DNA of 64,000 nucleotides from Deltaproteobacteria bacterium (GTDB lineage Bacteria; Desulfobacterota; GWC2-55-46; DRQE01), in assembly GCA_029858205.1 (NCBI GenBank), contig JAOUFM010000006.1, forward strand, positions 6,094 to 70,093, written 5' to 3'. The notes beneath the pieces are model-generated. The model did no database searches and had not been told where the DNA came from. It saw nothing but the letters and a program-made list of their open reading frames with translations. Shown piece by piece: positions 1 to 64,000 of the stretch. The position numbers and the translations under genes were made by a program. Every line of letters starts with the position of its first letter. Position 1 is the stretch's first letter.

Positions 1-623
1 AGCCTTGCCTGCTGTGTTGAGGACGGTTTTATTACCGGCGTGGTCGTTACAGGTTCTGGCTTTGGAGCAGCAGTTGTAACAGGAGGCTTTGGTGTCTCTA
101 TTGCCGCCGCAGGTACCGAAGGCGCTGTGACAGGCGTAGTAACCGTAGGCGCGGCCTTTGCCTTCTCCCTTGCAGCCTGCGAGAACTTAGAGCCTGTTCC
201 GGTTATGTCTATGACTATTCTGTAGGGGTTTGGAAGGACAAACACCTTGTACGAATCAATGCTCTCGATATCGAGCACTATGCGCGCGGTGTCTGCCGAG
301 AACTGCCCTGCTCTCACCACCTTTAGAAGCGCGTTGTTTATGGGGATGCTTTTTTCAACACCTTTGGCAAGGGTCGAGTTCTTTATGTCCACGAAAAGGC
401 GGCGCGGCTTGTTTATCGTTTCATCCTCTTTTAAAAGGTGGTCTGTGTACTCCCCGGGCTTTGCATTCAAGTCTACTACCACTCGCGTGTAGTTTGGCCC
501 GGACCAGTAGCGTATGCCCTCGACGCGCAGACCGGTCTTTGCGCCTGATAAGACAGGCATAGGTATTGCCACGAAAATGAGAGCGGCAATAACTGCAGAT
601 GCGGCTAGTATCTTTTTGGGCAT
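1..623 (-). CDS. AMIN-domain protein, probably an N-acetylmuramoyl-L-alanine amidase (AmiC-like) N-terminus; the 3' end runs off the window
   Basis: Minus-strand ORF from ATG at 621-623 with no stop before the window edge. Translation MPKKILAASAVIAALIF...GIRYWSGPNYTRVVVDL...RLFVDIKNS has a signal peptide and an AMIN-domain signature, followed by a Pro/Thr-rich linker. It is absent from the ORF track because it lacks a stop. Confidence 0.5.
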   Translation of the reverse strand, partial: MPKKILAASAVIAALIFVAIPMPVLSGAKTGLRVEGIRYWSGPNYTRVVVDLNAKPGEYTDHLLKEDETINKPRRLFVDIKNSTLAKGVEKSIPINNALLKVVRAGQFSADTARIVLDIESIDSYKVFVLPNPYRIVIDITGTGSKFSQAAREKAKAAPTVTTPVTAPSVPAAAIETPKPPVTTAAPKPEPVTTTPVIKPSSTQQAR

Positions 624-631
624 GGTCATTA

Positions 632-3235
632 TCAGTCGCCAGCGAGGTCCTTTAATTCGTTTAGTATGTTTAGCGCCTCGATGGGCGTAATCAAGTCTGC
701 GTCCACTGCCTTGAGGCGTTCCTTTAGGGCATCTGTTTTTTTGTATGACAGAGGAAGATTACCCTGCCTTGCGTCGTCCTTGCCGGCAATCCTCGGAGAG
801 CCGGAAGAGTTAAGTTCGCCGTTCTCGATGTTACGAAGTATTTCCTTTGCCCTCGCGATTACCTCTTTTGGCAGCCCCGCAAGCTTCGCTACCTGTATGC
901 CGTAGCTTTTACTGGCCCCTCCCGGGACGACGCGGCGAAGGAAGGTGATCTTGTCGCCCCATTCCTTTATAGCCATATTATAATTTTTGACGCGCTCCTT
1001 TGTCAAGGAAAGCTCTGTGAGCTCGTGGTAATGGGTGGCGAAGAGAGTTTTACAGCCAAGAGAGACTGAGTCGTGAAGATGCTCTGCAACCGCCCAGGCG
1101 ATGCTAAGGCCGTCGAATGTGGCCGTGCCCCGCCCTATCTCGTCGAGGATGACGAGGCTTCTTGGAGTTGCGTTATTTAAGATGTTCGCTGTTTCGTTCA
1201 TCTCGACCATGAAGGTGGAATGTCCTTTGGAGATGTCATCCGACGCGCCTACGCGGCTAAAGATCCTGTCCACTATGCCGATAGTAGCCTTCTTTGCCGG
1301 AACAAAGCAGCCGCACTGCGCAAGTATCGTGATTAACGCGACCTGTCTTATGAAGGTCGATTTGCCTGCCATGTTCGGGCCGGTTAGTATGACGATTTGC
1401 GTGGCCACGGTGTCGAGTGCAGTGTCGTTTGGCACGAACTCGGCCCTTATTCCAGCCTCTATGACCGGGTGGCGGCCTTCCTCTATAGTAAGCTCGGTGC
1501 CGCTGTTTATCTTAGGCTTTACGTAGTTATTGTCCTCTGATACCGACGCAAACGATATGAGGGAATCAAGTGTAGCCACGGCCTCGGAGGTCTTCTGTAT
1601 CCTTTCAACATAAGCGGCCACTGTCTTTACGATATCGGAGAAAAGCTCGGCCTCGAGGCTCTTTGCCTTTTCTTCTGACGTTAGTATTTTCGATTCCCAC
1701 TCTTTAAGCTCAGGAGTTACGAACCTCTCGGCGTTCGCGAGTGTCTGCTTACGCGAGTACTCTGGCGGCAGACAGGCGTTCTTCATCGCGCTCTGTGTTA
1801 TCTCGATATAGTAGCCAAAAACGCGGTTATACCCGACCTTTAGCGTATTGATGCCGGTTTTTTTTCTTTCCGAGCTCTCGAGCCCGGCTACCCACTCTTT
1901 TCCTCCTCCGCCGATCTTTCTAAGTTCGTCTAACTCGGCCGAGTACCCGTCGGCGATAACGCCGCCGTCCTTTAGCGTTGCAGCTGTGTTTTCTCTAACA
2001 GATCTTGCGATGAGCCCTGCTGCCTCCGGCACCGCGTCGATAGAACCGGTAATATTTTTTATCAGCGGCGAAGAAAAGTTTTTACTAAGCAGTTCTTTTA
2101 GTTCCCCTGCCCTCTCAAGCGATGCCTTTAGCGCCACCATATCGCGCGGCGAGGACATCCTTACCGCAACCTTTGCGCCAAGGCGCTCGAGGTCATAGGT
2201 CTTATCCAGGGTGTCGGCAGCCTCTACCCTCGCCCGCCGCGCCTCGATTAATTCGCCCACAGCGTCGAGCCTGGCCTTTACCCCGGCTTCGTCGATAAGC
2301 GGGCTGATGAGCCAAGAGCGAAGCGTCCTTGCGCCCATGCTCGTACGCGTTCTGTCAAGGTGGCTAAGGAGCGAGCCTTTTTTGTCGGTTGACCTTGAGT
2401 TTTCAATTAGCTCTAGACTTTTCCGCGTTGCCGCGTCCATCATCAATGCGCTGTCGGTTCTAAGACGGACAAGCTTTTTTACGTGCGTAAGCTCTGTCTT
2501 CTGCGCGTCTTTAACGTACAAGAGCAGCGCCCCTGCCGCTACGGTAGCCGCGCCTTCTGTATCAAAGCCAAAACCCTCGAGGCTTACGACCCCGAAGTGC
2601 TCCTTTAGTGCCTCTATAGCCGCTTTCTTCGAGAACTTATCCGGCGCTGCTATGATAAGCGGCCCTGCCCCGTTATCTTCCGCTCTTGCAACAGCCGCTT
2701 TGTCGCCAACGATTATCTCCGAGGGCGTAAGCTTTGCTATCTCGTCCTCGAGCACTGCGGCGCTCTCGAACTCCGAGGCCCGAAACTCCCCTGTTGATAC
2801 GTCCATGAAGGCAATCCCGTGCGTCTTGCCGCTCACACTTATTGCGGCGATAAAGTTATTCAACTTCGCATCTACTATTTCGTCCTCGAGCGCCGTGCCC
2901 GGGGTGACAACCCGCACGACCTTGCGTTCGACAACGCCCTTTGCCTCTGCCGGGTTCTCGGTCTGCTCGCATATTGCGACCTTGTGCCCTGCCTTCACGA
3001 GTTTTGCGACATATAAAGCCGCTGCATGATAGGGCACGCCGCACATGGGGATTTTTTTCTCCTTGTCCCTCGATGTAAGCGCTACCCCCATGACCTTCGA
3101 GCCCACGAGCGCGTCCTCGTAGAACATTTCGTAGAAGTCACCCATACGAAAGAACACGACCGCGTCCTTGTGCCTCTCCTTTATCTCGAGGTACTGGCGC
3201 ATCGCAGGGGTTGCGTTTTCGATATCCATAGCCAT
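632..3235 (-). CDS. mutS: DNA mismatch repair protein MutS
   Basis: 868-aa ORF with an N-terminal mismatch-binding motif (TPAMRQYLEIK...GDFYEMF), a Walker A (GPNMAGKST) and a full-length MutS architecture. The start is probably the ATG that overlaps the upstream stop. Confidence 0.95.
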   Translation of the reverse strand: MAMDIENATPAMRQYLEIKERHKDAVVFFRMGDFYEMFYEDALVGSKVMGVALTSRDKEKKIPMCGVPYHAAALYVAKLVKAGHKVAICEQTENPAEAKGVVERKVVRVVTPGTALEDEIVDAKLNNFIAAISVSGKTHGIAFMDVSTGEFRASEFESAAVLEDEIAKLTPSEIIVGDKAAVARAEDNGAGPLIIAAPDKFSKKAAIEALKEHFGVVSLEGFGFDTEGAATVAAGALLLYVKDAQKTELTHVKKLVRLRTDSALMMDAATRKSLELIENSRSTDKKGSLLSHLDRTRTSMGARTLRSWLISPLIDEAGVKARLDAVGELIEARRARVEAADTLDKTYDLERLGAKVAVRMSSPRDMVALKASLERAGELKELLSKNFSSPLIKNITGSIDAVPEAAGLIARSVRENTAATLKDGGVIADGYSAELDELRKIGGGGKEWVAGLESSERKKTGINTLKVGYNRVFGYYIEITQSAMKNACLPPEYSRKQTLANAERFVTPELKEWESKILTSEEKAKSLEAELFSDIVKTVAAYVERIQKTSEAVATLDSLISFASVSEDNNYVKPKINSGTELTIEEGRHPVIEAGIRAEFVPNDTALDTVATQIVILTGPNMAGKSTFIRQVALITILAQCGCFVPAKKATIGIVDRIFSRVGASDDISKGHSTFMVEMNETANILNNATPRSLVILDEIGRGTATFDGLSIAWAVAEHLHDSVSLGCKTLFATHYHELTELSLTKERVKNYNMAIKEWGDKITFLRRVVPGGASKSYGIQVAKLAGLPKEVIARAKEILRNIENGELNSSGSPRIAGKDDARQGNLPLSYKKTDALKERLKAVDADLITPIEALNILNELKDLAGD

Positions 3236-5463
3236 CACACTATCCAGTGCGTCTGTTCGTAGTCGGTATCAGGAGCCTCTATCGAGAGATACCCTCTTGC
3301 CGGCCAGCGCTCGCTTTTTTTGCCGCTCTCGTAAGAGACCTCTATAAAGAGCCTCAGCTCGTCCCTTGCCTTTGCGCCGAATACGGAAAACGGCACTGCC
3401 ATCTCGACAACGCTTTGCGACTTGATTGTCTCTAACTGCACGGCATCTCCCCATGTATTGGAGCCGACGTCTTTTTGATATATGTTCGCCGAAGAGCTTG
3501 CTCCCTCGACATTCACCTCAATTTTAACCTCGCGCGGGCTAAGCGCCGTTATCTCAAAGCTCCAGGGCTTCTCGTACACGCCGTCGCTGTCAGTGAGTTC
3601 TTTTTTGTAATCGAACCTGAGAAACAATCTATCGATGCTAAAGCCGTAGAGTATTTTACCCAGCAGCCCGCCCTTTAGTTCCGAGACCTGGTGCATTGCG
3701 CCGCCTGTCTTTTGCGCCTCTATAGCTGCGGCAGAGAGCCATTCGAAATAATTTGTGACCTTGCCGTCTATCACAGGTTCCATAAAGGCGTGCGGCAATG
3801 CAGAGGGCACGAACCCGCGTTCTTCGGAGATGATGGGTATGTCGAGTGATGAAGGAGGCTCTTCGCCAAGGAGCGCGTAGACCTTTTTAAGATAAGACCG
3901 GAAAAGAAGGTCGAACTGTTTGTCGTTCATGGATGCGTGCTCGTCGCCGTACCACCAGAACCAGTCGCTGCCTTCCGCCGCGTAGAGCGCGTTCCACGCG
4001 CCTTGGATGTCCTCGTTCTCAGAGCTCGACCGTAAGGCGTGTTTCTTTATCATGTCTCTTGCGCCGCTTATCGCGTCCCACGCCGAGTTATCCTCCTGAT
4101 GCCCTATCCAGATCTTGAAGTTCCCGTTTATCCACGACCCGCTCGCTATGCGCTCAAGGGGCTCAGCTGAGCCGTAAGAATTAAGGAACTCGGAAACAGT
4201 TACCGTGCGAGCGAAATCGGAGTCGGAAAGACGCGAGTAAAGTTCGCGGAAAAAATCGTTACCGTCGTTAGGATAGGACTCCCATGCGTTCTCGCCGTCG
4301 AGTATTACCGATACAAGAGAGCGTGCCGGGTCTTTTGTGACAGCGTGTATCTTTTTAATCCGCTCCATGAAATCAGCGGCAGCGTCCTTTGCCCCGAACT
4401 TCGAGTAATCGAAGCCGATTCTGTCGGAGATGACGCGGTCGCGAAATATCATGTTCATGCTGGAAGCGCCCTGCCCGACCCTGTAGGGCTTGTATATCAT
4501 GTCGGTTGTCGGATGTCCGTACTTATCTCTCTCGGCCCTCTGCCTAAGAGAGGCCTCGAGTATCGCCTCGTCGGTAGCTATCCAATTTATCCCTTCCTCT
4601 GCCATTATCTTGACGGCCTCCATACTGACCGAGCCTTCGCTTGGCCACATGCCTTTTGGAGCAAAGCCGAATGTGTCCTTGAAAGACTTGATTGCCCTTC
4701 TCACGTGCTCTCTTGCGTCCTCTGGCGTCAGCACGCGTGTTTTAGGGAGCGAAACTCCCGGCATTGCTTCCCTTGCGCTGTCGCTATCGCATAGAAGCGG
4801 CAGTATCGGATGAAAGTACGGCGAGACGGTAAGCTCGATTTGCCCCTTCTCGGCCATTTCCTTATACTTGGGGATGATGGCTCGCATGATAGCCGTCTGC
4901 TTTATAAGGAGCTTTGCCTTGTCGTCTTCGCTAAAGTTCCTGCCCTTTTCAGTCAGGGCTTTTAAGAATTCGTCCTTTTCGCGAAGCATTGGGTCTATCC
5001 ATGAGAGGAAAAATAGCACTTGCAGATCGCGGTACTCTTCAGTTGAGAAAAACCTTATTGCTGCCTCGGTATCTTCCCTTAGCCACGAGAACCCTCTCTT
5101 CACAAGAAGAGACCAGTACCGGCTAAACGGCCTTATGACAGTTTCCCAGTTGGCCTGGAAAAAACTTTCCAGTAAAAAGAACTTGTCGTCGGCGGTAAGC
5201 TCTTCCGAGCTCTTCGCAACGACTGCCCGGTATTTGTCGTTTACCGTATCGGACTCGTAATCCCTTATCTGTTCGATGAGAGACGGAACAAGGTTGAAGG
5301 TCTGCTTTATGCTTGGGAAGCCCTCGAGCATGGAGGGCATGTCGAGGTAGTCTTTGGTGCCGTGGAGAAGCACCCATGGAAGTATGTACTCGCCGCTAAA
5401 AGGGTCTTTGTATATCGGCTGGTGCATATGCCATACAAAGGCTATGTTGAGCCGTTTATCCAT
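3235..5463 (-). CDS. Glycoside hydrolase family 57 protein (alpha-amylase/alpha-glucanotransferase-like) with a C-terminal extension
   Basis: The NIAFVWHMHQPIYKDPF...ILPWVLLHGTKDY motifs are typical of GH57. The start is most likely the internal MDKRL, immediately after the upstream stop. Confidence 0.8.
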   Translation of the reverse strand: MDKRLNIAFVWHMHQPIYKDPFSGEYILPWVLLHGTKDYLDMPSMLEGFPSIKQTFNLVPSLIEQIRDYESDTVNDKYRAVVAKSSEELTADDKFFLLESFFQANWETVIRPFSRYWSLLVKRGFSWLREDTEAAIRFFSTEEYRDLQVLFFLSWIDPMLREKDEFLKALTEKGRNFSEDDKAKLLIKQTAIMRAIIPKYKEMAEKGQIELTVSPYFHPILPLLCDSDSAREAMPGVSLPKTRVLTPEDAREHVRRAIKSFKDTFGFAPKGMWPSEGSVSMEAVKIMAEEGINWIATDEAILEASLRQRAERDKYGHPTTDMIYKPYRVGQGASSMNMIFRDRVISDRIGFDYSKFGAKDAAADFMERIKKIHAVTKDPARSLVSVILDGENAWESYPNDGNDFFRELYSRLSDSDFARTVTVSEFLNSYGSAEPLERIASGSWINGNFKIWIGHQEDNSAWDAISGARDMIKKHALRSSSENEDIQGAWNALYAAEGSDWFWWYGDEHASMNDKQFDLLFRSYLKKVYALLGEEPPSSLDIPIISEERGFVPSALPHAFMEPVIDGKVTNYFEWLSAAAIEAQKTGGAMHQVSELKGGLLGKILYGFSIDRLFLRFDYKKELTDSDGVYEKPWSFEITALSPREVKIEVNVEGASSSANIYQKDVGSNTWGDAVQLETIKSQSVVEMAVPFSVFGAKARDELRLFIEVSYESGKKSERWPARGYLSIEAPDTDYEQTHWIV

Positions 5464-5467
5464 GGCG

Positions 5468-6742
5468 TCATACGGGGGCCTTGAAGACGTAGAGACGCCC
5501 TTTTCTGTCGATGAATGCCGCGCCGCCGTTAAACAGCGCCGGCTCCGATAGCATATATGTCCCGAACTTTTTCTCCCACACAACGGTTCCGTCCGTTGCA
5601 GAATAGACCGTGATATACGATACGTCCTTTTCGAGCCTCTTTATGCCAAGCGGCCTGTGCTTGGCGTTTCTGAAGACAAATATATGATTGCCGGACATTG
5701 CGAGGAAACTTACGGTCGAATCCTTTGGCATATCGGATATCCAGAGCACCTCTCCGGTAGAGGCCGTCATGGCCGTCATTCGCTCGTTGGTTGCCGCGTA
5801 GAACACGCCGTCCTTGATGGCAAAGTCCGAGACCCCGGTTATATCATAGCGTATTTTTTTCTCCCCGCTAATAGCGTCGTATGCAGTGACGTACCCGCCG
5901 TAGTCTATGGCATAGACCATGGAGCCGCCAAGCAGCGGGGCGTGTCTTGCGCCCCTGTCAGCCAGGTAATTGCCTGTAGAACGCGCTTGCCAGAGTTCTC
6001 GCCCTGTCGAAGCGTCAAGCGCTGCCAGGTATCCATCAGAGAACATTACATAGAGACGTCCGTCTGCGTACGCAGGCGAGTTGACGAGGCGCGGCAGCAC
6101 TGTTTCGCCAGACGGGCTCGAAGCCCCCCAGAGCTTCTTGCCTGTTGCGGCGTCAAGGGCGTAGAGACGGTTATCTTCGGAAAGCATGAAAACGCGACCC
6201 TCGGCAATGACCGGGGCCGCAAGTATCTCGGCCTTGGCGTCCATTTTCCAAAGCTCTGCCCCGCTTTTACGGTCAAGGCAGTGAAATACCGTATTGACCG
6301 TTCCAAAACATACCTTATCGCCATCGACCGTAGGCGCTCCGTTTACCGGGCTCTTCGGCTTGAACTTCCACACGGTCTTGCCGCTTGTCAGATCAAAGGC
6401 GAAAAACCGGTTACCGGGTGAACCGGCGTAGAGGATGTTATCGTAGACAATCGGGCTCGATGACGTATCGGGAACGCTTAGCTTGAAAAAGCGCTGGTAA
6501 AACGTCCTGACCGAGCGTTTCCAGGTCTTTTTTAGCGGCACGTCGATGGGGCCGGGATGCATGGAATCCCTCTTATAATCGCTGTGGTGAGTGCCCCATG
6601 CCGTTTCTATAGGTGCTGCGCTTTCCGTGTCAGCCTTAGGCGCTACAGCGCCGGCGCAGCCGGATACGAAGAAAATAAAACATAAGACCAGTACTAAATT
6701 AAATCGTCTATCCAAGTATTTTCTCAAGCAAAGTTTCGGCAT
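5468..6742 (-). CDS. PQQ-like beta-propeller repeat lipoprotein (BamB-like)
   Basis: Signal peptide with a lipobox-like Cys (LVLVLCFIFFVSGC), followed by repeated W/Y-rich beta-propeller blades (YAGSPGNRFFAFDLTSGKTVWKF...). Confidence 0.55.
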   Translation of the reverse strand: MPKLCLRKYLDRRFNLVLVLCFIFFVSGCAGAVAPKADTESAAPIETAWGTHHSDYKRDSMHPGPIDVPLKKTWKRSVRTFYQRFFKLSVPDTSSSPIVYDNILYAGSPGNRFFAFDLTSGKTVWKFKPKSPVNGAPTVDGDKVCFGTVNTVFHCLDRKSGAELWKMDAKAEILAAPVIAEGRVFMLSEDNRLYALDAATGKKLWGASSPSGETVLPRLVNSPAYADGRLYVMFSDGYLAALDASTGRELWQARSTGNYLADRGARHAPLLGGSMVYAIDYGGYVTAYDAISGEKKIRYDITGVSDFAIKDGVFYAATNERMTAMTASTGEVLWISDMPKDSTVSFLAMSGNHIFVFRNAKHRPLGIKRLEKDVSYITVYSATDGTVVWEKKFGTYMLSEPALFNGGAAFIDRKGRLYVFKAPV

Positions 6743-7355
6743 TTTTTCTGGCTATTTTAAACTCCTCTTCCGTCATATTGGCGCCAATGGCAACGCGTCT
6801 GGCAGTATCGACCGTTATAAGGTCGCCCGGCGAATGCGTATCGGTATTTACGATAAGACCGACACCGTGCTTTCTTGCGGCTGCCGCCACGTGGCCGTTT
6901 GTGAGGCTGTGGCCTTTTCTGGAGGTTATCTCGAAATATACGCCTGCCTTTGCCGCAAGCACAGCGTCTTCGGCGCTAACGAGCCCCGGATGCGCGAGTA
7001 TGTCCACCCCTGCCCTTATGGCAGCACTGTTGGTTCCGGCCTCCACAGGCTCTACAATTGTCTCTCCGTGGCAAACGACTATTTTTGCGCCAAGCTTACG
7101 TGCCCTGGCTGCAAGCGGCCCTATGGCCTCCGGGGCAACGTGCGTTATCTCAACGCCAGGGACGACCTTTACCCTGCCGCCTTTGTATGATGCCGTGAAG
7201 CGAAGCGTCTGCTCTATTACTTCTTCCATATTGGATTCATCCACATGGTCGGTGATTGCAAGCGCCCTGTACCCTGCGGCAGCGGCCCTGGCCGCGAGCT
7301 CGGAGGCAATGAGCTCGCCGTCCGAGTTAAAGGTGTGCGTGTGAAAATCTATCAT
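6708..7355 (-). CDS. PHP-domain phosphoesterase (histidinol-phosphatase-like)
   Basis: MIDFHTHTFNSDG...ITDHVD...HSPGDL is a PHP metal-binding His/Asp pattern. Confidence 0.6.
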   Translation of the reverse strand: MIDFHTHTFNSDGELIASELAARAAAAGYRALAITDHVDESNMEEVIEQTLRFTASYKGGRVKVVPGVEITHVAPEAIGPLAARARKLGAKIVVCHGETIVEPVEAGTNSAAIRAGVDILAHPGLVSAEDAVLAAKAGVYFEITSRKGHSLTNGHVAAAARKHGVGLIVNTDTHSPGDLITVDTARRVAIGANMTEEEFKIARKNAETLLEKILG

Positions 7356-8908
7356 GCGCCTCCGCTTGAGGCGAAGTCGGTTGCCGAGATATGGCTCATG
7401 AAGGCCTTGAGCACCTTTATGATGCTCTCCTTCTGGTCCGTGCCGCCCTTTAACACGTTTAACTCGTCCGAGGGCTTCATGGCCGCAAGACGCTTGAAGT
7501 TCGCAGTCTGTTCGGCCGATATATCGCTGTTTGCGACAGCGACGTTTAATACCGGCACCCGCCTGTTCGTTACGATGCGTTCCTTGAACTTGTTCATGTC
7601 ACCGAATGTGGCGGTATTCTCGTCCATGAGTATTATCGCGCCGATAAGGTTCGGATAGAACGTTATCATCAGCGGCACCATCGCGAGGTTGCACGGCACG
7701 GAGTAAAAGGCGATATCCAAGTCTCCGTAGACCCTTATGGCCCCTATCTCGCCGAGTATGAAGTCCTCTATCTTCGAGCCGCCTTTAAGGTCCAACGGGC
7801 TTCTAAAGTCCGGAAGTTTCGAACACGCGGCCACGAAGTCCTTTGCAAGTGCCGGGGACGGAGATGCCACGAACACGCGGCCAAAGTTCACGTTCAGGTT
7901 CTCGCCCCACTTGCCTATGACCTGTTCCTTTATCCTCACGGCCTGTGCAGGAGTCACAATGCTAAGCTTGTCGGTATCAGGGCCGCCGGTGTCCTTTACC
8001 TCGGATAAGATATTTCTCTGTATAAGATTCCTTATGGTCGTGTATGCGTCGTAATCCGGGAAGGAGCAGTGGTCGACAAGCTCCTTTACCGTCGAGTAGT
8101 ACTTCGTAAGGAATATTATTTCTGAAATGGCCGGCTTTAGCCCCTTTGGAAGCGTTGCGGTGTCGACGTTAACCTTGATAAGGGAATTATCGCGCGGGAA
8201 CTTGTCTTTATCCCTCTCGAACTCATCGAAGAGCCTGGCGCCTTCCATTAGAAGGTTTCCTGTCGGCACGTCGATTTTTTGCGGCACGTTAACAGGCTCC
8301 GGCACGAACTCAAAGGCCCCTTTGGGCCACATGAAGAAGCGGTAGAGGGCCTTTTCCTTCTCGGCCTCGGCAACGGTAGCGTTAAACACCTGGCCGCCCT
8401 TCATGTATATCTTGCCGACGTGCTTGTCGCCCTGTATGGTAAGGACGCCTTCCTTCTGGTTAAAGTGCAATACCTGAAGAAGATCCACAAGCGACATCTG
8501 CGCCAGGTCTCCCCTGATGTGCCCTGCCGCGTCCGCGCCGGAAGCTATAAACATGCCCTGCTTTACTACGCCGTAGAGCTCGCCCCAGTGGAATGGACGT
8601 ACGAGTATCGTGTCAGTGCCAGGACGGTAGCCCTTTACGTCGGTCTGCTTGTCCGCTATGAAGACAAACGGCACGGACGCCGTCTTAGGGTTGCTTTTTA
8701 CCATCTGAAGGAGCCTGTCTGCGGTAACGCCTGCGATGTTTACGTCGCATATTATGACGCCAGGGGCACGCTTTATGACCTCTTCCATGGTCTTTGCGCC
8801 GTCATTCGTAACGACGTGCTCGAGGGCGTTTTCCTTTAGCCCTTTTGTAATGGAGGAGGTATCCTCGTCGTTTTTCAGCGCGAGCAGTATGTATTTGGTC
8901 TCGGCCAT
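7352..8908 (-). CDS. Receiver (REC) - PATAN/DUF4388 - C-terminal degenerate Ras-like (P-loop-less) domain protein
   Basis: N-terminal CheY-like fold (GVIICDVNIAG...FVFIADKQ). The central GDLAQMSLVDLLQVLHFNQKEGVLTI segment is the DUF4388/PATAN signature. The C-terminal ~200 aa resemble a small GTPase fold (DIAFYSVP..., ...NVAVANSD) but lack a GxxxxGK[ST] P-loop. Confidence 0.5.
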   Translation of the reverse strand: MAETKYILLALKNDEDTSSITKGLKENALEHVVTNDGAKTMEEVIKRAPGVIICDVNIAGVTADRLLQMVKSNPKTASVPFVFIADKQTDVKGYRPGTDTILVRPFHWGELYGVVKQGMFIASGADAAGHIRGDLAQMSLVDLLQVLHFNQKEGVLTIQGDKHVGKIYMKGGQVFNATVAEAEKEKALYRFFMWPKGAFEFVPEPVNVPQKIDVPTGNLLMEGARLFDEFERDKDKFPRDNSLIKVNVDTATLPKGLKPAISEIIFLTKYYSTVKELVDHCSFPDYDAYTTIRNLIQRNILSEVKDTGGPDTDKLSIVTPAQAVRIKEQVIGKWGENLNVNFGRVFVASPSPALAKDFVAACSKLPDFRSPLDLKGGSKIEDFILGEIGAIRVYGDLDIAFYSVPCNLAMVPLMITFYPNLIGAIILMDENTATFGDMNKFKERIVTNRRVPVLNVAVANSDISAEQTANFKRLAAMKPSDELNVLKGGTDQKESIIKVLKAFMSHISATDFASSGGA

Positions 8909-9966
8909 TAGAGCTGCTCCTGCAGATACATGTCTCTCTGGAACTTGGTGATAAGACCCTCGACGATATACGGGTTAGCAGTGTGGAAACAGTTATACGT
9001 CTCCCCCCAGCTCTCTTTGCATATAAGCGCATAAGCCGCGTGCTCGGTAAGGAAGAACGTAAAGAGCATCTCGGTTACTCGCGGGTCGTTTATGGTAATG
9101 GCAATGGCATTACGGATGTCGGCGTTCTTGTCGACGTGCTCGCCGACGAGAAAGACTTTTGTAGAGCTCCTGCCCATGTTCTTTATGGTCTTTAGTATCG
9201 GCAGGTCTGCGGATATGTTCTTTGCGCCTATGTAAAGCACGCCGCGCCTGTCGGGGTTTCGTATGATCTCTTTTATGATAGCGTCGTTGATGCGGCCGAT
9301 ATAGTCCATGTTAAAATCGCTATTGCCGCCGGCATCGAAGGTCTGGAAGTCGTAGCCCGAGAGGCTCCCGGAGGTAAGAAGCGCAACTACCTCCCAGAAG
9401 AGCTTTGTCTTTAGCTGCTTTTGCTCCCAAAACGATGTCTTTATCTCGTGGAGCCTTGTGGTGGCCATGTTAACGAGCTCGCCGTACCCGACCGAATCCT
9501 TCGGGAACGTGGACTGCGACACCACGACAGATGCATGCGGGTCGCCCTTGTGCGTGTAGGGCTCGAGCGCCTTGGTGAGCTTCTTTAGCGTTATCAGGGA
9601 GCCGAAGTAATCGGTATTGGGAAGCACCATCAGCACGCGCCGCTCATCGAGCTTTCCGGCAACGTCGCAGTTGCGGATTACCTTGATGACGATGTCGGAA
9701 ACTATCTTCATGAAGGACTCGAGCTCCGCGCCCTCGGCCTTTCTCGCGCCGCTAGCGAAGCTGTCTACCTGAAGAAGTATCACCGAAAACGACATGCCGT
9801 AGCGCTCGGCCCTTACGCTCTCTATCTTTCCGTACTCGTTTACGAAGAAAGAGTCGTAGATGCGCCCTTCGATGCTCTTGGTCATTTCCTCGAGCCTCGA
9901 TGGCTTTGACGCTGCGGCCTCTTCGGCCTCGGAAAGTTTTTCGAAATCTACGAAATTATCGGACAT
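8908..9966 (-). CDS. Degenerate (catalytically inactive) GGDEF-like domain protein with an uncharacterized C-terminal domain
   Basis: RAERYGMSFSVILLQVDSF...KLDERRVLMVLP follows the GGDEF-domain skeleton (RxGxxFSxxxxDxDxF...RxGGxEFxxLLP) with the GG[DE]EF motif replaced by DERRV. The probable start is the internal MSDNFVDF, at about 9966. Confidence 0.5.
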   Translation of the reverse strand: MSDNFVDFEKLSEAEEAAASKPSRLEEMTKSIEGRIYDSFFVNEYGKIESVRAERYGMSFSVILLQVDSFASGARKAEGAELESFMKIVSDIVIKVIRNCDVAGKLDERRVLMVLPNTDYFGSLITLKKLTKALEPYTHKGDPHASVVVSQSTFPKDSVGYGELVNMATTRLHEIKTSFWEQKQLKTKLFWEVVALLTSGSLSGYDFQTFDAGGNSDFNMDYIGRINDAIIKEIIRNPDRRGVLYIGAKNISADLPILKTIKNMGRSSTKVFLVGEHVDKNADIRNAIAITINDPRVTEMLFTFFLTEHAAYALICKESWGETYNCFHTANPYIVEGLITKFQRDMYLQEQL

Positions 9967-9982
9967 TATTCTCTCTGCCCCG

Positions 9983-10477
9983 CTACATCTTGTACTTCCC
10001 GAAAGATTCGGGAGTAAGGTTCTCAAGCGTTTCACCGCCGGCCTTAGAGCCGTCGGCGGTCTTCGGCGCCTTGGAATAATCCACCGAGCGCGACTTTTCT
10101 ATTATGGACGCCTCCACGAATATCGGCGACGACATCCGAAGCGCAAGCGCTATGGCATCGCTTGGCCTCGCGTCCACGGCTATGACAGCTCCGGCGTGGT
10201 TTAGATGTATTGTCGCGTAGTAGACGTTTTCCCTCAAGTCGTTTACCTCTATCCTCTTTAGCGAGACATCGACCTTATCGAGCACGTTCCTGAAAAGGTC
10301 GTGCGTCATCGGGCGCGTAAACTTCATCTTCTCTACCTCCGAGGCTATCGCGCTTGCCTCGAGCACGCCTATCCAGATGGGAAGCGTATTGTCGGAGTTT
10401 ACGTCCCTAAGTATCACTATCGGCGCATTTGTCATGGGGTCTACGGTAATGCCAGCCACGCGCATCTCTATAAACAC
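9983..10477 (-). CDS. Bifunctional nuclease family protein (BFN/DUF151)
   Basis: 164 aa; ...PIWIGVLEASAIA...ARPSDAIALALR... is typical of the DUF151 nuclease fold. Confidence 0.55.
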   Translation of the reverse strand: MFIEMRVAGITVDPMTNAPIVILRDVNSDNTLPIWIGVLEASAIASEVEKMKFTRPMTHDLFRNVLDKVDVSLKRIEVNDLRENVYYATIHLNHAGAVIAVDARPSDAIALALRMSSPIFVEASIIEKSRSVDYSKAPKTADGSKAGGETLENLTPESFGKYKM

Positions 10478-11838
10478 GGCACAATCCCCCTTTCATCCTT
10501 TGCTTCTACTGTAACGGCCGCTCCGCGTAGCGAATTCGCGTACGCCTTCTCTATTCTCACGCCGACCTCATCCCCTGCCGCTATCCCCTTTGCCTTCGGA
10601 AAGTTTACGGCCCTCGAGCACGGAGACCTTCCGGTTAAATCGTCTGCCGAGACCTTGCTTTCGCCCTCGACAAGAACTTTCACAGTTTTACCTTCGAGCG
10701 CCCTGCTCTTTTCAAACGATATGGCGCGCTGGAGCGTCTGTATCTCTTCGAGCCGTATTGCCTTCACGTCCTCGTCTACCTGGGCATCAAATGCAGCTGC
10801 CTCTGTGCCCGGGCGCGGCGAGTACTTGAAGGAAAATATATTGTCAAAGCGAACGTTCTTTAAGAGCCTTATCGTTGCCGCGTGGTCCTCATCAGTTTCT
10901 CCGGGGAATCCGGCTATTATGTCTGTTGTAAGCGCCATGTCCGGGTAAAGGGTCTTTAGCCTCTCGACCTTTGCCATGTAGGACTCGATTGTATACCCGC
11001 GCTTCATTGCCTTTAGCACGTTATTGGAGCCCGACTGCGCCGGAAGGTGCAGCGCCCTCTGGAGCTTTTCTTCTTTGCCAAAAAGCTCGATTAATTCATC
11101 CGACATGTCCTTGGGGTGCGATGTGACGAACCTTACGCGCTTTATGCCGTCGACATTCGCGACCATGCGTAGCAGCTCGGGAAAGCTCTTTTCCCCTGCG
11201 TAGGAGTTGACGTTTTGCCCGACAAGCGTTACCTCTCTTGTGCCCTTGTTGGAGAGTTGTTTGACCTCGTCGATTATCTCGCTAACGCTTCTGCTTGCCT
11301 CCCTGCCCCTTACATACGGCACGATGCAATAGGCGCAGAAGTTGTCGCACCCGCGCATGATGCTAACGAATGCCTTTACTCCCGCTTCTTCTGCAACCTC
11401 GTACTCGTCTCTGTCGATGCCTTCCTTAAAGTCCGTGTACGCTGCCCTTATGCCTGTTTCAGCGCCTTTTACTATGTCGCCTATCTTGTGGATGTTGTGC
11501 GTGCCAACGACCACATCCAGAAACGGCGCCCTCTTTAGAAGCTCCTCGCCAGATTGCTGCGCAACACAGCCGCTAACGCCGATAAGGAGCCCGGGCTTAT
11601 CCTTCTTCATGAGCTTATAGCGTCCAAGTGTCGAGTACACCTTGTGCTCGGCCTTGTCCCTTATGCTGCAGGTGTTTACGAGGATTAAATCAGCTTTCTC
11701 GGCGTCTTCGGTTGGAATGTAGTTATTCCTACGAAGCCGCTCGAGCATCCTTACCGAATCGTCCTCGTTCATCTGGCAGCCGAAGGTCTCTATGTAGACG
11801 CATTTGCTTGATTTTTCGGCTTTTTCGACAATGTCCAT
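10468..11838 (-). CDS. miaB: tRNA-2-methylthio-N6-dimethylallyladenosine synthase (radical SAM methylthiotransferase)
   Basis: N-terminal MTTase domain (YIETFGCQMNEDDS), radical SAM CxxxCxxC (MRGCDNFCAYC) and a C-terminal TRAM domain; 456 aa. Confidence 0.9.
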   Translation of the reverse strand: MDIVEKAEKSSKCVYIETFGCQMNEDDSVRMLERLRRNNYIPTEDAEKADLILVNTCSIRDKAEHKVYSTLGRYKLMKKDKPGLLIGVSGCVAQQSGEELLKRAPFLDVVVGTHNIHKIGDIVKGAETGIRAAYTDFKEGIDRDEYEVAEEAGVKAFVSIMRGCDNFCAYCIVPYVRGREASRSVSEIIDEVKQLSNKGTREVTLVGQNVNSYAGEKSFPELLRMVANVDGIKRVRFVTSHPKDMSDELIELFGKEEKLQRALHLPAQSGSNNVLKAMKRGYTIESYMAKVERLKTLYPDMALTTDIIAGFPGETDEDHAATIRLLKNVRFDNIFSFKYSPRPGTEAAAFDAQVDEDVKAIRLEEIQTLQRAISFEKSRALEGKTVKVLVEGESKVSADDLTGRSPCSRAVNFPKAKGIAAGDEVGVRIEKAYANSLRGAAVTVEAKDERGIVPCL

Positions 11839-11931
11839 AAGTCAATAAATTAACCCGAAACAGGGCTATTAGTCAAGGATTGTAAAAGGTATAGAAAACC
11901 CGCACAGATAGGTACAGAACCCGGCCCTGCC

Positions 11932-13347
11932 TCAGTACACACCCATGGCATGGTAAGCGCGTTCTATTTTCTCTATGGCAATGTAATACGCCGCGGTTCT
12001 GTAGTCGGTTATGGCAGGGTTTTGCGCCATGACTTCGCGAATTTCCTGCCATGCTGTACGCATCGTATCGTCAAGGCCAGAGTACACGAGGTCAAGCTCG
12101 TCAGCTCCGCGAAGCAGTTCCTTATACGCCCATTCAGGGAGCTTCTTACCGGTGATTTCCTCGATTGCCTTTGTGATGTGCTGGCCCCTTAGCTCGTCGA
12201 AGCGCCTGCCCATCCTGCCAAACCGTATGTGCCCGATGTTCCTTACCCATTCAAAGTAGCTGACTGTAACGCCGCCGGAGTTAAGGAACGCGTCCGGGAT
12301 GACTGTGATGCCGCGCTTTCTAAGTATCTCGTCTGCCTCGAATGTGGTCGGGCCGTTTGCAGCCTCGGCAACTATCTTAGCGTTTATCCTTCCCGCGTTC
12401 TCTTCGGTGATTACGCCTTCCATCGCAGCTGGCATGAGTATGTCGCATTCAATCGTCATGGCCCCGGCCCTGTCCTCGCCAAATGAGCCGCCTGAGAAGC
12501 CTTTTACTCCGCCTGCCTTGATTATGTGCGCCCTCAGGTCGTCTATGTTGATGCCCTTGGGGTTGGTTATAACGCCATCACGCTCGATTACTGCGATGAC
12601 CTTGACCCCATCTTCCTCTGAAAGGAACTTTGCCGCGTGGTAGCCGACGTTGCCGAGCCCTTGCACGACCATGCGCTTATTGGAAAGGTCTCCGGAGAGG
12701 CCGCATTTCTCGACATCATCGATAAACCTAAAGAGCTCGCGAAGCGCGTACTGTATGCCCTTTCCCGTTGCCTCTGTCCTGCCCCTTACACCTCCAAGGT
12801 GCACTGGCTTTCCGGTAACGCACGCGATGTAGTTTATGTCCTCTGGATATAAATTCTTATAGGTGTCCATTATCCAGGCCATTTCCCTCGGGCCTGTGCC
12901 CATGTCCGGGGCCGGGACGTTTGTTGCGGGGCTTAAAAAGCCGCGGATTGCGAGCTCTCTTGCGTACGCGCGCGTGATTCGCTGAAGCTCGTCGCGTTCG
13001 TATTTTAGCGGGTCTACACAGAGCCCGCCCTTTGCGCCGCCAAAGGGCACGTCAACGATTGCGCACTTGTATGTCATTAAGGAAGCAAGCGCCTCGACCT
13101 CGTCCTGATTAACGTCGGATGAGTACCTGATGCCGCCCTTTACAGGGAGCATGTGGGAGCTATGTGTTGCGCGATATCCGGTGAACATCTCGGTCTTGCC
13201 TTTGATTTCCACCGGGAACTGGACTTTGATAACAGCGTTACACTGCTTAATAGCTGCCGCAAGGCCGGGGCTTAATTTTTTTACAATCATCGCCCTGTCG
13301 ACCATCAGGTCTACGTTCTCGCGAAAGCTTTTCTTTTTATTTGGCAT
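11932..13347 (-). CDS. gdhA: NAD(P)-dependent glutamate dehydrogenase
   Basis: GGAKGGLCVDP, the Glu/Leu/Phe/Val dehydrogenase active-site motif; 471 aa. Confidence 0.9.
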   Translation of the reverse strand: MPNKKKSFRENVDLMVDRAMIVKKLSPGLAAAIKQCNAVIKVQFPVEIKGKTEMFTGYRATHSSHMLPVKGGIRYSSDVNQDEVEALASLMTYKCAIVDVPFGGAKGGLCVDPLKYERDELQRITRAYARELAIRGFLSPATNVPAPDMGTGPREMAWIMDTYKNLYPEDINYIACVTGKPVHLGGVRGRTEATGKGIQYALRELFRFIDDVEKCGLSGDLSNKRMVVQGLGNVGYHAAKFLSEEDGVKVIAVIERDGVITNPKGINIDDLRAHIIKAGGVKGFSGGSFGEDRAGAMTIECDILMPAAMEGVITEENAGRINAKIVAEAANGPTTFEADEILRKRGITVIPDAFLNSGGVTVSYFEWVRNIGHIRFGRMGRRFDELRGQHITKAIEEITGKKLPEWAYKELLRGADELDLVYSGLDDTMRTAWQEIREVMAQNPAITDYRTAAYYIAIEKIERAYHAMGVY

Positions 13348-13359
13348 ATGGAAGTGTCC

Positions 13360-14050
13360 TTTTTAGTTTGCCCCTGCGGGGCGGCTTTGAAGTATTAGAC
13401 CTGCGAGTCAAAATGACAACTTCTTCGTCATTCCCGGCAGGCCGAGGGCCTGCACCCAAATGTAAAAACAATTCCTCCCACCACGTCATTCCCGCGCTCA
13501 TTTGGGCGGGAATCCAGCGTCTTACCTTATTTCCTCCCCTTTACAAGGGGCTGGGCTCCCGTTGCGCGAAGCCATTGCAACGGGAAGCGGAGGGGTAAAA
13601 TCTGTCTGTCATCCTGAACTTGATTCAGGATCCATTTTTAAAAAATCGAGATGCTGAAATGAATTCAGCATGACAAAAAGTTTCGTCATTCCCGCAGAAG
13701 CAGAAATCCATTTTTCTAAAAAAACTTTGCGCTGGCCGCGCGGCTTTGGCCGTAAGGTCTGCAAGGCTGCGACCCCGCCGCATAACCACCTCACGTATTG
13801 CCCCGCTTAAATCGCTTCGCTCATGCAACCCCGGCAATACGTCCGCCCCTTATGCGGCCCGCTTAAGCCTTGCCTGGCCTCACGGCCGGGGTTTGAAAAG
13901 AATCAAGCGCCGTAACCCCTCACCTTTATCCTCTCCCCAATGCGATTGGGGAGAGGAAATTCTTCTGCTGGTTCGGGTTTATAACCCGAACCGAAAAGTT
14001 TTGGTTCAAGTTGCAAACTTGAACCAGCGAAATAAAAGATGGGCAATGCC
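13360..14050. repeat. Mosaic block of short palindromic repeat modules (W-Y-Z-X), first copy
   Basis: Many perfect hairpins, including GCCCCTGCGGGGC, attcccgcgctcatttgggcgggaat, cctctccccaatgcgattggggagagg (12-bp stem) and ggttcgggtttataacccgaacc. Modules Y (~13640-13700), Z (~13768-13925) and X (~13960-14035) recur downstream at 14535-14890. Confidence 0.7.
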
Positions 14051-14092
14051 CGCCCTACGCCGAATAGATGGTGGGCCGTGCCACCCTACTAA

Positions 14093-14455
14093 CTACCCAT
14101 CTTTTACATTCTCAGCTTTCATTCTTTTAATTTTCTCGTCACGCCACGCCTCGTATTCTTCCCGTAATTTTGTCAAAACAACATAAGGGTCTTCGCTATA
14201 GTTTATACCTTTCACTATTGAACTTATACTAGCAGTAGTGCCAAAACCTTTTTCTGAAGCAATAAAGTAATTCCAGCCTAAATCAGTTCCAACCGATTCT
14301 ATATCATTTAAAACAAAAAAAATCAGGTCCAATGTTTGCCACATAGATTCAAGCACCTCAAGAGATCCGTACATTGATCCTCTTTTTTTAGATGCTTCCA
14401 TGATTCCATCTATAAGCCGTTTTATTTTAACTATTTTTTCTTCTGGCTCGCCCAC
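14093..14455 (-). CDS. Hypothetical protein, about 120 aa, in a low-GC island
   Basis: ORF with a GTG start 7 nt after AGAGGAG. GC is about 35% against about 60% flanking. It is bounded by the two repeat blocks. No recognisable motif. Confidence 0.4.
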   Translation of the reverse strand: MGEPEEKIVKIKRLIDGIMEASKKRGSMYGSLEVLESMWQTLDLIFFVLNDIESVGTDLGWNYFIASEKGFGTTASISSIVKGINYSEDPYVVLTKLREEYEAWRDEKIKRMKAENVKDG

Positions 14456-14529
14456 AAACAACTCCTCTAATAATTACCTTGTCCATTACAACACAGTCTT
14501 AACAACTGGGGTGGCACCACCTAAAACTT

Positions 14530-14900
14530 GGGTAGAAAACTTCTGCTGGTTCGGGTTTATAACCCGAACCGAAAAAGTTTTGGTTCAAGTTGCAAACTTG
14601 AACCAGCGAAAAATCGAGATGCTGAAATGAATTCAGCATGACAAAAAGTTTCGTCATTCCCGAGGTATTAATCGGGAATCCAGCGTCTTTGAAGCTTTAC
14701 CCCTGCGGGGCGGCTTTTGGGTATGAGGCCTGCAAGGCTGCGACCCCGCCGCACGGCCTCCTCGCATCAAACCCTGCCTTAAATCGCTGCGCTCATGCTC
14801 CCCCGGTTTGCCGCCCTCCTCCCGTGCGGCCCGCTTAAGCCTTGCATGGCCCCATACCCGGGGATTTGAAAAAATCAAGATGACATGCTTTATAAAACAC
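14530..14900. repeat. Mosaic block of short palindromic repeat modules (X-Y-W'-Z), second copy
   Basis: Modules X (14538-14608), Y (14609-14665) and Z (14728-14890) are 85-100% identical to the first copy but arranged in a different order. Confidence 0.7.
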
Positions 14901-14919
14901 TTTATGCGCCATGTCTTTT

Positions 14920-15567
14920 TTACCAAGCCTCGGCATCTTTCAGTCGCTCGACATCATAAGTTAATTGTTTAATCATTTGACGTACATACCAATAAAGACC
15001 TTCGACCTTTAGCAATATTGCATAGCCATGCGTTCTTCTGACTTTAATTATTGCGCCAGACATACCTTCAGGACGAATGTCAGTTTCCAATTGTTGGATA
15101 GCCAACTCGTCCATGCCTGGAGAGTCCCGATCAATTTTTAATGCAACAATTGCTCTATTACCAGGAAAAATTTCCTTTATTAAGTCAAAATCGAGCTTAG
15201 CCGCATTATGTATCAATGGATTCCTAAAAACGTGATAAATTATTCTTGCAGCATACTCTGGTGCTACTCCGCTTTCTTTGGGTCCCCCGTCCCAAGGAAA
15301 GTACTCTTTTACTACTTTTTTAAAGTTATCACTAGAATCCTGTTTTTGCTCTTGGTTATAAAAAACTACGGAACATCCTGCTATAACCGAAAAAAGAATT
15401 GTAGCAATTGAAAAATTTAATCCTGCTTTAATCCCATGCTCTGGCATTGGAAGTCGCAACATTGCATGTATATCTTTTAAAGAATTGTTCTCTATATTTC
15501 CCCTTATGAATTTTCTTAGTTTCTCTGAAATTTCAGGATTAATATTTAACTCCGAATAACTCACTTT
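14920..15567 (-). CDS. Hypothetical membrane-anchored protein, about 216 aa, in a low-GC island
   Basis: A GGAGG SD lies 3 nt before a GTG start (VSYSELNI...). There is one TM helix (LNFSIATILFSVIAGCSVVF). The sequence is AT-rich. No recognisable family. Confidence 0.4.
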   Translation of the reverse strand, partial: KVSYSELNINPEISEKLRKFIRGNIENNSLKDIHAMLRLPMPEHGIKAGLNFSIATILFSVIAGCSVVFYNQEQKQDSSDNFKKVVKEYFPWDGGPKESGVAPEYAARIIYHVFRNPLIHNAAKLDFDLIKEIFPGNRAIVALKIDRDSPGMDELAIQQLETDIRPEGMSGAIIKVRRTHGYAILLKVEGLYWYVRQMIKQLTYDVERLKDAEAW

Positions 15568-15728
15568 CCCTCCACCCCCAAAAACCGCCAAGTTTGCCGT
15601 CAGGCGAGGCAGCGGGCGGTTTTGCTCCGCAGGCGTATTCGACAATACGTCGAGGAAGTAAAAACGCCCGCTAACGACGCATCACGGCAAAATCGGCGGT
15701 TTCCTTTTGTCCAAAGGTTGCGCTTGCA

Positions 15729-16808
15729 TCAAACCGCCTTCGCCGCCTTCCTCTCCTCAACAAGCGATAAAACTTCTCTTACCATCCTCTCAACAATTTC
15801 GTCTTCCTTTATTTTCGCAACCACCTCGCCGCTGCGGTAGATGAGCGCAACACCGTCGCCCCCTGCCATTGCAACGTCGGCTTCTTTTGCCTCTCCGGGG
15901 CCGTTCACAACGCACCCCATTACTGCTACTGTGACGGGCTCTTCAACGTGCGAAAGGCGTTTTTCGATTTCAAGCGCGATTTTTTCAGAGTTAAGCCTTA
16001 TGCGGCCGCATGTGGGGCAGGAAATGATGTTTATGCCGCGCTTTCTGATTTCAAGGGCCTTTAGTATCTCCCACGCAACGCGCACCTCTTCGACCGGGTC
16101 TGCTGTAAGAGAGACCCGAAGTGTAGAGCCGATGCCCATATGTAAGAGCACTCCGATGCCGACCGAGGACTTGATTGTGCCGGAGAAAAGTGTTCCTGCC
16201 TCGGTGATGCCAAGGTGGAGAGGATAGTCCGATACCTTTGAGAACGCCTCGTACGCTGCTATTGTCGAGTTCACGTTTGAGGACTTAAGGGAGACTTTTA
16301 TATCGTGGAAGCCTTCATCTTCGAGAAGCTTTATATGGCGTAGCGCGCTCTCGACCATTGCCTCGGGTGTCGGGTGGCCGTACTTTTGGAGAATGTCCTT
16401 TTCTAAAGACCCTGAGTTAACGCCTATGCGTATGGGCGCTTTTCTGCTGTTTGCCGCGCGCGCGACCTCTCTAACCCTGTCCTTGCCGCCGATGTTACCG
16501 GGGTTAAGCCTTAGTCCGTCTGCGCCTGAATCTAGAGAAAGAAGCGCGAGTTTGTGGTCAAAATGAATGTCCGCGATGAGCGGTATGGAGATGTTCTTCT
16601 TTATTTCCTTTATCGCCTTTGCTGCTACCTCATCTGGCACTGCCACGCGCACTATTTCGCACCCTGCCTTTTCGAGCTTTAGGATTTGCTCGATAGTTGC
16701 GGCAGTGTTCGAGGTATCGGTGTTTGTCATGGACTGCACGCGCACGGGAGCGCCTCCGCCAACAGTAACCCCGCCTATGGAAATTTGTCTTGTTTTCCTC
16801 TTTGCCAT
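15729..16808 (-). CDS. ispG: 4-hydroxy-3-methylbut-2-en-1-yl diphosphate synthase (IspG/GcpE)
   Basis: Full-length GcpE: RQISIGGVTVGG...RVQSMTNT...IADIHFD, and a C-terminal CxxC...C cluster (ISCPTCGR). Confidence 0.95.
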   Translation of the reverse strand: MAKRKTRQISIGGVTVGGGAPVRVQSMTNTDTSNTAATIEQILKLEKAGCEIVRVAVPDEVAAKAIKEIKKNISIPLIADIHFDHKLALLSLDSGADGLRLNPGNIGGKDRVREVARAANSRKAPIRIGVNSGSLEKDILQKYGHPTPEAMVESALRHIKLLEDEGFHDIKVSLKSSNVNSTIAAYEAFSKVSDYPLHLGITEAGTLFSGTIKSSVGIGVLLHMGIGSTLRVSLTADPVEEVRVAWEILKALEIRKRGINIISCPTCGRIRLNSEKIALEIEKRLSHVEEPVTVAVMGCVVNGPGEAKEADVAMAGGDGVALIYRSGEVVAKIKEDEIVERMVREVLSLVEERKAAKAV

Positions 16809-16931
16809 GTGCTTAAAAACCCCGAAATCCGTAATATTATTAAGATACTACATAACAAGATAAAGTTAAAGTAAAAAAACGGCTGCGTTTGTGGCTATAA
16901 CCTCCCTAATTTCAAGGGATTTCTTGCATTT

Positions 16932-18032
16932 GTGCCGATTATGATGTATATTTTAACAATGGAGAGAACCAAGCCATTTCTCGACGAGGCCACGCGGGAG
17001 GCCATCGAGGCAATACGCCATTCCGACCGTATCCTTGAGCTAAAGACCTTTAGCGAAATAGGCAAGGCGCTTACGTCCTCTGTCTCTCTAAACGAGGTCA
17101 TGGAGGTCGCGCTCGAGCAAATCACAAAACTTCTAAGGGCAAAGTACTGGTCGCTTCTCCTGATAGACGAGGTAGCAGGAGAACTGAAATTCGAGATAGC
17201 CGTTGGTGAAGGCGCTGACAAGCTAAAGGAAATGCGGCTAAAGCTTGGCGAAGGAATCGCCGGCTGGGTCGCGGAAAAAGGCGTTCCGCTGCTTGTCCCG
17301 GACGTTCGCAGAGACCCGAGGTTTACGAAAAAAGGCGACAATGTGACGAACTTCCAGACGCGCTCAATCATCTGCGTCCCTCTTGTCACAAAGGGCAAAA
17401 CACTTGGCGTAATAGAGCTTATAAACAAAGTCGAAGAGGACTTCTACGGCGAGCAGGACCTCTTTCTCCTCACCACCATGGCCGACTATACGGCCATAGC
17501 AATAGAGAACGCCCTGCTCTTCGACAAGATACAGCAATTGACCGTCACAGACGATTTGACGCAGCTTGGGAACTCGAGGTTCCTGCACACGTTCCTCGAC
17601 CAGGAAGTCGAGCGCGCAAAGCGCTACGACGAGCACATATCCATGATATTCATCGACATGGACCACTTTAAGCAGATAAACGACGTGCACGGCCATCTCT
17701 GCGGCAGCAAGATGCTAACCGAGTTCGCGGGCATATTGAAGCGGGTTTTGAGAAAGGTCGACATCGCGTGCCGCTACGGCGGTGACGAGTTCGTAATAGT
17801 TTTACCGGCCACGCCAAAGGACAAGGCAAAAATCGTTGCAGAAAAAATTCTCACCGCGTGCAACGAGCACGTGTTCCTCAAAGAAGAAGGCCTCAATAAA
17901 AAAATGACGGCCAGCATCGGGGTCGCTTCCTTTCCAGTGGACGCCAAAAGCAAGCTCGAACTCATACAGCTTGCCGACCATGCCATGTACCGCGTAAAGA
18001 ACCGATCGAGAAACGCGGTGGAGGTGGCGTAA
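16932..18032 (+). CDS. GAF-domain diguanylate cyclase (active GGDEF)
   Basis: GAF domain followed by a GGDEF domain with an intact RYGGDEF and an upstream RxxD-like element. The start may be the internal MERTK. Confidence 0.85.
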   Translation: MPIMMYILTMERTKPFLDEATREAIEAIRHSDRILELKTFSEIGKALTSSVSLNEVMEVALEQITKLLRAKYWSLLLIDEVAGELKFEIAVGEGADKLKEMRLKLGEGIAGWVAEKGVPLLVPDVRRDPRFTKKGDNVTNFQTRSIICVPLVTKGKTLGVIELINKVEEDFYGEQDLFLLTTMADYTAIAIENALLFDKIQQLTVTDDLTQLGNSRFLHTFLDQEVERAKRYDEHISMIFIDMDHFKQINDVHGHLCGSKMLTEFAGILKRVLRKVDIACRYGGDEFVIVLPATPKDKAKIVAEKILTACNEHVFLKEEGLNKKMTASIGVASFPVDAKSKLELIQLADHAMYRVKNRSRNAVEVA

Positions 18033-18162
18033 AGCCTGCCTTAGATACGGAATATTTGCTTGACACAATCACATTAATTCCAAAAAGTAACGTATGCCGC
18101 TTATTCATCGGGAAGCGGCAAGTAAAGTATATTGTGTTAAAAAGAGGTCACGAGGAGGAACA

Positions 18163-20361
18163 GTGAAGTTCAACGTTAAAAGAGCAGTGTTCGTGTTGTT
18201 TTTCGTTTCCGGTTTCTGCGGTCTTCTCTATCAGGTAGTCTGGCTGCGCCTTGCCTTCCGTCATTTCGGCATAATAACGCCTGTGATGTCGGTTGTCCTG
18301 TCGGTTTTCATGCTGGGCCTTGCAATCGGCAGTTGGAGCGGCGGAAGATGGATAGCTACGTTGCACAAAAAAACCGGGATATCGCCGATAAGTTTCTACG
18401 CAATAACGGAACTGCTCATAGGCGTCGGCGCCGTGGCCGTGCCAAAGCTGTTTTTAATCTCGGAATCCTACCTTCTCTCTCTTGGCGATATGAACTCGGC
18501 CTCTTACCTGCTCGTATCGGCAATGTTTATGATGGCATGCATACTTCCGTGGTGTGTTTTCATGGGTTTCACCTTCCCGTTCATGATGGCATACCTCAAA
18601 AGCATTGATGCCTCCGAACGCACGAGCTTTAGCTTTCTCTACCTTGCAAACGTCATAGGCGCCATGACAGGCACGCTCATAACGGCATTTATCCTGATAG
18701 AGGTGCTTGGGTTCAAAAGCACGCTTTACGCAGCAGCAGCCGCGAACGTGGTCGTTGCCGCCGTAGCCTTTACAATAGGACGAAACGCCCCTTCCCCGTA
18801 CACAAAGGCCGAAGCCGAAGAAGTTCCGGTAACAGCGCAGGCGCAGGCCGGAGAAAAGCCGGCGCTCTTCCCGTTGATACTGTTCATAACCGGCTTTATT
18901 TCCATGGCCATCGAAGTAGTCTGGGTCAGGGCCTTCACACCTGTGCTTGCCACAACGGTGTACGCCTTTGCATCCCTTCTCGCGGCATACCTGCTGGCGA
19001 CCTTTGCCGGTTCGGCCCTGTACCGGCGGCATTCGACACAGGGCAGCGTTTTGACAAACGCCGCTCTCTTCGGAATTCTGGCGATAACGGCCTTCCTTCC
19101 TATAGTAATAAACGATCCGAGAATAAACTATAATCCGTTCGTCTTGCTGCTTTCCGTGATGCCGGTATGCGCCGTTATGGGATACCTTACCCCAAAGCTG
19201 ATTGATGCATACTCGAATGGCGGCGCAAAAAGCGCCGGACGCGCGTATGCCGTCAACATAGCCGGGTGCATTGCAGGTCCGCTCTTCGCATCATACGTCC
19301 TGCTTGCTAATTTCGGGGCGCGCCTCTCCATGGTAATTCTCGCGCTGCCTTTCTTGATACTCTATGTCGCGTACCTGCGCAGCGCGTCTATCGGGAAAAC
19401 GGCAAAGGCTGCGATGTTGTCGCTGTCGGCCGTGCTGCTCGTTGTGACAATATTCGCAAGCGCCTCGTATGACGAAAGAAGCCGGCATGTAAATTACACA
19501 AAGGACGCCGCCGTGCTCCACGATTACACGGCTACGGTCATTGCTCACGGCGAAGGTATGAACAAGCAACTGCTTGTAAACGGTAAAGGCATGACAGCGC
19601 TGGTGCCTGTGACAAAAATGCTCGCCCACTGGCCAATCCTTTTGCACGACGGCAAGCCCGAGTCGGCACTTATCATATGTTTTGGCATGGGCACAACATA
19701 CAGGTCACTTCTAAGCTGGCCTGTGGATGTCACGGCCGTCGAGCTTGTTCCGAGCGTGCGCGATCTTTTTTGGTACTTTCATGCCGATACCGAAACGGTG
19801 CTGAAAGATCCCCGCGGAAAAATAGTGATCGACGACGGAAGGCGCTTTCTGTCGAGAACCAACAAGAAGTACGACATCATAACCATAGACCCGCCGCCGC
19901 CGATGACGGCGGCAGGCACGGGATTCCTGTATTCGCGCGAATTTTTCGAAACGGCCAAGGCGCATCTTAACGATGACGGCCTTCTTCAGCTCTGGATGTG
20001 GCCGGAAGAAGCCGATTTATACACTAGCATCGCGATAAACCAATCTATCACCGATGCGTTCCCTTATGTGAAATTATTCAACGCCTTCGACATGAAGAGA
20101 GGATTCCTGTATATAGCCTCTATGAAGCCGATAAATGTGCCCACGGTTAACGAGATGCTCAAGAAAATGCCGCAGGCTGCGCAAAAAGACATGGTAGAAT
20201 GGACGCCCAATCTTTCACCGGCACAGATACTCGAACTGACGCGCAAAAATTCCGCCGATGCTCCCAAAACGCCTCTTACCGCCGCAAACAATATCATGCT
20301 AACCGACGACCGCCCTGCAAACGAATACTTCCTGGTGCGGCAAATATTGGGCGGCAAATAA
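18163..20361 (+). CDS. Polytopic membrane protein fused to a spermidine-synthase-like domain
   Basis: About 12 predicted TM helices, then ...YDIITIDPPPP...GFLYSREFF, the aminopropyltransferase fold. The probable start is a GTG 3 nt after GGAGGA at about 18163. Confidence 0.7.
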   Translation: MKFNVKRAVFVLFFVSGFCGLLYQVVWLRLAFRHFGIITPVMSVVLSVFMLGLAIGSWSGGRWIATLHKKTGISPISFYAITELLIGVGAVAVPKLFLISESYLLSLGDMNSASYLLVSAMFMMACILPWCVFMGFTFPFMMAYLKSIDASERTSFSFLYLANVIGAMTGTLITAFILIEVLGFKSTLYAAAAANVVVAAVAFTIGRNAPSPYTKAEAEEVPVTAQAQAGEKPALFPLILFITGFISMAIEVVWVRAFTPVLATTVYAFASLLAAYLLATFAGSALYRRHSTQGSVLTNAALFGILAITAFLPIVINDPRINYNPFVLLLSVMPVCAVMGYLTPKLIDAYSNGGAKSAGRAYAVNIAGCIAGPLFASYVLLANFGARLSMVILALPFLILYVAYLRSASIGKTAKAAMLSLSAVLLVVTIFASASYDERSRHVNYTKDAAVLHDYTATVIAHGEGMNKQLLVNGKGMTALVPVTKMLAHWPILLHDGKPESALIICFGMGTTYRSLLSWPVDVTAVELVPSVRDLFWYFHADTETVLKDPRGKIVIDDGRRFLSRTNKKYDIITIDPPPPMTAAGTGFLYSREFFETAKAHLNDDGLLQLWMWPEEADLYTSIAINQSITDAFPYVKLFNAFDMKRGFLYIASMKPINVPTVNEMLKKMPQAAQKDMVEWTPNLSPAQILELTRKNSADAPKTPLTAANNIMLTDDRPANEYFLVRQILGGK

Positions 20362-20382
20362 AAATAAATCTTGAAATAAAAT

Positions 20383-20416
20383 ATGCCTGCAAGGCCGCTG
20401 TGGCCTTGCAGGCATT
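20383..20416. terminator. Bidirectional rho-independent terminator between convergent genes
   Basis: A perfect 14-bp stem (atgcctgcaaggcc GCTGT ggccttgcaggcat) is flanked by T-rich runs on both strands. Confidence 0.55.
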
Positions 20417-20453
20417 ATATTTTGCCAGCTTGATATACCTTTTGTTCGCGCGC

Positions 20454-20936
20454 TTAGTGCTTATAGCGCTCGTGGCACGCGTTGCAGCTTTTTGTGAGAG
20501 CGGCAAGGGACTTAAGCGCCGCCTCCCTGTCGCCTTTTGCCGCGTTCTCAGAAAGCTCGTCCGCTTTCTTATGGGTATCCATGCCGAGAGTGAAAAGCTC
20601 TGCCTCGCCGCTCTTATCCGAAAGTTTTCTGCACATTACCGCTTCTTCTTCGCTCGTGCCGAGGTTTTCCTTGGCTATCTTTGCGGCCTTGTCGAGTTCG
20701 TTGGCCGATATGGCAGCCGTTATCTCCGCGAGGCTGTCCATATGCTTTACCATCATTCTCTTTTGCATGGCCTTTAGCTCATGCGGAAGCTTTAGCGTAA
20801 TGCGCTCATCGGGCGTTGAGATGCCGTGGTGGCCGTGCATGTCGCCGCTCTCAGCGTGATGGCCGCCTTGATGGTGGCAGGCGGCAAAAGTAGCTGCCGC
20901 GCCGGCAATAAGTACTGCAGTAAATATCCTTTTCAT
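20454..20936 (-). CDS. Class II cytochrome c (cytochrome c'-like) lipoprotein with a His-rich N-terminal segment
   Basis: A GGAGGT SD precedes MKRIFTAVLIAGAAATFAAC (signal peptide with lipobox). CHHQGGHHAESGDMHGHHG follows. The helical core ends in C-terminal CNACHERYKH (CXXCH followed by Y-K), typical of cytochrome c'. Confidence 0.6.
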   Translation of the reverse strand: MKRIFTAVLIAGAAATFAACHHQGGHHAESGDMHGHHGISTPDERITLKLPHELKAMQKRMMVKHMDSLAEITAAISANELDKAAKIAKENLGTSEEEAVMCRKLSDKSGEAELFTLGMDTHKKADELSENAAKGDREAALKSLAALTKSCNACHERYKH

Positions 20937-21030
20937 CCGTGTTACCTCCGTGGTTTTGATTTGATTATTATACCTTGCCAACGCGCGTTTTAAGATGACA
21001 AAAATCATGTTCTGCCGTAAACGGCATTCT

Positions 21031-21480
21031 TTAAAACGCTTTTTTACTGTCCAAAAGTATTGTCACAGGGCCGTCGTTAACAAGAGCAACCTCCATATGC
21101 GCGCCAAAGGCCCCTTCTTTGGTATCGATGCCGAGAGAGCGCGTTTCGCTAAGGAGTTCCTCATAAAGACGTTTTGCAGCATCAGGACCTTCCGCATTAT
21201 CAAATGACGGCCTCCTGCCCTTACGCGCATCGGCAAGGAGCGTGAACTGCGAGACTATTATTACCTTGCCGCCGGCTTCCTTTACATCCAGGTTCATTTT
21301 GCCTGAGTTGTCGTAGAATATCCTTAAAGCTGCAAGCTTCGTGGCAATGTACTTGATATCCTCCAAGGTGTCGCCTTTCTCCACCCCTGCAAGAACAAGA
21401 AGCCCCTTGCCTATGGAGGAGATTATATTACCTTCGACACTAATACTTGCAGAACTTACCCGCTGGATTACGGCTCTCAT
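21031..21480 (-). CDS. dtd: D-aminoacyl-tRNA deacylase
   Basis: 149 aa with MRAVIQRV...SQFTL...NDGPVT motifs. Confidence 0.9.
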   Translation of the reverse strand: MRAVIQRVSSASISVEGNIISSIGKGLLVLAGVEKGDTLEDIKYIATKLAALRIFYDNSGKMNLDVKEAGGKVIIVSQFTLLADARKGRRPSFDNAEGPDAAKRLYEELLSETRSLGIDTKEGAFGAHMEVALVNDGPVTILLDSKKAF

Positions 21481-21529
21481 ACGCTTCTCCTATTAGCGCA
21501 CATCAAAGATGAAAGTATCATTAAAACCG

Positions 21530-21949
21530 CTACTCGCCGATTATCTTTACAAGCACCCTTTTCTTTCTTTTGCCGTCGAATTCGCCGTAAAATATTTCTT
21601 CCCACGGCCCGAAGTCGAGCTTGGCGCCGGTAACCGCGACAACTACTTCTCTGCCCATGACCGTTCTTTTAAGGTGAGCATCCCCGTTGTCTTCTCCGGT
21701 AAGATTGTGCTTATAGTTTGCAGTCGGCTCGTGCGGTGCGAGTTTTTCAAGCCACTTCTCGAAGTCAGCGTGCAGGCCCGACTCGTTGTCGTTTATGAAA
21801 ACGCTTGCAGTAATGTGCATGGCGTTTACGAGGCAAAGGCCCTCCTTTATGCCGGACTCCTTCAGGCATTTCTCCACCTCGCCGGTAATGCAGACAAAGC
21901 CGCGCCTCTCGGGCACATTGAACCAGAGTTCCTTACGAAAGTTCTTCAT
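21530..21949 (-). CDS. YjbQ/UPF0047 family protein (secondary thiamine-phosphate synthase-like)
   Basis: 139 aa with the conserved ...[21 protein letters not shown]...[10 protein letters not shown].... Confidence 0.7.
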
Positions 21950-21973
21950 AGCTCTCCTCGAATAAATTTGTCG

Positions 21974-22600
21974 TTAATCGCCTGTTGTCTCAGCTTCGAA
22001 CTTTCCGTCGGTATAATAATGCACTCCCACGGCCCTCTCGTAGACCTCGCTGCCAATAGCGTCCACATTAAGCACCATCCGCGCCACATGTGTCCACTCG
22101 CCCCCAGGCTTATCAGGCGCAAGATAATCGAACTCCTTATTTTTGGGGTAAACATGTATAAAGTCGCCTCCGCCCCCGGCCAACTCGTGCTCCTCATACA
22201 CAGCGTTTTTGTTCCTGATAAAAGCCAGTAATTTACCACCTTGCCTTCCTGAAATACGTATAAGAATTGCATAGTCGTCGTTCTTATTATCTCCGTCGAA
22301 GTCGGCACGCAAGACATTGGTGTCATAAAGCTCCCGGCCTGCGTTGTGCATGTCGCCGATTATGTACTTATCTACCGGCTGCGCCTCCCATCCGGTGTAT
22401 TTTGCGTCGAGTATCTTGATTACGGCCCCCGGAAGCTTATCTGCGGTTATTGCATACTTGCTTCGTTTGGATTTACGCCCTTCTTCGGCAAAAGATTCTG
22501 GGCCAGCCATTAAAAGCACTACGCATGTCGCTGCCGCAGCGATAAGCGCGAACGCCTTTTGCAACGGTCCGGCACATACCAGTTCTCTCCAAAGATTCAT
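21974..22600 (-). CDS. Secreted hypothetical protein
   Basis: Signal peptide (AFALIAAAATCVVLLMAGPESFA); no recognised domain. Confidence 0.45.
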   Translation of the reverse strand: MNLWRELVCAGPLQKAFALIAAAATCVVLLMAGPESFAEEGRKSKRSKYAITADKLPGAVIKILDAKYTGWEAQPVDKYIIGDMHNAGRELYDTNVLRADFDGDNKNDDYAILIRISGRQGGKLLAFIRNKNAVYEEHELAGGGGDFIHVYPKNKEFDYLAPDKPGGEWTHVARMVLNVDAIGSEVYERAVGVHYYTDGKFEAETTGD

Positions 22601-22624
22601 AAGTCATCTCCTCATACCGGCAAG

Positions 22625-22663
22625 TAAAAACAAAAGCCCGGCCCTTTTTACAAGGCCGGGCTC
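22625..22663 (-). terminator. Rho-independent terminator downstream of tRNA-Gly
   Basis: On the minus strand, a GCCCGGCC..GGCCGGGC hairpin is followed by TTTTGTTTTT. Confidence 0.55.
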
Positions 22664-22673
22664 GTTATGTTCA

Positions 22674-22747
22674 TGGAGCGGGCGAAGGGAATCGAACCCT
22701 CGTATGAAGCTTGGGAAGCTTCCATTCTACCATTGAATTACGCCCGC
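22674..22747 (-). tRNA. tRNA-Gly (anticodon CCC), CCA encoded
   Basis: The minus-strand sequence GCGGGCGTAATTCAATGGTAGAATGGAAGCTTCCCAAGCTTCATACGAGGGTTCGATTCCCTTCGCCCGCTCCA has a 7-bp acceptor stem, an anticodon loop uuCCCaa, a T-arm GGTTCGATTCC, and is 74 nt long. Confidence 0.85.
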
Positions 22748-22815
22748 GCTACCCGTTAATTATATTGCCAATGCGTTTTCCAAGTCAAGCGCATTAAATG
22801 CCTGCAAAGAACGTC

Positions 22816-23967
22816 CTACATCCCTCTCGACTTCATCCACTTCTTGTATTCCGCGCTCTTTACGAAGCCTGAGTACGCCTCTATCTTTGTCAGGTCCTCG
22901 AATTCCATCTTGAAGTCCTTTTCGAGCTTCGTTAAAAGAGTAGCCGTTTCCTTATAGTTCTTCTCCTGAAGCGATATGCTCACAAGCGCCCAGTACGCGT
23001 CGAGCATGTACGGGTCGGCGGCAATGGCCTTGGTGGCGGAGGCCTTGGCCCCGGCATAATCGCCTGCCACCATGTACACGCTGGAACGCAGATAATAAAG
23101 GTACGGGTCTTCGCCAATACGCTTATTCAGGCTGTCTATGGAGGCGATTGCCTCCTTGTATTTCTCTTTAATGGTATAGTAATCTATAAGGAGCAGGTCG
23201 CGCGCCGGGTCTCCCGGGTAAAACTTCTCGAAATCAGTGAGCGCCTTCATATACTCCTTCGTATCTTCTGTTGCGGAGGCATACCTGATCCTAAGAAGCA
23301 TTATGGTCTTGTCTTTTTTAACGGATGCCGGAAGAGCGTAATACTCGGTAAGGGCGCCGTCTATATCGCCGTTGTTGCCAAGTGTCTGCATCTTCTTGAT
23401 GTCCGGCAGATGTTTAACGAAGTCGGATTCCCAGCCCAAGGTCTTTCCGATGAGGCCCTTCTTTTCCTCGTAGATTATGGGCACAAGAACGCGCCTGAAG
23501 GTGTCGCTCGTGCGCTCGCCGTTAGAGAAAACGTACATGTCCTCGATTTTCACGGAATCGCCACCTTCGCCAAGATAGAGCTCGTAGTAATTGACGCCGC
23601 CATCATTCGTTATCATCCTGAAGAGCGCCTTATCCTTGGCGCGCATCTTTAAAAAGGTAAAGCTGCCTTTTTCGCCCATCATCGCAATGATGGTTGTTCC
23701 GACCGGGTTCGTTTTAAGCCCTTTTGTCATGCTCTCTATCAACGACTTCATCATCTTGTCGTCCACGTCGTAGCCGGAGACCGCCTTCCTGGTCAACCCT
23801 TCCATATCCAGGCTCTCGTTGAATAACTCAGGGTCACGCTCGTTCATGGACTGCTCGAGCTTTTCCAGAAATTCCTGAAAACCGGCATTTGCGGCATTGC
23901 TCATGTTGACGCTAAGCAGCACGCAAAAAACCGCTATAAGCGCCGTTAAAACAATCTTCGTTCTCAT
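22816..23967 (-). CDS. Secreted TPR-like repeat protein
   Basis: Signal peptide, with a helical-repeat (TPR-like) C-terminal half. Confidence 0.5.
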   Translation of the reverse strand: MRTKIVLTALIAVFCVLLSVNMSNAANAGFQEFLEKLEQSMNERDPELFNESLDMEGLTRKAVSGYDVDDKMMKSLIESMTKGLKTNPVGTTIIAMMGEKGSFTFLKMRAKDKALFRMITNDGGVNYYELYLGEGGDSVKIEDMYVFSNGERTSDTFRRVLVPIIYEEKKGLIGKTLGWESDFVKHLPDIKKMQTLGNNGDIDGALTEYYALPASVKKDKTIMLLRIRYASATEDTKEYMKALTDFEKFYPGDPARDLLLIDYYTIKEKYKEAIASIDSLNKRIGEDPYLYYLRSSVYMVAGDYAGAKASATKAIAADPYMLDAYWALVSISLQEKNYKETATLLTKLEKDFKMEFEDLTKIEAYSGFVKSAEYKKWMKSRGM

Positions 23968-24093
23968 TTCGTAACATTCTCCTTTATTTGATTTAACAGC
24001 AATCCACGCAGTGCGTTAGCGAACGTAACTGACATATTCTATATGAACCGGGCTGAAAAATAAAGCGTAAACACAGCCGATTGGCAGCGAAGC

Positions 24094-24122
24094 TTGCCGC
24101 GTAAAAGCTTCTCTGCTATACT
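24094..24122 (+). promoter_or_regulatory. Sigma70-like promoter upstream of the aldehyde dehydrogenase gene
   Basis: TTGCCG - 17 nt - TATACT. A GGAGGA SD precedes the ATG at 24163. Confidence 0.4.
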
Positions 24123-24162
24123 GTGTTTATCCGCACCCTGACATTCCTTTGGAGGAAGCAGC

Positions 24163-25653
24163 ATGCCGAAAAAATACAAAAACCTCATAAACGGCAGATG
24201 GGCCGATGCCTCAAGCAAAGAAACCATCGAGAGCAGTAACCCGGCAAACGATTCCGACATCGTCGGTATAGTGCCCTCCTCCGGCAAAAAAGACATAGAC
24301 GCTGCAGTTGACGCCGCGAGAAAGGCGTTTAATTCGTGGCGTCTTGTCCCTGCCCCAAAGCGCGGAGAGATCATATTCAAGGCAGCAGAAGCGCTCGTTA
24401 AACGTAAGGCCGAGCTTGGCAAGCTCGTCACTAAAGAAATGGGAAAAGTCCTTAAGGAAGGCCTTGGCGATGTGCAGGAAGCAATCGACATGGCCTACTT
24501 TATGGCAGGCGAAGGCCGCCGCTTATCGGGCGAGACCGTGCCCTCGGAACTTTCTAACAAAGACTGTAAGAGTATCCGCGTGCCAAAGGGAGTATTTGGC
24601 CTCATAACACCGTGGAACTTCCCTACAGCCATACCAGCGTGGAAGATATTTCCGGCGCTCATTAGCGGCAATACAGTTGTATTCAAGCCTTCGAGCTACA
24701 CGCCTGTATCCGCAACAGTGCTCGTTGACATTATAAACAGCGCCGGGCTGCCGCCCGGTGTTTTGAACCTTGTACACGGCTTGGGAGAGGCTACGGGCGA
24801 ATACCTTGCCTCGCATAAGGGGCTTGACGGCGTGTCGTTTACAGGCTCGAGCTCGGTTGGAGCAAAGCTTGCTTCGATATGCGCGCTAAGCGGCACGGAA
24901 ATCACATGCGAGATGGGAGGGAAAAACCCCATCATAATAATGCACGACGCTGACCTCTCGCTTGCGCTCGAAGGCGCTCTATGGGCAGCATTTGGAACTA
25001 CTGGGCAGCGCTGCACTGCAGCAAGCCGCATTATCGTGCATGAGAAGGTCTACAATAAGTTCCTCGCGCTCTTCACTGCAAAGGCGAAGAAGCTAAGGCT
25101 CGGTGACGGGCTTAAGCCGACGACCGACGTCGGCCCCCTTATAAATGAAGGCCAGATGCAGCGCGTGCTGCGTTATATCGACATCGGCAAAAAAGAAGGC
25201 GCAAGGCTCATGTGCGGCGGCAAGAGGGCTGCTGGCGGCGCGCTAAAAAAAGGCTTTTTCATCGAGCCCACGGTATTTGCCGACGTCGCTCCTTCCATGC
25301 GCATAGCAAAGGAGGAAATATTTGGCCCTGTAGTGTCGGTAATAAAGGTAAAAAGCCTTAAGGAAGCAATCGACACTGCAAACGGCACTGACTACGGGCT
25401 TTCGTCATCCATATACACTCGCGACGTGAACGCATCGGCTGTTGCGGAGCGCGATTTAAATAGCGGCATCGTGTACATAAATGCGCCGACAATCGGCGCG
25501 GAGATACAGCTTCCATTTGGCGGCATAAAGAAGAGCGGGCTCGGGCATAAAGAAGCAGGCGGCAGAGGCGGCGCGCTCGATACTTTTACGACCTGGAAGG
25601 TCGTGTACAGGGACTTCTCTGGCTCGCTTCAAAAGGCGCAGATAGAGGATTGA
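24163..25653 (+). CDS. NAD(P)-dependent aldehyde dehydrogenase (possibly 1-pyrroline-5-carboxylate dehydrogenase)
   Basis: ALDH signatures: [10 protein letters not shown], the catalytic ...GQRCTAAS... and the glutamate motif. Confidence 0.85.
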
Positions 25654-25670
25654 AATAGTTTTACTTTTAC

Positions 25671-25691
25671 GGTGATTTTGTTATAATCACC
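25671..25691. promoter_or_regulatory. AT-centred palindrome overlapping a -10-like TATAAT upstream of the ferritin-like gene
   Basis: GGTGATT-ttgttata-AATCACC, 37 nt upstream of the ATG at 25730. Confidence 0.3.
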
Positions 25692-25729
25692 ACACACCAA
25701 ATTTCTCCCTACGGAGGTTTAGTAGACGC

Positions 25730-26227
25730 ATGGATCCGGTACATTTTTCAGCAGAAGAAATACTCGATATGGCCATCCGCATAGAAGAGAACGGGGAAAA
25801 GTTCTACGCCGCTGCGGCAAAGAGCGCGAAGAACCCGAAGCTTAAGGAACTCTTCGAGTTCCTCGTGAAAGAAGAACTAAAGCACGCAGCGTACTTCGGA
25901 AAACTTAAAAAGCTCGTTGCCGAGTACACCCCGCACGGCGCGGCAGACCCGTACCTCGACGAAGCGTCCATGTACATAAAGGCACTCTCGGATGCAAAGG
26001 TCTTCCATAGAGAGACCGACCCTAAAGAGCTTGCCAGAAAGACCGAGAACGAGGAAAAGGCAATTGATTTCGCAATAGAGGCTGAAAAGGAATCGCTCCT
26101 CTTCTACTACGAGATACAGAAGTCGATACGCGATAAGGACAGAAAGATAGTAGACGACATCATCATAGAGGAAAAGGACCACCTCCAGCGCCTTACAGCC
26201 ATTAAGCACGAATTCTACGGCAAATAA
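25730..26227 (+). CDS. Ferritin-like diiron domain protein (rubrerythrin-family core without a rubredoxin domain)
   Basis: Two ExxH motifs (EELKHAAY, EEKDHLQR) in a four-helix-bundle spacing; 165 aa. Confidence 0.7.
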   Translation: MDPVHFSAEEILDMAIRIEENGEKFYAAAAKSAKNPKLKELFEFLVKEELKHAAYFGKLKKLVAEYTPHGAADPYLDEASMYIKALSDAKVFHRETDPKELARKTENEEKAIDFAIEAEKESLLFYYEIQKSIRDKDRKIVDDIIIEEKDHLQRLTAIKHEFYGK

Positions 26228-26250
26228 CTTTTAGCAGAGGAGATACTGCC

Positions 26251-26499
26251 ATGACAGAATACGTAAAAACATACAAGTGTTCCAAGTGCGGCACAATGAC
26301 CAGCGGCCGCGGGCATCTTTGCCACCCAAACCCCGAGGCAGGCCCGCATAAGTGCGAGTACTGCAAAAAGACCGTAACAGACGTGAGGCACGTGTGTAAG
26401 GAGATGCTCGACTCTGTCGAGTACATCTGCAAGAAGTGCGGACGCCTCTCGGCCTACAGCTCGCTTCTTTGCGAGCCCGAGCTCGTATCAGGGGACTAA
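26251..26499 (+). CDS. Small Cys-rich metal-binding protein (three CxxC plus extra Cys/His)
   Basis: CSKCG...CHPNPE...CEYCKK...CKEM...CKKCG...C. It starts 23 nt after the ferritin-like gene. Confidence 0.5.
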   Translation: MTEYVKTYKCSKCGTMTSGRGHLCHPNPEAGPHKCEYCKKTVTDVRHVCKEMLDSVEYICKKCGRLSAYSSLLCEPELVSGD

Positions 26500-26520
26500 A
26501 AAACTACCAAAGGACGCGGC

Positions 26521-27819
26521 GTGGCTAAACCAAAGAGCGTCAAAAATATGCGGCGCCACCTGACCCCTGCGCTCTTCTTCCACACGAAGATAACGGCGAA
26601 GAAGGCAAAAGGCGCGTGGGTCTATTCAAAAGACGGTAAAAAGTACCTCGACCTCGCGGCCGGGCTCGCCACCTTATCCACCGGCCACTCTCACCCGACC
26701 ATCATAAAGGCCGCGACAAAGCAAATACAGAACTTCGTCCACTCGGGCTGCATATTCTACTACGACCCGATCATCGAACTTTCAAAGAAACTCGCCTCCA
26801 TAACGCCTGGCTCCATAGACATGTTCTTTTTCTCGAACTCCGGGGCCGAGGCTGTCGAAGGCGCAATCAAACTCGCCCGCCACTATACCGGGCGCCAGGG
26901 CGTCATAGGGTTTACCGGAGGGTTCCACGGCCGCACGTACGGCGCAGCCACACTTACAACGTCTTCTGTGAAGTACAGGCGGCGCTACCATCCGCTCGTT
27001 CCGTCCTTTTATCATGCCCCCTACCCGTACTGCTACCGCTGCTTCATGGGCAGGGAGACAAACACCTGTTCGGTCGAATGCTTCACCTACTTCGAGCGTA
27101 TGCTCGATCACCTCATCGCCTCAGATGAAGTCGCCTGCGTTATCATAGAGCCGGTGCTTGGCGAAGGCGGCTACGCCCCTGCTCCGCTAAAGTATATGAA
27201 GAAGCTTGCCGAGTACTGCAAGAAACACGGCATACTAATCGTCTCCGACGAAGTGCAAACGGGGTTTGGCAGAACTGGAAAGTGGTTTGCCATAGAGCAC
27301 TACGGCATAAAGCCTGACATCATAACCCTTGGCAAGGGAATCGCCTCCGGGTTCCCGCTTAGCGCCGTAGGAGCTTCGAGCCGCATAATGGGCAAGTGGC
27401 CGGTTGGCGCGCACGGCACGACTTTTGGAGGAAACCCTGTTTCATGCGCAGCGGCTCTTGCCACTATCGGCGTCATAGAAAAAGAACGTCTTATAGATAA
27501 CGCGCGCTCCCTTGGCGAGTACGGGCTAAAGCGCCTTCTCGAAATAAAGCGCAAACATCCCGGCACAATCGGCGACGTGCGGGGCCTCGGGCTGATGCTT
27601 GGAGCGGAGCTGATTACGGAAAACGAAAAGCCTGACCACGCGCTTACGATGCGCGTTGTCGAAGAGGCCGAGCGTCAAGGCCTAATAATAGTCGAATGCG
27701 GCATACACAAAAACATCATCCGCTTCATGCCTCCGCTAAACATCAAACGCGCGGAGATGAGCCTGGCGCTCGATATATTCGAGGCTGCTTTGAAGAAATC
27801 CTCGCGCCAAAGGAAATAG
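26521..27819 (+). CDS. Class III pyridoxal-phosphate aminotransferase (ornithine/acetylornithine/GABA aminotransferase family)
   Basis: ...YLDLAAGLATLSTGHSHP..., SDEVQTGFGRTGKWFA (PLP lysine motif) and GKGIASGFP. Confidence 0.85.
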   Translation: MAKPKSVKNMRRHLTPALFFHTKITAKKAKGAWVYSKDGKKYLDLAAGLATLSTGHSHPTIIKAATKQIQNFVHSGCIFYYDPIIELSKKLASITPGSIDMFFFSNSGAEAVEGAIKLARHYTGRQGVIGFTGGFHGRTYGAATLTTSSVKYRRRYHPLVPSFYHAPYPYCYRCFMGRETNTCSVECFTYFERMLDHLIASDEVACVIIEPVLGEGGYAPAPLKYMKKLAEYCKKHGILIVSDEVQTGFGRTGKWFAIEHYGIKPDIITLGKGIASGFPLSAVGASSRIMGKWPVGAHGTTFGGNPVSCAAALATIGVIEKERLIDNARSLGEYGLKRLLEIKRKHPGTIGDVRGLGLMLGAELITENEKPDHALTMRVVEEAERQGLIIVECGIHKNIIRFMPPLNIKRAEMSLALDIFEAALKKSSRQRK

Positions 27820-27822
27820 GCC

Positions 27823-29145
27823 GTGGCAAAAAAAAGAAGAATCATCATCATGGGGGCCGCGGGGCGCGACTTTCATAACTTTAACGTCATCTATAAAAAC
27901 GACCAGACTGTAGAGGTCGTTGCCTTTACCGCAGCGCAAATCCCATACATAAGTAACCGCACGTATCCCCTTGCCGGAGATCTTTACCCGGACGGCATAC
28001 CGATATACCCCGAAGAACAGCTCCCGGAGCTTATAAAGCGCCTTAAGGCCGATGCCGTTGTGTTCTCGTACTCGGACATCTCGCACATAGACCTGATGCA
28101 CAAGGCCTCGGCAGTAATCGCGCTCGGCGCTGACTTTATCCTTCTTGGCTCGACAAGGACCATGCTAAAGTCCGTAAAGCCGGTGATATCCGTGTGCGCT
28201 GTGAGAACGGGCTCCGGGAAAAGCGGTGTTACGAAGCTTATCGTAAAAAGGCTCTCGACCCTCGGGCTAAAGACCGTGACGGTGCGCCACCCCATGCCCT
28301 ACGGAGATCTTAGAAAAGAACGCGTGCAGCGCTTTGCAACTACCGCTGATATGACGGAGGCCGGATGCACGCTCGAGGAAATGGAGGAGTACGAGCACCT
28401 GATAGAGGCCGGGATAGTCGTCTACGCAGGCGTTGATTACGCGGCCATACTAAAAGAGGCCGAACAAGAAGCTGACGTGATAGTGTGGGACGGCGGCAAT
28501 AACGACTTTCCGTTCTTCGAGCCGTCATTGGAGATTGTGGTTACTGACCCGCTTCGCCCCGGGCACGAGATAACGTATCATCCGGGCGAGGTAAACCTAA
28601 GGCGCGCAGACGTCATTATTATAAACAAGGTGAACACAGCGTTAACTACCGACGCCGAGACCGTAAGAAAAAACGCCGCTACCGTCAACCCGAAGGCCGT
28701 TATAATAAGTACCGAGTCAGTCGTGACCGTCGACGGCGCGCTCGACATAGCCGGGAAAAAGGCCGTTATCATCGAGGACGGCCCGACCCTCACCCACGGC
28801 GAGATGACCTACGGCGCCGGAATAATTGCGGCAAAGGAAATGAAGGCAGTGCCTGTAGATGCCAGAGAGTACGCCGTCGGCGCGATAAAGGACGTATTCG
28901 CGAAGTATCCGGCCCTCGATTCCGTAATACCGGCCATGGGGTACTCGCCGGAACAGGTCAAGGATCTCGAGACAAGCGTAAACAATACGCCTGCCGACAT
29001 TGTCATGATAGCGACCCCGGTGGACCTATCGAGAATAATAAAGTTCAACAAGCCAGCGGTACGCGTAAGGTACGAGGTAAAGGAAACCTCGGAGCCCGGG
29101 CTTGGCGGCATCGTAGCGGACTTTATCGCATCGTTTAAGAGCTAA
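27823..29145 (+). CDS. P-loop NTPase with an N-terminal Rossmann-like domain (cyclic 2,3-diphosphoglycerate synthetase-like / DUF1611-related)
   Basis: RIIIMGAAGRDFHNF (Rossmann-like), a variant Walker A (CAVRTGSGKSGVT) and later DGGNNDFPF. The family call is from memory only. Confidence 0.4.
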   Translation: MAKKRRIIIMGAAGRDFHNFNVIYKNDQTVEVVAFTAAQIPYISNRTYPLAGDLYPDGIPIYPEEQLPELIKRLKADAVVFSYSDISHIDLMHKASAVIALGADFILLGSTRTMLKSVKPVISVCAVRTGSGKSGVTKLIVKRLSTLGLKTVTVRHPMPYGDLRKERVQRFATTADMTEAGCTLEEMEEYEHLIEAGIVVYAGVDYAAILKEAEQEADVIVWDGGNNDFPFFEPSLEIVVTDPLRPGHEITYHPGEVNLRRADVIIINKVNTALTTDAETVRKNAATVNPKAVIISTESVVTVDGALDIAGKKAVIIEDGPTLTHGEMTYGAGIIAAKEMKAVPVDAREYAVGAIKDVFAKYPALDSVIPAMGYSPEQVKDLETSVNNTPADIVMIATPVDLSRIIKFNKPAVRVRYEVKETSEPGLGGIVADFIASFKS

Positions 29146-29146
29146 A

Positions 29147-29992
29147 ATGCTAAAGCGCGTTCTTAACTACTTCGCCAAGCGCTACATTGCCGGAGATACG
29201 CGCGAGGATGCCGTTGAGGCCGTGCGCGCGCTAAACGGCCAAAACGTGCTTGGCATAATCGACCATCTTGGCGAAAACGTCACAAAAAAAGAAGACGCTG
29301 ATAAAAGTGTTGCCGAATATGTCTCGCTTCTTCGAGCAATAGAAAAATCCGGCGTAAAAAGCACTGTATCGCTAAAGCTCACTCACCTCGGGCTCGATAT
29401 CGGAGACAGCCTTGCCATGGAAAATCTCGAGCTGATCCTTTCGAAGGCCGGGACAAACTTCGTGCGTATTGACATGGAATCATCGGTCTATACTGGACGC
29501 ACAATCGAGATTTTTCTTAAACTGTGCGAAAGACACCCTAACCTCGGCATTGCCGTGCAAGCATATCTTAAACAGAGCGAGCATGACATCGACATTCTCA
29601 TAAAGCACAACTCAAGCGTAAGGCTCGTAAAGGGCGCGTACAAGGAGCCTTTGGATATCGCCTTTGCCGATAAAACCGATACCGACAAAAACTTCCTCAA
29701 ACTGATGAAGAAACTTTTAAAGGCAAAGGGCAGGACGGCAATTGCGACACATGATGAGAAAATAATAACCGAGGCAATAAGGTTTTGCGAAGAAGAAAGC
29801 ATACCAAAAGACACATTCGACTTCGAGATGCTCCTTGGCATCAAGCGCAAACTGCAAAAGGAACTTGCTTCCCGTGGTTTTAGCGTTCGCGTCTACGTGC
29901 CCTACGGAACAGAGTGGCTGCCCTATATGCTAAGGCGCCTTACCGAGAGAAAAGAAAATCTCTGGTTCGTGCTAAAGAATATCGTGGGATAA
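29147..29992 (+). CDS. Proline dehydrogenase (monofunctional PutA-like)
   Basis: ...VRLVKGAYKEP... and ...LLGIKRKLQ... are hallmark proline dehydrogenase barrel motifs; 281 aa. Confidence 0.75.
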   Translation: MLKRVLNYFAKRYIAGDTREDAVEAVRALNGQNVLGIIDHLGENVTKKEDADKSVAEYVSLLRAIEKSGVKSTVSLKLTHLGLDIGDSLAMENLELILSKAGTNFVRIDMESSVYTGRTIEIFLKLCERHPNLGIAVQAYLKQSEHDIDILIKHNSSVRLVKGAYKEPLDIAFADKTDTDKNFLKLMKKLLKAKGRTAIATHDEKIITEAIRFCEEESIPKDTFDFEMLLGIKRKLQKELASRGFSVRVYVPYGTEWLPYMLRRLTERKENLWFVLKNIVG

Positions 29993-29994
29993 GC

Positions 29995-32247
29995 TCATGA
30001 CGGCTCGGATGCCTCTACAAGCGGCCTTGTAAGCGCCCTCTCAAGAATGTCAGCGTAGGTTTCGCCGTCGCCGGGAAAGCATGCGTACCCGTAGAACATG
30101 CCTGCCTTGAACTCGCGTGGCGCATCCGACAATATATCGCGGTTAAAAACATCGACAACGCGCCTGTCGGTTTCAAGAAAAAGTATGCCGACTGTGTCGT
30201 CATCGAGCATGGCAACGGAATCGAATATGCGGATCTTGCCTCTTACGTACGTAAGAAGCCTCTTTATAAATTCCTTTTTTGCAAACCCCTTTATGCCGGT
30301 GAGCTCTCCGGCCCTTGCCGTAACGAACACAAACTGTTTGCCAAACCTTGCAGCTCTCTTTAGTTCCTCCTCCACCCTTCTCTCGAAGAGCCCGGGGGTT
30401 ACGATATCCCATGCGTCTTTTGTCTCGGCGCTGTCGCGTATGGCCGCGAGCACGCGCTCGACGTATGCAACGAACCTGGCTATGACTTCGGTGTCGTTTT
30501 TGGAGAACGGCTGCGCGTAAGGGCTTTCCTCGTCAAAGCGGTTAAAGAGCGATATAAACCCCTCGACATTCCCGTCGGTAAGGATTGGAAAGGTAAGCAT
30601 GCCTCTGATTACGGGGTTAGAGTCTTCGGAGAACTCTCTACGAACCGGCTCCTTTCTTCGCTGGACTTCCTTTACGGTCTCGTCCTCGAGCGGCAGAAAC
30701 GACTCCTTCTTTTTCATGTTCTCGATGCCGAAGGTGGCGACGCGCTCGAACCCCGCGTCAGGCGAACTGCTCTTGATACGCAGCACCGCGCCCTCGGCAT
30801 TTAGAATGTCCACGGCAGCTATCGTTATCATTGGATAGAGCTTTTCTGTATCGCGTATGGCAATCAGCTTTAACCCGGCCTCGTCGGCTGCGACAAGACG
30901 CTTGGATTTTGCCATGTCCTCGTCGTTACGCCTGTTGACGTAGATGCTTTCGGAAAGAAGCGCTGTCATCTCCTTTAAAAACGCCTCATTATATTTCGAC
31001 AACCCGCGTTTAGATGATATCTCGGCAACGAACACGCCTACGGTCTGTTCCTTTGCTGTCATAGGAATGGCCATCAAAACGCGCTTTAGCCTTTTTTCCG
31101 GCAGCCTGTCGACAAGAACCACTTCCTTCATTGCCTCGATTGCCGCGCCTACAACGCCCTCACCGGAGGCAAAGCTCACGTGCCCGGTCGAAGGCGGTGT
31201 CTTTGCGCTGGAAGAATAAATAACGAGCCGCTTCATGTCCTCGTTATAAAGGTATATCGTGCACGTAAGCCCGGGGATGAGCTCCGAAAGCTTTCTGCAC
31301 ACGGTATTAAGGCGCGTGTGAAGCGGCTTATGGTCCGACATGCTGAACTCGAGCTTTTTCCAGAGGTCGAACTTCGCCGCCTCTATCCTCATCTTCTCGA
31401 ACTCTCCGGCGCGGTTTATGACCTCTGCCGCTAGCCCGGAAAGGTTCTTTAGCAGTTCCATGTCGGCATCGGTGAAGGTCTTCTTCGAGCCCGATGAGTT
31501 GACGTTCAAAACGCCTATGACGCCGCTTTCTATAGTAAGAGGCACACATATCGCGCTCGATGCGCCGCGCCTTGTGCCGAGGCGGCCAAACTCCTCTTCC
31601 TTTGCCCTGCCGTTTATCAGTATGGGCCTGCCGTCCTTGGCGACCTTTCCGGAAACGCCATCGCCGAGCTTTACGTTTACCTTACGGATGATTTCCTCAT
31701 CCATCCCTCTTGCAACTTCGATCTTGAGTGCCCCCTCGGCCTTGTCAACGAGCATTATGGAACCGGCATCCGCGCCGCTTGTCTCTATTGCAATGTCAAG
31801 AAGGCTTCCAAGGAGCTCGTCTCTATCGCTTGTGAGCTTTACGCCGTTCACTATCTCGCGTAGCGGCCCCAGGTAATTTGGCGAGGCATGTCCCGCAACA
31901 GCTCCTCTTACACCCCAGAGGAGGCGCGCGCTCAAGGCAGATAGCTTCTCGACATCGTCGAACTCGGAGGAATCGAGGAACTTGGCGGTTGCCGCGTCGT
32001 CCACCGCGTTTATGATGACGTCAAGAGAATCTATGGCCTTTATATCCTCGAGCTCATAGGTAACGCTTATGCCAAGCTTCTTCGATATCCTGTAGCCAAG
32101 CTCCATGAGCTTATAGAGCATGGCATCGGGGTTCGGGTCGGCAATAAGCACGATGCGGTTACCTTTGTCCTTCAGGAGGTCCGGTAGAAGAGAAAGCGCT
32201 TCTTTATTGGCGCCGATGATGGCGATGTTCTTTTTATTCGAAGCCAT
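29995..32247 (-). CDS. Multi-GAF-domain protein with a C-terminal degenerate GGDEF-like domain
   Basis: An N-terminal Rossmann-like segment and at least two GAF-like regions (SIMLVDKAEGALKIEVARG...). The C-terminus RFGKQFVFVTARAGEL...MLDDDTVGILFLETD follows the GGDEF skeleton but lacks GG[DE]EF. Confidence 0.6.
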   Translation of the reverse strand: MASNKKNIAIIGANKEALSLLPDLLKDKGNRIVLIADPNPDAMLYKLMELGYRISKKLGISVTYELEDIKAIDSLDVIINAVDDAATAKFLDSSEFDDVEKLSALSARLLWGVRGAVAGHASPNYLGPLREIVNGVKLTSDRDELLGSLLDIAIETSGADAGSIMLVDKAEGALKIEVARGMDEEIIRKVNVKLGDGVSGKVAKDGRPILINGRAKEEEFGRLGTRRGASSAICVPLTIESGVIGVLNVNSSGSKKTFTDADMELLKNLSGLAAEVINRAGEFEKMRIEAAKFDLWKKLEFSMSDHKPLHTRLNTVCRKLSELIPGLTCTIYLYNEDMKRLVIYSSSAKTPPSTGHVSFASGEGVVGAAIEAMKEVVLVDRLPEKRLKRVLMAIPMTAKEQTVGVFVAEISSKRGLSKYNEAFLKEMTALLSESIYVNRRNDEDMAKSKRLVAADEAGLKLIAIRDTEKLYPMITIAAVDILNAEGAVLRIKSSSPDAGFERVATFGIENMKKKESFLPLEDETVKEVQRRKEPVRREFSEDSNPVIRGMLTFPILTDGNVEGFISLFNRFDEESPYAQPFSKNDTEVIARFVAYVERVLAAIRDSAETKDAWDIVTPGLFERRVEEELKRAARFGKQFVFVTARAGELTGIKGFAKKEFIKRLLTYVRGKIRIFDSVAMLDDDTVGILFLETDRRVVDVFNRDILSDAPREFKAGMFYGYACFPGDGETYADILERALTRPLVEASEPS

Positions 32248-32251
32248 TGTC

Positions 32252-32662
32252 TTAGCCTATCCTCTCGAGTATGCCGAGGTCGATTAATTTTCTTATAAGC
32301 GCGGCCTTTTCTATATCTGCGGTTTCTATGGCCGCGGCCTGCGTATCCGGCGCTGTAGTCTCGTTAAACCTTCTGGCAGCCTCTTTCATGAGCCAGTCGA
32401 AGTCCTCGATGATGGTCTCCTCTTTGGGAAGCTCTCCGGTGGCAACGTCGAATTCGCCTTCCTTCCATCCAAGGAGCCTGGATAGCGCGTCAACGCCCGT
32501 GAAGCCGCGGTAATCGGCGTGCACGATGTTGCCATCCTTGAAGTACACGTTACCGTACCCGTGCTCTGACCCAAGATGCACGGCAACGGTCTTGCCTTCG
32601 GCATGGAGAATCTGAAAGATGTCCTGAAGATTGAGATCTTTTAAACGTCCCTTTACGCTCAT
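32252..32662 (-). CDS. Stand-alone PATAN/DUF4388 domain protein
   Basis: GRLKDLNLQDIFQILHAEGKTVAVHL is the same signature as in the 7352-8908 protein; 136 aa. Confidence 0.6.
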   Translation of the reverse strand: MSVKGRLKDLNLQDIFQILHAEGKTVAVHLGSEHGYGNVYFKDGNIVHADYRGFTGVDALSRLLGWKEGEFDVATGELPKEETIIEDFDWLMKEAARRFNETTAPDTQAAAIETADIEKAALIRKLIDLGILERIG

Positions 32663-32814
32663 AGGCGCTCCTGTTCCCCGCTATATTCAATTTTACGAAC
32701 AAAAAAAGAGGCTGTTAAAGCTGCTTAAAGAACGTATAGTTACAGTATAGCAGAGTGCTGCGTATGGTCAAAAGACCGGCAAGGTGAAGTTCGGGTAGTT
32801 TTGGTGTTTTTTTA

Positions 32815-32843
32815 AGTATAGCAAAAATAGGCGGTTATGTCAA
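32815..32843 (-). promoter_or_regulatory. Sigma70-like promoter upstream of the PATAN gene
   Basis: On the minus strand: TTGACA - 17 nt - TATACT. Confidence 0.35.
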
Positions 32844-32889
32844 AGAAGGGCGGGGATGGCAACGATGTGTCACCATTATCAGGTAGGCC

Positions 32890-34146
32890 CTATTCCCTTA
32901 CCTGCCCGTCTCCGTACACGATGAACTTTTGTGTTGTGAGGCCTTCGAGGCCCATGGGGCCGTAGGCGTGTATCTTGGTCGTAGAGATGCCGATTTCAGC
33001 GCCAAGGCCAAACTGGTGTCCGTCGCTAAAGCGCGTTGAGGCATTCACCATAACACTCGATGAATTGACGGTATCGATAAAGCGCTGGGCATTGGTATAG
33101 TTCTCGGTGATAATGGATTCCGTATGCAAAGACCCGTAATTCTCAATATGTTCGATAGCTTCGTCCATATCCTTAACAATCTTTATAGCTATTATAAGGT
33201 CAAGGTACTCTGCTCCCCAGTCCTCTTCCTTTGCAGCGGTGATGTCCCTTAATATCTTCCTCGTAGCCTCGCACCCGCGCATCTCAACGCCTGCTTCTTT
33301 GTAGCGGCCGTGTATCAGGGGCAAAAACTCCTTTGCCACCCCCTCGTGCACAAGTAACGTCTCCATGGCATTACACACCCCCGGACGCTGCACCTTGGCG
33401 TTGAATGCGATGTTCACGGCCTTGTCCATGTCTGCAGCCTTGTCCACAAACACGTGGCAGACGCCCTTATAGTGCTTTATAACTGGTATCTTAGAGTTCT
33501 CGACTGTAAAGCGTATTAGCCCCTCGCCGCCCCTGGGGATAATAAGGTCTATGTATTCCTCGAGCTTTAGCATCGCAAGCACAGCCTCCCGCTCAACCGT
33601 TGGGATGACCTGCACTGCAGCCTCCGGCACGCCTGTTAAAGCGCATGCAGCGGAAAGGCATTCTGCTATGGCCCGGTTCGAGTGTATGGCCTCGCTTCCG
33701 CCCCTAAGTATTACGGCATTGCCTGACTTAAGGCAAAGTCCTGCCGCATCTGCAGTGACATTTGGCCTTGACTCATAGATTATGCCGATCACTCCGAGCG
33801 GAATCCTCATGCGGCCGATTTTAAGGCCGTTTGGCCTCTTCCACATGGATGTCACCTCGCCTATAGGGTCAGGTAGAGCCGCAACCTCTCTTAGTCCGTC
33901 GGCCATGCCTTTTATGACCTTATCGGAAAGTGTCAAGCGGTCTATCATTGCCTTTGAAAGACCGTTTTTCTCGGCAGCTTCCAAATCCTTTTGGTTTTCT
34001 TTTTTTAAGGTATTGGCTCGTTTTAAAAGCTCATCCGCCATGGCATGAAGCGCCTTGTTCTTTATATCGGTAGAGAGCCTGGCAACGAGCCTTGATGCTG
34101 CCCGTGCCTCTCTTGCTATTTTCTTTACGAGTTCGGCTGTGGACAT
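32890..34146 (-). CDS. proA: Gamma-glutamyl phosphate reductase
   Basis: Full-length ProA (418 aa) with an ALDH-like fold and a catalytic Cys ([12 protein letters not shown]). Confidence 0.95.
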
Positions 34147-34156
34147 ACGAATCCTC

Positions 34157-35320
34157 CTATAGCACTACCATGTCGTCACGGTGTATGACCTCATCCGAGA
34201 CCTTGTAGCCAAGGGCCTTCTCTATCTCCGAGGTCTTTAAGCCCTTTATCTTCTCTATCTCAACGGAGCTGTAGTTTACAACACCTCTGGCGAACTCCAT
34301 GCCCGAGGCATCCACGCAGTGTATTACATCGCCCGAGTCGAATGTGCCGCCGACACTCACAACACCGGAGGGTAGAAGCGACTTGCCGTTTAAGAGTAGC
34401 GCATTCTTCGCGCCGTCGTCGATAACCACCTTGCCAGTTGGCCTTGTCGAGTACTTTATCCAGTGTTCTTTGCTTGAAAGGTAACCTTCTTTCACTTTAA
34501 CAAACGTGCCAACGGAACTCACGGCAATACTTCCAGCAGCAGTGGCCGATTGTTCGAGAGTGTCCAGATCGAACCCTGATGTAATAACCGTCTCGCAGCC
34601 GTGATGGGCGGCGATTTTCGCGGCCGTAATCTTCGAGGAAATCCCGCCCGAGCCTGCCGCGCTCGTTGTGGCGCTCTTTTCCGCCAACTCGAATGCGTCT
34701 ATATCGCTTATCACCTCGATGCGTTTTGCATCTCGGTTGACCTTCGGGTCCTTGTCGAACACGCCGTCTATGTCAGAGAGAATTACGAGCCTGTCGGCGC
34801 CGACGAGATTTGCAACAAGCGCGGCGATTTTGTCGTTATCGCCGTACTTGATCTCCTCGACAGCAACCGTGTCGTTCTCATTTATAATGGGAAGTATGCC
34901 GCGCCCGAGAAGCTCGGTAAGAGTATTTCTGGCGTTAAGAAAGCGTTTTCTATCGCCCATGTCGTCGTGCGTAATAAGCAGTTGCGCGACATTTACGCCG
35001 GTCTTCGAGAACGCCTCGTCATACCTTGCCATAAGACGCGACTGCCCAACCGCCGCAACAGCCTGCCGCCCGGGTATGGTGGAGGGCCGCTCCTTCATAC
35101 CAAGCTTTTCCATGCCCATTGCGATTGCGCCGGAAGACACAAGAACGCACTTTGTGCCTGCCTTCATAAGAGCGGATATCTCGGTTGCAAGCTTGGAAAA
35201 TATGTCGCAGCGCTCGCCGCAATCCTTACCGCGTACGCTCCCCTTTACGCCCGTTACAACGGCGCTTCCAACCTTTATAACAACGCGCTCTATCTTATTA
35301 TTAGAAGTTTCCTTCCCCAT
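34157..35320 (-). CDS. proB: Glutamate 5-kinase with a C-terminal PUA domain
   Basis: An amino-acid kinase N-terminus ([13 protein letters not shown]) and a PUA C-terminus. Confidence 0.95.
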
Positions 35321-35324
35321 ACCG

Positions 35325-36338
<1,014 letters not shown>

Positions 36339-36344
36339 TTAAGT

Positions 36345-36398
36345 TCCCCGGAAAATAAAAAGGGCGAAAAAGAGACCAGAGGTTTCTTTTATCGCCCT
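36345..36398 (-). terminator. Rho-independent terminator/attenuator between rpmA and obg
   Basis: On the minus strand, an AGGGCGA...TCGCCCT hairpin is followed by TTTTTATTTTCC. Confidence 0.5.
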
Positions 36399-36448
36399 GA
36401 ATTTTACGAAACCGGAATATTGCCCGGTCGCAGCATCAAAGGGCCGGC

Positions 36449-36703
36449 TTACTGCACCGGCGCTACGTTTACGATTTTCTTCGAGCCGCTTTCCTTGAAC
36501 TCGACAACGCCGCGTACCTTGGAAAATAGCGTATAGTCCTTGCCCATGCCGACGTTTAGGCCGGGATATATCTTCGTGCCTACCTGGCGCACGATTATAG
36601 TGCCTGCGTTAATGACCTCGCCGCCGTAGCTCTTTACGCCGCGTCTTTGGCCGTTGCTGTCTCTGCCGTTTCTGGAACTTCCGCCCGCTTTTTTATGTGC
36701 CAT
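36449..36703 (-). CDS. rpmA: 50S ribosomal protein L27
   Basis: [16 protein letters not shown]...; 84 aa. Confidence 0.97.
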
Positions 36704-36721
36704 GGTGTCTAAAACCCTCCC

Positions 36722-37033
36722 TTAAGCCTTTATTTCCTTTACGCGTATGCCCGTAAGGTTCTGCCTGTGCCCCTGCTTCTTTGCGTAGCCCTTCCTTCTC
36801 CTCTTTTTAAAGAGAAGCACCTTCTTGGTCTTTTTCTGCTCGAGGATCTCGCAAACCACACTTGCGTTCTCGACAGTCGGCGCGCCTATCTTTATGTCAG
36901 CGCCCTCGCCGATAGCAATAACGTCCTTTATCTCAACTGTTGAGCCCACTGTGCCGTCGAGCTTTTCGACCTTTATCGTGTCGCCCTTGGCCACCTTGTA
37001 CTGTTTTCCGCCTGTCTTTATAACCGCATACAT
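36722..37033 (-). CDS. rplU: 50S ribosomal protein L21
   Basis: MYAVIKTGGKQYKV...; 103 aa. Confidence 0.97.
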   Translation of the reverse strand: MYAVIKTGGKQYKVAKGDTIKVEKLDGTVGSTVEIKDVIAIGEGADIKIGAPTVENASVVCEILEQKKTKKVLLFKKRRRKGYAKKQGHRQNLTGIRVKEIKA

Positions 37034-37068
37034 TTCTTAAGTTCCTCCGGGAATGATAGTAATAGGTA

Positions 37069-37097
37069 ATATTAACCGTTACTTCGCCGATTGTCAA
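37069..37097 (-). promoter_or_regulatory. Sigma70-like promoter of the rplU-rpmA-obg operon
   Basis: On the minus strand: TTGACA - 17 nt - TAATAT, about 35 nt upstream of the rplU SD/ATG. Confidence 0.45.
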
Positions 37098-37121
37098 GCA
37101 TTTTATAAGGGTTTTCTCCTT

Positions 37122-39254
37122 CTAATGCCCGGCTGCCCCGGCAGGTGTTGCGTGATGCGATTTTGCGTGGTGAACGCCTATTTTACGCTCTTTTAAGGCG
37201 TTTAGCCCCTCCTCCACATAGGCCTTAAGCTCCTTTGCCATTTTGCCCCTGCGCTCGGTTTCCTTACCCTCGGGTATGACAACGGACTTTGGCGGGTGCT
37301 TTGTGTCGTATTCATAGAGCACGGGCTTTTCCTTGGGTGCAACAATGTATATCCTGTTGTCCTCTACAATAGCGACATTTTCATCCCCGCCCGAATGCTT
37401 TATAACGGCAAAGCCCTTATCTTTCAATGCCTGGGAAAATAGATTTCTGCCCCAGCCCTGGTGCGGCGCATCGCTTCCGATGAGAGCAAGAACGCTTGGC
37501 CCGATGTCTACATGGCTTGCAACCGTATCGCGTCTTACGCCATGCGCCTTCAAAAGTTTCGGAGAATAGAAAAGAAGCGGCACATGGAGCTTATCGAGGC
37601 TCATGTGCGTTATCGGCCACTCGGTACCTATGCCGTGGTCCCCGGTTATGACAAAAAGCGTATTGTCGAAATATTTTTCCTTTGACGCGGCCTTGAAGAA
37701 CTCGCCAAGGGCCCAGTCCGCGTACTTCATGGCGTTGTATCTATTCTCCATTGCATCGCCGGACTTTATACGCTCAAACGGCAACGGCGGCAGATTAAAC
37801 GGCGAATGGTTCGTAAGCGTAAGGATTGCGCCGAAAAACGGCTTGTCCTTCGACATGTTCTTGAATTCCTCGTTGGCGCGCATGAAGACGTCGTAATCGG
37901 CGACACCCCACACCGGGTCGACGAACGTGGGGTTCACGTAATCGTCCGTGCCAACGAACTTATTTATGCCGTGCTGCCTGAAAAATCCCTCTTTATTGTC
38001 CCAGGAGAAAAGCCCGTTATAAAGGAAGATGCTATCGTAGCCTTTTGACGTAAGAATCGTCGGAAGCCCCGAGAACTCCTGGTACGCGTCCATGGTCTTC
38101 ATTAGATACTCATGCCCTGGAAGGTTCGGAAAAGACGTAAGCGAGGCGAACACGCCCTGGTGCGTATGAGAGCCGTTCGAGAAAGCGCGCTCGAAAAGCA
38201 CGCCGTCCTTTGCAAGTTTATCGAACGAAGGCGTTATGTTGTGCTCATCTCCAAGCGAGCCAACGAGACGGCCCGAGAAACTCTCCATTAGTATTATGAC
38301 GACGTTTACGGGCTTCTCCGGCTTTTTCACGAGATACGCATTGGCGGTCTCGGGGCCTTCTTTCCTAAGAAGAGGCAACTCAGCGCTCGCAAGGTCGGTC
38401 TCGGTAGTCTGTATAAGCATGTCATGCGTGATTTTTTCCGCGTCCTTTGCCGAATACGTCTTAGTCCAGTAATTCTCCTTTGTCGAAAGCTTTTCAAGAG
38501 AACTCCTGCCAAGCGTGAACACGGCATTTAAGGCAAGGTTATTTGCAAATGCCTCGTCCGAAAAATACGCATCCCCCCACCTAAGCGGCTCCTTGTAGAA
38601 CCCTCCCCGCATGCCAAACACCATGAGCGTGATAACGACAAACGTGCCGGCATACCCTGCTATGCGGTGATTTCTCGTTAGTTCCGGAATGTTGGTCTTT
38701 GAGCCAAGTAATTTCTTGTAAAGGACAAATACGGCAAAGGAAAAGAGCGCCATCACCACGGCCCAGAACAAGGCGTACTTCACTACCGGGTAGCCTTCCC
38801 ACACCATGCCACCTACTATCTCCGGGTGGGTCGCGTACTCGAATATGGCGGAGTTAAAGCGCATCTGAAGTTCGCGGTAGAACTCTACCTCTCCAAGGCA
38901 GAGAAAGAACAGGGCCGAGAAAAACGCGGTAAATGCCGCTAGTATGTGCGGCGAGAACCTCCGTGGAACAAAAAGCAAAAGCAATAGAAGCGGTATCAGA
39001 AGATACGAACTTATAGCGATATCGAACCTTAGGCCGTAGAAAAAGCTCTTCAAAAGAAGCGTAACCGGCAGGTGCTCGGCCAAACCGTAATTCCTGTAGA
39101 GCATGACGGCCCTTGCTGTCTCGAAGACGGCTATGAGCAGCACATACGCGGCGAGCACGAAATACACTTCGCGCCTTATTATATGACCGAGAATCGAGTT
39201 TGATTTGGTATTGCCCATGATGTTTGCTTGCGCGCGGAACAGTTCCCAGCGCAT
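37122..39254 (-). CDS. LTA-synthase/sulfatase-family membrane protein (alkaline-phosphatase superfamily)
   Basis: An N-terminal polytopic membrane region, then a sulfatase-like domain (VVIILMESFSG...NGSHTHQG...TGDHG). The start overlaps the hemerythrin stop (TGATG). Confidence 0.7.
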   Translation of the reverse strand: MRWELFRAQANIMGNTKSNSILGHIIRREVYFVLAAYVLLIAVFETARAVMLYRNYGLAEHLPVTLLLKSFFYGLRFDIAISSYLLIPLLLLLLFVPRRFSPHILAAFTAFFSALFFLCLGEVEFYRELQMRFNSAIFEYATHPEIVGGMVWEGYPVVKYALFWAVVMALFSFAVFVLYKKLLGSKTNIPELTRNHRIAGYAGTFVVITLMVFGMRGGFYKEPLRWGDAYFSDEAFANNLALNAVFTLGRSSLEKLSTKENYWTKTYSAKDAEKITHDMLIQTTETDLASAELPLLRKEGPETANAYLVKKPEKPVNVVIILMESFSGRLVGSLGDEHNITPSFDKLAKDGVLFERAFSNGSHTHQGVFASLTSFPNLPGHEYLMKTMDAYQEFSGLPTILTSKGYDSIFLYNGLFSWDNKEGFFRQHGINKFVGTDDYVNPTFVDPVWGVADYDVFMRANEEFKNMSKDKPFFGAILTLTNHSPFNLPPLPFERIKSGDAMENRYNAMKYADWALGEFFKAASKEKYFDNTLFVITGDHGIGTEWPITHMSLDKLHVPLLFYSPKLLKAHGVRRDTVASHVDIGPSVLALIGSDAPHQGWGRNLFSQALKDKGFAVIKHSGGDENVAIVEDNRIYIVAPKEKPVLYEYDTKHPPKSVVIPEGKETERRGKMAKELKAYVEEGLNALKERKIGVHHAKSHHATPAGAAGH

Positions 39255-39649
39255 CAGGATTTAAGTATGTGCCTGCCGAGCTTCTTGTCCTCTACGCTTA
39301 TATGGTTGGCCAGCCAGTCAAAGATATGCGTTTTCAAGTGCTCCATATCGAAGTTGCCACCACTTTCAAGACGCTTTCTGATATCCGATATTTCTTCTAT
39401 AAAGTGATGGTGCTCCTCGGTGTGCGCAACACTTTCGGCAAAAGAGGTATCGCTCATGGCCTTTTCCTCGTCATGAAAATGCACGACAGCGTAGTCGTCT
39501 AGAAAATCGAGGAACTTGATTGTCGTTGCCATATCCGCATGCGCCTCTACGGCATTCAGAAGCGCCTCGACCTTTTGAATAAGCTCGAGGTGCTGCTTGT
39601 CCTGCCACTGCACGCCTGTTTCCAGGTCCTTGGAGAACTCTATCTTCAT
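39254..39649 (-). CDS. Hemerythrin-like (bacteriohemerythrin) protein
   Basis: H...HFxxEE...H...H spacing (VVHFHDEEKAM...HTEEHHHFIEE...HIFDWLANHI); 131 aa. Confidence 0.7.
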   Translation of the reverse strand: MKIEFSKDLETGVQWQDKQHLELIQKVEALLNAVEAHADMATTIKFLDFLDDYAVVHFHDEEKAMSDTSFAESVAHTEEHHHFIEEISDIRKRLESGGNFDMEHLKTHIFDWLANHISVEDKKLGRHILKS

Positions 39650-39716
39650 GTCTTAAGTGATTAGCCTTTCAAACCGTATAAAAAGAGCCGAAAATTCCAT
39701 ATCCCGAAATGATAAC

Positions 39717-39756
39717 GTCACCGCCCTTGCTATAAAAGGACGGTGACGCCGTTAAA
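39717..39756 (-). terminator. Hairpin terminator just downstream of the extended rhodanese ORF
   Basis: On the minus strand, a GGCGTCACCG...CGGTGACG 8-10-bp stem is followed by a U-rich stretch. It sits after the TAA at 39774-39776 rather than after the internal TGA. Confidence 0.4.
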
Positions 39757-39773
39757 GTGTCCGTACCAGACTG

Positions 39774-40298
39774 TTATTGCTGCGCTGGCTTTGGCTCGAC
39801 AGGGCCGTTTGCCTGCAACCATGCCCCGAACCCTCCGAGAAGGGCCTTTACGTTCTTGTAACCGTGTTCGTTAAGGTAGAGCGCCGCACCGGCGCTCGAG
39901 TGTTCGTCGGGTCACGTGCAGTACGTGACTATCAGCGTCCTTTTGTCAAAGGGCAGCAGAGAAAGCTTGTTGCCAAGCTCCGTGTACACTATCCTAACAT
40001 CGCCCTTTATCTTTATCGTGCTGCCTGCGTACGAAGTAGGCGACCTCAAGTCGATTATCGTTACAGGCACGCCTTGCTTCTGGAGCTTTAACACCTCTTC
40101 GGCGCCGATACGCGCTACCACCGCAAGATCTTCCTTGGCGTAGACCTTGTAGGGCGCTTCCTGAGAAGCAGCGCCGGGGGCTGCCGAACCAGGCTGCACT
40201 ACCAGGTTACCGGGGGTATTATCCCCTGCCCAGGACTCATGCGCCAACACAAGAGCCATGGCCGCGGTCAAAGCAAAAGATATCCATTTTCTCATCAT
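39774..40298 (-). CDS. Periplasmic rhodanese-like sulfurtransferase, probable selenoprotein (in-frame UGA at 39912-39914 read as Sec)
   Basis: Signal peptide (MMRKWISFALTAAMALVLAHESWA), then a rhodanese fold ending ...TLIVTYCT-TGA. The same frame continues PDEHSSAGAALYLNEHGYKNVKALLGGFGAWLQANGPVEPKPAQQ* with no start codon or SD, and this matches the conserved rhodanese C-terminal segment. Total length about 174 aa. Confidence 0.6.
39879..39897 (-). other. Candidate bacterial SECIS hairpin
   Basis: In the mRNA, UGA + 14 nt, then GAGCGCCG-GUG-CGGCGCUC (8-bp GC stem with a loop containing GGU). Spacing and loop composition match those of bacterial SECIS elements. Confidence 0.45.
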
Positions 40299-40507
40299 CC
40301 ACCTCGAGCGGTATTTTATCTGTTCCTTACAGGCCCTTTAACGTCATGCCCGGGACAATCCTTGGCAACCCTCGCTACAGTGAGCCACCCTCGGAACCAT
40401 GAAACGGTTACACATGGCAATCACCTCCTTGGAACATGCGTCACATATATTATTATAACGCAAAAAAAGGCTTTTGGAAAGCCTTTTAGAGGCTAAATGC
40501 GCAGCTA

Positions 40508-41050
40508 TTAACGGGACTCCTTCTCGACACTGAACTCCATGAAGTCGCACCAGAAGCCGTCCTTTAAAAGCGCCTCGTGCTCCCACCTTAGAAGCTTAAG
40601 GTGCCCCTTCTCCATCTCGAGAAGGTTCGTAAGAAACACCTTTTGTTCCGGGGTTTCGGCCTCGTCCCTTAGCATCCTGTCATAGAAGGCAACGGCGTGC
40701 TCCTCGCTCTCTATTGCAACCGCTATCGCGCCTTCGTCAGACGGATTTTTCTTCAACTTCTTTATAAGCTCGTTTTCATCCGGGAATATGGCAAGCGCCT
40801 TCGTTCCCCTTACGACCGCCCCTGCCTCCTTTGCTTCCTTATAGCCTTTCCACGTGCCGGAACCTTTAAGAGAAGCGATGATGCCGGTTATGACGTCTAT
40901 ATGCTCGAGTTCCTCGGAAGCAAGATGGTTAAAAACGTTCTTGCCGTGCTCGTCCTTGGTCATCTCTGCCGCGTGCTTATAGAAACCGTATCCGTTCATC
41001 TCTGTCTTGTAAGCAATGGAAAGCTCATCCGCCAATTTGTTTTTAGACAT
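40508..41050 (-). CDS. Rubrerythrin-like ferritin-fold diiron protein lacking a rubredoxin domain
   Basis: ExxH pairs (ASEELEHIDV, ESEEHAVAFY, EMEKGHLKLL); 180 aa. Confidence 0.75.
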   Translation of the reverse strand: MSKNKLADELSIAYKTEMNGYGFYKHAAEMTKDEHGKNVFNHLASEELEHIDVITGIIASLKGSGTWKGYKEAKEAGAVVRGTKALAIFPDENELIKKLKKNPSDEGAIAVAIESEEHAVAFYDRMLRDEAETPEQKVFLTNLLEMEKGHLKLLRWEHEALLKDGFWCDFMEFSVEKESR

Positions 41051-41097
41051 TACGCAATGTCTCCTTTCGAAATTTGTATTCCGGTAAGCAGCGCGAG

Positions 41098-41268
41098 CTA
41101 CTTTCTGCCGGAATCGGTCTTTCCTGCCTTTTCAACGCCTCTTTTCTGCTCAAAGGCCTCGCCGCGTATCTTTTCCTCGCACGACTGGCATATCACCAGG
41201 TCGGATGGCTTGGCGCAGACCGAACAAACGTGCTTTTTCTTTTTCTCGTCCTTTTTTTCTTCTCCCAT
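41098..41268 (-). CDS. Small zinc-ribbon/rubredoxin-like protein (56 aa), not in the ORF track
   Basis: GGAGGTAG SD, then MGEEKKDEKKKKHVCSVCAKPSDLVICQSCEEKIRGEAFEQKRGVEKAGKTDSGRK* (CxxC...CxxC). It lies directly upstream of the ferritin-like gene on the same strand. Confidence 0.5.
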   Translation of the reverse strand: MGEEKKDEKKKKHVCSVCAKPSDLVICQSCEEKIRGEAFEQKRGVEKAGKTDSGRK

Positions 41269-41358
41269 GACCGTCTACCTCCGCTGTATTTTTTATATCC
41301 TAAAAAAGCGCCGAATACCGTTTCATAACGCCTGACGCCGAAAACTCATGCCCAAATA

Positions 41359-42498
41359 TTATAGCATATCCTGCATGTCATTTCCCGTAAAACCGGAAAG
41401 CCTCTGCTTCTTGTCAAACCCCTTGGCCTGGGCCAGTACCATCATCGTGTCGCTTATGCCGCCCGGCATGACGAGGTTCTTGACACTCTGATTCGTAAGC
41501 ACAGTGTCGGCGCTTACCTGCCCCTTTTCCGGCATCTCCGTTAGTTCATCGAGTATGCCAAGAGATAAAAGAAACTGCCTCTGGGTCGTAAACCCGGCTA
41601 CAGTGAGCCCGGCCGCGCTTCCCGCGTTTTTAAGGGCCGTGAAATCCACGTGCGCGGTTATGTCCTGCTCGCCGATGCGTTCATACGGCATGTTATTTAC
41701 CGTGTGCTTATAATGGCAGTGAAGTGTAGAGCCCCTGCCGGACGCATACAGCTTCGAAGCCGCTGCTCCGTAGTCTATCGTAACAACAAAGCCCTGGTCA
41801 AATGTTTTCGCGGCATTTCCCAGCCAAACAGAACAAAACGGCGACACCTCGAATCCAGAGCCCACAGGCAACCCCTTTGTAACCTCCATAAAACAGCGCC
41901 CGAGTTCCTCAAACGAAGGCTCCAGGATAACATCTCCAAAAGAACCGCTTGCCTTATCGAGCCCGACAAAAATCTCCTTTGGGCCCTCAGGCGTTACCAC
42001 CCCCCTATGAAACGGCAGCGCGTCGAATAGTTCGTTAGAGTAAACGCAGGCATTCATGAAATGCCCTGCTTTCGTAATATCCGAAACCCAAACGGCCTTA
42101 CTTCCGTGCGCCTGGTTTTCAACGTGCAGGGCCGCGTTTCTCTCGACCAAAACGGCGGTAGATGCCTCGTAAAGGGCCCCGTAGCGCTCCTTCATCACAT
42201 CGAGCACGCTAAACGTCAGCAGCCCCCTGCCTGCGCCGCCTTCTATAAGCGCAAAGTCCGAAGGGCTATTACAACGCTGCCAGCACTCGTAAATCTGGCG
42301 GCAAAGCGCGGCTGCGAAGATCCTTACCCCTGAGTCCAGGGAGGTAAAATAATCGCCTTTTTCGCCCCAGGGCGCGCCGGCCCTGTTGCCCAGGCGCATG
42401 TAATACCCGCCTTCTGCGTAAAGCGCGACATCCATAAACTCGGCAAACGGCATGGGGCCGCGCTTACGGATACGCCTCTTTATCTCTTCTACGACCAT
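41359..42498 (-). CDS. Class I SAM-dependent methyltransferase, MidA/NDUFAF7 (DUF185) family
   Basis: Family-typical N-terminus (PFAEFMDVALY...GYY) and a central methyltransferase fold; 379 aa. Confidence 0.7.
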   Translation of the reverse strand: MVVEEIKRRIRKRGPMPFAEFMDVALYAEGGYYMRLGNRAGAPWGEKGDYFTSLDSGVRIFAAALCRQIYECWQRCNSPSDFALIEGGAGRGLLTFSVLDVMKERYGALYEASTAVLVERNAALHVENQAHGSKAVWVSDITKAGHFMNACVYSNELFDALPFHRGVVTPEGPKEIFVGLDKASGSFGDVILEPSFEELGRCFMEVTKGLPVGSGFEVSPFCSVWLGNAAKTFDQGFVVTIDYGAAASKLYASGRGSTLHCHYKHTVNNMPYERIGEQDITAHVDFTALKNAGSAAGLTVAGFTTQRQFLLSLGILDELTEMPEKGQVSADTVLTNQSVKNLVMPGGISDTMMVLAQAKGFDKKQRLSGFTGNDMQDML

Positions 42499-42528
42499 AG
42501 GGCCGCTATCATCGCGCGGTTCACGGCG

Positions 42529-42648
42529 TTACTCGACCTCGACAAACGCCTCTCTGGTCGCAAAGCACTCGGGGCAGAACTCCGGGGGCTCCGGCCCTTC
42601 GTGCACATACCCGCACTCAACGCATCTCCATTTTTTCGCTTCCGCCAT
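42529..42648 (-). CDS. Stand-alone rubrerythrin-type rubredoxin-like domain protein (39 aa), not in the ORF track
   Basis: MAEAKKWRCVECGYVHEGPEPPEFCPECFATREAFVEVE* matches the C-terminal rubredoxin domain of rubrerythrins (WxCxxCGYxxEG..P..CPxC). It starts 2 nt after the bacterioferritin-like stop. Confidence 0.6.
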   Translation of the reverse strand: MAEAKKWRCVECGYVHEGPEPPEFCPECFATREAFVEVE

Positions 42649-42650
42649 AA

Positions 42651-43073
42651 TCAGTCGAGCACCGTCTCCCACTCATCGGCATGCCCTTCCTCGTCCTCGA
42701 GGATTGCCTCGAGCATGCATCTCGTAGTAACATCTCCGTGTTTGACGCAAAGTTCTATGTGCTTTTTATATCTCTCGATTGCCTCGTTCTCGGCCTCGAG
42801 GTCGTCCTTTATCATGTCCTTTAAGCTTCCGCCGCGCTTGGAGGGCGTGGGCTTTTGCACAGGAACGCCTCCGAGGTAGGCTATTCTCTCGGCCAGCATT
42901 TCCGCATGCTTCATTTCGTCTATGGCCGTTTTTTTGAAAATTTCGGCGATTGCCGGGCTCTCCATGCCCGAGCCCTCATAGTGGTGCCCCATGTACTGAA
43001 TAATGGCGCCGAGCTCGAATGCCCTGTCCAGGTTCAGCGCGTCTATAATCTCTTTGTTAACTTTCTTAGCCAT
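42651..43073 (-). CDS. Bacterioferritin-like protein (Bfr family, shortened)
   Basis: ...ELGAIIQY...IDEMKHAEML...AILEDEEGHADEWETVLD closely parallels the Bfr ferroxidase-centre motifs; 140 aa. Confidence 0.8.
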   Translation of the reverse strand: MAKKVNKEIIDALNLDRAFELGAIIQYMGHHYEGSGMESPAIAEIFKKTAIDEMKHAEMLAERIAYLGGVPVQKPTPSKRGGSLKDMIKDDLEAENEAIERYKKHIELCVKHGDVTTRCMLEAILEDEEGHADEWETVLD

Positions 43074-43165
43074 ATTTTTCCTCCTGTGTTTTTATTTTAC
43101 TGCGCAGTATCCAATACAGTATACCTCAAAACAGCGCATTTGCCGCACCGGCCCCGTAATGATAA

Positions 43166-43193
43166 GGCTATAATCTTATAACAGATTATAGCC
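43166..43193. promoter_or_regulatory. AT-rich 9-bp-arm palindrome upstream of the bfr-like operon (candidate PerR/Fur-family operator)
   Basis: GGCTATAAT-cttataacag-ATTATAGCC. The internal TATAATcTTATAA resembles Fur/PerR boxes. Confidence 0.3.
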
Positions 43194-43227
43194 GCTTGCA
43201 AATAAATTAAAAACAGCATAATCTGCC

Positions 43228-43256
43228 TTGACAAGACCAATAAACCACTTTAATAT
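43228..43256 (+). promoter_or_regulatory. Near-consensus sigma70 promoter
   Basis: TTGACA - 17 nt - TAATAT. It is divergent from the bfr-like operon and drives the transcript containing the HAMP-GGDEF gene. Confidence 0.5.
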
Positions 43257-43699
43257 AGAGGATAGGTCTTTTGACTCAGGCAAAACCGTCAAAAAGCGCA
43301 CATCGCAGCCAGACATCCGCTTACTCTGTACATTTTGAACGCGAAGAAGTCTTATACCGGTCCGGAAACAATCGGGCCGTAAGCTTGAATAAGTACAATT
43401 TGCGACAAAGGGCGTCGACATTGTCTAGAACCTCCATGACAGAAGCCATACTTAATAAGGTGTACACCTCAACCGGTTTTCTTAAACGGATATTTCTCGT
43501 GCTCGCAATCCCGGCAGCGAGAAAGATAGTCTGCTATGCCCGTGAGGCGCACCGCGTGCTGCTGCCCTACTTTACCCCTGCTCTAAATGCTCTCGAGCGG
43601 ACGGCCAACAAAGTAAGCATCTGGATATCCAGGCTCATAAGAAAAATACGGATAGCCCTTCGCCCGGTTTCAGAGTACCTAAGGGGACGCTTCCTGAAG

Positions 43700-45070
43700 A
43701 TGAACATGGCGAAGAAGATGCTGCTGGCGTATTTTCCGCTTGCCGTGCTCCTGATACTTATTTCCGTCTTCACGCTCTTTAGCTTCAAACGCATCAACGC
43801 CGTCATGAACTCGATGCTATACGCCGACGTGGCCGTCATAGAAGTTACCAACATGCTTACAGATACGCTCATAGACCAGGAGACCTACGGCCACCGCTAC
43901 CTGATACTTAAAAACCCCGACATGCTAAAGATATACAAGGAGAAGAGCGAAGAGTTCGCCAACACGGTGAGTGTGATGGCCATGATACCGGACTCATCGA
44001 AATTGCCAATCAAAGAACTCAGCACGCTGCACCACGAGTACGACAAGTTTTTCAAGAACATCTTTCACGCGTCTGAAAACGGATTGCCCACGGCAACGTT
44101 TGAGAGAAAAGCCGACTTGAAACGCGACGAGCTTGTTGTGCTGCTAAAGAAACTTACCGCCGACACCTTGAAATCCCAGAACGCGAAGATCCAGGGCATT
44201 GCCGACTTCGGCTCCAACGCCTTTGTTCTCACCGCAGGCATAGGCATACTCGGCCTTATAATAGGCATCGGCGCTGCGCTCTATATAACCAAGAACATCT
44301 CTACGTCCATAGAACAGCTCAAAATCGGCACCAGGAACGTCGCAAACGGCAACTTCCTCGACATTCCCAAGGTCGAGAGCGAGGACGAACTCGGCGACCT
44401 TTCGGTCGCGTTCATGGATATGGCCAACCGGCTAAAGCGGCTCGAAGAGATGTACCTCGACGCAAGTCCGCTTACGAGGCTTCCCGGCGGCATAGCCATC
44501 GAGAACGTGCTCAAAAAACGCGTTGAAGCGAACCTGCCGGTGGCATTTTGCTTCGCCGACATAGACAACTTCAAGGCCTACAACGACAGGCACGGATACG
44601 CAAAAGGAAGCGAACTCATCCTGGCGGTCTCCAAGATAATGAAGGATGTTATACGAGACTTCGGCACAAGCGAGGATTTCCTCGGTCATATAGGCGGCGA
44701 CGACTTCGTTATGATAACCACGCCGGCGCGCCACGACATGCTTTGCACCAAGATAATAGATAAGTTTGACATGGCAATTCCTTTCTTCTATACTGAAGAG
44801 GAAGTGAAACAAGGCTACATAGACGGCAAGTCGCGCCAGGGGCAGAAGATGAAGTTCCCTCTGGCAACGTTATCCATAGCGGTAGTAACCAACAAGCTTC
44901 GCCGCATCACAAACCACATCGAGTACGGCGAGATAGCGGCGGAATTGAAGGAATTCGCAAAGAGCATCCCGAAGAGCGCGTACGTCGTCGACAAGCGCAC
45001 AAACGAAAACATAGGCTACGCGCCGACCGCGCCGCATAACGTCAATTGGCAAAAAGAAAGGACTACATGA
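43700..45070 (+). CDS. Membrane sensor with periplasmic domain, HAMP and a GGDEF domain (motif variant GGDDF)
   Basis: TM1 (LLAYFPLAVLLILISVFTLFSF), a ~170-aa periplasmic region, TM2, HAMP (SEDELGDLSVAFMDMANRL), then ...FADIDNFKAYNDRHGYAKGSELI...HIGGDDFVMI. The start is taken at the ATG 14 nt after AAGGGGA. The ORF-track start at 43271 is a TTG. Confidence 0.75.
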   Translation: MNMAKKMLLAYFPLAVLLILISVFTLFSFKRINAVMNSMLYADVAVIEVTNMLTDTLIDQETYGHRYLILKNPDMLKIYKEKSEEFANTVSVMAMIPDSSKLPIKELSTLHHEYDKFFKNIFHASENGLPTATFERKADLKRDELVVLLKKLTADTLKSQNAKIQGIADFGSNAFVLTAGIGILGLIIGIGAALYITKNISTSIEQLKIGTRNVANGNFLDIPKVESEDELGDLSVAFMDMANRLKRLEEMYLDASPLTRLPGGIAIENVLKKRVEANLPVAFCFADIDNFKAYNDRHGYAKGSELILAVSKIMKDVIRDFGTSEDFLGHIGGDDFVMITTPARHDMLCTKIIDKFDMAIPFFYTEEEVKQGYIDGKSRQGQKMKFPLATLSIAVVTNKLRRITNHIEYGEIAAELKEFAKSIPKSAYVVDKRTNENIGYAPTAPHNVNWQKERTT

Positions 45071-45540
45071 AAAAACGCATCGGATTTACAGGGAAATCAC
45101 TGGTTTGGGCGCTGTTTTTCGCATTCACCTCATACGGATGCGTGCCGCCGCCAGTCCCTCCCCCGCAGCCTGAGGCAAAATGGTTCGACATCGAGACGGT
45201 CAAGCCGGAAGAGCACAATGCCTACATAAGCAAGTTCGAGGAACAGAAAAAGAAAACCACGGATAAAAAAGAGGTGGCGAAGCTGAACTACGCTCTCTAC
45301 GAACTTTATTCGTGCCACATGAACTCGAAGAGGGATTACAAGAAGGCGCTCTCGGCCATGAACGACTATATCGCGTCCAAGAAGCCCGAGAAGCCCTCTT
45401 ATATGGACATGCAGATGAAGGACCTTCTCGAGATTATTATAAAGCTACAAAGCGAAAATAAGGACTTGAAGGCCGCTATAGAGCAGATAGAAAAGCTCGA
45501 TAAGCGGATGCACGACATCAAGAAATCCATTTCACGCTAA
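45067..45540 (+). CDS. Coiled-coil lipoprotein, hypothetical
   Basis: Its ATG overlaps the upstream TGA (ATGA). Signal peptide with Cys (LVWALFFAFTSYGC), PPPVPPPQP, then a coiled-coil C-terminus. Confidence 0.5.
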   Translation: MKKRIGFTGKSLVWALFFAFTSYGCVPPPVPPPQPEAKWFDIETVKPEEHNAYISKFEEQKKKTTDKKEVAKLNYALYELYSCHMNSKRDYKKALSAMNDYIASKKPEKPSYMDMQMKDLLEIIIKLQSENKDLKAAIEQIEKLDKRMHDIKKSISR

Positions 45541-45570
45541 GCAGAGTCATTACAACGATAAAATTGCCAA

Positions 45571-45610
45571 AGCCGCGGCCAGGAGTACAAAGGCCGCGGC
45601 TTTTTAGTTT
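45571..45610 (+). terminator. Rho-independent terminator
   Basis: AGCCGCGGCC-aggagtacaaa-GGCCGCGGCT followed by TTTTTAGTTT. Confidence 0.55.
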
Positions 45611-45666
45611 ATGGCGAAAAACACGCCTGGCACAGCCGCAAGGCTTTGCCAAAGCCTGCTACTCTC

Positions 45667-46314
45667 TTAAAATATTATCGACTGCAGTTCTTCGAAGCCG
45701 TTGATTATTACCTTGCAACCCGCTCCTATAAGCTCATCTTTGCCCCTGAAGCCGTAGGCCGCGCCTATGGCCTCGACATTGGCAGCTCCGGCTGCCTCGA
45801 TATCTATGGCGCTATCGCCTATGTAAACGGCGCTATCTGCCTCTACGGCGCTATGCGTAAGCACGGCCAGTATTGGCTCCGGGTGCGGCTTCTTGTTGGC
45901 AAGAGAATCGCCGCCAAGCACCTTCGAGAAATACCTCTCCAGGCCGTAACTCTTTAGTATCGGCAGCGTCAGGCCCATAGGCTTATTGGTCACTACCGCC
46001 ATGGTCTTGCCGCGCTCCACAAACGCGTCTAGGGTTTCCATGACGCCCGAGTACAAAGCGCTCTCGACATCGAGGCGGCCCCCGTAAAATTCGAGGAACA
46101 CGGCCCTTGCCCGGTCCACATCCCCTGCCTTGGCCCCAGGCATGAGGCGTTCGAGAAGCGGCCTTACGCCCCAGCCTATGTTGGCCTTAACCGTATTTGT
46201 ATCCAGGGGCTCAAGCCCGATTGCCTCGAGCGTCTTGTTCGCAGCCCAGGCGATATCAGGGCTCGAATCGAGAAGCGTGCCGTCAAGGTCGAATATCAGG
46301 AGGTCTTTTTTCAT
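45667..46314 (-). CDS. HAD-superfamily phosphatase (phosphoglycolate phosphatase-like)
   Basis: HAD motif I (LLIFDLDGTLLDS), with further motifs downstream. The start is placed at MKKDLL, not at the upstream extension. Confidence 0.75.
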   Translation of the reverse strand: MKKDLLIFDLDGTLLDSSPDIAWAANKTLEAIGLEPLDTNTVKANIGWGVRPLLERLMPGAKAGDVDRARAVFLEFYGGRLDVESALYSGVMETLDAFVERGKTMAVVTNKPMGLTLPILKSYGLERYFSKVLGGDSLANKKPHPEPILAVLTHSAVEADSAVYIGDSAIDIEAAGAANVEAIGAAYGFRGKDELIGAGCKVIINGFEELQSIIF

Positions 46315-46465
46315 ATTACGCCGTAAGTAAACCGGTTTATTATAACATACTTTCGCCGTGACAAACAACAACGCACCGGCGGCATTTCGCAGTCCTTGCC
46401 AATAAAAGCGTTTTTTGTTATCCTATAACATTAAATAGCCTTACCCCGGAGAAAAGCACTTAAAG

Positions 46466-49084
46466 ATGTTTTACAGACAAAACAACGGTAACCCAGGGCT
46501 TCGCGAGCGCTTTTATAACTATATAAAAGAAACCCGCGCCTACAAATACGCCGAGCCGCGTATCCGTAACTCTAAAACACTGCAGGCTGCCTACAAGTGG
46601 CTCCAGAGCACAAGGGCATACCAGTACTTCACGACGAAGCTTCCGAAATGGGCGCAGGCCATTTGCCTTGTCTTTGCAGCCGGGTTCTTGTATACATTCC
46701 TTCTTTATATCTACTTCATACTTAGCCTTCCCTCGGTATCGGAATTAAGCAACTATTCGCCAAGCCTCGTAACAAAGGTCTATTCCGCGGACAAGGAACT
46801 CGTAGCCGAGTTCTTCGAGGAGCGCCGCGTAATGGTCTCCATCTCTCAGGTGCCGCAGCATGTGATAAACACCGTTCTCGCGGCCGAGGACAGGGACTTC
46901 TACAAACACGGCGGCATAAAGTACATAAGCATACTCAGGGCCCTCTATGTAAACCTGACCACCAACAGAACAGAGGGCGCAAGCACGATAACGCAGCAGG
47001 TCGCTAAGAACATACTGCTCACGCCCGAGCGCACCTACACGCGCAAATTCAAGGAAATGATACTTGCAAAGCGCATAGAGCGGGCATTCACAAAAGACCA
47101 GATACTTGAGCTCTATCTTAATCAGATATATTTTGGAAACGGAGCCTACGGCATACAGGCCGCGTGCGAGGCATACTTCGGCAAACACGTAAAGGACATC
47201 GACGTAGCCGAGGCCGCCATGCTCATGGGGCTTATCAGTAATCCGACAAAATACTCTCCGTACCAGAACCCGTCCATAGCAAAAGCCAGACAAGAGCGCG
47301 TAATAAGGCTCATGTTAGAAAACGGCTTTATAACCGAGGCTGAAGAGAAAAAAGCGGCAACAAAGGTGCTCGACATCAAGCCAAGCCGGCCAAAGACCGT
47401 CTGGATAGGCCCCTACTTCACCGAGCACGTAAGGCGCTACCTCGAAGAGAAATACGGAGAACGTCTCTATAAGGAAGGCCTTCGGGTATACACCACCTTG
47501 AACGTCAAGTTCCAGGTGGCCGCGAACGAGGCCGTGGAGGCGGGACTTCGAGCCTACGACAAACGTAACGGCTACAGGGGGCCCATTGGCAACCTAAAGG
47601 CCGCAAGCGACATGGAAAACTTCAAAATCGAGACGCAAAAACAGCTTGGAAAAAACCCGGTGGCTATCAACAAGATATACCGCGGCATAATCACCGAGAT
47701 TGACAAGACAAAAAAGACGCTCAAGGCCTATATCGGCACCACGCAGGGCACGATAACGCAGGAAAACTACGCCTGGGTAAAGCACTATAACCCAAAAGAC
47801 ATACCGGACGGCGCATATGACATGAAAAGCCCGCTCGATGTCCTGCATGCGGGAGATATCGTAGACCTCAAGGTGCTCAAGATAAACTACGAGGGAGACA
47901 ATACTGTTCTTTCCCTTGCCATAGAGCAGGAACCACAGGCAGAGGCAGCGCTTATCGCAATGGAGCCATCTACCGGGTACGTCAGGGCAATGGTTGGCGG
48001 CTCGGACTTCTATTCCACGCAGTTCATACGCCCTACCCAATCGAAAAGGCAGCCCGGTTCGGCATTCAAGCCGCTTATATACGCCGCTGCAATAGACAGC
48101 GGCAAGTACACGCCTGCGACAACGGTACTCGACTCTCCGATGGTGTTCGCGGAGATAAAAGACGTTGTAAAGGAACACGAAACTGATTCTAAAAACGATT
48201 CCTTCGAATGGAAGCCAAGGAACTACGACGGCAAGTTCCTTGGCCCAACTACCATCAGAAAGGCTGTGGCGCTATCTAGAAACGTCATCACAATCAAGGT
48301 CCTTCAGGATATCGGCGTTGACCCGGCAATAGAGTACGCCAGAAAATTCGGCATCGAGAGCCCGCTTGCAAAAGACCTTTCCATAGCTCTCGGGTCTTCG
48401 GCAGTGACGCTTGAAGAGCTTACCAGAGCCTTCTCGACGATTGCGAACCGCGGCGTCAAGACAAGGCCGATATATGTAACAAAGGTCACGGACAAAAACG
48501 GCGTTGTGCTCGAAGAATTCAAGCCGGAAACGGAAGAAGTGCTTAGCCCCCAGAGCGCGTACATCACGACGAGTCTTCTGCAAGGCGTTGTGGAGCACGG
48601 CACGGGATGGAGGGCTAAGGCGCTCGGGCGTCCGTCCGCAGGCAAGACAGGCACGACAAACAACTTAAACGACGCATGGTACATCGGCTACACCACCGAC
48701 ATGATAACCGGCGTATGGGTTGGCTACGACAAGGAACGCATGCTCGGGCACGGAGAAACAGGCTCCACCGCCGCCTCCCCCATCTGGGTGGATTTCATGA
48801 AGGTGGCAATCGAGGGCACCGCGCCAAAGAGTTTCCCCATCCCCGAGGACATAGAGTTCGTCAAGATAGATTCCGAAACAGGCCTTCTCGCCACCCCTAC
48901 GACAGTGAAACCTATATTCGAGGTCTTTAGAAAGGGCACTGCCCCAAAAGAGTTCTCTATCAAAAAACAATCAACCGGCTCAAGCGACTTTTTCAGGGAA
49001 GACCTCGGCGGAGACTCCCCGCCCCCAACACAAGGCGGCTCGATACCTGACGCAACGAAAAAACCCGTACCAGACGCCCTTTAA
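46466..49084 (+). CDS. mrcA: Penicillin-binding protein 1A (bifunctional transglycosylase/transpeptidase)
   Basis: GT51 motifs (EDRDFYKHGGI, ...ITQQVAKN), transpeptidase SAFKP (SxxK) and KTGTT; 872 aa with an N-terminal TM anchor. Confidence 0.9.
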   Translation: MFYRQNNGNPGLRERFYNYIKETRAYKYAEPRIRNSKTLQAAYKWLQSTRAYQYFTTKLPKWAQAICLVFAAGFLYTFLLYIYFILSLPSVSELSNYSPSLVTKVYSADKELVAEFFEERRVMVSISQVPQHVINTVLAAEDRDFYKHGGIKYISILRALYVNLTTNRTEGASTITQQVAKNILLTPERTYTRKFKEMILAKRIERAFTKDQILELYLNQIYFGNGAYGIQAACEAYFGKHVKDIDVAEAAMLMGLISNPTKYSPYQNPSIAKARQERVIRLMLENGFITEAEEKKAATKVLDIKPSRPKTVWIGPYFTEHVRRYLEEKYGERLYKEGLRVYTTLNVKFQVAANEAVEAGLRAYDKRNGYRGPIGNLKAASDMENFKIETQKQLGKNPVAINKIYRGIITEIDKTKKTLKAYIGTTQGTITQENYAWVKHYNPKDIPDGAYDMKSPLDVLHAGDIVDLKVLKINYEGDNTVLSLAIEQEPQAEAALIAMEPSTGYVRAMVGGSDFYSTQFIRPTQSKRQPGSAFKPLIYAAAIDSGKYTPATTVLDSPMVFAEIKDVVKEHETDSKNDSFEWKPRNYDGKFLGPTTIRKAVALSRNVITIKVLQDIGVDPAIEYARKFGIESPLAKDLSIALGSSAVTLEELTRAFSTIANRGVKTRPIYVTKVTDKNGVVLEEFKPETEEVLSPQSAYITTSLLQGVVEHGTGWRAKALGRPSAGKTGTTNNLNDAWYIGYTTDMITGVWVGYDKERMLGHGETGSTAASPIWVDFMKVAIEGTAPKSFPIPEDIEFVKIDSETGLLATPTTVKPIFEVFRKGTAPKEFSIKKQSTGSSDFFREDLGGDSPPPTQGGSIPDATKKPVPDAL

Positions 49085-49105
49085 CAGGCACTCCAGGGCT
49101 GCCCC

Positions 49106-49840
49106 ATGCTATACGCCTTTATATCGGACATACACTCGAACCTCGAGGCCCTCTCTGCCGTGCTTACGAAATGCGCGGACATCGGCGCTGATAATATCGT
49201 CTGTCTCGGCGACATAGTCGGCTACAACGCAAACCCAAACGAATGCATAGAACTCATACGTAAAAACAACATACGCTCGGTCATGGGCAACCACGACGAG
49301 AGGGCCGCAGGACTTTGCGAGCCTGACACCTTCAACGCCGAAGCGCAGGCAGCTATCTACTGGACAAGAGAGGCCATGAGCCGTGAACACAGGGCCTATC
49401 TCAAATCTCTACCGCAGCAAGTAGACGAGAAAAACGGTATCTCTGCGGTGCACGGAACGCTTAGAAGCCATGACGAGTACCTATTTAGCGCAGAGGATGC
49501 GCCGTTCGAGCTAAAGCTCGTGCAGAAGAGCGCGATAAAAATACTTTTCTTCGGGCACACGCACTCGCCTGCGCTCTACGGCACAAAGACAGTACCCGGA
49601 GCCTCGGTGTACTTGCAGCAGGAAACGATACTTGACCCTTCAGGCATTTACCTCGTAAACCCGGGAAGTGTCGGGCAGCCCAGAGACGGCGACCCGAGAG
49701 CGGCGTTTTGCACATTTGACAGTGAAAGCGGCGTGCTGAAGTTCCATCGTGTCGAATACGACATAAAAAAAGCCTCTCAAAAGGTTCTGGCAGCTGGGCT
49801 GCCCGAATACCTTGGCAAGAGGCTTTTTACCGGAAGATAG
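49106..49840 (+). CDS. Metallophosphoesterase (YfcE/MJ0936-like)
   Basis: ISDIHSN, LGDIVGY, GNHDE, GHTH metal-ligand motifs. Confidence 0.75.
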   Translation: MLYAFISDIHSNLEALSAVLTKCADIGADNIVCLGDIVGYNANPNECIELIRKNNIRSVMGNHDERAAGLCEPDTFNAEAQAAIYWTREAMSREHRAYLKSLPQQVDEKNGISAVHGTLRSHDEYLFSAEDAPFELKLVQKSAIKILFFGHTHSPALYGTKTVPGASVYLQQETILDPSGIYLVNPGSVGQPRDGDPRAAFCTFDSESGVLKFHRVEYDIKKASQKVLAAGLPEYLGKRLFTGR

Positions 49841-49876
49841 ATTTTCAAGCCGCGCCGTAGCAAAACGGCGCGCACA

Positions 49877-50188
49877 TCAATGGACAGTGCCCTTGGACTC
49901 CTCTACGACCTCTTGTTTCTCTTCAGCCTTGAACGGGTCTTTGGTGAACTTCTCGCGGCAATGCTTGCAAACGAGGTATATGCGCTCCCTGTAGACGTCC
50001 TCTTCTATATCCGACTGGTTCATGTGCTCCATGGCGTCGAGAAGCTCGTTCATGCGCTCCTCTATCTCGCCGCCCTCGACGTCCTCGAGATATCCGTCGA
50101 AATCAGCGAAACTTCTCACCTCGACCACGTATTTCAAGGCCCCGGCCGCGAGTTCCCTGCCGCAGCCGTGGCATCTCGTTATTTTCAT
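49877..50188 (-). CDS. Zinc-ribbon-containing acidic protein, hypothetical
   Basis: An SD precedes MKITRCHGCGRE...LVCKHCREKF (CxxC...CxxC). Confidence 0.4.
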   Translation of the reverse strand: MKITRCHGCGRELAAGALKYVVEVRSFADFDGYLEDVEGGEIEERMNELLDAMEHMNQSDIEEDVYRERIYLVCKHCREKFTKDPFKAEEKQEVVEESKGTVH

Positions 50189-50283
50189 TCGTATAAGCTC
50201 CTTCGATAATATCCTACACTGAAATGATACCTTCAATTAAGCCGCTTGTCAAACCAATTGAATCTAAGATAAAATAAGGAAAT

Positions 50284-51168
50284 ATGCAGATTGACGAACT
50301 TACGCTAAAGACAGCTTCGCTTCTGACATTCGAATACAGGCTCTACTGGATAGTGGCGCTCTCCTACGCCCTTTCCGCCCTGATATACCTAGCGCACGCG
50401 CTCTCGGGCTCTAAAAAGGCGGCTTCGAGCGCCAAAGGGCTCCTGATAACGGCCTTCATACTGCATGTCGGCCTGATAGCGGTAAGGACCTACGAGGTGG
50501 AAAGAGCGCCGTTCCAGACGCTTTATGAAACGCTCTCGTGGTTCGCGTTCACGGCAGTAGGCACGTATTTGCTGGTATCGAGAAAATGGAAGGACGTTCA
50601 CCTTCCGGCACTTTTTGTCACTACCCTTGCCGCCGGAGCCTGCGGCTACGCGCTTCTTACGAGGACCCCGGCTGCCGAACCCCTTAGTCCGCCGCTTCAG
50701 AGCTACTGGTTTGAGTCCCACGTCATACTGGCGTTTTTCTCCTACGCCGTGTTCATCGTAAGCTCGGCAATAGAGATATCGGCGGCAGTGGCATCGGGCT
50801 TTCTAAAGCGCGGCAGACAGTCGTTTCGCGGGTTCGAGGCCTCTGCCATGCACGGCTTCCATGCGACATCCTACAACCTTGTGCTCTTCGGGTTCCCTCT
50901 CCTGACCTTCGCGATATTTTCGGGCGCAGCATGGGCAAACGAGGCATGGGGCCGGTACTGGAGCTGGGACCCGAAGGAAACATGGTCGCTCATAACGTGG
51001 ACAGTGTTCACGATGTATCTCCACTCGGCAAGGGTCCCGGGCTGGAGCGAACGAGTTGCCCCTATCCTTAACATACTCGGCTTCGTATGCATGATGATGA
51101 CATTTCTTGGCGTAAACTGGCTCGCAAAGCTCCTTGGCATACCGAGCATGCACGTCTACGCCGTATAA
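50284..51168 (+). CDS. ccsA: Cytochrome c biogenesis protein CcsA/ResC (system II heme exporter)
   Basis: WWD domain (WGRYWSWDPKETWSLITW) and conserved His residues; 294 aa and polytopic. Confidence 0.85.
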   Translation: MQIDELTLKTASLLTFEYRLYWIVALSYALSALIYLAHALSGSKKAASSAKGLLITAFILHVGLIAVRTYEVERAPFQTLYETLSWFAFTAVGTYLLVSRKWKDVHLPALFVTTLAAGACGYALLTRTPAAEPLSPPLQSYWFESHVILAFFSYAVFIVSSAIEISAAVASGFLKRGRQSFRGFEASAMHGFHATSYNLVLFGFPLLTFAIFSGAAWANEAWGRYWSWDPKETWSLITWTVFTMYLHSARVPGWSERVAPILNILGFVCMMMTFLGVNWLAKLLGIPSMHVYAV

Positions 51169-51181
51169 AGGACTGCTTCCA

Positions 51182-52633
51182 ATGACCGCGGAACATAAAA
51201 CCAATTTGGCCGAAAAATCATACGCAGTCCTCACATCGCTTAAGACCTCGGTGTACCTGCTCCTTGTCCTTTGCGTGTTCTTCATGCTCGGAACGATATT
51301 TCCACAGGGCACGGAGTACGCTACTTACGAAAGCTCGGGCGGAAGGTTTCTTTTCCTGGTAAAGACCTTCGGCCTTTTAAATATCTTTAACGGCTCGGCC
51401 TTCCTTGCCGTATCGGGGCTACTTCTTATAAACCTCGCGTTTTGCTGCTATGAGAATTATTTTCGCGTAAAAGGCAGAAGAAGAAAAGGCTACGCTTCAC
51501 TAACTTCGCCAGACCTTGTCATCGCGCTAAACTCCAAGCCGGACAAGGCACAAAAAATAATCGAGCGCATGTTTCTCTCGCTCGGGTTCAGGGAAAAGCC
51601 GTCATCAGAAAAAAACGTAATTGTATACGAAAAAGGAATCTACTACAGGTGGCTCACGTGGCTCTACCATGCTGCAATAGCAGCTTGCTTTGCCGGATTT
51701 GTCTTGTCGGGCCTTTATGTGAAAGAAGGCATGCTTACATTAAAAAAGGATACGCCTGCAAAGATAGAATCCTCCATGATGCCTGAAACGCTTGGATGGA
51801 TGGCAAGCCCCGAGCCTCCGTCATATACAATCGTACTCGACAAGTTCTCTACCGAGTACGCCGAACACCCAAACCTCGACATGCCAGGTGACAAAATTGC
51901 AAGGCTCAAAGTGGCTTCGTGGCAAACTCCCCTTTCCTTTGACTTGTCAAAAGAAGGAATATTTCCAAAAGACTGGTTTTCGAAACTTAGAATCCTCGAG
52001 AACAGTTCTACAGCAACGGAGAAGACCATCGAGGTGAACGACCCTTTGAAATACAAGGGCTACACCTTCTACCAGGTCGGGTATGAGCAGGAACTCGAGC
52101 TTTCGGTAGAAGGCGCAAAAGAGAAAATCACGGTCACTGCCGGCCGCTCGGTTGATATCAAAGAGCTCGGGGTAAAACTTAAATTCGGAACACTTAGGAC
52201 AGGCAACCTTTTTCAGAAGGATGGCACGGTGCGCGCAATCGAGCCCTATGTCATGGCAAAAATAGCGCCCGATAAGAACGCAAAGAATAAAAAGCCCGAA
52301 TCCCGGAAAGAAGAAGCCCCGGTAAAGCTCGTTGTAAGTAAAGCGTCCGTTATTGCCGGGAAAAAGGTAACACTTACCGGGTACGACGAAAGCTCGATGC
52401 TAAGTTACCGCTACGACCCAGGTGTGCCGCTACTCTGGTTCTTTGGCTCGCTCGTGTTCATCATAATGACCCTAAGATGCCTGGGCTCGTGGCAGCGCGC
52501 CAGGTTTTCCATACGTGCAACGGATACAGGAAGTGTTGCAGAGATAAACGTAAAATGCATGGGGCTTTTCCGCTCAAAGGCCTCGCTTGTCTCGAACCTC
52601 GACTACGTGGCAAAGACCCGCATTTCGGAATGA
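51182..52633 (+). CDS. ccsB: Cytochrome c biogenesis protein CcsB/ResB
   Basis: ResB-family topology: N-terminal TM (VYLLLVLCVFFMLGTIFPQG), a large periplasmic domain and a C-terminal TM. The start is likely the internal MTAEHK. Confidence 0.8.
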   Translation: MTAEHKTNLAEKSYAVLTSLKTSVYLLLVLCVFFMLGTIFPQGTEYATYESSGGRFLFLVKTFGLLNIFNGSAFLAVSGLLLINLAFCCYENYFRVKGRRRKGYASLTSPDLVIALNSKPDKAQKIIERMFLSLGFREKPSSEKNVIVYEKGIYYRWLTWLYHAAIAACFAGFVLSGLYVKEGMLTLKKDTPAKIESSMMPETLGWMASPEPPSYTIVLDKFSTEYAEHPNLDMPGDKIARLKVASWQTPLSFDLSKEGIFPKDWFSKLRILENSSTATEKTIEVNDPLKYKGYTFYQVGYEQELELSVEGAKEKITVTAGRSVDIKELGVKLKFGTLRTGNLFQKDGTVRAIEPYVMAKIAPDKNAKNKKPESRKEEAPVKLVVSKASVIAGKKVTLTGYDESSMLSYRYDPGVPLLWFFGSLVFIIMTLRCLGSWQRARFSIRATDTGSVAEINVKCMGLFRSKASLVSNLDYVAKTRISE

Positions 52634-54882
52634 CTATCTCCGAGTTCATAGCGGAAATCAAAAAGCGCAAGGACTTAAAGGACGTCGCGTACCACGAGGT
52701 ATTTCCCATGTGCTCTGCCTCGTACGCCGACAGCGCAAAAAAAACCGACAAACGCATAGAAAAGGCGCTCAACACCCTTGGAATCAAGAAACTCTACACC
52801 CATCAGGCCGAGGCAATAAGCTCGATACGTGGCGGTAGCAATACGGTCGTGATGACCCCGACCGCAAGCGGCAAGAGCCTCATATACAACATCCCTGTAA
52901 TCGAAAACGCGTTAAAGGACAATGCATCGCGCGCCCTGTACTTATTTCCGCTTAAGGGGCTCGAGCAGGACCAGCTAAAGAACCTGAATGCCATGTTCGC
53001 GGAAATCGGCGACAAGGGCCTTAGCGCCGCTATTTACGACGGCGACACAACCGATTACAATAGGAAGAAAATAAGATCCAAGCCCCCTACCGTGCTCTTT
53101 ACCAACCCCGACATGCTGCATCTTGGAATCCTTGCCTTTCACGCGAAGTGGGAGAGTTTTTTCCAAAACCTACGTTACGTCGTTATAGACGAAATACACG
53201 CCTACAGAGGAGTGCTCGGCTCCCATGTAGCGCAGCTTCTTCGGCGTCTGCGGCGCATCTGCTCGAAGTACGGCTCTAATCCAGTGTTCATAGCAAGCTC
53301 TGCAACCATAGCTAACCCCGGAGAACTTGCAACGATGCTAACCGGGCTGCCTTTTACCGTCACAGACGAGAACGGAGCGCCTTCGGGAAGAAAACATTTT
53401 CTCCTGATAGATCCGGCAAAGGACTTAAGCCCCTACACCATCGCAACGAAGATATTTACCGAAAGTATCGAGAACGGGTTCAAGGCAATTTGTTTTACAA
53501 AGGCAAGGAAGATAACAGAGCTCATGCACACGTGGGTAAAGGAAGGCTCCCCGAAGCTTAGTCCGCTCATAAGCTCTTACCGCGCAGGATATCTTCCGGA
53601 GGAAAGGCGCGAGATAGAACGCCGCCTCTTCTCCGGCGAGCTCTCGGGCGTCATCACCACAAGCGCTCTCGAACTTGGCGTTGATATCGGCGGGTTGGAT
53701 GTCTGCGTGCTCGCAGGCTACCCAGGCTCCATAAGCTCCACGTGGCAGCGTGCCGGAAGGGTCGGCAGAGGCACAAAGGACTCTCTTGTCGTGATGGTGG
53801 CTCTCGAGGACGCGTTGGACAAGTACTTCATGCGTAGCGGCGAGGAGTTCTTCAATAAGAGCGCCGAGGCCGCTACACTCGATGCAGCAAACCCCGTGAT
53901 ACTGAAATCCCACCTTGCCTGCGCAGCCGCAGAAATGCCTGTACGATCGGCCGAGGCCGAATACGCGGAAAACGAGGACTCCGTCGAAACAGCGCTAAGC
54001 GAGCTTGTCGCTGAGAAAAAGCTCTGGAAGTCTGCGGTTAAAAGAACTTACAACCCGCGAAGCCGCTACCCTCACCGCGAAGTATCCATACGCGGCACAG
54101 GAGCGCCGTTTCGCATACTAAAGGAAATCAACTTAAAACCAATTGCCGAGAGCGGCACTTCGCGCGTAATGAGAGAGCTGCATCCGGGCGCAATCTACAT
54201 GCACAGGGGCGAGCAGTATCTCATAACTTCCCTGCACCTCTCTGACAAAGAAGCGACCGCCCGGCCCGTGAGCGTGAATTACTATACATCCGCCATAACG
54301 GATGAGGAAACCGAGATACTTTCCGAGAAAAAAGTAATGTCCTCGTTTGGCAGCGAGATGTCGATTGGACGGCTGCGTATTACCGAAACGGTCCTTGGCT
54401 TTCGGCGTAAAGAGCTCTACACGAGAAAGGTTATCGAGGAATTGGGGCTTGAACTCCCGCCAACCGTATTCACGACAGAGGGCATGTGGTTTATCGTGAG
54501 CGATGAGCTGATAAACGCGATATCCGCTAAAAAGTTCAGCATCCCCGGCTCCCTGCACGCGCTCGAACACGCGCTCATCGCGGCCCTTCCCCTGTTCGCG
54601 CTTTGCGACAGAAATGACCTTGGCGGCAGAAGCTACACGCTAAACCCGGCGCTCGGGGCGCCTTCTATATTCGTCTACGACGCGCACGAGGGCGGCGTGG
54701 GGCTCGCGAAAAAAGGCTTCGAGCTTGCGGAGGACTGGTTCATGTCTACGAGAAAGATGCTATCGGAGTGCCCCTGCGAGGTGTCGTGCCCTTCCTGCAC
54801 ACAGGACCCACACTGCGGCAACAACAACGAGCCGCTCGATAAGCGCGGAGCAATACTTATCCTCAACGCCTTTCTTGGATAA
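52630..54882 (+). CDS. DEAD/DEAH-box helicase with a C-terminal DUF1998 zinc-binding domain (MrfA/YprA-like)
   Basis: Helicase motifs (TPTASGKSL, VIDEIHAY, SSATIAN, TSALELGVD) and C-terminal CPCEVSCPSCTQDPHCGNNNEP. Its ATG overlaps the ccsB stop (ATGA). Confidence 0.8.
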   Translation: MTISEFIAEIKKRKDLKDVAYHEVFPMCSASYADSAKKTDKRIEKALNTLGIKKLYTHQAEAISSIRGGSNTVVMTPTASGKSLIYNIPVIENALKDNASRALYLFPLKGLEQDQLKNLNAMFAEIGDKGLSAAIYDGDTTDYNRKKIRSKPPTVLFTNPDMLHLGILAFHAKWESFFQNLRYVVIDEIHAYRGVLGSHVAQLLRRLRRICSKYGSNPVFIASSATIANPGELATMLTGLPFTVTDENGAPSGRKHFLLIDPAKDLSPYTIATKIFTESIENGFKAICFTKARKITELMHTWVKEGSPKLSPLISSYRAGYLPEERREIERRLFSGELSGVITTSALELGVDIGGLDVCVLAGYPGSISSTWQRAGRVGRGTKDSLVVMVALEDALDKYFMRSGEEFFNKSAEAATLDAANPVILKSHLACAAAEMPVRSAEAEYAENEDSVETALSELVAEKKLWKSAVKRTYNPRSRYPHREVSIRGTGAPFRILKEINLKPIAESGTSRVMRELHPGAIYMHRGEQYLITSLHLSDKEATARPVSVNYYTSAITDEETEILSEKKVMSSFGSEMSIGRLRITETVLGFRRKELYTRKVIEELGLELPPTVFTTEGMWFIVSDELINAISAKKFSIPGSLHALEHALIAALPLFALCDRNDLGGRSYTLNPALGAPSIFVYDAHEGGVGLAKKGFELAEDWFMSTRKMLSECPCEVSCPSCTQDPHCGNNNEPLDKRGAILILNAFLG

Positions 54883-54906
54883 AGGTCAAGACACGGCAAA
54901 ACAATA

Positions 54907-55395
54907 TTATTCGATGGATGAGAAAAGGGGCTGAAGCTTCTTTTTCGAGGACTCGAGGTGCTCGGGAAGCACCTTTGTCTCGGAGAGTACGGGCATGAAG
55001 TTCGTGTCCCCGTGCCACCTCGGCACTACGTGGCAGTGAAGGTGCTCGGCTATGCCCGCGCCTGCGGCAAAACCCAGGTTGAAGCCGACATTGAAGGCGT
55101 CTGGTTTATACAGTTCCTTTATTGCCTTTACCGAGTGCCTGATAAGCCGCCAGATGTCGATTGACTCGGCATCGCTTAAATTTTCCATATTCGCCTCGTG
55201 GCGCGACGGCGCCACCAGAAGGTGCGCGTTGTTGTAGGGGAATTTATTCAGTATGACTACGCTCGACTTGCCTGCGTAGAGGGTAAGACCATCATTTGAC
55301 TTTCCTATAGCTGCATCGCAAAAAATACAAGACGGCTTGGGCTCCCTCACGGTATCAACGTATTCCATTCTCCAGGGGGCCCAGAGATTCTTCAT
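54907..55395 (-). CDS. HIT-family (histidine triad) nucleotide hydrolase/transferase
   Basis: HLHCHVVPRW histidine triad; 162 aa. Confidence 0.8.
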   Translation of the reverse strand: MKNLWAPWRMEYVDTVREPKPSCIFCDAAIGKSNDGLTLYAGKSSVVILNKFPYNNAHLLVAPSRHEANMENLSDAESIDIWRLIRHSVKAIKELYKPDAFNVGFNLGFAAGAGIAEHLHCHVVPRWHGDTNFMPVLSETKVLPEHLESSKKKLQPLFSSIE

Positions 55396-55688
55396 GGCTT
55401 CTTAACTGTGTCCACCCTTTCCTTGAGTTCCTTGCCGGCCTTGAAAAACGGCACTTTTTTGGCGTCGACCTTTATGCCTTCGCCGGATTTGGGGTTCCTG
55501 CCCTGCCTCGAGTTCCGCTGCTTCACCTTGAAGCTGCCGAAACCGCGTATCTCTATTTTCTCGCCTTTTGCGAGGCTGTCGGCTATGCTGTCGAAGACGC
55601 TCGTTATGATTATCTCGACGTCCTTCTTGGTGAAGTTCGGCGCCTTCGCAGTTACTTCTTCGATAAGTTCGCTTCTGGTCATTCTCAT
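55392..55688 (-). CDS. Integration host factor / HU-family DNA-binding protein (IHF beta-like)
   Basis: ...LIEEV...KKDVE...GEKIEIRGFGSF.V..R..R.GRNP.TGE; 98 aa. Confidence 0.85.
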   Translation of the reverse strand: MRMTRSELIEEVTAKAPNFTKKDVEIIITSVFDSIADSLAKGEKIEIRGFGSFKVKQRNSRQGRNPKSGEGIKVDAKKVPFFKAGKELKERVDTVKKP

Positions 55689-55692
55689 CCTC

Positions 55693-56571
55693 CTAATGTT
55701 TAACGATACCCGGCATCATATACATTAAGCTAAAGGAAGAGGAAGCTTCGTTGACAAGCGTCCTCGCCCCCTCTTCCATCAATTCCTTGAAAAGCCCTTT
55801 CTTTCTCTCCGGATAAAGCACCCTCGGCTCTCCGGATATGCCCGCAAGCTTCCCGGCCTCGGTGATTGCGTCGCTAAGGTTGCCGAGCTTGTCAACGAGC
55901 CCGAGCCTCTTGGCCTCCGCCCCGGTGAACACGCGTCCGTTTGCAAGGAGCGCGGCCTCTTCCTTCTTTATCTTTCTTCCTTCCGAAACAGCGTCAACAA
56001 ACTGGGAATGCGCGTCGTTGATAACGGACTGCAGCAGCGCCCTCTCTTCTTTTGTCATGGGCCTTGACGGAGAGCCCGTGTCCTTGAATTCGCCGCTTTT
56101 TATGGTCTCTGTTCTAAGACCGATTGTGCCAAAGAGCTTTTCCATGTTAACGAAGTTCGCAATAACGCCGATACTGCCTGTGATTGTTCCCGGGTTCGCC
56201 ACTATCATATCGGCCGGAGCAGCTATATAGTAACCGCCAGATGCTGCCACGTTGCCCATGGAGATGACTACTTTTTTCTTCTCCTTTAGCCTCTTTACTT
56301 CCGTATATATCTCCTGCGAGGCCCCGACCGCGCCGCCCGGGCTGTTGACCCTCACAACAACGGCCTTGACGTCGTCTCTTCTCGCGTACTCGCGAAGCTT
56401 CTTGTTTATGGCGTAGGAATCGGTTATTACGCCTTCTATCTCGAGCACAGCGACCTTATCGCCAAAGCCGCCGCCTTCGTCATTCGAGAATATCGCGGTT
56501 ATTGCCGATATTACTATCAGCGCCGTAAATACCGCGCCCATTGCCATCAGAAACTTCTTGAACTTTCCCAT
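55693..56571 (-). CDS. sppA: Signal peptide peptidase SppA (36K type)
   Basis: An N-terminal TM, ...RVNSPGG... and an S49 peptidase fold; 292 aa. Confidence 0.85.
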   Translation of the reverse strand: MGKFKKFLMAMGAVFTALIVISAITAIFSNDEGGGFGDKVAVLEIEGVITDSYAINKKLREYARRDDVKAVVVRVNSPGGAVGASQEIYTEVKRLKEKKKVVISMGNVAASGGYYIAAPADMIVANPGTITGSIGVIANFVNMEKLFGTIGLRTETIKSGEFKDTGSPSRPMTKEERALLQSVINDAHSQFVDAVSEGRKIKKEEAALLANGRVFTGAEAKRLGLVDKLGNLSDAITEAGKLAGISGEPRVLYPERKKGLFKELMEEGARTLVNEASSSFSLMYMMPGIVKH

Positions 56572-56642
56572 AATATAGAATCAGCCGCAGGCCGAATTAT
56601 CCTCGTAAAGAATTAAATTACCGCCGTGCGCCGCCTGCCGCA

Positions 56643-56843
56643 CTAATCCCCGCCGCCGTCTCCACCGCATCCGCCGGAATCGCCGCAGCTGCCGCTATCG
56701 GAACCGCCCGAATCACCGCTGCCGCCGTCCCCTCGACTGCCCCTTTTGCCGCTTCTGCTGCCGGACCTGTGCGCCCAGATGGAGAATATCACGACAAGCA
56801 AAACAACATTAATTACCAATATCACGAATATTTTGCTTGTCAT
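56643..56843 (-). CDS. Possible small membrane protein with a Gly/Ser/Asp-rich tail
   Basis: A TM helix (IFVILVINVVLLVVIFSIWA), then SGSRSGKRGSRGDGGSGDSGG.... It could be a low-complexity artefact. Confidence 0.25.
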   Translation of the reverse strand: MTSKIFVILVINVVLLVVIFSIWAHRSGSRSGKRGSRGDGGSGDSGGSDSGSCGDSGGCGGDGGGD

Positions 56844-56879
56844 ACCAGTCCCGGTGACGTAGAAACTTTCTGCTGTCTG

Positions 56880-58469
56880 CTACGCGCCTTCGCCCTCGAT
56901 TACACGCCTAAGGCTAAGCCCTATTTTCCTGTCATCGGGGTTTACGTTAAGTATCTCGACCTCGACCTTATCGCCGGCCTTTATGCCCGAGCCCTTCTGT
57001 TTACTCCTGTTCAACTCGGAAACATGTATAAGCCCCTCAACACCGCTCTCTATTTCTATGAAAGCCCCGAAGTCCGCTGTGCTCGAAACCCTGCCCTCTA
57101 CGATATTTCCTGGGCTAAAACGCCCGGCAACCCCTGCCCACGGGTCATTCTCCGTAAGCCGTGTTGAGAGTGAGAAACGCTGCGCCGCCTTATCGACGTT
57201 CACCACAACGGCCTCGACCTCCTGGCCGCGCTTGAAGAGCTCAGAGGGATGCTTCACCTTTTTCCACGACATGTCTGATACGTGCACAAGGCCGTCGATA
57301 CCCTCCTCAACGCCTATAAACACGCCGAAGTCCGTGATGTTCTTTACCGTGCCCTTTATCTTAGTGCCCTTGGGATAACGCTCTTCGATAGAATCCCAGG
57401 GATTGGCCTCCACCTGCTTTAAGCCAAGCGATATGCGCTTATTTACCGGATCCACGTCGAGTATCATTGCATCGACCATGTCGCCCGGCTTCACCTTCTG
57501 CGACGGATGGCGAAGCTTTGTCCACGACATCTCGGAGATATGCACTAGCCCCTCGAGCCCCGGTTCTATCTCCACAAAAGCGCCGTAATCTGTGAGATTG
57601 ACGACCCTGCCCTTTATCCTCGCCTGCGGCTTGTAGCGGTCGGCTACACTTAGCCAGGGGTCAGAGGTAAGCTGCTTCATGCCAAGAGAAATCTTCTTTG
57701 TCTCGGCGTCGTATTTCAGTATTTTGACCTTCACTGCGTCGCCGACCTTCACGACCTGCGAGGGATGCGTAACCTTACCCCACGACATGTCGCTAAGATG
57801 CACGAGCCCGTCTATGCCGCCAAGATCAACGAACGCGCCGTAATCGGTGATGTTTTTAACAACCCCTTCAACGGCCTTGCCCTCTTCTATTTTGGAGAGC
57901 GTAACGCCCCTTAACGCATCCCTTTCCTCTTCGAGGATGACGCGCCTGGATATTATAAGATTGTTCTTTTTTCTGTTGTACTTGATTACCCTGAACTTGA
58001 ATGATTTGCCGACGAGTTCGTCCGGGGATTTTACGGGCTTAAGGTCCACCTGAGAGCTTGGAAGGAACGCGGTCACGCCCATGACGCTTACATGGAACCC
58101 TCCGTTTACTTTTTTATCTATTTTACCGTCGACCGGAGTTTTGTTGTCGTGTACCAGTATGAGGTCGTCCCACACATGAAGCTGGTCTGCCTTGCCTTTG
58201 GAAAGTATAATATATCCGCGGTCATCGTCCCAGCGTAGTATAAGTACAGTAACTTCCTGGCCTTCCTTGACCTCGACCTTGCCGTCAGCGCCTGTAAACT
58301 CGGCTATAGGCACTATACCCTCGGCCCTGTACCCGACATCGACAATGACCGAGTCGCTTGTTATCTTCACTACCGTGCCTTTTACAAGCTCTCCTGCATG
58401 AGGCTCCTTCATGCTCTTTTCCAAAAGAGCTTCGAATTCGCTCACGCCTTTGTTGTCGAGTTCGTTCAT
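56880..58469 (-). CDS. rpsA: 30S ribosomal protein S1
   Basis: Multiple S1 domains; 529 aa. Confidence 0.95.
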   Translation of the reverse strand: MNELDNKGVSEFEALLEKSMKEPHAGELVKGTVVKITSDSVIVDVGYRAEGIVPIAEFTGADGKVEVKEGQEVTVLILRWDDDRGYIILSKGKADQLHVWDDLILVHDNKTPVDGKIDKKVNGGFHVSVMGVTAFLPSSQVDLKPVKSPDELVGKSFKFRVIKYNRKKNNLIISRRVILEEERDALRGVTLSKIEEGKAVEGVVKNITDYGAFVDLGGIDGLVHLSDMSWGKVTHPSQVVKVGDAVKVKILKYDAETKKISLGMKQLTSDPWLSVADRYKPQARIKGRVVNLTDYGAFVEIEPGLEGLVHISEMSWTKLRHPSQKVKPGDMVDAMILDVDPVNKRISLGLKQVEANPWDSIEERYPKGTKIKGTVKNITDFGVFIGVEEGIDGLVHVSDMSWKKVKHPSELFKRGQEVEAVVVNVDKAAQRFSLSTRLTENDPWAGVAGRFSPGNIVEGRVSSTADFGAFIEIESGVEGLIHVSELNRSKQKGSGIKAGDKVEVEILNVNPDDRKIGLSLRRVIEGEGA

Positions 58470-58567
58470 GACCTGTCCCCCGCGCCTTAGTCTAGTTACG
58501 AAAATTTACTATATCACAGCCGTAAATAGAGTTCAACCTATTAATTTATATTAGGTTTTGCCCTCTA

Positions 58568-59442
58568 TTAAAGCTCTTTAATGACAGCCCCGTCGAAACT
58601 TTCCAACACTCTGTTTACGACCTCTTCGATTATCCAGTCCGGTGTAGACGCCCCTGCCGATATGCCAAGCTTATTGACACCCTTGAACCAGTCAGTTGAT
58701 ATCTCGGAAGCGATCTCGATATGGTGCGTATTGGGCTGTATACCCCTGCAAATCTCGGCCAAACGCCTTGTATTTGGCTGGTTTTTCCGCCAACTACTAT
58801 CACGCAGTCAACGAGCCTGGATATCTCTACACTGTCTTCCTGCCTGACGCTGGTAGCGCTGCAAATCGTGTTACAAACCTTCACCTCGTCTGCTATGGTG
58901 CGGCAGAACTCGGCAATTTCCCTGAACCTGGACTCTGACTGCGTTGTCTGCGCCACTATGCCGATTTTCTTTTTTCTTCCAATGGCTTTGAGCCCCTCGA
59001 CCCCGGCAACGACCACTATATCCGCGCTCGCGCCGTAGCTTACCATGCCCTGGACCTCGGGGTGCTCCTTTTCGCCAACAACCACCACAAAATAACCGTC
59101 CGCAGTCAACTCGGAGACAAGCTCGTGGGTCTTCTTGACGAACGGGCACGTGGCGTCCACGATATTTAGCCCTTTTCTCTTTGCCTCGTTTATCTCCTCG
59201 TACTTAACGCCGTGCGACCTGATTATGACCGTGCCGCCCTTTATGTCGTCGAGCGAGTCCTTGGCAGTTATGTTAGCCGTTTTCTCGAGCGTTTCAACGA
59301 CCTGAGGGTTGTGTATGATGGGCCCAAGCGTATGTATGTCGCCGCCCTTATTGGAGTCGGCGGAGGCAACCGCTATATTTATCGCCCTCTTGACTCCGAA
59401 GCAGAACCCGGCCGATTTGGCTATGTATATTTCCATGGTCAT
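58568..59442 (-). pseudogene. ispH: 4-hydroxy-3-methylbut-2-enyl diphosphate reductase (IspH/LytB) split by a -1/+2 frameshift near 58765-58790
   Basis: ORF 58630-59442 encodes IspH up to ...VVGGKTSQ and then reads out of frame. The conserved continuation NTRRLAEICRGIQPNTHHIE...GISAGASTPDWIIEEV lies in another frame (ORF 58568-58762). The shift falls within ggaaaaaccagccaaatacaagg. Confidence 0.6.
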
Positions 59443-60167
59443 TTTTTCTTCTCTACCACTTCGATTATCCTTGCAACAACATCATCGAATCCCATGCCGC
59501 TTGTGTCTATATTCACGGCGTCATCCGCCTTTTGAAGCGGCGAGTTCTTTCTCGATGAATCCCTCTCGTCACGCTTTGAGATATCGCATGCCACCTTGCC
59601 GATATCCTGCCCCTTCGAGAGCCCGAGCTCGTCAAGCTGGCCAAGCCGCCTCTTTGCCCTGACATCGCCCGAGGCGTCGATAAAGAACTTGAAATCCGCC
59701 GAGTCCTTCAATACGACCGTTCCGATGTCTCTACCTTCCATCACAACGCCATGCTTCGCGGCAATGGATTTCTGAAGCCCAACAAGACGCTCTCTTACCG
59801 CCTTCTTCGATGAATAGCGCGAGGCAAGCTCCCCTGCCTTCTCCGTTCGTATGACGCCGGTATAGTCCTTGCCGTTTACAGATACTTTGAGGCCGTCCTC
59901 GGACAAAACAACATCGGCCTGTCCTGCGTATTCAGAAAGCGCCGCTTCATTATCCGCAGCCACCCCGTTTTCATCTGCTGACACGGCAAAGGCCCTGTAC
60001 ATCGCCCCTGTGTCCACGTACCTTAAGCCGAGCTTCTTTGCAACCGCCTTACTTACACTGGACTTACCTGAACCGGACGGGCCGTCAATTGCTATACGCA
60101 GTTCTTTTTTCAGGCCGAGGCCTCCTTTAGTATTTCGAAAAACGACGGGAACGATACGTCCACGCAC
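59439..60167 (-). CDS. cmk: Cytidylate kinase
   Basis: IAIDGPSGSGKSS P-loop and a Cmk fold. The first ATG overlaps aroA by about 57 nt, so the true start may be a downstream non-ATG codon. Confidence 0.85.
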   Translation of the reverse strand: MRGRIVPVVFRNTKGGLGLKKELRIAIDGPSGSGKSSVSKAVAKKLGLRYVDTGAMYRAFAVSADENGVAADNEAALSEYAGQADVVLSEDGLKVSVNGKDYTGVIRTEKAGELASRYSSKKAVRERLVGLQKSIAAKHGVVMEGRDIGTVVLKDSADFKFFIDASGDVRAKRRLGQLDELGLSKGQDIGKVACDISKRDERDSSRKNSPLQKADDAVNIDTSGMGFDDVVARIIEVVEKKK

Positions 60168-61402
60168 GCAGGGTCTTCTATGTCTATGCCGTCCTTCGAA
60201 TTAAGCGCGGCTATGGCAAAGGCCATTGCTATCCTGTGATCACCACGGCTATGAATTTTACCGCCTCTCACTGTAGCGCCACCACTACCCTTTATGACTA
60301 TGCCGTCCTTTAGCTCCTCTGCATCTACGCCTATTGCAGTAAGAGATTCCTTCATGACCGTAATCCTGTCGCTCTCCTTTACCCTTAGCTCTTCAGCGCC
60401 GGTTATCTTAGTAGAACCTTCTGCAAAAGCAGCCGCTATGTTTATAATCGGGAACTCGTCTATTGCAGGCAAAAGCTCATCCCCGTTTATGTCGACACCA
60501 TTTAGCTTCGACGTTCTTACAAGAAGATCCCCTGTGGGCTCGTCGTCGTCGTTCATGTTAACCACTTCGATAGCCCCGTTCATTTTTAAAAGGATGTCTA
60601 TAATGCCGCGCCTGGTGGGGTTTAAGCCGACATTTTTAATCAGCAGCTCGGAGCCGGGCGTAATCATGGCTCCTACGATAAAGAACGCGGCAGAGGAAAT
60701 ATCTCCTGGCACTTTTATGTCAGCGGCCTTTAGCGAAGCCGCTCTCTTAACCGTTGCCTTGTTGCCGTCTACCCTTATATCAACGCCAAACTTCTTGAAC
60801 ATGCGCTCGGTATGGTCTCTGCTCTTTGCAGGTTCTTCTACCGAGGTCTCGCCCTCTGCAAAAAGCCCGGCAAGGAGTATAGAGGACTTTACCTGCGCGC
60901 TAGCGATTTTACTTTTATACGCAATGCCTTTTAAGGCCTTGCCCTTCACTGTCATGGGCAAAAGCTTATCGTCAAGCGCGCTTATATCAGCGCCCATCAT
61001 TCTTAGCGGCTCTATTACGCGCTTCATAGGGCGCTTTCTTAGAGAATCATCTCCGTCTATTACCGACGTAAACGATTGTGCCGCAAGTATGCCTGTTAAG
61101 AGCCTTGCCGTGGTGCCGGAATTGCCCGCATCTATTACGCCAGATGGGGCCTTTAAGCCGTTTAACCCAACGCCGTGCACGATGAGGCGCGACTTTGACG
61201 GGCTCTCTATCTTGACGCCCATTGCCCTGAAAGCGCCGGCTGTGTGCAGGTTATCGTCGCCTTCGAGAAAGTTCGTTACCTCGGTAGTGCCGTCCGCAAT
61301 GGAACCCAGCATAACGGCCCTGTGCGAGATGGACTTATCGCCGGGAACCTCGATAGAGCCGGAAAGAGATTTTATTGGATTTATTTTTCTTATCTTCAAC
61401 AA
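60110..61402 (-). CDS. aroA: 3-phosphoshikimate 1-carboxyvinyltransferase (EPSP synthase)
   Basis: ...LSGSIEVPGDKSISHRA...; 430 aa and full-length. Confidence 0.95.
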   Translation of the reverse strand: MLKIRKINPIKSLSGSIEVPGDKSISHRAVMLGSIADGTTEVTNFLEGDDNLHTAGAFRAMGVKIESPSKSRLIVHGVGLNGLKAPSGVIDAGNSGTTARLLTGILAAQSFTSVIDGDDSLRKRPMKRVIEPLRMMGADISALDDKLLPMTVKGKALKGIAYKSKIASAQVKSSILLAGLFAEGETSVEEPAKSRDHTERMFKKFGVDIRVDGNKATVKRAASLKAADIKVPGDISSAAFFIVGAMITPGSELLIKNVGLNPTRRGIIDILLKMNGAIEVVNMNDDDEPTGDLLVRTSKLNGVDINGDELLPAIDEFPIINIAAAFAEGSTKITGAEELRVKESDRITVMKESLTAIGVDAEELKDGIVIKGSGGATVRGGKIHSRGDHRIAMAFAIAALNSKDGIDIEDPACVDVSFPSFFEILKEASA

Positions 61403-61422
61403 TACACCAACCGATATATTAA

Positions 61423-61881
61423 TTATGACCCCTGAATTCTTTCGGCAGACGCGGCCTGTTCCTTACCTTTATTGGCATAAACCAGGTTAATAACGACCAA
61501 GGCCAGCACCAACACTGCGTTCAAAACAAGGAAAAAATCTAACGCGCCGCCGTATATCTTTCCCCCGCTTCGCGCTCCGGTAAACTTCATAAGCGCAAGC
61601 ATCGAATATGGAAATAGGAATATGATAACAACTTGGCAAAAAAGCCACGGCGAAAATCTTTTACGCCACTGCCTGATTATAACCGTAATAAAAAAAACGA
61701 AATATAACAGATAAAAACAGACTTCCCACCAGGCAGGGTTGCCACGGCCCGAAAACACAAAATATACCACTAAAGCAAACAACCCCAACGCAATAAAACC
61801 AAAAACGCCGTACATGAATACGGCAATGCCGCTTAATATCCTATCGGGTTTGGTTAATGCCGCGTCCTCGTTCATCTTCAC
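61423..61881 (-). CDS. Hypothetical membrane protein (4 TM)
   Basis: Hydrophobic helices and no known motif. It sits between tyrA and aroA. Confidence 0.4.
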   Translation of the reverse strand: MKMNEDAALTKPDRILSGIAVFMYGVFGFIALGLFALVVYFVFSGRGNPAWWEVCFYLLYFVFFITVIIRQWRKRFSPWLFCQVVIIFLFPYSMLALMKFTGARSGGKIYGGALDFFLVLNAVLVLALVVINLVYANKGKEQAASAERIQGS

Positions 61882-62089
61882 GCATACCGTTACATACTGC
61901 AGAGAGCTTAGGCCATAACCTGCCGTTTAAATTGATATTTTTTTAGTATAGCATACTAACATATTGAATTTCCAGAGTTTTTTAGAATACAAAAAACTCT
62001 CAAAAATACGCGTTACGCTGAATATGTCTATAGTCTAAAAACGCAACAACAAGGCTGGGTTAGAGAATAAAATTAAGGAACGATATTAC

Positions 62090-62962
62090 CTATTTTTTAA
62101 GCGCGTCGCGTATGTCCTTGGCCCTCTGAAAGTCTGCCTTTATGGCATCGTACTCCCCTTTGGAGATATGACCCTTTATATTTGTAAGCACGCGCTCGAA
62201 CTTTTCTATGGTCGAGAGAATGGCTGCTTTATTCATGTCGCAGATATCGGCCCACATCTCGGGCGAGCTTGACGCGATACGCGTAAAGTCCTTAAAGCCT
62301 CCGGCAGTGTATTTTAGAATGTCGTGGTCCTTGATTTCCTCGTCAATGTCCTCTATAGCATTGACAAGCGAATAGGCTATTACGTGCGGAAGATGGCTTA
62401 TGGCAGCAAGCGCGATGTCGTGTGTTTTCGCATCCATTATAACGACCTCCGAGCCCGCAGCCTCCCAGAGCGCCCTTACCTTCTGAAGCGCTTCTTTGTC
62501 GGTCTTGTCCGTGGGGGTCAGGATGCATTTACGCTTTACGTAAAGGTCTCGCACCGCAAACTCTGCTCCCGAGTTCTCGGTGCCCGCAATCGGGTGCGCT
62601 GCGACAAAATGCGCGCCCTTCGGCATCAAAGGCTCGACCGCCTTCACAACCTCTTCCTTGACGCTTCCAACGTCCGTGACGATAGCGCCTGGCTTCAAAT
62701 TTCTGGCAAATGAAGAAACAATCGAGGCAATGCTTTTGACAGGAACGCAGACAACTACAAGGTCTGCGTCTTTTACGCCCTCGTTTACGTCATGGGTATA
62801 GGAATCGATAAGCCCCATGGACACGGCGGTCTTTAGGTTCTTCTCACCCCTGCCCACGCCGACTATGGTGCCGGCAAGCTTCTTATCCTTTAGCGTATAG
62901 CAGAGCGAGCCGCCGATCAGCCCTACCCCTATTATGGCAACCTTTTTAAAAAAGGGTTCCAT
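62090..62962 (-). CDS. tyrA: Prephenate dehydrogenase
   Basis: NAD-binding VAIIGVGLIGGS and the TyrA catalytic-domain pattern. Confidence 0.85.
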   Translation of the reverse strand: MEPFFKKVAIIGVGLIGGSLCYTLKDKKLAGTIVGVGRGEKNLKTAVSMGLIDSYTHDVNEGVKDADLVVVCVPVKSIASIVSSFARNLKPGAIVTDVGSVKEEVVKAVEPLMPKGAHFVAAHPIAGTENSGAEFAVRDLYVKRKCILTPTDKTDKEALQKVRALWEAAGSEVVIMDAKTHDIALAAISHLPHVIAYSLVNAIEDIDEEIKDHDILKYTAGGFKDFTRIASSSPEMWADICDMNKAAILSTIEKFERVLTNIKGHISKGEYDAIKADFQRAKDIRDALKK

Positions 62963-62983
62963 CAGCCGAGAGCCCCGCCGCTC

Positions 62984-63997
62984 TTAGAGCGTCCTTCCGA
63001 TTGCCTTGGCAATTGCGCGAAGCTCGTTCATGAGCACGTCGAACTTCTTGGGCTTTAACGACTGCGCTCCGTCGCATAGCGCGTTCTCGGGGTCAGAGTG
63101 GACTTCTATCAAAAGCCCGTCCGCGCCGATAGCGACCGCTGCCTTTGAGAGCGCGGAAACAAAGTTCCATTTTCCTGCCGCGTGGCTCGGGTCTATGAAC
63201 ACGGGTAGATGCGTCTCCTCTTTAAGAACCGGCACGGCGCTAAAGTCGAGCGTGTTCCTTAGCGCTGTTTCGAAGGTCCTTATGCCTCTTTCGCAGAATA
63301 TGATATTGGAATTGCCCTGCGAAGCAACGTACTCAGCGCTCATCAGGAGCTCTGCGATGGTGTTTGCAAGGCCGCGCTTAAGTAGCACGGGCTTCCCTGC
63401 CTTGCCTGCCTCCAGCAGAAGGCGGAAGTTCTGCATATTCCTCGCGCCTATTTGAATGATGTCGACATACTTGCAAAGTAGGTCGATGTCTCTTGGGTCC
63501 ATAAGTTCGCTAACGAGCGGCAGCCCGGTTGCCTTCTTTGCCTCTGCCATGAGCTTAAGGCCATCTTCGCCAAGCCCCTGGAATGTGTAAGGAGACGTTC
63601 TCGGCTTGAATGCGCCGCCGCGAAGCATCGTCGCGCCGCTCTTCTTCACCTTCTCTGCGCAGTCGAGCATAAGCTCTCTTGTCTCAACACTGCACGGGCC
63701 TGCGATTACCTGCACCTTCTCGCCGCCTATCTTCACGCCACCAATGTCAAGAACGGTCGTCTCTTTCTTAAACTCACGGCTAACTAGCTTATAAGGCTTT
63801 AAGATGGGCATCACGTTCTCGACACCCGGTATTGCAGAGAGCGGAGCCTCCGCAAGCTTTGCCTCGTCTCCGATTGCGCCGATTATCGTTCTCTCTTTGC
63901 CCTTGGATATGTGCACCGCGAGCCCGAGCGCCTTTATCCTTTCTACAACGTGCTCGATTTCCTGCTCGGTCGCGTCCTTCTTGAGTACTATTATCAT
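62984..63997 (-). CDS. aroF: 3-deoxy-7-phosphoheptulonate (DAHP) synthase, type I-beta, with an N-terminal ferredoxin-like regulatory domain
   Basis: An N-terminal regulatory domain (MIIVLKKDATEQEIEHVVERIKALG), a KDO8P/DAHP synthase barrel (VIAGPCSVE...GAFKPRTSPY) and a conserved C-terminus. The start is at the window edge. Confidence 0.85.
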   Translation of the reverse strand: MIIVLKKDATEQEIEHVVERIKALGLAVHISKGKERTIIGAIGDEAKLAEAPLSAIPGVENVMPILKPYKLVSREFKKETTVLDIGGVKIGGEKVQVIAGPCSVETRELMLDCAEKVKKSGATMLRGGAFKPRTSPYTFQGLGEDGLKLMAEAKKATGLPLVSELMDPRDIDLLCKYVDIIQIGARNMQNFRLLLEAGKAGKPVLLKRGLANTIAELLMSAEYVASQGNSNIIFCERGIRTFETALRNTLDFSAVPVLKEETHLPVFIDPSHAAGKWNFVSALSKAAVAIGADGLLIEVHSDPENALCDGAQSLKPKKFDVLMNELRAIAKAIGRTL

Positions 63998-64000
63998 GAA

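Follow-up and report, generated by a model that had tools for sequence, protein, structure and literature searches.

Could a ferritin-like diiron protein be served by a rubredoxin module that is encoded as a separate miniprotein beside it? The question is raised by a stretch of 64,000 nucleotides (hereafter the window) from a Deltaproteobacteria/Thermodesulfobacteriota MAG, in which the original prediction had recognised a recurrent split rubrerythrin at three loci, each time a ferritin-like gene paired with a small CxxC gene. The six ORFs of the three pairs are all present where they had been placed, their exact protein sequences are already in the public MAG record (MDH4227350/51/65/66/68 and neighbours), and all six are kept in relatives, the small ones in 34 genomes (rd39), 37 genomes (zn56) and 50 clusters (cys82). 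The pairing itself held at 42529-43073 only, the small proteins at 41098/40508 and at 25730-26499 being judged not to be rubredoxins, and the picture is corrected to one pair, made of a predicted mini-bacterioferritin (mBfr) and a rubredoxin-like protein. About four non-coding shadow ORFs in the window contain double-CxxC strings as well, and for this reason a CxxC motif alone is weak evidence.

The features concerned are the following (positions within the window):

42651-43073, minus strand: predicted mini-bacterioferritin (mBfr), 140 aa; PF00210 Ferritin; 64% identity to PDB 9qq4
42529-42648, minus strand: rd39, 39-aa rubrerythrin-type rubredoxin-like protein; PF21349 RUBY_RBDX; D. vulgaris rubrerythrin match
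41359-42498, minus strand: MidA/NDUFAF7-type SAM-dependent methyltransferase (Methyltransf_28), 379 aa; PF02636, E 7e-51
41098-41268, minus strand: zn56, 56-aa zinc-finger-like miniprotein; CxxC-x8-CxxC; 37 orthologues
40508-41050, minus strand: fer180, 180-aa predicted diiron-carboxylate four-helix-bundle protein; PF02915 Rubrerythrin, 41 bits
40465-40487, minus strand: terminator-like hairpin and T-run at the end of the five-gene cluster; 10-pair stem, TTTGCGTTAT tail; consensus match only
43166-43193, no strand: perfect palindrome GGCTATAATCT-N6-AGATTATAGCC; divergent intergenic region, 93-120 nt 5' of the mBfr start
25730-26227, plus strand: fer165, 165-aa rubrerythrin-family diiron protein; PF02915, 55.5 bits
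26251-26499, plus strand: cys82, 82-aa triple zinc-knuckle protein; three 25-residue Cys/His repeats

The minus-strand region 40465-43073 is a conserved five-gene cluster of mBfr, rd39, the MidA-type methyltransferase, zn56 and fer180. The methyltransferase always sits between the carrier gene (rd39 in the window) and zn56, it is syntenic in 38 of the 41 Delta-like loci in which the downstream sequence reaches far enough, and the synteny of the cluster is kept despite a divergence of the methyltransferase to 35-46% identity. The palindrome at 43166-43193 is a possible operator in the window; a conserved operator upstream of mBfr was rejected, the palindrome not being kept in related bacterial loci. 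A hemerythrin gene lies just 3' of the cluster, and the flanking genes that were checked (sulfatase, Obg, glutamate kinase, GGDEF, PBP1) included neither a rubredoxin reductase nor a Fur/PerR gene.

The 140-aa protein and the 39-aa ORF that follows it

The original prediction had counted the bacterioferritin-like gene and the 39-aa ORF that follows it as a split rubrerythrin. The adjoining 140-aa protein matched PF00210 Ferritin, bfr-like, with 108.6 bits and PF02915 with only 35.7 bits, and its closest solved homologue is the mBfr of Methanoperedens (PDB 9qq4, E 6.5e-52, 86 of 134 residues identical), followed by the D. desulfuricans Bfr (1nf4, E 6e-23). The ferroxidase ligands E20, E53, H56, E95, E128 and H131 are present, together with the haem-ligand Met54 and the further signature residues H31, G36, E58, E62, R63, E129 and R17; H31, G36, M54 and the six ferroxidase ligands are invariant in 23 homologues. 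The signature had been defined in the Methanoperedens protein as His29, Gly34 and Met52 with the canonical ferroxidase ligands, and this protein is a cage-forming, haem-binding ferroxidase which takes up iron in vitro (PMC13168243). The window protein consists of the four-helix bundle only, with neither an E-helix nor an N- or C-terminal extension, and its alignment with the E. coli Bfr (158 residues) covers residues 5-139 of the latter, where the window protein ends. On these sequence characters we assign it to the mini-bacterioferritins, which were defined only in 2025-2026, and not to the rubrerythrins. From its identity to 9qq4, a 12-mer cage with inter-subunit haem would be expected.

The reading of the 39-aa ORF (rd39) as the C-terminal rubredoxin domain of rubrerythrin was in contrast confirmed, with a score of 45.1 bits for PF21349 RUBY_RBDX (cut-off 26.5) and, as best solved match, residues 151-180 of the D. 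vulgaris rubrerythrin (1ryt, C-terminal domain, E 2.4e-8, 57% identity). Canonical rubredoxins are 45-55 aa long and possess an aromatic core, with about 29 residues between their CxxCG and CPxCG motifs. The cysteine pattern of rd39 is CxxCG-x12-CPxC, no match to the canonical rubredoxin PF00301 was obtained at E <= 0.1, and the alignment to solved rubredoxins reaches the first knuckle only. The protein, although named 'rubredoxin' at NCBI, is therefore a rubrerythrin-type rubredoxin module rather than a canonical rubredoxin. Its four cysteines most likely bind one iron, and it is under purifying selection (median dN/dS 0.18).

The rd39 ORF starts 2 nt past the TGA of mBfr in a different frame, with an SD-like GGAG 17 nt 5' of its ATG, and translational coupling of the two genes is plausible in the window. 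So short a gap with a change of frame is also what an assembly or sequencing frameshift in one fused Bfr-rubredoxin gene would leave, an alternative which the original prediction had raised and which we regard as effectively refuted. The two ORFs are separate in 34 independent species-level assemblies, with gaps of -41 to 224 nt; 118 of the 120 best mBfr homologues have 138-149 aa, the other two carry N-terminal extensions and none of the 120 a C-terminal rubredoxin extension; the solved mBfr has 139 aa.

zn56, cys82 and their ferritin-like neighbours

The 56-aa product zn56 had been taken for a rubredoxin-like module in the reverse-rubrerythrin order. It comprises a Lys/Glu-rich N-terminus, an H-x-CxxC-x8-CxxC motif and a conserved helix, IRGEAxExK...KAGRTDSGRR. 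Its 37 orthologues (37 genomes) each lie directly 5' of a fer180 orthologue and evolve under purifying selection (median dN/dS 0.12), while the public annotation is 'hypothetical'. No Pfam or NCBIfam family was matched, rubredoxin and RUBY_RBDX included. The AF2 model (pLDDT 68) shows a beta-hairpin knuckle and a helix at 28-48, with the second CxxC at the helix start; a Foldseek search with it returned ClpX and CsfB at the top, all at E > 0.2, with no rubredoxin or rubrerythrin among the matches listed. The ClpX N-terminal zinc-binding domain and the CsfB-type CxxC...CxxC modules likewise combine a knuckle hairpin and a helix, a likeness for which the fold match is not significant. In the PDB profile search the best E was 0.016 (PHD finger) and rubredoxin matched the first knuckle only, at E >= 0.16. 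An exhaustive profile search gave 168 matches, of which the long ones are universal stress proteins (Usp) with a C-terminal zn56 domain and never ferritin-like fusions. The identity with the N-terminal rubredoxin domain of reverse rubrerythrin was consequently rejected, in view of the x8 spacing, the fusions to Usp only and the lack of a rubredoxin by AF2 model and Foldseek or by PDB profile; judged by these characters, zn56 is a distinct zinc-finger-like miniprotein domain. Distant zn56-like proteins have GreA and ATPase neighbours, on two short contigs only.

The fer180 protein carries the motifs E17-x6-Y24, E47xxH50, E116-x6-Y123 and E147xxH150 with no rubredoxin domain, and its diiron ligands are invariant in 35 orthologues. 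Its solved relatives are PDB 2fzf (P. furiosus PF1190, E 5e-7) and 1vjx (TM1526, E 5.5e-5). PF1190 is related to archaeoferritin, and the E-x6-Y, ExxH, E-x6-Y, ExxH motif was defined for the archaeoferritin branch (PMC3401498). Sequence comparison thus places fer180 in the archaeoferritin/PF1190/TM1526 branch of the ferritin-like superfamily, with which it shares the double E-x6-Y/ExxH set and the lack of a rubredoxin domain, although the similarity is low (E 5e-7); a zn56-type upstream partner gene is not described for the archaeoferritin branch (PMC3401498), whereas fer180 has a conserved one. As a rubrerythrin-family protein in the same cluster, fer180 could be the real partner of rd39.

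The third locus proposed as a split rubrerythrin (25730-26499) holds fer165, a paralogue of fer180 (26-31% identity) which cross-matches the fer180 orthologues and belongs to PF02915 with the full diiron ligand set. The small protein that follows, cys82, turned out to be a triple CCHC/CCC zinc-knuckle array, with the repeats CxxC-x8-HxC, CxxC-x8-HxC and CxxC-x10-C and the invariant residues C10, C13, H22, C24, H25, C35, C38, H47, C49, C60, C63 and C74. It is conserved in 50 clusters (55-71% identity) within the syntenic order Aldedh - fer165 - cys82 - Aminotran_3 - PAP2/PMT, and is annotated as 'hypothetical'. Profile matches were obtained to tandem C2H2 finger arrays (E 5.9e-6) and to HVO_2753-like proteins (E 1.2e-3); from such tandem C2H2/C2HC fingers and HVO_2753-like proteins it differs by the CCHC/CCC ligands and the 25-residue period. 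No rubredoxin or RUBY_RBDX match was found in Pfam/NCBIfam and no significant rubredoxin in the profile search, and the AF2 model (pLDDT 78) gave no significant Foldseek match (all E > 0.2) and no rubredoxin or rubrerythrin among the matches listed. A rubredoxin-like nature was rejected on the ligand pattern, the C2H2-array matches and the missing fold match, and we class cys82 from its sequence as a conserved zinc-finger-like miniprotein. Neither zn56 nor cys82 is in a curated family; two conserved Cys-rich miniprotein families are thereby flagged, one of them with a domain that is also fused to universal stress proteins.

Carrier genes beside mBfr and the proposed electron transfer

The gene context was surveyed in 80 species-level mBfr loci, out of roughly 380 mBfr loci in all. 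A standalone rd39 ORF of 34-54 aa lies directly 3' of mBfr in 34 species-level genomes, at a median gap of about 26 nt and many with their own SD, and a cytochrome b5-like gene follows mBfr in nine further loci of the 80. This gene, whose 78-aa product reaches 30.7 bits with PF00173 (cut-off 23.7), replaces rd39 between mBfr and the methyltransferase in these nine related genomes. Among the 47 Delta-like loci whose downstream sequence is long enough, mBfr is followed by a carrier gene in 41 (32 rubredoxin-like, 9 cytochrome b5-like). The other six have none, one of them keeping a truncated rubredoxin remnant, so that the partner can be dispensed with or replaced in trans. In Nitrospiria (3 loci) the order is rubrerythrin, a 110-aa RUBY_RBDX-domain protein, mBfr and flavodoxin, the upstream rubredoxin-domain gene and the downstream flavodoxin gene being detailed for one of the three, and in one Chloroflexi locus mBfr is accompanied by both rubrerythrin and a small rubredoxin-like ORF. 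The methyltransferase, zn56 and fer180 are all missing from the Nitrospiria and Chloroflexi loci, so that the rubredoxin link goes with mBfr.

Most of the supporting loci come from a single broad lineage (Deltaproteobacteria/Thermodesulfobacteriota MAGs), so that the synteny is partly due to shared ancestry. It could then be argued that rd39, zn56 and cys82 are near ferritin-like genes by inherited synteny and have unrelated partners or regulatory roles. The fusion of zn56-domain relatives to Usp or their location beside a GreA or ATPase gene, as well as the position of cys82 within an aldehyde dehydrogenase/aminotransferase operon, are in agreement with such an uncoupled adjacency, which is quite plausible for zn56 and cys82. 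As a general explanation it seems rather improbable: the slot of rd39 is taken by another carrier type, rubredoxin-mBfr arrangements exist independently in Nitrospiria and Chloroflexi, and the synteny persists although the methyltransferase is down to 35-46% identity.

Taken together with the five-gene cluster, these data are best explained by rd39 being a dedicated one-electron carrier of mBfr, which we consider probable. With one iron on its four cysteines, rd39 would contact the 12-subunit haem-containing mBfr and donate electrons to it; these would pass via the inter-subunit haem to the stored Fe(III), which would be reduced and released. A delivery by rd39 to the mBfr diiron site for O2/H2O2 reduction appears less likely.

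The same genes could also be read as a two-subunit (split) rubrerythrin-like peroxidase, in which rd39 would feed the H2O2-reducing diiron site of mBfr or of fer180. The closest relatives of rd39 are rubrerythrin C-terminal domains, fer180 belongs to PF02915 with the complete E-x6-Y/ExxH set in two copies, a classical rubrerythrin stands beside the mBfr and rubredoxin genes in Nitrospiria and Chloroflexi, a hemerythrin gene is just downstream of the cluster, and an oxygen-protective role has been discussed for mBfr (PMC13168243). Nevertheless, rd39 adjoins mBfr, whereas fer180 is about 1.5 kb away; loci devoid of fer180 retain the rubredoxin-mBfr link; mBfr is of the cage-forming, haem-binding ferroxidase type with iron uptake in vitro and not of the rubrerythrin type; and a general electron-donor function accounts better than a rubrerythrin-specific module for the presence of cytochrome b5-like and flavodoxin genes in this slot or next to it. 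This reading is accordingly held to be unlikely.

Beyond a dedicated carrier in the window, we put forward, tentatively, that mBfrs have lineage-specific interchangeable carriers (the rubrerythrin-type rubredoxin of 39 aa, the cytochrome b5-like protein, or the combination of rubredoxin-domain protein and flavodoxin), and that in one bacterial lineage they are embedded in a five-gene iron/redox module that had not been described before. Such a module might also hold the MidA/NDUFAF7-type protein methyltransferase, the archaeoferritin-like diiron protein and the new CxxC-x8-CxxC-helix domain.

Comparison with known systems

In the comparison with the classical and reverse rubrerythrins, rd39 is homologous to the C-terminal Fe(Cys)4 domain of rubrerythrin, whereas the window genes are unfused. 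One-domain rubrerythrins with separately encoded partners are known, sulerythrin and ferriperoxin being rubredoxin-less examples (Cardenas et al. 2016, PMC5114695); the partners described for them, DUF3501 and RFO, are both absent here. The nearest system is the Methanoperedens mBfr, the only mBfr so far characterised (PDB 9qq4/9qq5/9qqh/9qqi; Wissink et al., Commun Biol 2026, PMC13168243), which has the length, the four-helix-only build, the ferroxidase ligands, the haem-ligand Met and His29/Gly34 in common with the window protein. It is archaeal, and no rubredoxin or cytochrome b5 gene lies near its gene, a point against the carrier reading, whereas the window mBfr is bacterial and has rd39. 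Rubredoxin, operons and neighbouring genes go unmentioned in the paper, which explicitly lists the physiological role and the electron donors as unknown, and indicates an unusual coprohaem cofactor common to the Methanoperedens mBfr and the D. desulfuricans Bfr (PMC13168243). In this context rd39 is a concrete, testable candidate for the redox partner which would mobilise iron from the 12-mer cage.

Bacterioferritin genes that have the gene of a small redox partner beside them are known from other systems, so that the arrangement is less unusual for a Bfr-like core than had been thought. Bfd is the small redox partner encoded next to the Pseudomonas bacterioferritin BfrB (complex 4E6K), and the D. 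desulfuricans Bfr reportedly forms an operon with rubredoxin-2. In both systems a small one-electron carrier stands beside a haem-containing bacterioferritin-type cage, and the proposed rd39-mBfr couple would mirror them. It differs in the cage, which would be a 12-mer (by identity) of the mini type devoid of the E-helix; in the carrier, a short-spaced (x12) module and neither a canonical rubredoxin of 45-60 aa nor a [2Fe-2S] Bfd; and in the type of carrier, interchangeable between lineages (rubredoxin-like, cytochrome b5-like, flavodoxin). The mBfr-rd39 pair is thus a variant of the known bacterioferritin/redox-partner theme.

Organization of the cluster and its surroundings

The cluster occupies the minus strand, beginning with the mini-bacterioferritin gene, and the third ferritin-like pair lies apart on the plus strand.

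Features of the window discussed in the text
43073-42651, minus: mBfr (bfr140), 140-aa ferritin-domain protein
42648-42529, minus: rd39, 39-aa ORF
42498-41359, minus: MidA-type methyltransferase, 379-aa Methyltransf_28 protein
41268-41098, minus: zn56, 56-aa ORF
41050-40508, minus: fer180, 180-aa Rubrerythrin-family protein
40487-40465, minus: terminator-like hairpin after fer180
25730-26227, plus: fer165, 165 aa
26251-26499, plus: cys82, 82 aa
24163-27819: operon containing fer165 and cys82

The original prediction had described three ferritin-like diiron proteins, each paired with a separate tiny rubredoxin-like CxxC protein; all six ORFs were recovered at exactly the predicted positions and the pairs are conserved, whereas the rubredoxin-like nature of the 56- and 82-aa proteins did not hold. 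The exact proteins of the cluster and of the third pair are already public in a Deltaproteobacteria MAG (491-kb contig), with the 39-aa protein named 'rubredoxin' and the 56- and 82-aa proteins 'hypothetical'. About four more double-CxxC strings occur in shadow ORFs of the window, so that this motif is weak evidence by itself and the argument must rest on conservation. Among the Delta-like loci (Deltaproteobacteria/Thermodesulfobacteriota type) with enough downstream sequence, the order mBfr, usually a carrier gene, MidA-type methyltransferase, zn56 and fer180 is kept in 36 of 41, and it persists despite the divergence of the methyltransferase to 35-46% identity. The finding is best described as a five-gene cluster. 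A methyltransferase of MidA/NDUFAF7 type (Methyltransf_28) is consistently present in this cluster, its substrate not being evident here; in eukaryotes, the homologous enzyme modifies complex I by methylating an arginine in its subunit NDUFS2.

Directly past the cluster terminator (39254-40298) are found genes for a 128-aa rhodanese-like protein, whose hydrophobic N-terminus may be a signal peptide, and for a 131-aa hemerythrin (PF01814). Hemerythrin homologues also lie a few kb past mBfr in L022 and, with a weaker match, in L030. This suggests a loose oxygen/iron-related neighbourhood around mBfr. On the other side, mBfr and a HAMP-GGDEF gene (43271-45070) diverge from an intergenic region with a perfect 11+11 palindrome, GGCTATAATCT-GTTATA-AGATTATAGCC (43166-43193), AT-rich and Fur/PerR-box-like by composition, which is not conserved in related loci. 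The Methanoperedens mBfr genes have a common perfect palindrome of their own, TCATTGATTTATCAATGA, approximately 42 nt upstream of the start (L046, L055, L062, L068, L070, L072, L074-L076 and L078), which may be an operator.

The mini-bacterioferritin and its rubredoxin-type neighbour

By its sequence, the 140-aa product belongs to the mini-bacterioferritins. Among solved structures it is closest to PDB 9qq4 (E 6.5e-52, 86 of 134 aligned residues identical), a 'mini-bacterioferritin' purified from Ca. Methanoperedens carboxydivorans; its 12-mer cage is built of four-helix bundles without extensions and has a canonical diiron ferroxidase site as well as six coprohaems located between subunits (PMC13168243). 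In the alignment, it has all signature residues proposed for the family (PMC13168243): H31, G36 and M54 correspond to His29, Gly34 and Met52, the six ferroxidase ligands and the dimer-interface residues E58, E62, R63 and E129 are all kept, and R17 aligns with the propionate-contacting Arg13. These residues are invariant across 23 homologues. The C-terminus falls at the point from which 24-mer bacterioferritins continue into their E-helix. The paper describing the family makes no mention of rubredoxin, operons or neighbours (PMC13168243).

By its sequence, the 39-aa product is a rubrerythrin-type rubredoxin domain. It matches PF21349 with 45.1 bits, above the Pfam gathering threshold of 26.5, and among solved structures D. 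vulgaris rubrerythrin comes closest with its C-terminal domains (E 2.4e-8, 17/30 residues identical). A canonical long-spacer rubredoxin was rejected, PF00301 being unmatched. The ORF starts 2 nt past the TGA of mBfr in another frame (TGAttATG), an arrangement that could have come from the frameshift of one fused gene. This alternative is refuted by the survey of 80 mBfr loci, one genome per species, from a genome collection holding approximately 380: in 34 of them a separate ORF of 34-54 aa with the motif CxxC[G/S/A]-x12-CPxC follows mBfr on the same strand at gaps of -41 to 224 nt (median approximately 26 nt), and 118 of the best 120 mBfr homologues are 138-149 aa long, the two longer ones having N-terminal extensions and no rubredoxin domain. 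Many of the standalone ORFs have their own Shine-Dalgarno sequence, and the median pairwise dN/dS of rd39 is 0.18.

Three loci depart from this pattern: L037 (2802-3839) has mBfr twice in tandem and a rubredoxin remnant truncated to 33 aa, in which the first CxxC alone is left, the rubredoxin ORF of L065 (2469-2585) has TGA at the conserved Trp codon, and in L057 (977-1099) Gly replaces the third Cys. These are signs of carrier decay or of errors.

The zn56-fer180 and fer165-cys82 pairs

The invariant motifs of fer180 (E17-x6-Y24, E47xxH50, E116-x6-Y123 and E147xxH150) indicate a diiron-carboxylate protein, and since P. furiosus PF1190 (2fzf) and TM1526 (1vjx) are the solved structures closest to it, it is placed in the archaeoferritin branch. 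All 37 zn56 orthologues lie directly upstream of a fer180 orthologue, with the consensus KH-x-CSICGKPS-x3-ICHACEDKIRGEAxEKKHxxxKAGRTDSGRR and a median dN/dS of 0.12. The miniprotein had been read as the rubredoxin part of a split reverse rubrerythrin; this was rejected on all the tests run, namely spacing, family, model, fold and profile. The CxxC spacing is x8, no match was obtained in Pfam or NCBIfam, and the best E in the PDB profile search was only 0.016. In the AF2 model, a knuckle hairpin leads into a 20-residue helix that begins at the second CxxC; the fold search with this model gave nothing significant, the ClpX zinc domain and CsfB being on top and no rubredoxin among the hits listed. 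Among the 168 relatives retrieved by an exhaustive profile search, none is fused to a ferritin fold; in the long ones the domain is attached C-terminally to universal stress proteins. The adjacency of zn56 and fer180 is real but confined to this clade.

The fused form (CxxC-x8-CxxC, then RIRGEALExK...AGR) stands C-terminal to PF00582 in many unrelated sequences (P0200, P0201, P0212, P0239, P0240, P0251, P0261, P0267, P0272 and P0287), and zn56 appears to represent an uncurated domain family. Two distant standalone relatives adjoin GreA and an ATPase gene.

For cys82, a member of a conserved 80-85 aa family, the rubredoxin assignment was likewise rejected. The protein consists of three zinc-finger-type repeats of 25 residues, two of the form CxxC-x8-HxC and one CxxC-x10-C; its profile matches are arrays of tandem C2H2 fingers (E 5.9e-6) and small zinc-finger proteins like HVO_2753, and the fold search with its AF2 model (pLDDT 78) gave no significant neighbour and no rubredoxin among the hits listed. 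With fer165 it belongs to a conserved operon of aldehyde dehydrogenase, fer165, cys82, class-III aminotransferase and PAP2/PMT membrane protein, the last following in the relatives L081-L086. The pairing is thus conserved, yet not with a rubredoxin module. Such an aldehyde dehydrogenase/aminotransferase operon is an unusual setting for a rubrerythrin-family protein. The split-rubredoxin interpretation is retained for one of the three pairs, mBfr-rd39.

Carrier genes beside mBfr and the proposed role of rd39

Downstream sequence of at least 700 nt is available for 47 Delta-like loci; a rubredoxin-like gene adjoins mBfr in 32 of these, a cytochrome b5-like gene in nine and neither in six. In nine related genomes that lack rd39 (L006, L007, L009, L011, L012, L015, L017, L024 and L061), a 78-aa cytochrome b5-like gene (PF00173, 30.7 bits for a cut-off of 23.7; e.g., L009:4731-4967) lies between mBfr and the methyltransferase, which is a non-orthologous replacement among small electron carriers. 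Possible haem ligands of this protein are present in 'ESHPAG' and 'APHG'. In Nitrospiria, a classical rubrerythrin (167 aa) is followed by a 110-aa protein that begins with a RUBY_RBDX domain and continues into an uncharacterised helical part, then by mBfr and a 146-aa flavodoxin (L033:3081-4978; also L035 and L044); in one Chloroflexi locus, mBfr is accompanied by rubrerythrin and by a small ORF of rubredoxin-like type. Since the methyltransferase, zn56 and fer180 are absent from these loci, the rubredoxin association tracks mBfr.

The exchange of carrier type in the same slot in nine genomes and the Nitrospiria and Chloroflexi arrangements argue against the absence of any functional coupling between rd39 and mBfr, which we regard as improbable. 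Against a functional link, none of the 18 archaeal loci (mostly Methanoperedens) has a carrier neighbour, and the tandem-mBfr genome keeps a truncated rubredoxin remnant only. In the sole archaeal locus read in detail (L068:3097-3929), the genes upstream of mBfr encode a 135-aa erythrin-like protein and an AhpD/carboxymuconolactone-decarboxylase-like protein with a CxxC motif.

The main rival is a rubrerythrin-like peroxidase in which rd39 would act in trans on a diiron protein, either mBfr or fer180, and it seems about equally unlikely; the protein adjoining rd39 is of bacterioferritin type (64% identical to 9qq4) and not a rubrerythrin.

We propose, with a fair degree of probability, that rd39 serves as an electron carrier for mBfr, by analogy to BfrB-Bfd, where Bfd docks above the haem between subunits (4E6K), and to the D. 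desulfuricans Bfr and rubredoxin-2, a study of which reportedly provides a precedent for a Bfr with a redox partner. The four Cys of rd39 would bind one Fe, a cellular reductase, not encoded by the flanking genes checked, would reduce it, and docking on the mBfr dimer interface would allow single electrons to reach the ferric core by way of the haem bound to Met54, leading to Fe(II) release. The mBfr-rd39 pairing is unsurprising in principle, but it makes an explicitly open point about mBfr accessible to simple experimentation; it is the known theme of a bacterioferritin with its redox partner, extended here to the newly defined mini-bacterioferritins.
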